DNA of 32,000 nt from Promethearchaeia archaeon (lineage in GTDB: Archaea > Asgardarchaeota > Lokiarchaeia > Sigyniarchaeales > SOKP01), in NCBI GenBank assembly GCA_046497275.1, contig JAWOFX010000089.1:30001-62000 (forward strand). Direction: 5' to 3'. The first letter of the stretch is position 1, and the number at the start of each line of letters is the position of its first letter. The notes below the pieces were generated by a model that searched no databases, had not been told where the DNA came from, and saw only the letters and a list, made by a program, of their open reading frames with translations. Positions 1 to 32,000 of the stretch are shown here, one piece after another. The position numbers and the translations under genes are program-made.

Positions 1-357
1 ATAGCTAAGTAATTCTTTCCAAGAAATTAAATTTCTATAATACGCTTTTTTTTGAGAATCTACAACAAAAATAATTCCATCAACAGCTCTTAGTACTGTG
101 GGACGAGTGACTAAATAAAAATCTTGCCCAGTCGTGGTATAGAGATAAATTTTTAAAGCCCATTTTTCATTTTGAAAAGATATCGTCCCAAAATCAAAAT
201 ATAGGGTTCTTCCTATAGTACTTTCAATACTTTTTACATTCGCCTTTTTTCCGAAATGATTAAACAGAGCTTTTAAGGATGTCGTTTTTCCTGACATCGC
301 AGGTCCGTAATAAACGATTTTAATTTGGATATTTTTTTCAAATTGATTAATTATCAT
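1..357 (-). CDS. MglA-like small GTPase, 5' part (119 codons; runs off the left edge)
   Basis: Not in the ORF track; translated by hand from ATG at 357: MIINQFEKNIQIKIVYYGPAMSGKTTSL...GRTLYFDFG...LYTTTGQDFY...VDGIIFVVDSQ...WKELLSY. The G1 P-loop GPAMSGKT, the RTL(F/Y)FDF switch I and the LYTxxGQ G3 match the MglA family. The frame is open to position 1. Confidence 0.88.
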   Translation of the reverse strand, partial: MIINQFEKNIQIKIVYYGPAMSGKTTSLKALFNHFGKKANVKSIESTIGRTLYFDFGTISFQNEKWALKIYLYTTTGQDFYLVTRPTVLRAVDGIIFVVDSQKKAYYRNLISWKELLSY

Positions 358-465
358 TTTAAATATATTTGATATTTTATAATAGATTTTGACTAATCTA
401 TAAAAATCCCACCGAATCAGATTAAAATTAAAAAATAATAATAAAAAAAGTAAAAATTTAGTTAA

Positions 466-1059
466 TTATACTTCTCTCCATTTCTTACGCAAATAATAGA
501 TTCCTGCGATTAATGCGGGGATGCCTATTATAATTAATATCCAAAATGCTGACCATAATATCTTTTGAATCCAGTATACATATGGAAGAGCTCCAATATC
601 CGTCCAGAGATTTCCTTCAATGGTGATAATTATTAAGAATGCTATAAAGACAAAAAGTCCAAAAGCTCCGCTTGCGGCTCCTCCTTTGTCTTTTATTTTC
701 TCTTCTCTCCTTTCTCTTTCTCTAAATTGCTCTTTTTCCGATTCATCAAGTAGCAGCCCCCACCAAATTCCCCAAGTAATACCCATATAAGCTATTGTGG
801 GAAGTATGACAATCAAAAACTCCCATAAGGCTACCGTTAAAAACCATAGAATAATATCTCCTATAGAAAAATCGCCTATTGACGCTGATCCATAGTTGCC
901 GATTGCTGATTTCTCGATTACAAGAAAAAGTGTTAGAATAATACCAATGATTGCCCCGATTATTCCAAGTATAAATACGAGTCCAACTTTCCAATGTTTT
1001 TTCAGCATTAGTTTAATAAATGTCCAATCTTCTTTTTCGATTTCGCTCATTTTATTCAC
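466..1059 (-). CDS. Hypothetical integral membrane protein (about 4 TM, central charged loop)
   Basis: 197 aa ORF with several long hydrophobic segments flanking a charged stretch (DESEKEQFRERERREEKIKDK). No family recognised. Confidence 0.75.
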   Translation of the reverse strand: MNKMSEIEKEDWTFIKLMLKKHWKVGLVFILGIIGAIIGIILTLFLVIEKSAIGNYGSASIGDFSIGDIILWFLTVALWEFLIVILPTIAYMGITWGIWWGLLLDESEKEQFRERERREEKIKDKGGAASGAFGLFVFIAFLIIITIEGNLWTDIGALPYVYWIQKILWSAFWILIIIGIPALIAGIYYLRKKWREV

Positions 1060-1204
1060 TTATTAAATTTTTTTTTAATTTATTTAAGATTTATTGGAAT
1101 GCATTAAGATTAAAGTTTCTTTGATAAATAAAAATTGTTTATTAAAAAGATAAGTGGAGACCGAATTTTAAATATGTAGAAAAATATAGCTATGAAAAAT
1201 TAAC

Positions 1205-1585
1205 TCATTGGAAAATTAATGAATCATTTTCTATTTTGTAAGGAATTTTATTTCTTAGAATAAGTAATTCGATTTCCCTTCTTAAAATTCCCGGCTTAAG
1301 GGTGATGTTTTGTTCCTTTTCTAAAATCTTTGATAATTTATCAAACGTTATTGAACCTCTTTCTTTAGATGTATCATCTAAAACCTCTAATACCCGAGTT
1401 TGATTAAGTAAAGACTCCGAATTAGAAATTAATTGGTATAATTTATGAGTTAACGAATAATCAAATTCACCTTTTTTTTCAATCTCCTTTAGTTTATATA
1501 AAATATTCAGAGCGTCCACATATTTTTCTTCTGCCATTAGATCTTGAGCTTTTCCTAAACGCTCAATAAATTCTTTAGAATCCAT
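1205..1585 (-). CDS. Hypothetical protein, helical N-terminus plus possible winged-helix/PCI-like C-terminus
   Basis: 126 aa. The N-terminal helical pair looks TPR-like (AQDLMAEEKYVDALNILYKL). The C-terminus SITFDKLSKIL...LRREIELLILRNKIPYKIENDSLIF resembles a helix-helix-beta-hairpin winged helix. The CDS is likely real; the fold call is tentative. Confidence 0.6.
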   Translation of the reverse strand: MDSKEFIERLGKAQDLMAEEKYVDALNILYKLKEIEKKGEFDYSLTHKLYQLISNSESLLNQTRVLEVLDDTSKERGSITFDKLSKILEKEQNITLKPGILRREIELLILRNKIPYKIENDSLIFQ

Positions 1586-1789
1586 TTTTAGGCTATAATT
1601 TACTTGTTTTTTTTATATTGAATATGTATGCGTAATTCAAGAGTGTTTTAATTTTTATAATATTAATTAAATCACAAATTATATTGATATAAATAACTAT
1701 TTTGAATAAATATTCCATATTATATAAATAAAAGATTTAAAGTGTTGTTTAATTTAATTTAATTAAATAATAAAAAGTTGTGATTTAAA

Positions 1790-2017
1790 ATGGTAAATAA
1801 AGAAAAAGTAAGAGAAGTTATTGATAAGATAAGACCTTCTTTACAGAGAGATGGTGGAGACGTAGAATTGTTAGAAATAACTGATGATGGAATTGTCAAA
1901 GTACGTCTACAAGGAGCTTGTCATGGTTGTCCTCATGCAACAGTAACATTAAAGCAAGGGATCGAACGCGCTATAAAAACTTACGTTACAGGAATCAAAG
2001 AAGTAGTAAATGTATAA
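1790..2017 (+). CDS. NifU C-terminal/NfuA-like Fe-S cluster carrier
   Basis: 75 aa with [15 protein letters not shown] and GACHGCP (CxxC) motifs typical of stand-alone NifU domains. Confidence 0.92.
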
Positions 2018-2026
2018 TTTTTTTTT
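2018..2026 (+). terminator. Oligo(dT) tract, putative archaeal intrinsic terminator
   Basis: Nine T residues immediately after the nifU-like stop codon, with further T runs downstream. Archaeal termination at U-tracts is established, but the AT-rich background lowers specificity. Confidence 0.45.
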
Positions 2027-2280
2027 AAATTCTCTTTTTTATAAAATATATTTCTTTATATTTAATTCTTTAAGAGTTTAGTTTTTCTAATAATATTTTT
2101 GAAGAGTAATAAAATAGCAATTTAAATAATAAGGATTAAGAGAATTTTGGAATTCTTTATGTTTAAACTAAAAATTTAAAAATAGAGACTATTATATTAC
2201 CTAAGACTATATTTCAATTTTTTAATTAATAATTAAAATTGAAATATTAAGTGCTTAATTATTACTCATTAAGAATAATT

Positions 2281-2832
2281 ATGAATTATATTAAAGCTAG
2301 TCTCTGGTTTGCGGATGCTTATAGAAAATTTAATCGTTTTGAAAAGTTTTTAGAAAAAGATTCTAAAATTCTTGATATTGGAGTAGGACCAGGAACTTTA
2401 TCTTATCTTTTGAAATGCAAAGGATTTAACATTACTTCCATAGATATACAAAATTTATCTTTATTTAAAGAAATTAAAACAATAATTTATGACGGGAAAA
2501 TTATGCCGTTTTACGATAATTCTTTTGATCTAGGACTTATCTCAACTGTTTTACACCATACTCATGATCCGGAGGAGATATTAAAGGAAGGAAAAAGAGT
2601 TTCTAAGAGGCTCATCATAATTGAAGATATCTATGATAATAAATTTCAAAAGTTTATGACTTGTGTCATCGATTCTATTTCGAATTTCCAAATCTTTAAT
2701 CATCCTCATACTAATAAAACTCATTCTGATTGGCTATCATTGTTTAATAAATTGAATCTTAAAATTATTTATTGGCAAATTGACCGAGTGATGCCATTCT
2801 TAAGGCAAGCAACTTATATTTTAGAAAAGTAG
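2281..2832 (+). CDS. Class I SAM-dependent methyltransferase
   Basis: Motif I ILDIGVGPG, a YDGKIMPFYDNSFD segment and VLHH motif. ATG at 2281 is preferred over the in-frame GTG at 2251. Confidence 0.9.
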   Translation: MNYIKASLWFADAYRKFNRFEKFLEKDSKILDIGVGPGTLSYLLKCKGFNITSIDIQNLSLFKEIKTIIYDGKIMPFYDNSFDLGLISTVLHHTHDPEEILKEGKRVSKRLIIIEDIYDNKFQKFMTCVIDSISNFQIFNHPHTNKTHSDWLSLFNKLNLKIIYWQIDRVMPFLRQATYILEK

Positions 2833-2981
2833 TATTATAATTATATAGTGGTTGAAAAGAAATTTAGTGATTAAATGCTTTATTTTTCTAATCATCTTTT
2901 ATTCTATATAAAATTTTAAATCAAATAGTTAATTTGACTCTTTAACTTCATAAATGATTTTATCAATAATAATTATGTTTT

Positions 2982-3797
2982 ATGTTAATTAGTGTAATTA
3001 TCATAACTTTAAACGAAGAAAAAAATCTAAAAAAGACAATTTTAGCTGCTAGAGAATCAGCAAAATTTAATTCAAATAAATCTTTTCCAATTGAAATTAT
3101 TGTTAGCGATGGGGGATCTGAAGATAAAACAGTTGAAATTGCTAAAAAATATGCAGATAAAGTTATCAATGCTCCAAAAGGAAGAGTTAAACAATTAAAC
3201 ATAGCTGCAGAAAAAGCTAATGGAGACGTATTAGTTTTTTTACATGCAGATACACTGCTTCCGAGGACTGGATTACTTCAAATCGCTTATACTTTAAAAA
3301 AAAATCCTAAAATTATTGGGGGAGGATTTAAAAAATATTGGAATTGGCCTTCTAATATCCAACTAACAGGATTCATTAAAGCATGGAATTATTTTTTGAC
3401 TGGTTTGGGCAATTGGGGAGTGCAAATAGATAAAACTTTTCCTGGAGATAACGCTATTTTTATGAAAAAAACTGTTTTTGAGGAGATTGGAGGATTTGAT
3501 GACATCTGGATTTTGGAAGGTTTTGATCTTACTCAGAAAATGAAATATTATACTGAAAAATTATACAAATGGCCTAGATTTAGACGAAATTTGAAATCTA
3601 TAGCTTATATTCGACCCGCATTACATACCTCAACTAGAAGATTTGAAGTATATGGTTTTTTCCACATATGGATAACTTGGGGGCTTATTTATCTCTTTTG
3701 GAGAATCTTTAAATGGCCACAGTATATGATTAAATATAATTTTCAGAAATATACTATCGAACCGGAAGAAGGGAATAAGAAGATTATTAAGTTCTAA
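2982..3797 (+). CDS. GT2 glycosyltransferase, TIGR04283-like (rSAM/selenodomain-associated transferase 2)
   Basis: ISVIIITLNEE, IIVSDGGSEDKT, GRVKQLNIAA, FLHADTLLP, GD-x-AIF and TSTRRF motifs. Confidence 0.85.
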   Translation: MLISVIIITLNEEKNLKKTILAARESAKFNSNKSFPIEIIVSDGGSEDKTVEIAKKYADKVINAPKGRVKQLNIAAEKANGDVLVFLHADTLLPRTGLLQIAYTLKKNPKIIGGGFKKYWNWPSNIQLTGFIKAWNYFLTGLGNWGVQIDKTFPGDNAIFMKKTVFEEIGGFDDIWILEGFDLTQKMKYYTEKLYKWPRFRRNLKSIAYIRPALHTSTRRFEVYGFFHIWITWGLIYLFWRIFKWPQYMIKYNFQKYTIEPEEGNKKIIKF

Positions 3798-4065
3798 ATT
3801 TTTTTCTGTGTTCACCATTATATTCCCTAAGATCGATGAATTCAATTTCTTATTTTTAATCTAATTTTAAAAATTTCAGTAATCAAGTAGAAGATAAACT
3901 ATTTCAAAATAATGAATTCTTTAAAAATAAAGAACTATAATTATAATTATATTTCAAATTTCATATATAAAAATGATATAATAGAATAAAATTATAATAG
4001 CAGTGAAATTTAAACTTCATTTTTAAACAGAATATTTTCAAGAAAAAGTATTGGTGGTATATATT

Positions 4066-4671
4066 ATGGGAGAAAAAGCACTTATAATATTGATTAAAAA
4101 TCCTAGGAAAGGAGAAGTTAAAACTAGACTCGCTAAAAAAATTGGTGATGAAAAAGCATTAGAAGTTTATCTTGAGTTATTGAAACATGTAAAAGAAATC
4201 ACCGTTAATCTAGATTGTAATAAATATGTTTTTTATTCTTCCTATATAAATGAACATGACGAGTGGAATAGTCATAATTATGATAAATTCCTACAGACTG
4301 GTATCGATTTAGGAGAACGTATGAAAAACGCTTTTAAAGAAACATTGGAAAAAAATGATAAAGCACTTCTTATAGTTTCTGACTGTTATGAATTAAATTC
4401 TGAAATTATTAATACTGCTTTTGAAAAACTTGAAGAATATGATGTTGTTATTGGTCCAGACGTAGATGGAGGATATTATGCGATTGGCATGAAAGAATAT
4501 CATCCTGAACTATTTGACAATAAAAAATGGAGCACTGAAACTGTTTGTTCAGATACATTAGAAGATTCTAAAAAATTAGGTTTGAATTATTATACTCTCA
4601 AAAAACTCAGCGATATAGATAATTACGAAGATCTTAAGAAATCTTCTCTATTTAAGATAATACAAGCATAA
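4066..4671 (+). CDS. TIGR04282/DUF2064 (CofC-like) nucleotidyl/glycosyltransferase
   Basis: KNPRKGEVKTRLA, QTGIDLGERMKNAF, VIVSDC-like SDC, GPDVDGGYY, WST and DIDNYEDL motifs. ATG at 4066 is preceded by SD-like GGTGG (4053-4057); the ORF track start is TTG at 4051. Confidence 0.88.
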   Translation: MGEKALIILIKNPRKGEVKTRLAKKIGDEKALEVYLELLKHVKEITVNLDCNKYVFYSSYINEHDEWNSHNYDKFLQTGIDLGERMKNAFKETLEKNDKALLIVSDCYELNSEIINTAFEKLEEYDVVIGPDVDGGYYAIGMKEYHPELFDNKKWSTETVCSDTLEDSKKLGLNYYTLKKLSDIDNYEDLKKSSLFKIIQA

Positions 4672-4737
4672 ACGAATTTTGATAAATTAAATATTTTATT
4701 CTAATGAATTTGATTATCAATAAAGTTAATTTTTATT

Positions 4738-5253
4738 TTACAGATTTTCATATCGTTCCATAGCCTTCAAGATAAATTTCTTTGCAGTTGCTTTATTGAA
4801 CCAACCTTCTATTTTGGTTGTTTTATCTTCCTCTAATTCTTTATATCTCTTAAAGAATTGAGTTATTTCCTTTTTGAATCCCTCTTGAACATCATTTATG
4901 TCTAAAGTGTCTTCGAAAAAAGGATCGTTAAAAGGAACTGCTAAGACTTTATTATCTTCCCCTTCTTCATCCTTCATTTTTAATATACCAAGTGGTCTAA
5001 CAGTTACTATACAACGAGGATCTAAAGGAAAACGAGACCAAACCAAAACATCCAAAGCATCTCCATCTTTTGCCAATGTCCTCGGAATGAAACCATAATT
5101 TGTTGGATAAGTTAAAGAAGAGTGTAGAACTCTGTCTAAAATTAATAATTCATCATGAATTTCATATTTATTTCTAGATTCTCTTGGAATTTCAATTACA
5201 GCTCGAAAAATCTCTGGAACCTTATCTCCAATTTCTATATCGTGGTAATTCAT
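4738..5253 (-). CDS. ppa: Inorganic pyrophosphatase (family I)
   Basis: IEIPRESRNKYE, YPTNYGFIPRTL, DGDALDVLV, MKDEEGEDNK and FFKRYKELE motifs. Confidence 0.96.
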   Translation of the reverse strand: MNYHDIEIGDKVPEIFRAVIEIPRESRNKYEIHDELLILDRVLHSSLTYPTNYGFIPRTLAKDGDALDVLVWSRFPLDPRCIVTVRPLGILKMKDEEGEDNKVLAVPFNDPFFEDTLDINDVQEGFKKEITQFFKRYKELEEDKTTKIEGWFNKATAKKFILKAMERYENL

Positions 5254-5390
5254 TTTCTTGTAAGTGGTTTTAATTTTAAATCAAAGAAATAAGATTTTTG
5301 ATTTCAATTTTTAATAATCGATGAATATTATTGATTTATTTTCATAGATCTAAATCTTTCAAGGAATAAAAATATATTTTAAAAACCATA

Positions 5391-6158
5391 TCACAAACAA
5401 ATTGATATAAAATTTGTAATGATCATTTGACCGGCTATTTTAGCTTCATCAATAACACTTTCCTCCAAATATGGAGGATAACTATAATTAGCGATATGAT
5501 TTTCAGGATGAAATTGGACTGAATAGATTGGTTTCTTTTTATGCCGCATATATTGAACCGTTTCATATCCATTAATAGATAGGCTGGCAAAAATATTGAA
5601 ATATTTACTTAAATTTTTATCATTTGGTACAACATAATCTTTATGATTAAGATTCACGTGAACTTCTTGAGCAGGGATTAATTCGTCTGATTGGTTGATT
5701 TCTAACTTGTAAATATCATTATGAAGTGTTCGATAACTCATCCGTTTGACTTCGGCCCCAAAAGCATAGGCAGCTAATTGATGTCCAAAACAAATTGCTA
5801 ATATTGGTTTTTTGTATTCATGTTTAATTAAATTTATTTCTTTTTGAAATTTCTTTTTTATCTTCGGATTTTTAGTAAAGCTAGAAACATTCAAACTGGA
5901 TCCTGTTAGAATTAATCCTATACTTTTCTTTATGCTCTTAATCTCGAGATCAGAATAATGAATTGTTCTAACGTTTATTTGAGGATAATTTAGTCGAATT
6001 ATATTTTCTAAGCGAATGACTCTCTCTGGTTGATAGCCGCCAGGATAATTATTAATAATATAAATTCTTTTCTTTCTTTTCAAATAGTTAGATAAATCAT
6101 CTGTTAAATCTTTCCAATAATTTTTAATATTACCCAGAAATTTTCTAATTATACTCAT
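5391..6158 (-). CDS. Class I glutamine amidotransferase (gamma-glutamyl hydrolase/GMP-synthase-A-like)
   Basis: LILTGS oxyanion strand, nucleophile elbow ICFGHQ and His-x-Glu in QFHPE give a complete Cys-His-Glu triad. Confidence 0.88.
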   Translation of the reverse strand: MSIIRKFLGNIKNYWKDLTDDLSNYLKRKKRIYIINNYPGGYQPERVIRLENIIRLNYPQINVRTIHYSDLEIKSIKKSIGLILTGSSLNVSSFTKNPKIKKKFQKEINLIKHEYKKPILAICFGHQLAAYAFGAEVKRMSYRTLHNDIYKLEINQSDELIPAQEVHVNLNHKDYVVPNDKNLSKYFNIFASLSINGYETVQYMRHKKKPIYSVQFHPENHIANYSYPPYLEESVIDEAKIAGQMIITNFISICL

Positions 6159-6201
6159 TTAATTCATTACTCTCTTTCTATTTTTGATTAAATTTAAGAT
6201 T

Positions 6202-7665
6202 TTAAAATCCTAATCCACCAAAAAGACGCCTAGTTAAATAATCAGTTTGCGATAATGTATTGAGAATTCTATCATCTTCCTGCAAAGGAATTTTCAAGCC
6301 TTGAACTTCTAAAGTATTGATCACAGAGATGTTTCTAAAAGTAGTCACAATTCCATCTTTCTCTTCATATTCTAAATTATAATCACTAGAAAGATTTCCA
6401 TGGATTCTTGCTCCTCCTTTTATTCGATATTTGTTTCCATTATCATCAGAAACGATTCTTGAGTCTCCTAATCTCACTTCAGCATAACTCTGTCCTCTTC
6501 TGCGAAGTTTTTCAATCTCCTTGGTTCTAAAATTAATACTCAACTCCTTTTGAAGGGTTTCTTTCTTAAATTTTTTTACAGGCAAAGATTCAATTGTAAC
6601 CCCTAAATATTTTTGAAATTTATCAATTTTGTTATACCATCTTTTTATACTATCTGATATTGACTCATTAGAATTATTCTTTCTTTTAAATATCGCATTA
6701 CGTCCATTTTCAACTGCAGCTTTAACATTTGTTTCATGGTATGGATCTATTAATATTTTACCAGTAGAATTGAGAAAAAGTGCGTGATATGCCGATGCAC
6801 AACATAAATAAGCCAAATCCAAGAGATCTCTTATATCTTGTTGTACATCTATTATTCTAACTTCCACCCTATTTCTTGAAGGGGATTCATCCTTATCATC
6901 CCCAACGTTTGTGGAAGGTCCTCGGGGAGATATATCGACTAGTCTAGCCCCACGTGAATTTGCGATAACACTTTTCTCAAATTCGTCCTCACCTGAACCA
7001 ATCCTAAGATTATATCGCAATCGTCCGTAATATTGCATTTGTACAAGCGCGGGACCTTTTTCTGGTTGCTTAAATTTAGCAGGACCATTCGGTTTCAGCA
7101 CATTACTTTTTGCATATCTATTGCATGCAATACCTGTTTTCTCACCTTGATAAATGGGAGAATTTGCTGAGATCCCAATAATTTCTGGAAGATAATTCCA
7201 TAAATAATTATATACTGTTTTTAATTCATTTGGCTTCATAACATAATTTTTTTCATGTATTGAGATATTTATGTGAGTACCAACGATAGGATTAGGATTA
7301 CTTTGAATTGGATGTAAACTCTGGGCGAAAATTTTCAGTCCAAGTTTTGAGGCTGCCTCAACTAACAAATTTCTTCCCATCTTTACAGCATCTTCTAAAT
7401 CTTTAGGAGGTAAGGGCAGGGTCACATATTCTATCTGAGACGGAGAAGGTTCAGCATCTAAACTTCTAATTTTCAATTTAAGAGTTTCGAGAAGATTTTC
7501 ATCTTTATCAAGCAATTTAGCAGCTTGTTCCATGATATCATCGGCTGCTTCTCTTAAAGTACCATCCTTACTGATAATAAAGAATTCTTCTTCAATCCCA
7601 CATAAAACCTCATAATTATTATAAAGAAAATCTTCTTTATCTTGAGTTTTTTCATCGGAAAACAT
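6202..7665 (-). CDS. Glutamate-cysteine ligase family 2 (GCS2/YbdK-like carboxylate-amine ligase) with C-terminal extension
   Basis: GIEEEFFII, QIEYVT, GTHINISI, ANSPIYQG and VEVRIID motifs of the GS/GCS2 fold, plus about 110 extra C-terminal residues. Confidence 0.8.
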   Translation of the reverse strand: MFSDEKTQDKEDFLYNNYEVLCGIEEEFFIISKDGTLREAADDIMEQAAKLLDKDENLLETLKLKIRSLDAEPSPSQIEYVTLPLPPKDLEDAVKMGRNLLVEAASKLGLKIFAQSLHPIQSNPNPIVGTHINISIHEKNYVMKPNELKTVYNYLWNYLPEIIGISANSPIYQGEKTGIACNRYAKSNVLKPNGPAKFKQPEKGPALVQMQYYGRLRYNLRIGSGEDEFEKSVIANSRGARLVDISPRGPSTNVGDDKDESPSRNRVEVRIIDVQQDIRDLLDLAYLCCASAYHALFLNSTGKILIDPYHETNVKAAVENGRNAIFKRKNNSNESISDSIKRWYNKIDKFQKYLGVTIESLPVKKFKKETLQKELSINFRTKEIEKLRRRGQSYAEVRLGDSRIVSDDNGNKYRIKGGARIHGNLSSDYNLEYEEKDGIVTTFRNISVINTLEVQGLKIPLQEDDRILNTLSQTDYLTRRLFGGLGF

Positions 7666-7905
7666 CTTGTTTCAAACTCCTATAGATTGTATAATCAAAC
7701 TATTTATTGCTAAAAAGGTTTCATTTTAAAAATTATAAAAAATTTGATTCAAATTGATTGAAAAAACCAGATTTCTGGAAAACATAAATTCTTGAGTTTA
7801 ATATAAAAATCAAAATTAAGATTGAGGATTAGATTATGTATATAATTGATTAACTTAATTAAAAATTGAGATTTAATAATATTAAACACAAATTTTTAGA
7901 ATAAA

Positions 7906-9171
7906 ATGGACAAAGAAGAAGAAAACGAAAACGAAATAACAGATTCTTCAGAGGAAGAAAAAACCTTAATTGAAAAATTGAAGAATAAAATAAGTAACAA
8001 AAAACCTAAGAAAAGTTCACAAACACAAATACTACAAGAAAAATTAAATCTTGAACCCGGAACACTAGAGAATATTGAAAAGAAATTATTTGTCGCACGT
8101 TTTATTGATTATTTTTCAGAAGAGACATTTGATTTTATTTACAGAGATAAAGAGATGAAAAAATATCTGGAACAAATTAATCAAATTTTAGGAAACGTCT
8201 CGGATAAAACACAGGAGGACATACTTTTAAACCAGAGTTTTGAGAATAAGCAAATTAATTTCATTCTTGAACAGTTAAAAGAAAAAGCAGAAGAAAGCGC
8301 TTCAGAAAAAGGTATTAACAAATCTATAGACAAAAGAATGCGAAATTTAAGTATCTACATAAGTATCCCAATGTTAGTTTTAATATTTGGATTATCTTTT
8401 TTCATAGATTACTTTATTCTCTTTCCGATTCTATGTGTCTTTTGTATGGCTCCTAACATCATAAAAAGTTATTTGGTAAAAAAGTGGCAAACATTCAAAG
8501 AAGAAAATAAAATGGATTTCTATACAAATAATCGAGAGGACATTATGATACTTAAAGGATTCGTTGAGGATATTCTAGAAAATGTTCGCTCAAAACTTTT
8601 AGAATTGAAAATACCACTACAGTTGATAAAATTCGTACTACATAGTAGAGATTATGAAAATCTAGAAGTCATTAATCAAAAAGCTCAAAAAGGAACAACT
8701 CAATTTTTCGTTCAATTTGTATATCCTGAGGGAGTTGAACCATTTCCAATACCTGAATCATTAGCTCAAAAATATGAATCTAATGAACAGGCTTTAGAAG
8801 AAATTCCAGAAAAGAATTTTATAGTTTTTAAAAATGTAAAAGCAAAAGATGGTATAATTGATAGTTTTGTTCCAACATTAAAGGATAATTTAGCAGATGA
8901 AATTAATGATATTTTAAATAAATGCGAGTTTACAAAAGCCACTGATGACGAGAGTATTATTCTTCCCAATTACAGTCCCGAAATGGCAATATATTGTATG
9001 TGTGGAGAGATTGTAGAAATAGATAATGTTCAAGTTTGCAACTGGAAAAACGAGTTTAAATTTTACCTTTTTGAAGGAAAGGAATGCGATTGCGGTGAGA
9101 AAGTATATGCATTATCATTAATGGACAAAGAGCAAGAAATTCCCGAAGAATTGGAAAACATTTTTACTTAA
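7906..9171 (+). CDS. Hypothetical membrane-anchored protein with C-terminal Cys motifs
   Basis: 421 aa: charged helical N-terminus, a two-TM hairpin around residues 150-186, and a C-terminal CMC...CDC motif pair. Confidence 0.75.
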   Translation: MDKEEENENEITDSSEEEKTLIEKLKNKISNKKPKKSSQTQILQEKLNLEPGTLENIEKKLFVARFIDYFSEETFDFIYRDKEMKKYLEQINQILGNVSDKTQEDILLNQSFENKQINFILEQLKEKAEESASEKGINKSIDKRMRNLSIYISIPMLVLIFGLSFFIDYFILFPILCVFCMAPNIIKSYLVKKWQTFKEENKMDFYTNNREDIMILKGFVEDILENVRSKLLELKIPLQLIKFVLHSRDYENLEVINQKAQKGTTQFFVQFVYPEGVEPFPIPESLAQKYESNEQALEEIPEKNFIVFKNVKAKDGIIDSFVPTLKDNLADEINDILNKCEFTKATDDESIILPNYSPEMAIYCMCGEIVEIDNVQVCNWKNEFKFYLFEGKECDCGEKVYALSLMDKEQEIPEELENIFT

Positions 9172-9179
9172 TTTTGTTT

Positions 9180-17881: not shown

Positions 17882-18658
17882 ATGAAGAGTCTTTTAATTG
17901 CTGGAGGTGGCAAATTCGGTAAGAAAGCCATCGATTATGCTAAAAAATTAAAATATAGAACAATTTTAATTGATAGAGATCCAAACTGCTATGCATCCAA
18001 CCAAATTCAAAAAAAATATGAGAGTTTAGATAATTTAACAAAAGATTTTAAAGAATTTAATGAGGAAAAGATCTTATTTTTGAATGAAGATATTTCTATT
18101 ATCTATGAATTAATCAAAAACTTTCATTTTGAATATATTATTCCTGTTGTACCAATACATTTAACATCTTTAATTGTGAAATTATGTTTAAATTCATTAG
18201 GTGTAAATTTAGAACCTGATAGTAAAAGGATTAATTATTATATTGATAAGATTGAACCAGAACTTCTTTTAAATTATAATAAAGATGCAGGTTTAATTTA
18301 TTTATCTTATGCTAAAATCGACGAAATTTGTCCTGATGACTGTCCAGGACCTCCTAATTACTGCCCAAATTTTAAAAGAGAAAAACCGATTACAATCACA
18401 AATTATGTAAAGAAATTTTTCGAAACTCAAAAAATGATCGAAATTTCGAAAAAGAAAAAGTTTGCTAATTTTTTGCTTGAAAGTTATCAATTGATGGCAG
18501 GGCTTGGTGGATTGAAAGGCAATGAATTAAAAGAGGTGGTAGAAAAAATTCAGAAAAATAAGAATTCTTTTATATCAAATAAATATGAAATAAGAGTCGC
18601 TACTACATGCAATTGTCATGGAATAATTAGTTTTCTGAAAAGTGAATTAATTCAATGA
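17882..18658 (+). CDS. Uncharacterised protein with N-terminal NAD-binding Rossmann motif and Cys clusters
   Basis: LLIAGGGKFG (GxGxxG) followed by ILIDRD, internal CPDDCPGPPNYCP and terminal TTCNCHG. Starts 40 nt after meaB. Confidence 0.72.
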   Translation: MKSLLIAGGGKFGKKAIDYAKKLKYRTILIDRDPNCYASNQIQKKYESLDNLTKDFKEFNEEKILFLNEDISIIYELIKNFHFEYIIPVVPIHLTSLIVKLCLNSLGVNLEPDSKRINYYIDKIEPELLLNYNKDAGLIYLSYAKIDEICPDDCPGPPNYCPNFKREKPITITNYVKKFFETQKMIEISKKKKFANFLLESYQLMAGLGGLKGNELKEVVEKIQKNKNSFISNKYEIRVATTCNCHGIISFLKSELIQ

Positions 18659-18741
18659 TATATATATTTTAAAACATGGATGTTATTATTCAAATTCCAA
18701 TTTATTATAACTCTTTAATTATATCTCTGGAAATAATAGAT

Positions 18742-19188
18742 CTATTTTCTAAATAAATTGATACGAAGATCAAATTGTTTAGCACTATTAGGACAATTTG
18801 ATTCACAACAACCCGGTATATAAGAATAAACATCAAAATTATCAATGGGAACAAGAAGATACATCAAAGAATTAACAAGAGAACAAGAGTGATTAATCTC
18901 TTCTAAAGGTCCATCACATAGCGCAGTTTTATGTTCTTTTTTATTCACATAAATACATAATCCATCCTTAGGATAAAAACCAAATAAGTATTGGAATTTT
19001 GGGATTATTGGATATTTCTCAGTTTCTACTTTTCTTTCATATGTTTTTTCAATATTATTAAAAGAAAGAGTGAATTCTAATGCTTTATAAGAATCATTTT
19101 CTTTATCTTGATCTGTGATTTTGTGAATAATAAAATCCTTAGAAACAGCTTGATCAATTAAGTTTTCTAATTTTTGATCTAACATCAT
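18742..19188 (-). CDS. Hypothetical protein (Cys-rich C-terminus)
   Basis: 148 aa ORF starting 1 nt after the stop of 19190-19462; contains CCESNC. No family recognised. Confidence 0.62.
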   Translation of the reverse strand: MMLDQKLENLIDQAVSKDFIIHKITDQDKENDSYKALEFTLSFNNIEKTYERKVETEKYPIIPKFQYLFGFYPKDGLCIYVNKKEHKTALCDGPLEEINHSCSLVNSLMYLLVPIDNFDVYSYIPGCCESNCPNSAKQFDLRINLFRK

Positions 19189-19189
19189 T

Positions 19190-19462
19190 TTAAATCTTTA
19201 ATATCTTATCTTCTTTTGGGTCTATCCATTCAGAATAAATCTCAAGAATTAAGGAATTGCTTTTTTTTTCGCATTTGGGACATTTCTCATCAGTTAGTTT
19301 TTTAAATGTATAATCTCCCTTTTGAAATGGTCGAGTATATTTTTCCTTACATTCTCCACATTGGATTACGGAATATACTTTTTGGATAAATCTGTCTTTT
19401 CTATCAAGAATGTCCCCAATCGCTGGAATCGGAGGTAAGTCAGGTTCTTCACTCATTATCAA
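19190..19462 (-). CDS. Small zinc-ribbon protein
   Basis: CGEC...RPFQKGDY...CPKC: two CxxC pairs, resembling small archaeal Zn-ribbon proteins. Confidence 0.75.
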   Translation of the reverse strand: MIMSEEPDLPPIPAIGDILDRKDRFIQKVYSVIQCGECKEKYTRPFQKGDYTFKKLTDEKCPKCEKKSNSLILEIYSEWIDPKEDKILKI

Positions 19463-20033
19463 ATCGACTCTATTTTTATTATTTTAATCGTATTATAATT
19501 TATTACTTTTTTGATATATAAATAAACCTAATCTAATATTTTTATTGGTTATGTATAAAATTTATAAAAAGAAATTGAGTGAATTTTAGAATTTAAATAA
19601 TGAATCGAAAATTAAAAATCTATCAACTAAGGACGACAAAACTTTCATCTATATCACGCCGAAATTTGTCGGAAAAAAAGAATATTCAAAAATGATCAAG
19701 AACAGCAATCTTCTCATCGAAAATGGACAAATAGACGATTTTTATACAAAAAACATTGTTCCATCTCTTCCGACATTTAAAGAATTGGTATAGCCCGAAT
19801 TATTGTCGGCTTAAATTTAGAGATTTTTAAATTTCAATTAAATAGAAAAAACCAAAAATACACTCAATTACTGATTTCTTTTTTTAGCATTTAATTCTCT
19901 TTTTCTTCTGAATTAAGATTTATATTAGATTTTATTTTAATAATAAGAGCAAGATATAATCTTATTTAACTGATAAATTATATTAAATTAAAATGATCTA
20001 CAAAAAAATAAAAAATATTTTTAAAAAATTTAG

Positions 20034-21212
20034 ATGAATTCCAAAGAACTTGTAAAAGCAGCATTATACTTTGAGTCTCCAGAAAGAGTCCCATTTTTCA
20101 AAGATGTGAGAGGAGATGTGTGTTTTTTGATTCTTCAACCATCACAAAGTTGGAGACCGGGTTGGAAAGAAGGAGAAGAGGGTCTATTTCCACATGTAAG
20201 GACTAATTATAAATGGGAGAAGCCAGATTGGGCAATAAACAGTTCGATAACTGAAAATGAGAAATGGAGTGAAATCCCTCATGAGGAAATCGATGAATGG
20301 GGTTGTATTTGGAATATGAGAGGTAAAGATGACAATATGGGACATCCCGGACGACCTATTCTTGAGAATTGGAGAGAATATGATAATTATATTGAAAAAT
20401 ATTATCCTGACCCTTGGGATGAGACAAGATATGAATTTGCTCTTAAATTAAAAGAATCATTTGGGAAAGATAAATATCTTATGGGGCTTATTGCTGATTT
20501 TGGTCCATTTCAAAGATCAACGAACATACGAGGATTCTCAAACTTTCTAATAGATCATAAAAAAAACCCAGAAATGGTTAAAAAGCTCTTAAATTATGTA
20601 AATGATTGGCATATTGAAACCATGAAAGCATGTTTTAAATATGGATTAGATCCTGATGGATTCGAGATAATCGATGATTTAGGAGAACAATCTGATCCAT
20701 TTTTTAGTCCGAAAACGTTCAAAGAATTTTATGCTCCTATTTATAAAAAATTATGTGATGAGGCTCATAGTCTAGGAACCGAAGTTCATTTACATTGCTG
20801 TGGAAAAGTCGATAAAATTTTACCTATTTTAATAGATTGTGGACTGGATGCTATAGAGTTTGATAGTCCAAGAATGACTGGGTATAAAGATCTTAAACCT
20901 TTTAGAGGAAAGATAATGATATGGGGGTGTGTAAATATTCAATCGATTTATACGAAAGGAACACCAGATTTAGTAGAACGAGAGGTCTGGCATATGGTGC
21001 GTAATTTAGGAACAAAAGAGGGAGGATATGGAGCATATTTTTATCCTACTCCAACAGACTTAAAAGTACCTCCTAAAAATATAAAAGCTTTTCAACGAGG
21101 GTTGAAAAAATATGGGAATTATACTGAAATTCCAGAACATTGGTGGGAATACCCTGTCTCTGAAGAATGGGGCTTTCTTGAGGTTCCTCCACTTCCACCT
21201 CTTAAAAAATAA
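20034..21212 (+). CDS. Uroporphyrinogen decarboxylase/MtaA-CmuA superfamily protein
   Basis: IDEWGCIW, RGFSNFLID, IIDDLG, FFSPKTFKEFYAP, HLHCCG and WGCVNIQ motifs typical of URO-D-like barrels. Confidence 0.85.
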   Translation: MNSKELVKAALYFESPERVPFFKDVRGDVCFLILQPSQSWRPGWKEGEEGLFPHVRTNYKWEKPDWAINSSITENEKWSEIPHEEIDEWGCIWNMRGKDDNMGHPGRPILENWREYDNYIEKYYPDPWDETRYEFALKLKESFGKDKYLMGLIADFGPFQRSTNIRGFSNFLIDHKKNPEMVKKLLNYVNDWHIETMKACFKYGLDPDGFEIIDDLGEQSDPFFSPKTFKEFYAPIYKKLCDEAHSLGTEVHLHCCGKVDKILPILIDCGLDAIEFDSPRMTGYKDLKPFRGKIMIWGCVNIQSIYTKGTPDLVEREVWHMVRNLGTKEGGYGAYFYPTPTDLKVPPKNIKAFQRGLKKYGNYTEIPEHWWEYPVSEEWGFLEVPPLPPLKK

Positions 21213-21370
21213 GAAATCACTTTTAATTATTGATATTAAGTACAAATATCCACCTATTTTACAATAATCTCATTTTATATGATATTCCTTCTCAATTTTA
21301 TTATTAAAAATAGAAAATAAATGAAATTTTTTTGGGATTAATCTGAATTTTTTAATACTCCTTCCCAATT

Positions 21371-22150
21371 TTATTCCTGATTCTTTTCTTCCTGTTCTTG
21401 ATTTATCTTTGATTTATCTGATTTTTCTTTCTGTTCAGCTTCTTCTTTATCCTCTAATTTTTCTTCCTTTGGCTCAGGAGGTTTAGGCTTACGAGAAATG
21501 ATAACTTTAGCATATCTTAAAACTTCTTTTTCATACATCCAACCCTCTTGTACCACATCTATAATTGTATTACTTGGAATATCTTGGCGTTCAATAGTAC
21601 TTAGGGCTTCATGTTTATTATAATCAAAAATTTCTAATTCTTTTGTATTCATTGGATGAGCTCCCATTGATTTCATGATATTTAAAAATTGTTTATAAAA
21701 TTGTTCAATGTGCCCATTTTTTTCTTCATTTTTCACAGCACTTTTAAAAGAGTCATATAATGAAAGAAAATTTTTTAAGGTGTTTGCTGTATATTGATTT
21801 CGAAGATTTCGCCGTGTTTTTTCCCAACGCTTCTGAGTATTTTCGAATTCCGCTTGTAACCTTGCGAATTTATCCTCCCAATTATTATTTAGATTCTTTA
21901 AATCTTTAATTTCATCCTTTTTTTCATTCAGATTTTCCTCTAAATTGTGAATTTTTTCAATTAATTCTTCCTTGGATAATTCTTTGAACTTCTCTTCTTC
22001 TAAAATTTCTTTTTCCTCTTTTTTAGAAACGCTATTATTTTTTTGATTTGATTGGGAGGAATCCTCATTTTTAGGTTTTTTTGATTCTTTGTTGTTCTCC
22101 TCTGTATTATTTTCTTTCTTATTATTATCATCATTCATTTTTTTTCCCAA
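21371..22150 (-). CDS. grpE: Nucleotide exchange factor GrpE
   Basis: Coiled-coil RLQAEFENTQKR, FDYNKHEAL and VVQEGWMYEKEVLRYAKVII motifs. TTG at 22150 or ATG at 22138 as start. Confidence 0.92.
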   Translation of the reverse strand: MGKKMNDDNNKKENNTEENNKESKKPKNEDSSQSNQKNNSVSKKEEKEILEEEKFKELSKEELIEKIHNLEENLNEKKDEIKDLKNLNNNWEDKFARLQAEFENTQKRWEKTRRNLRNQYTANTLKNFLSLYDSFKSAVKNEEKNGHIEQFYKQFLNIMKSMGAHPMNTKELEIFDYNKHEALSTIERQDIPSNTIIDVVQEGWMYEKEVLRYAKVIISRKPKPPEPKEEKLEDKEEAEQKEKSDKSKINQEQEEKNQE

Positions 22151-22450
22151 AATATTGATTAAATGATTATTTAGTGACGCTAAATCTTAATTTTTTAAAT
22201 TAATAAAATCCTTAAAATTTTACCTAGATTAGAAGATCATTTATATTTTAATATGGTAAATTCAAAAATATTGAATTTTTAAAGTTCAATACCTAAAAAT
22301 ATGATATTTTTTATGTTTATTTTTAATAACTGAAATAGGAAAACTTAATACTAAAATTATCTATTTCTTCAATTTCTTTTATATAAAATAGAAGAAACTA
22401 ATATTAGCCCGGTTTTATAAGAGTATTTTAAGAAATAATGGTGATATTAA

Positions 22451-22954
22451 ATGGGTTTATTAACAAAAGAAGAAATAAATCAATTACCTTCACAATTTGA
22501 CACAGTTCCATATAATACTTTTTTTAAGTTATGGTACGCTCTACAAAAAGCGCTCCCTGAGGATCAAAAAGATAAAATATTAACTCGAATTGGAAGAACA
22601 ATAGGAAAAGAATTTGATGATAAGGGTCTAGAAACAATAAATGGACTTTTAGACCGTTTAAAAGAATTTCTGGAAAAGGAGTGGGCAATTACTGATAATG
22701 CAAGAATTCGCATTGAAAGAGATGAAGAAGGAAATCTAATAAAAATTAAAGCAGAACAAGATAGTTGTAAAATGTGTTTTGCTAACACATATTATAAATT
22801 TCATGATTATGGAAGTCCTTCTTGTATATTTCCCCAAGTAATGATGGGAATTTTATTAAAAGTAAGGAGTAAATTTGGATTTAAAAATTTAAGATTTGAG
22901 GGAGTGCAAAAAGGTGGAGTGGGTCAATGCGCTATGGTATGGAATGTAGCTTAA
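22451..22954 (+). CDS. Hypothetical protein, possible V4R-like small-molecule/metal-binding fold
   Basis: 167 aa: helix with RIGRTIGKEF, then CKMC, SCIFP and GQCAMVW, a Cys arrangement reminiscent of V4R-like domains. Fold call is tentative. Confidence 0.5.
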   Translation: MGLLTKEEINQLPSQFDTVPYNTFFKLWYALQKALPEDQKDKILTRIGRTIGKEFDDKGLETINGLLDRLKEFLEKEWAITDNARIRIERDEEGNLIKIKAEQDSCKMCFANTYYKFHDYGSPSCIFPQVMMGILLKVRSKFGFKNLRFEGVQKGGVGQCAMVWNVA

Positions 22955-23110
22955 TAATTAATATAAAATACCTTTTTCTTTTATATGTCTCGACATTTAA
23001 ATTCTAACTTTTTAGTTAATATTATTCCCGTAAAGTAGAACAATTATTAAATGAAATTTTCAATTGATAAGAAAATAAATATATATGATTATGATTATTA
23101 AGGTTAGAGA

Positions 23111-23398
23111 ATGAAATTAAATCACAATATTCCCAATGATGAGATTAGTGTATCTGCATTTTATGTGTGGAATGAAAACCATCCCTATGAAGCACTCTGC
23201 TGGTACTTAGCCGAGAGACAGTTATACGTGGAAAACAACTTCAAAATACCAAGAAAAGAACACATCCAAGGGAGATCTTACTATATTTACGATAATCACC
23301 CTCCATATGATGTTTTGTGTTGGTTAATCGGAGAATTAAATTTATTCATAAAAAGAAATACTTCTAATCGTACTTTTGATACACTTTTCTCTGAATAA
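23111..23398 (+). CDS. Small protein with two tandem DUF2934-like repeats
   Basis: ISVSAFYVWNENHPYEALCWYLAERQL and IQGRSYYIYDNHPPYDVLCWLIGELNL; the pattern resembles the AY.IWE...W..AE.L signature. Confidence 0.6.
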   Translation: MKLNHNIPNDEISVSAFYVWNENHPYEALCWYLAERQLYVENNFKIPRKEHIQGRSYYIYDNHPPYDVLCWLIGELNLFIKRNTSNRTFDTLFSE

Positions 23399-23575
23399 AA
23401 TTCGATGTATTAATTTTGATAATAATTTTTATTTAAATTTAGATTAAAAGTTATTTTGATTCAAAATTACTTAGTTATTTCTATTATAATCAACAAATAA
23501 TTGAATATGCGTATTTTTTTTATAATTTAGAAAAATGGAATAACATAAAAGAAATAAATTATTGGAGAATATTAA

Positions 23576-24460
23576 ATGGAGATAGAAATATTAAATCTAT
23601 ATAGTAATATCGCGAAACCGGGAAGTAATTTAATTGGAAAACATGGTCAAAGTTTTTTATTAACTATTGAAGATGAAAAAATTTTATTTGATACAGGAGG
23701 ATCAGGGACTGTTTTATTGAAAAATATGGAAAATCTTAATATTGATCCAAATGATATCTCAAAACTTGTAATTTCACACGGGCATGATGATCATACTAAA
23801 GGCCTTCCTGATTTCTTAGATGCTAGAACTTCAAATGAACCATTAATAATCTATGCTCATCCTAATGTAAGAGAACCTAAACTCGTAAAAGCGTTATTCT
23901 TTAAATTTAATATTGGATTTCCGAAGTTGACTAAAGAACAAGAGCGAAAAATAAATTTTAGATTCAATAAAGAGCCTATTAATATAAATCAAATAATCTT
24001 TACAACTGGAGAGATAAAGAATCGAAAATATCGAGATGGGGTCGAACCAAGAGCGTTACATAAGGAAGAAGGTGAATACAAAGTTGACCCCGTATATGAT
24101 GATATCAGTTTAATATTAAAAACAACTGAGGGGGTAGTCATTATCGCGGGTTGTGCACATGCAGGTATTTTAAATATATGCGCTCAGACTAAATGGATTT
24201 TTAATAAGCCTATAAAGGCAATCATAGGGGGTACTCATATGGTGCGATATTCAAGAGAAGAAGTTATAGAAACTGGAAAAATATTAATTAATGAATTTGA
24301 TAATCCTGATTTATATCTAAATCACTGCACAGATCAACTTCCTTATAAATTTTTAAAAAGGACAAAAGCCATAGATATTTTGCAAAAAGACTTTAGTGAG
24401 AATAAAATAAACCCCTGCTATGTGGGGACAAAATTAATATATAACGTAAATGAAAATTAA
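23576..24460 (+). CDS. MBL-fold metallo-hydrolase (COG1237/MJ0301-like)
   Basis: HGQSFL, LFDTG, SHGHDDH (HxHxDH), GCAHAG, GGTH and NHCT motifs. Confidence 0.88.
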   Translation: MEIEILNLYSNIAKPGSNLIGKHGQSFLLTIEDEKILFDTGGSGTVLLKNMENLNIDPNDISKLVISHGHDDHTKGLPDFLDARTSNEPLIIYAHPNVREPKLVKALFFKFNIGFPKLTKEQERKINFRFNKEPININQIIFTTGEIKNRKYRDGVEPRALHKEEGEYKVDPVYDDISLILKTTEGVVIIAGCAHAGILNICAQTKWIFNKPIKAIIGGTHMVRYSREEVIETGKILINEFDNPDLYLNHCTDQLPYKFLKRTKAIDILQKDFSENKINPCYVGTKLIYNVNEN

Positions 24461-24822
24461 ATTTTATTTTTGGTTATTTTTGTTGATTCTACTCCACTTT
24501 TTTAATTAAAAAGGTGTTAATATTATTGAACATCAAAACTTTATGCATTTAAACGATTTCCTAAGACTTTCTACAATTAAAAACGGAATATTGTATATAA
24601 ATACTAAAAAAAAAATTTACAAAAAATAACAACCTTTAATATTTATTTTATTAAAATTTCATTAGAAGATACAAAATAAAACTATGATATAGAGATCATT
24701 TATTAAGTAAAATTTTTAATTCTTCGATCTTTATACTTTATAGAAGCAAATTAAATAATTCAAGTATCTATTTTAAAAATATCATAATAATTTCATAATA
24801 CGTAGAAAAAGTGTAATTAAAA

Positions 24823-26808
24823 ATGAGTGAAGGAGAAAAGAAGAAAAGAACAAAGAAAGAAAGAATAGTAGGAATAGATTTAGGAACGAGTAATAGCGCA
24901 TGTGCAGTACTAAATGCTGTTGGAAAACCTGAGATCGTTCCAGCTGCAGAAGGAAGAACGTTAGGAGGAAAAGCATTTCCATCCTATGTCGCATTTGATG
25001 AAAATGGTCGTAAAATTGTTGGGGAGCCAGCCCGAAGACAAGCGCTTTCAAATCCAGATGGTACCGTTACGGGGATAAAGAGAAAAATGGGTACTTCCTA
25101 CAAGGCGAAAGTACAAGTGGGGGGAGAAGAAAAAGAATTTACACCAGAAGAAATTTCAGCGATGATATTGAGAAAAATAAAAAATGATGCATCCGATTAT
25201 TTAGGCGAGGAGGTCAAAAAAGCAGTAATCACCGTACCAGCCTACTTTAATGACGCTCAAAGAACATCAACAAAAAATGCGGGAGAAATAGCAGGCCTTG
25301 AAGTGGTTCGAATGATAAACGAACCCACCGCAGCTTGTTTAGCTTATGGACTAGATAGAGTATCAGAAGAATTACTTAAAATCTGTGTTCTTGACCTTGG
25401 TGGAGGTACATTTGATGTCACCATCATGGAATACGGAGAAGGAGTAGTTGAAGTGTTATCTACAGCTGGTGACACTCAATTAGGTGGAAGAGATATGGAT
25501 GATAAGATCACCGATTGGATTGCTGAAGAGTTTAAAAACAAAAATGGCATTGATCTTACTAATGATAAAAAGGCAATGATAAGAGTTAAAGATGCTGCTG
25601 AGAAAGCAAAAATAGAATTATCTACTACATTATCTACTGATATTAATCTCCCCTATATTAGTCAAAAAGATGGTAATCCAGTTCATTTAGAAATGGAATT
25701 GACAAGGGCTAAATTAGAACAATTAGTTGAACCCGTTCTCAAACGTTTAGATCCCATTATGAGACGTTCTGTGGGAGATAGTAAACTATCTAGAGATGAA
25801 GTTGACAAAATACTCCTTGTTGGTGGTCCTACTCGAATGCCTTGCGTTCAAGAAAGATTCAAAAAATTCTTCAATAAAGAACCAGAACATTCAGTTGATC
25901 CTATGGAATGTGTTGCAATTGGTGCGGCAATCCAAGCAGGAGTAATTGCGGGAGATGTTGAAGATTTATTACTACTAGATGTTACTCCTCTCTCTTTAGG
26001 AGTTGAGACTTTAGGTGGAGTATTTACAAAATTAATTGAAAGAAATACAACAATTCCTACTGAGAAGAAACAGATTTTTAGCACTGCTGCAGATAATCAG
26101 CCCGCGGTAACGGTTAACGTACTTCAAGGAGAAAGGGCTATGGCGAAAGATAACATTTCTTTAGGTGAATTTCATCTCACGGGAATTCCACCTGCCCCTA
26201 GAGGTGTTCCCCAAATTGAAGTTAAGTTTTCAATTGATGCAGATGGAATAGTCCACGTTACAGCTAAAGACTTAGGTACAGGAAAAGAAACTGGAATTAC
26301 AGTTTCAGGAGCGAAAGGTTTATCTGAGGATGAAATTCAACAGAAAATAAGAGAAGCTGAAAAATATGAAGATGAAGACCAGAAAAAGAAGGAATTAATT
26401 GAAGCAAGAAACAATGCAGAATCAATGATTTATCAGGTTAGAAAATTAATGGAAGATAACAAGGATAAAATTCAAGATGATGAGAAACAACAAATTGAAA
26501 ACGCTATTAAATCTTTAGAAGAAGATATAAAAATTGAAGATGTTCAGCGAATAAAACAAGGAATTGAAAATTTGCAAAAAGCTATGCATGGATTTTCACA
26601 AAGAGTATATTCTCAACAAGGTCAACAACAAGCATATCAACAAGCTGCTGAGCAAGCACAGAGGGCAGCACAAGAAAGTCCCCCTCCTGGAGGTATGGGC
26701 GGTCAGACTGGTGGAGGAACAACTGGTGCTGGAGGGGCTTCCTATAAGAGTAGTGAAGACGAGGAGAAAAAGAACGTAGTAGATGTAGACTGGGATGAGG
26801 AAGACTAA
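24823..26808 (+). CDS. dnaK: Molecular chaperone DnaK (Hsp70)
   Basis: [40 protein letters not shown] and NTTIPT motifs. Lacks the roughly 23-aa N-terminal insert, as in archaeal and monoderm DnaK. Confidence 0.98.
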
Positions 26809-26923
26809 ATTTAATATCAAAACATAAATATTTTTATATTTTTTAGAGCAAATAACTCAGAACTCTTTCTTTTTTTATTTATTTTATAATAATTAAGTAT
26901 ACTCTCTATTTACATTAGAAAGA

Positions 26924-28084
26924 TCATTTGGATGATGAAATATTCGTCTTTAACCTTTCTAATAAATAGGATAGTGGTATATATTTATGTTTATAAAATT
27001 TTTCTTCAATTTTCAATGCAAGAAATTCACTGGCACGACTCATCAAATATTTAACCGAAAATAAAGCTTTGATTTTTTCATATATAAGCATTACAATAAT
27101 AGTAAATAACGCCATGGTTATGAAATAAAAAACCCAAAAATTAAATAAATTAAGAGAAGGTACGGGTATCAGCATAAGTAAAAATCCTGATAAATATATG
27201 CTAAAAGAATAATAGGAATAATAAAACAGAAAATTATATTTTGAATCAAAATTAATAATCTTGAATTTTTCGAAAGTTATCAATGATGTAAAAGTGAGGG
27301 TGATTAACCCTAATGAATATATAACCCACAAAAAACTATTCCTCAAAATGAACATTGGGAATTGGAAAAATATCCCAAAAAGAATTAATCCAATTGATAT
27401 AATGATTAAGGGTAATGAGTATTTTTTAAAGAATGTTTTCTTATCATCTTTTCTATTGAAATCAATTTCCTTTATTAAATCACCAAAACACGATCCATAA
27501 ATGAAAAAAGGCAAAAAAGGAATCAGTGGATTCTGCCGATCATCTAATGGATAAAGCAATAGATAGAAAAAGTTAACAATAGAATTTTTAGTTGAATAGG
27601 TTTGTAATAAAAATTTTATAACCGGATTAAGAAATAATATTAATGTAGCAATAAAGAATCTCTTTTTCTTCGAGAGTTTTAACAAAGGCCAATATAAAAA
27701 TAATGTTATTGATATAGTGAATAAAATCCACCATGAAAAAATATGACAAATAGATGGTTCTTGAATATATGTACCTAAATTGAAAAATAAGGCAATAATT
27801 AGGAGTATACTCGCACGTATAAAATAGGTGTTTCTTAAAATTCTATTATTTCTCTTTTTCTGCTCAACACTCTCATTAAGCTTTTTTGTATATGAAAATT
27901 GAAGGCTTACTCCTGAAATGAACAAAAAACCAGCGGCTCCCAAAGGTTCGAAAATTGGTACAATGGTATCATAGAAAAAAGGGACTATAGAGTAATCCAT
28001 CCACCATACAAATAGATGACCAAATAGAATCCAAATTATACAAATCCCTCTAAAAAAATCTATACAACCTATTCTGTTCTTCAT
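26924..28084 (-). CDS. DUF1624/heparan-alpha-glucosaminide N-acetyltransferase-like membrane protein
   Basis: RIGCIDFFRGICI, LFGH, FLFISGVS, PLIPFLPFFIYG and SFSIYL motifs; about 10 TM segments. Confidence 0.8.
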   Translation of the reverse strand: MKNRIGCIDFFRGICIIWILFGHLFVWWMDYSIVPFFYDTIVPIFEPLGAAGFLFISGVSLQFSYTKKLNESVEQKKRNNRILRNTYFIRASILLIIALFFNLGTYIQEPSICHIFSWWILFTISITLFLYWPLLKLSKKKRFFIATLILFLNPVIKFLLQTYSTKNSIVNFFYLLLYPLDDRQNPLIPFLPFFIYGSCFGDLIKEIDFNRKDDKKTFFKKYSLPLIIISIGLILFGIFFQFPMFILRNSFLWVIYSLGLITLTFTSLITFEKFKIINFDSKYNFLFYYSYYSFSIYLSGFLLMLIPVPSLNLFNFWVFYFITMALFTIIVMLIYEKIKALFSVKYLMSRASEFLALKIEEKFYKHKYIPLSYLLERLKTNISSSK

Positions 28085-28424
28085 AACCCAATAAAATATC
28101 CCATTAATTAATATTAAAAATAAATTGTATAATATAAACTTCTTTAAATAACCATTATATCGTTAGGATTTAAATCTATGACTAAAATCCATAAAAATGC
28201 TAAAATTATTATTAAATGAAAAGCTATTAAAAATTGATTGTAATATACTAATTGATGAAAAATAAACATACTAAAACCTAATCAATAATAAATATTGAAT
28301 ATTTTTTGTTTATAATTGAATTTTGGTCCGAGAATTTCATTATTAACTTAAAAAATAAAATTTATTGGATATTATACAAATGAAGTTATTATAGATTAAA
28401 ATAATTCACTCAGGCTAATATAAT

Positions 28425-29552
28425 ATGACTTCACGGGAAAAAAGAGACTACTATGAGGTATTAGGAGTAGATAAAAATGCTAGTACAGATGAAATTAAAT
28501 TAGCATATCGAAAATTAGCAAGAAAATATCATCCTGATGTTAATAAGGAAGATCCTAATGCAAAAGATAAATTTATAGAAATACAAGAAGCTTATGAAGT
28601 TTTAAGTGATTCTGAAAAAAGGAGAAATTACGACAATTTTGGCTTTAGAGGAGTTGATGTCGATTTAAGTGATATTTTCAGTGGTGGAATTCCCGGAATT
28701 GACGAAATATTCGAATCCTTTTTTGGTGGAGGATTCGGGGGATTCGGAGGATTTGGCTCAGGCAGTAGATCGCGTAGACAAAGGCCAAGAAGAGAAGTTG
28801 GACAAGATATAGAACAGAACGTAAACATCTCCTTTAAAGAAGCAATGTTTGGAACTAAAAAAGATGTGCAAATAGAAAGATATATTCCTTGTTCGGAATG
28901 TGATGGGACTGGTGCAGAAGATCCTTCTTCATTAGAAACTTGTCCGGAATGTCAAGGTTCAGGAAGGTATCGAAAAATGTCTCGCTCAGGATTCGGTACA
29001 ATCATAAGAGAGACTGAATGTCCATACTGCGGTGGAGAAGGGAAAATTATTAAAGATAAATGTAAAAAATGTAATGGAAAAAAAGTGGTAAAAGAATCTA
29101 AAAAGTTAAAGGGCATTAATATCCCACCAGGTATAGAAAATGGGGTTCATTTAAAAGTAGGAGGACAAGGACATATCCCCTCCAGAGACGCTCTCCCCGG
29201 TGATTTATATCTGCGAGTAAACATCCAAAACAATGAAGATTTTATCAGGCAAGGCAATGATCTATACACAATACATGATATTGATATTGTTACAGCTACT
29301 ATTGGAGGAAAAATTACTGTTCCTACTTTAGATTATAAAAACAAGGAAATCACAGAAAAAGAAATTGATATCCCCCCTGGAACAGACTATGGAACAGAAT
29401 TTCGAATAAAAAATAGGGGTGTTTCATATTTACGAGGGAAGGGAAGAGGAAATCAATATGTTAAGGTCAATATTTTAATTCCAAAGAACATTAGTAAAGA
29501 ACAAAAAGAATTATTAACCAAATTTAGAGAATTAGAACATTCTGAAAATTAA
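28425..29552 (+). CDS. dnaJ: Molecular chaperone DnaJ (class A)
   Basis: DYYEVLGV...YHPDVN J-domain, G/F-rich linker, four Zn-finger repeats ([32 protein letters not shown]) and the C-terminal domain. Confidence 0.98.
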
Positions 29553-29595
29553 AACCCTAGAATATCTCAAAATTCATTATTTGAGATCAAGAATA

Positions 29596-30438
29596 TTATA
29601 TATGATTTTCTAACCATTCGGCTAAATCTTCGAGAACTTCCTCACGTTTCTTTTTTTTCTCATTGTAAACTTCATGATATAGCCCATTATAAATCTTTAT
29701 CGTTTTATCATCCATTTTGAAATGTTTTTTCAACTCTTCAATTCCGTGCATAGCTTGATCTTTAGAACCACACTGTACCAATAATGGAAGTTTAAATTTC
29801 TTTACCACATTCTCAACTCCTTCAAAATATTTAATCATTTCATAACCCAATCGTGTAGTAATCTCTTTGTGGTGAACTAATGGATCTTCTTCATATGCTT
29901 TCACTACTTCGGGATCATGACTTAAACTTTTTGGATCCAATTTTGGATCTATAGTCATCCTTGGAGCTAGTTTTGAAAGAATTTTAGACATAAATCTTAT
30001 AAAGCCAGACACTTCAGCTCCCGCAGTAGATCCCGTACCAGAAAGAATTAATCCATCTAATAAATCCTCATACTTATCAGTGAAATATATTGCAATTCCG
30101 GAGCCCAGTGAATGTCCTAACATAAAATATTTCAATTCTTTATGATTATTTTTTACAATATTATATAATCTTTTCTCATCTTCAATGTATTGATCAAAGG
30201 AATCTACATAATTAGTAATTCCCTCTGATTTACCATGACCTCTATGATCATCCGCATAGAGAGCATAACCTAACGGTATGAGCTTATTAACAACATTTTC
30301 ATATCTGCCTGAATGTTCACCAAAACCATGAACAATTTGAATAACTGCTTTTGGATTATGATCAGGTAACCATGCTTGATAATAGATTTTGATATCCTTT
30401 TCCCCAATAAATTCTCCTTCTTTATGCTTCATGTTCAA
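29596..30438 (-). CDS. Alpha/beta hydrolase, lysophospholipase/monoglyceride lipase family
   Basis: HGFGEHSGRY, DHRGHGKS, GHSLG nucleophile elbow and YHEVYNE motifs. Confidence 0.92.
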   Translation of the reverse strand: MNMKHKEGEFIGEKDIKIYYQAWLPDHNPKAVIQIVHGFGEHSGRYENVVNKLIPLGYALYADDHRGHGKSEGITNYVDSFDQYIEDEKRLYNIVKNNHKELKYFMLGHSLGSGIAIYFTDKYEDLLDGLILSGTGSTAGAEVSGFIRFMSKILSKLAPRMTIDPKLDPKSLSHDPEVVKAYEEDPLVHHKEITTRLGYEMIKYFEGVENVVKKFKLPLLVQCGSKDQAMHGIEELKKHFKMDDKTIKIYNGLYHEVYNEKKKKREEVLEDLAEWLENHI

Positions 30439-30538
30439 TCACCATTTTCTTTTGATGATTATTTTAAGAAATTCTTAATAAAGAATAAATTTCGTTAATT
30501 ATTAAATTAATCAAATAATTCAGCATTTTCTGTTATTA

Positions 30539-31081
30539 ATGAAGATTCTAATAAGCGGCCCTCCTCGAAGTGGAAAATCTACTCTTATGAAAATATTGAT
30601 TAAAAAATTGAAGGATGAATATAATATTATAGGATTCCTAACTCCCGAAGTGAAAGAAGGAGGTAATCGTATTGGTTTCGATTTAATATCGATTGATTCA
30701 AATAATAGAATCCCCTTAGCTCGGAAAGGAAACTATGCATCAAAGTTCTGTTTGGGAAAGTATCATGTTTTTATTGATATGTTCAATAATTTCTTGGAAA
30801 AGGAAATAGAAAGCGATATTGTTAAATATAGCAATCAACACAAGAAAGTAGTCATACTAATTGATGAAATTGGGAAAATGGAATTATTTTCAAATAAATT
30901 CGAATTATTTCTAAGAAATCTTTTCAATAGTGAAATACTGATCATCGCTACAATTGGAAAAACTCTGAAGCATCCGATTAAATCATACTTAATGGATAAG
31001 ATTGAAAGCAAATATTTTGAGTTAACTCGTCAGAATCAAACTGATATTTTAAATAAGATATTAACGATTTCACAATTATAG
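30539..31081 (+). CDS. Nucleoside triphosphatase (NTPase_1/THEP1 family)
   Basis: GPPRSGKST P-loop, GFLTPEVKEGGNRIGF, GKY and IDEIGKMEL motifs. Confidence 0.92.
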   Translation: MKILISGPPRSGKSTLMKILIKKLKDEYNIIGFLTPEVKEGGNRIGFDLISIDSNNRIPLARKGNYASKFCLGKYHVFIDMFNNFLEKEIESDIVKYSNQHKKVVILIDEIGKMELFSNKFELFLRNLFNSEILIIATIGKTLKHPIKSYLMDKIESKYFELTRQNQTDILNKILTISQL

Positions 31082-31124
31082 AAATAGAATTAATTCTAAA
31101 TAAATATTATTTAAAATACTATTT

Positions 31125-32000
31125 TTAATCCTTTAGAATGGGATTCCTGGCGGCTAGCACGGCATCTAATCTCCCTATTTTAACATTATGAGGTGCTTCC
31201 TGAACTATTTTAGGATTTTCTTCACACTCATGATAAATCTTAATCATAGTATTAATAAAATAATCTAAAGATTTTTTAGATTCTGTTTCTGTTGGTTCAA
31301 TCATGAAAGCACCATCAACGATCAAGGGAAAATAAATTGTGGGAGCATATATACCAAAATCTAATATTCTTTTTGCAATATCTTCAGTTGTTATATTTTT
31401 TGGTAAATTTTTATTTGAAAGAACAAACTCATGCTGACATATACGATTAAAGGGTAAATGATAATAAGATTGAAGTTGAGTTCTCAAATAATTCGCATTT
31501 AAAACTGAAATCTCTCCAACTCTTTTTAGTCCTTTTCCGCCTAGGGAGAGTATATAAGAATAAGCTTTGATTAAAACTCCAAAGTTTCCCCAGAAAGCTT
31601 TAATTTTTCCAATTGAAAGATTATCATCGACATTTTTATTATTTGCTTTTTTATTTCCAATAAAATAAGGTCGTGGTAGGAAAGGAATTAATTCATTTTT
31701 TACTCCAACTGGTCCAGAACCTGGTCCTCCACCCCCATGAGGCGTTGAAAATGTCTTATGCAAATTAAGGTGTAATATATCAAAACCCATATCTCCCGGT
31801 CGACATATTCCTAGCATAGGATTAAAATTCGCACCATCATAATAGCATAAACCCCCATATTTATGAACTATTTTAGTAATTTTTAATATATTTCGTTCAA
31901 AAAGTCCTAAAGTATTAGGATTAGTAAGTATTAAGCCAGCGACATCCCCTTCTTGCATAGCAAATTCTAAATGATCTAATGGAATCTCACCATATTCATC
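31125..32000 (-). CDS. gcvPB: Glycine dehydrogenase (decarboxylating) subunit 2, 3' part (5' end off the right edge)
   Basis: [31 protein letters not shown] (PLP lysine), [10 protein letters not shown] and EPTETE motifs. The frame stays open from 31958 to 32000 ([15 protein letters not shown]). Confidence 0.96.

Follow-up and report, generated by a model that had tools for sequence, protein, structure and literature searches.

A PF27252-family protein encoded behind mutase and meaB genes in a Lokiarchaeial genome as a candidate for general cobamide processing

The window considered here is a stretch of 32,000 nucleotides from a Promethearchaeia archaeon (contig JAWOFX010000089.1, positions 30,001 to 62,000), and it contains a run of four co-oriented genes that code for the large and small subunits of an acyl-CoA mutase, the GTPase chaperone MeaB and a protein here called X (Table 1). 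An initial annotation had placed X fourth in this run, 40 nt past meaB, which ends at 17841. Both its open reading frame and its position were confirmed, as were the motifs GGGKFG, IDRD (aa 30-33), CPDDCPGPPNYC and TCNCHG; across 429 family sequences, conservation is 92-100% for GxGxxG...Asp, five cysteines and two histidines. In the gap between meaB and X, a scan of the sigma-70 type, which is weak for archaea, gave no promoter signal above chance, a terminator was looked for on the + strand and none was found, and an Rfam search of the window had no match.

Table 1. Coordinates of X, its motifs and the genes discussed with it (positions in the window unless a locus is named).
Feature	Position	Strand	Remarks
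Acyl-CoA mutase large subunit	14768..16408	+	Phe76/Gln194, not the methylmalonyl-CoA mutase signature
Mutase small subunit, B12-binding	16423..16824	+	
MeaB GTPase chaperone	16834..17841	+	PF03308 and TIGR00750 above cut-off
X, AF_1314-family (PF27252) protein	17882..18658	+	258 aa, ATG start; Rossmann-like N-domain and Cys/His C-domain
GxGxxG loop (GGGKFG, aa 8-13, nt 17903) to Asp31	17903..17974	+	Predicted nucleotide-binding fingerprint; 97-99% conserved
P88-x-x-P91-x-H93	18143..18160	+	End of N-domain; 92-97% conserved
Cysteine loop C150-x3-C154-x6-C161, CPDDCPGPPNYC, aa 150-161 (nt 18329)	18329..18364	+	100% conserved
Hairpin motif T241-x-C243-x-C245-H246-G247	18602..18622	+	95-99% conserved; contains TCNCHG, aa 242-247 (nt 18605)
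Asparagine-synthase-like and anthranilate-phosphoribosyltransferase-like genes	L250:7875-8747, L269:10621-11598, L203:231-1082, L203:1942-3012, L260:4247-5224		

The mutase upstream of X is without the methylmalonyl-CoA signature, as its Phe76 and Gln194 stand at the Tyr and Arg positions of methylmalonyl-CoA mutase (Tyr89/Arg207 positions), and its best match among solved structures is 2-hydroxyisobutyryl-CoA mutase. The Phe/Gln pair, which we take to be isobutyryl-CoA-mutase-like, is in line with the isobutyryl-CoA mutase signature named at the outset. X shares its position near meaB with the methylmalonyl-CoA epimerase of archaeal mutase operons, but the epimerase belongs to the VOC family, whereas X gave no VOC match and is Rossmann-like in its N-domain. 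Elsewhere in the window, a radical SAM gene (MSMEG_0568-like, below the cut-off), which many Lokiarchaeia carry ahead of the mutase, is found at 12498-14509, together with an opposite-strand DUF166 gene at the place where relatives often carry cobA. The region 18742-19462 on the minus strand encodes a Cys-containing protein of 148 aa, without a family match and seen in X-carrying loci only, and a Zn-ribbon-like protein of 90 aa that occurs near meaB with or without X. A UroD/MtaA-like protein, one of 11 in the host genome, is encoded at 20034-21212, and part of the window stretch is contained in salt-lake RNA runs.

Profile searches of X against NCBIfam and a Pfam copy without the PF27252 model returned only sub-threshold N-terminal matches, and no sequence relative of X was found in the PDB. 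Membership in PF27252 (AF_1314_C) came from a precomputed match on the sequence cluster of X, a feature score of 0.95 and a model TM of 0.78-0.86, and both hallmarks of the family, the CX3CX5-6C loop and the CxCH motif, are present. The family comprises 532 clusters at 50% identity from archaea and anaerobic bacteria, its domain is carried by nearly all of the 114 homologs found for X, and the named homologs are mostly from Promethearchaeota/Lokiarchaeota, which puts the host genome in Lokiarchaeia. Across the 429 family sequences, a set that includes redundancy, G8, G10, G13, D31, S142, C150, C154, C161, C243, C245 and H246 reach 97-100% conservation and H93 reaches 92%, with P88, P91, G209, T241 and G247 also in the conserved set; given this conservation, the motifs of X are beyond chance. 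No paper was found under PF27252 or the locus name AF_1314. X had been put forward as the best candidate in the window for an undescribed system. Its family has no described function but is a catalogued one, so that X is no orphan, and what is new here is the link to B12.

The structural model of X is confident (pLDDT 95), and its N-domain is about as close to NAD-binding as to RCK and pre-ATP-grasp domains (Z 6-8.4), in agreement with the Rossmann fold first suspected from the sequence. Within this Rossmann-like fold, X has both the GxGxxG loop and an acidic residue that ends strand 2. The C-domain was modelled at pLDDT 96.8 and has no clear structural match, the best among 48,161 chains reaching Z 3.2, while Foldseek gave nothing at E 0.001 and the Atlas nothing usable beyond the family; this is no proof of a new fold. 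A tally of 118/251 is made up mostly of weak Rossmann matches, 21 being of full length. Foldseek matches to E1 enzymes, at a TM of about 0.26, were set aside as Rossmann-only noise. Judged from the conserved GxGxxG...Asp and Cys/His sites, the N-domain is likely to bind a nucleotide and the Cys/His residues a metal, in line with the nucleotide and metal or Fe-S binding predicted initially.

In the host's order, X lies directly after meaB in 23 of the 30 other carriers, across three families, within about 5 kb of it in five and unlinked in two. The stop of meaB and the start of X touch or overlap in several carriers, which favours co-transcription and bears out the operon membership of X. Within the host family, the orthologous meaB accompanies X in each of the 19 carriers. 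X was not found in 71 of the 90 genomes of that family with this meaB, several of them 98-100% complete, nor in two large genera (0/50 and 0/40 genomes) or in most B12-using Lokiarchaeia, and 13 X-negative loci of the host family retain this mutase operon (77-82% identity), with no X and no cobA adjoining it. About 14 genomes of the order, nearly all of them carriers of X, have cobA in front of the mutase, and none of the 13 X-negative loci has it there; the gene order in many carriers is cobA-mutase-meaB-X, so the ancestral operon was probably cobA-large-small-meaB-X. This association of X with a mutase operon represents one lineage, and was counted as one observation. Outside the order, no mutase subunits were found near X homologs, be it at 80 bacterial loci, at other Asgard loci or at archaeal and metagenome loci beyond Loki. 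X is dispensable for the mutase and not its obligatory partner.

The host genome itself has three mutase large subunits and two meaB genes. No adenosyltransferase of the CobA/CobO or PduO type was found in its assembly (98.9% complete), and since CobA is present in 5 of 6 congeners, the absence of CobA from the host may be an assembly gap. CobS and PduO were found neither in the host nor in its genus, and CobT, CbiB and CbiZ had no match in the host genome. A btuFCD-like ABC transporter adjoins cbiM/Q/O-like genes on host contig C136 (23000-29900), and this is likely the corrinoid or cobalt uptake locus of the host; in five genomes compared, the presence of FecCD did not separate carriers of X from non-carriers.

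Beyond the host's order, homologs of X are found within clusters for B12 uptake and salvage. In operons of the type btuFCD-cbiB-cobD-cobT-cobS-cobC(-cobU), the Dehalococcoidia have X between btuD on one side and cbiB or cbiZ on the other, either before or after cbiZ, with the layout riboswitch-btuFCD-X-cbiZ/cbiB-cobD-cobT-cobS. In the Ignisphaera cluster, X heads btuF-btuF-btuC-btuD and the divergent partner is cobT-cbiZ-cobY-cobD-cobS-cbiB, while a separate bacterial clade, in which X is found as the first gene behind a cobalamin riboswitch, shows the arrangements X-btuB and btuF-X-btuB-DUF71. Five loci from two clades (L254, L245, L246, L250 and L269) have a same-strand cobalamin riboswitch (RF00174) upstream, with X as the first gene, 199 nt downstream, in L254; none was found in sixteen further bacterial loci. 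Other neighbours of X are RACo, MtaA-like, MtrH and corrinoid proteins, as well as cobT, cbiZ and PgpA-like genes. In a quick tree, the B12 contexts are spread over separate clades, and unrelated contexts lie in between. Of two homologs picked blind to context, P0210 lies 670 nt from btuFCD-DUF71-cobS and the second 2.9 kb from a corrinoid protein, and three picked blind earlier had no corrinoid gene closer than a RACo gene about 6 kb off.

A corrinoid gene occurs within 4 kb of X in 18 of 98 dereplicated non-Loki groups, compared with 4 of 80 control tiles and 24 of 401 tiles from the same genomes. This is an enrichment of only 3-4 fold with nominal p values of 0.01 and 0.0003, respectively, which are inflated by seed choice and relatedness. 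The seeds came from the same loci, the controls were imperfectly matched, and the BtuF/C/B families also carry iron. These neighbourhoods sustain the link to B12 that the initial annotation had drawn from the position of X after meaB. They also argue against the downstream acyl-CoA redox chemistry offered there as one role, since the wider neighbours are uptake, salvage and methyltransferase genes.

A general role in B12 handling is probable for X, which makes a better candidate for general cobamide processing than for an accessory factor of the mutase. Common to the uptake, adenosyltransferase-mutase and methyltransferase clusters would be an intact or nearly intact cobamide that needs reduction and the loss of its upper ligand before it can be used. 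Our preferred reading, put forward tentatively, makes X a soluble protein by which anaerobes process cobamides for any B12 client that a given genome encodes. The ligands, substrate and chemistry we infer for it amount to a possible mechanism, in which a nucleotide- and metal-dependent cobalt reduction or removal of the upper ligand would precede adenosylation. Once a cobamide has been imported, the N-domain would bind NAD(H) or another adenine nucleotide, and C150, C154, C161, C243 and C245, with H246 and H93, would hold a metal or Fe-S centre. X would then reduce the cobalt and/or strip the upper ligand, and the resulting Co(II) cobamide could pass to CobA, to CbiZ/CbiB remodelling or to the corrinoid proteins of methyltransferases. 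In the host's order, X in the cobA-mutase-meaB-X operon would be part of a cofactor supply kit. A nucleotide-binding domain combined with a Cys5/His2 site would be fitting for a reductase or an enzyme that takes off ligands, and cysteine-mediated decyanation has a precedent in BtuM (PMC8123684). Speaking against this reading are the absence of X from most B12-using Lokiarchaeia, the large share of contexts free of corrinoid genes and the N-domain, whose likeness to pre-ATP-grasp domains of the non-NAD kind is just as close.

Several other explanations have to be weighed against this one. If X were a housekeeping protein of anaerobes with a general redox or metal function, unrelated to B12 and only sometimes near B12 genes, this would account for the fact that about 80% of independent X contexts have no corrinoid gene within 4 kb and that the commonest Desulfobacterales context is unrelated to B12. 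It would also fit with the Lokiarchaeia, where synteny is conserved for unrelated genes nearby as well, among them grpE, dnaK and the gene of a small Zn protein. This is unlikely all the same, as salvage clusters in three or more separate clades have X within the operon, and X also follows immediately on cobalamin riboswitches. The role proposed initially, that of an accessory or repair factor dedicated to the Phe/Gln mutase and MeaB, draws on the 23 carriers with X directly after meaB and on the constant presence of this meaB in host-family carriers. We consider it very improbable, given the many relatives with meaB, several of them near-complete, from which X is missing, the operon left intact at all 13 X-negative loci examined and the lack of mutase subunits near homologs outside the order.

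It is also rather improbable, though somewhat less so, that X has the nucleotide loop or the lower ligand as its target, with a pre-ATP-grasp-like domain that would bind a ribonucleotide phosphate, for example alpha-ribazole phosphate, during remodelling. The best Pfam match of X is PF22660 (E 0.0012, below the cut-off), the N-domains of PurT/PurK match X at Z 6.4-7.3, and cobT, cbiZ and PgpA-like genes are among its neighbours; ATP-grasp models align to the whole of X at a TM of 0.41-0.43, a likeness limited to the N-domain. Against this, the host keeps X without CobS, CobT, CbiB or CbiZ having been found, and its genus likewise without CobS, which points away from nucleotide-loop assembly, and the occurrence of X alongside cbiZ rules out a simple replacement of CbiZ. 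Of similarly low probability is a non-catalytic cobamide carrier or sensor, in which His246 or a cysteine would be a cobalt ligand and an RCK-like domain would read adenine nucleotides. Weak TrkA_N matches in several homologs and the variety of clients served are in keeping with such a protein, as is the fusion of the family domain to a sigma-54 activator in one protein of the fusion search (L312:6001-7368), but that fusion is a single record that may be an assembly artefact, and five invariant cysteines, two histidines and an invariant serine resemble a catalytic or redox site.

The step proposed for a soluble cobamide-processing X is the one at which BtuM, CblC, CobR, PduS and RACo act. PduS and RACo, a corrinoid reductase and an activator, belong to the same preparatory step. 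BtuM and CblC, which process the upper ligand, and the corrinoid reductase CobR prepare the cobamide for adenosylation or loading (PMC8123684, PMC12713380), and even for M. tuberculosis, decyanation is a step that is still undetermined (PMC12713380). X has no Pfam, NCBIfam or PDB sequence match to any of the five. Of these, BtuM is a membrane protein, flavin is used by CobR and CblC, and RACo is an ATPase of the ASKHA type. The evidence for X is of the same type as that for the DUF71-B12 subfamily, which was recognised by clustering with btuCDF and cbiB (PMC3541065). DUF71, a PP-loop ATPase predicted to replace CbiZ, adjoins X in L214, L246, L260, L269 and L313; X is unrelated to it in sequence and co-occurs with both.

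How imported cobamides are made ready for adenosylation or loading is poorly assigned in anaerobic B12 scavengers, and PF27252, a small soluble family with more than 500 clusters and invariant residues, is a candidate for this step in Asgard archaea, Dehalococcoidia, Thermoprotei and sulfate reducers. If true, this would give a function to an unannotated family. That PF27252 as a whole is an undescribed class of soluble enzymes that reduce cobamides or remove their upper ligand in anaerobic archaea and bacteria, that holds a Cys5/His2 metal centre in a domain unlike solved structures and that feeds adenosyltransferases, remodelling enzymes and methyltransferases, is conceivable but somewhat doubtful. 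What the window adds is the mutase-operon context, the dispensability test and the co-pattern with cobA.

Some further neighbours of X recur. At L144:4019-6606 and about 20 Desulfobacterales loci, X is divergent from a run with queH (confirmed by Pfam), in which further genes are maf- and yggS-like by eye. QueH is the B12-independent counterpart of QueG, and the placement of this run beside X is possibly a coincidence. Next to X, unrelated lineages repeatedly have asparagine-synthase-like and anthranilate-phosphoribosyltransferase-like genes, in some cases inside B12 clusters (Table 1), and these could be further salvage genes. Lastly, the B12 transporter has a related radical SAM gene at its side in clusters of both the Ignisphaera type and Dehalococcoidia (L247:9736-10527 and L269:2679-3419).
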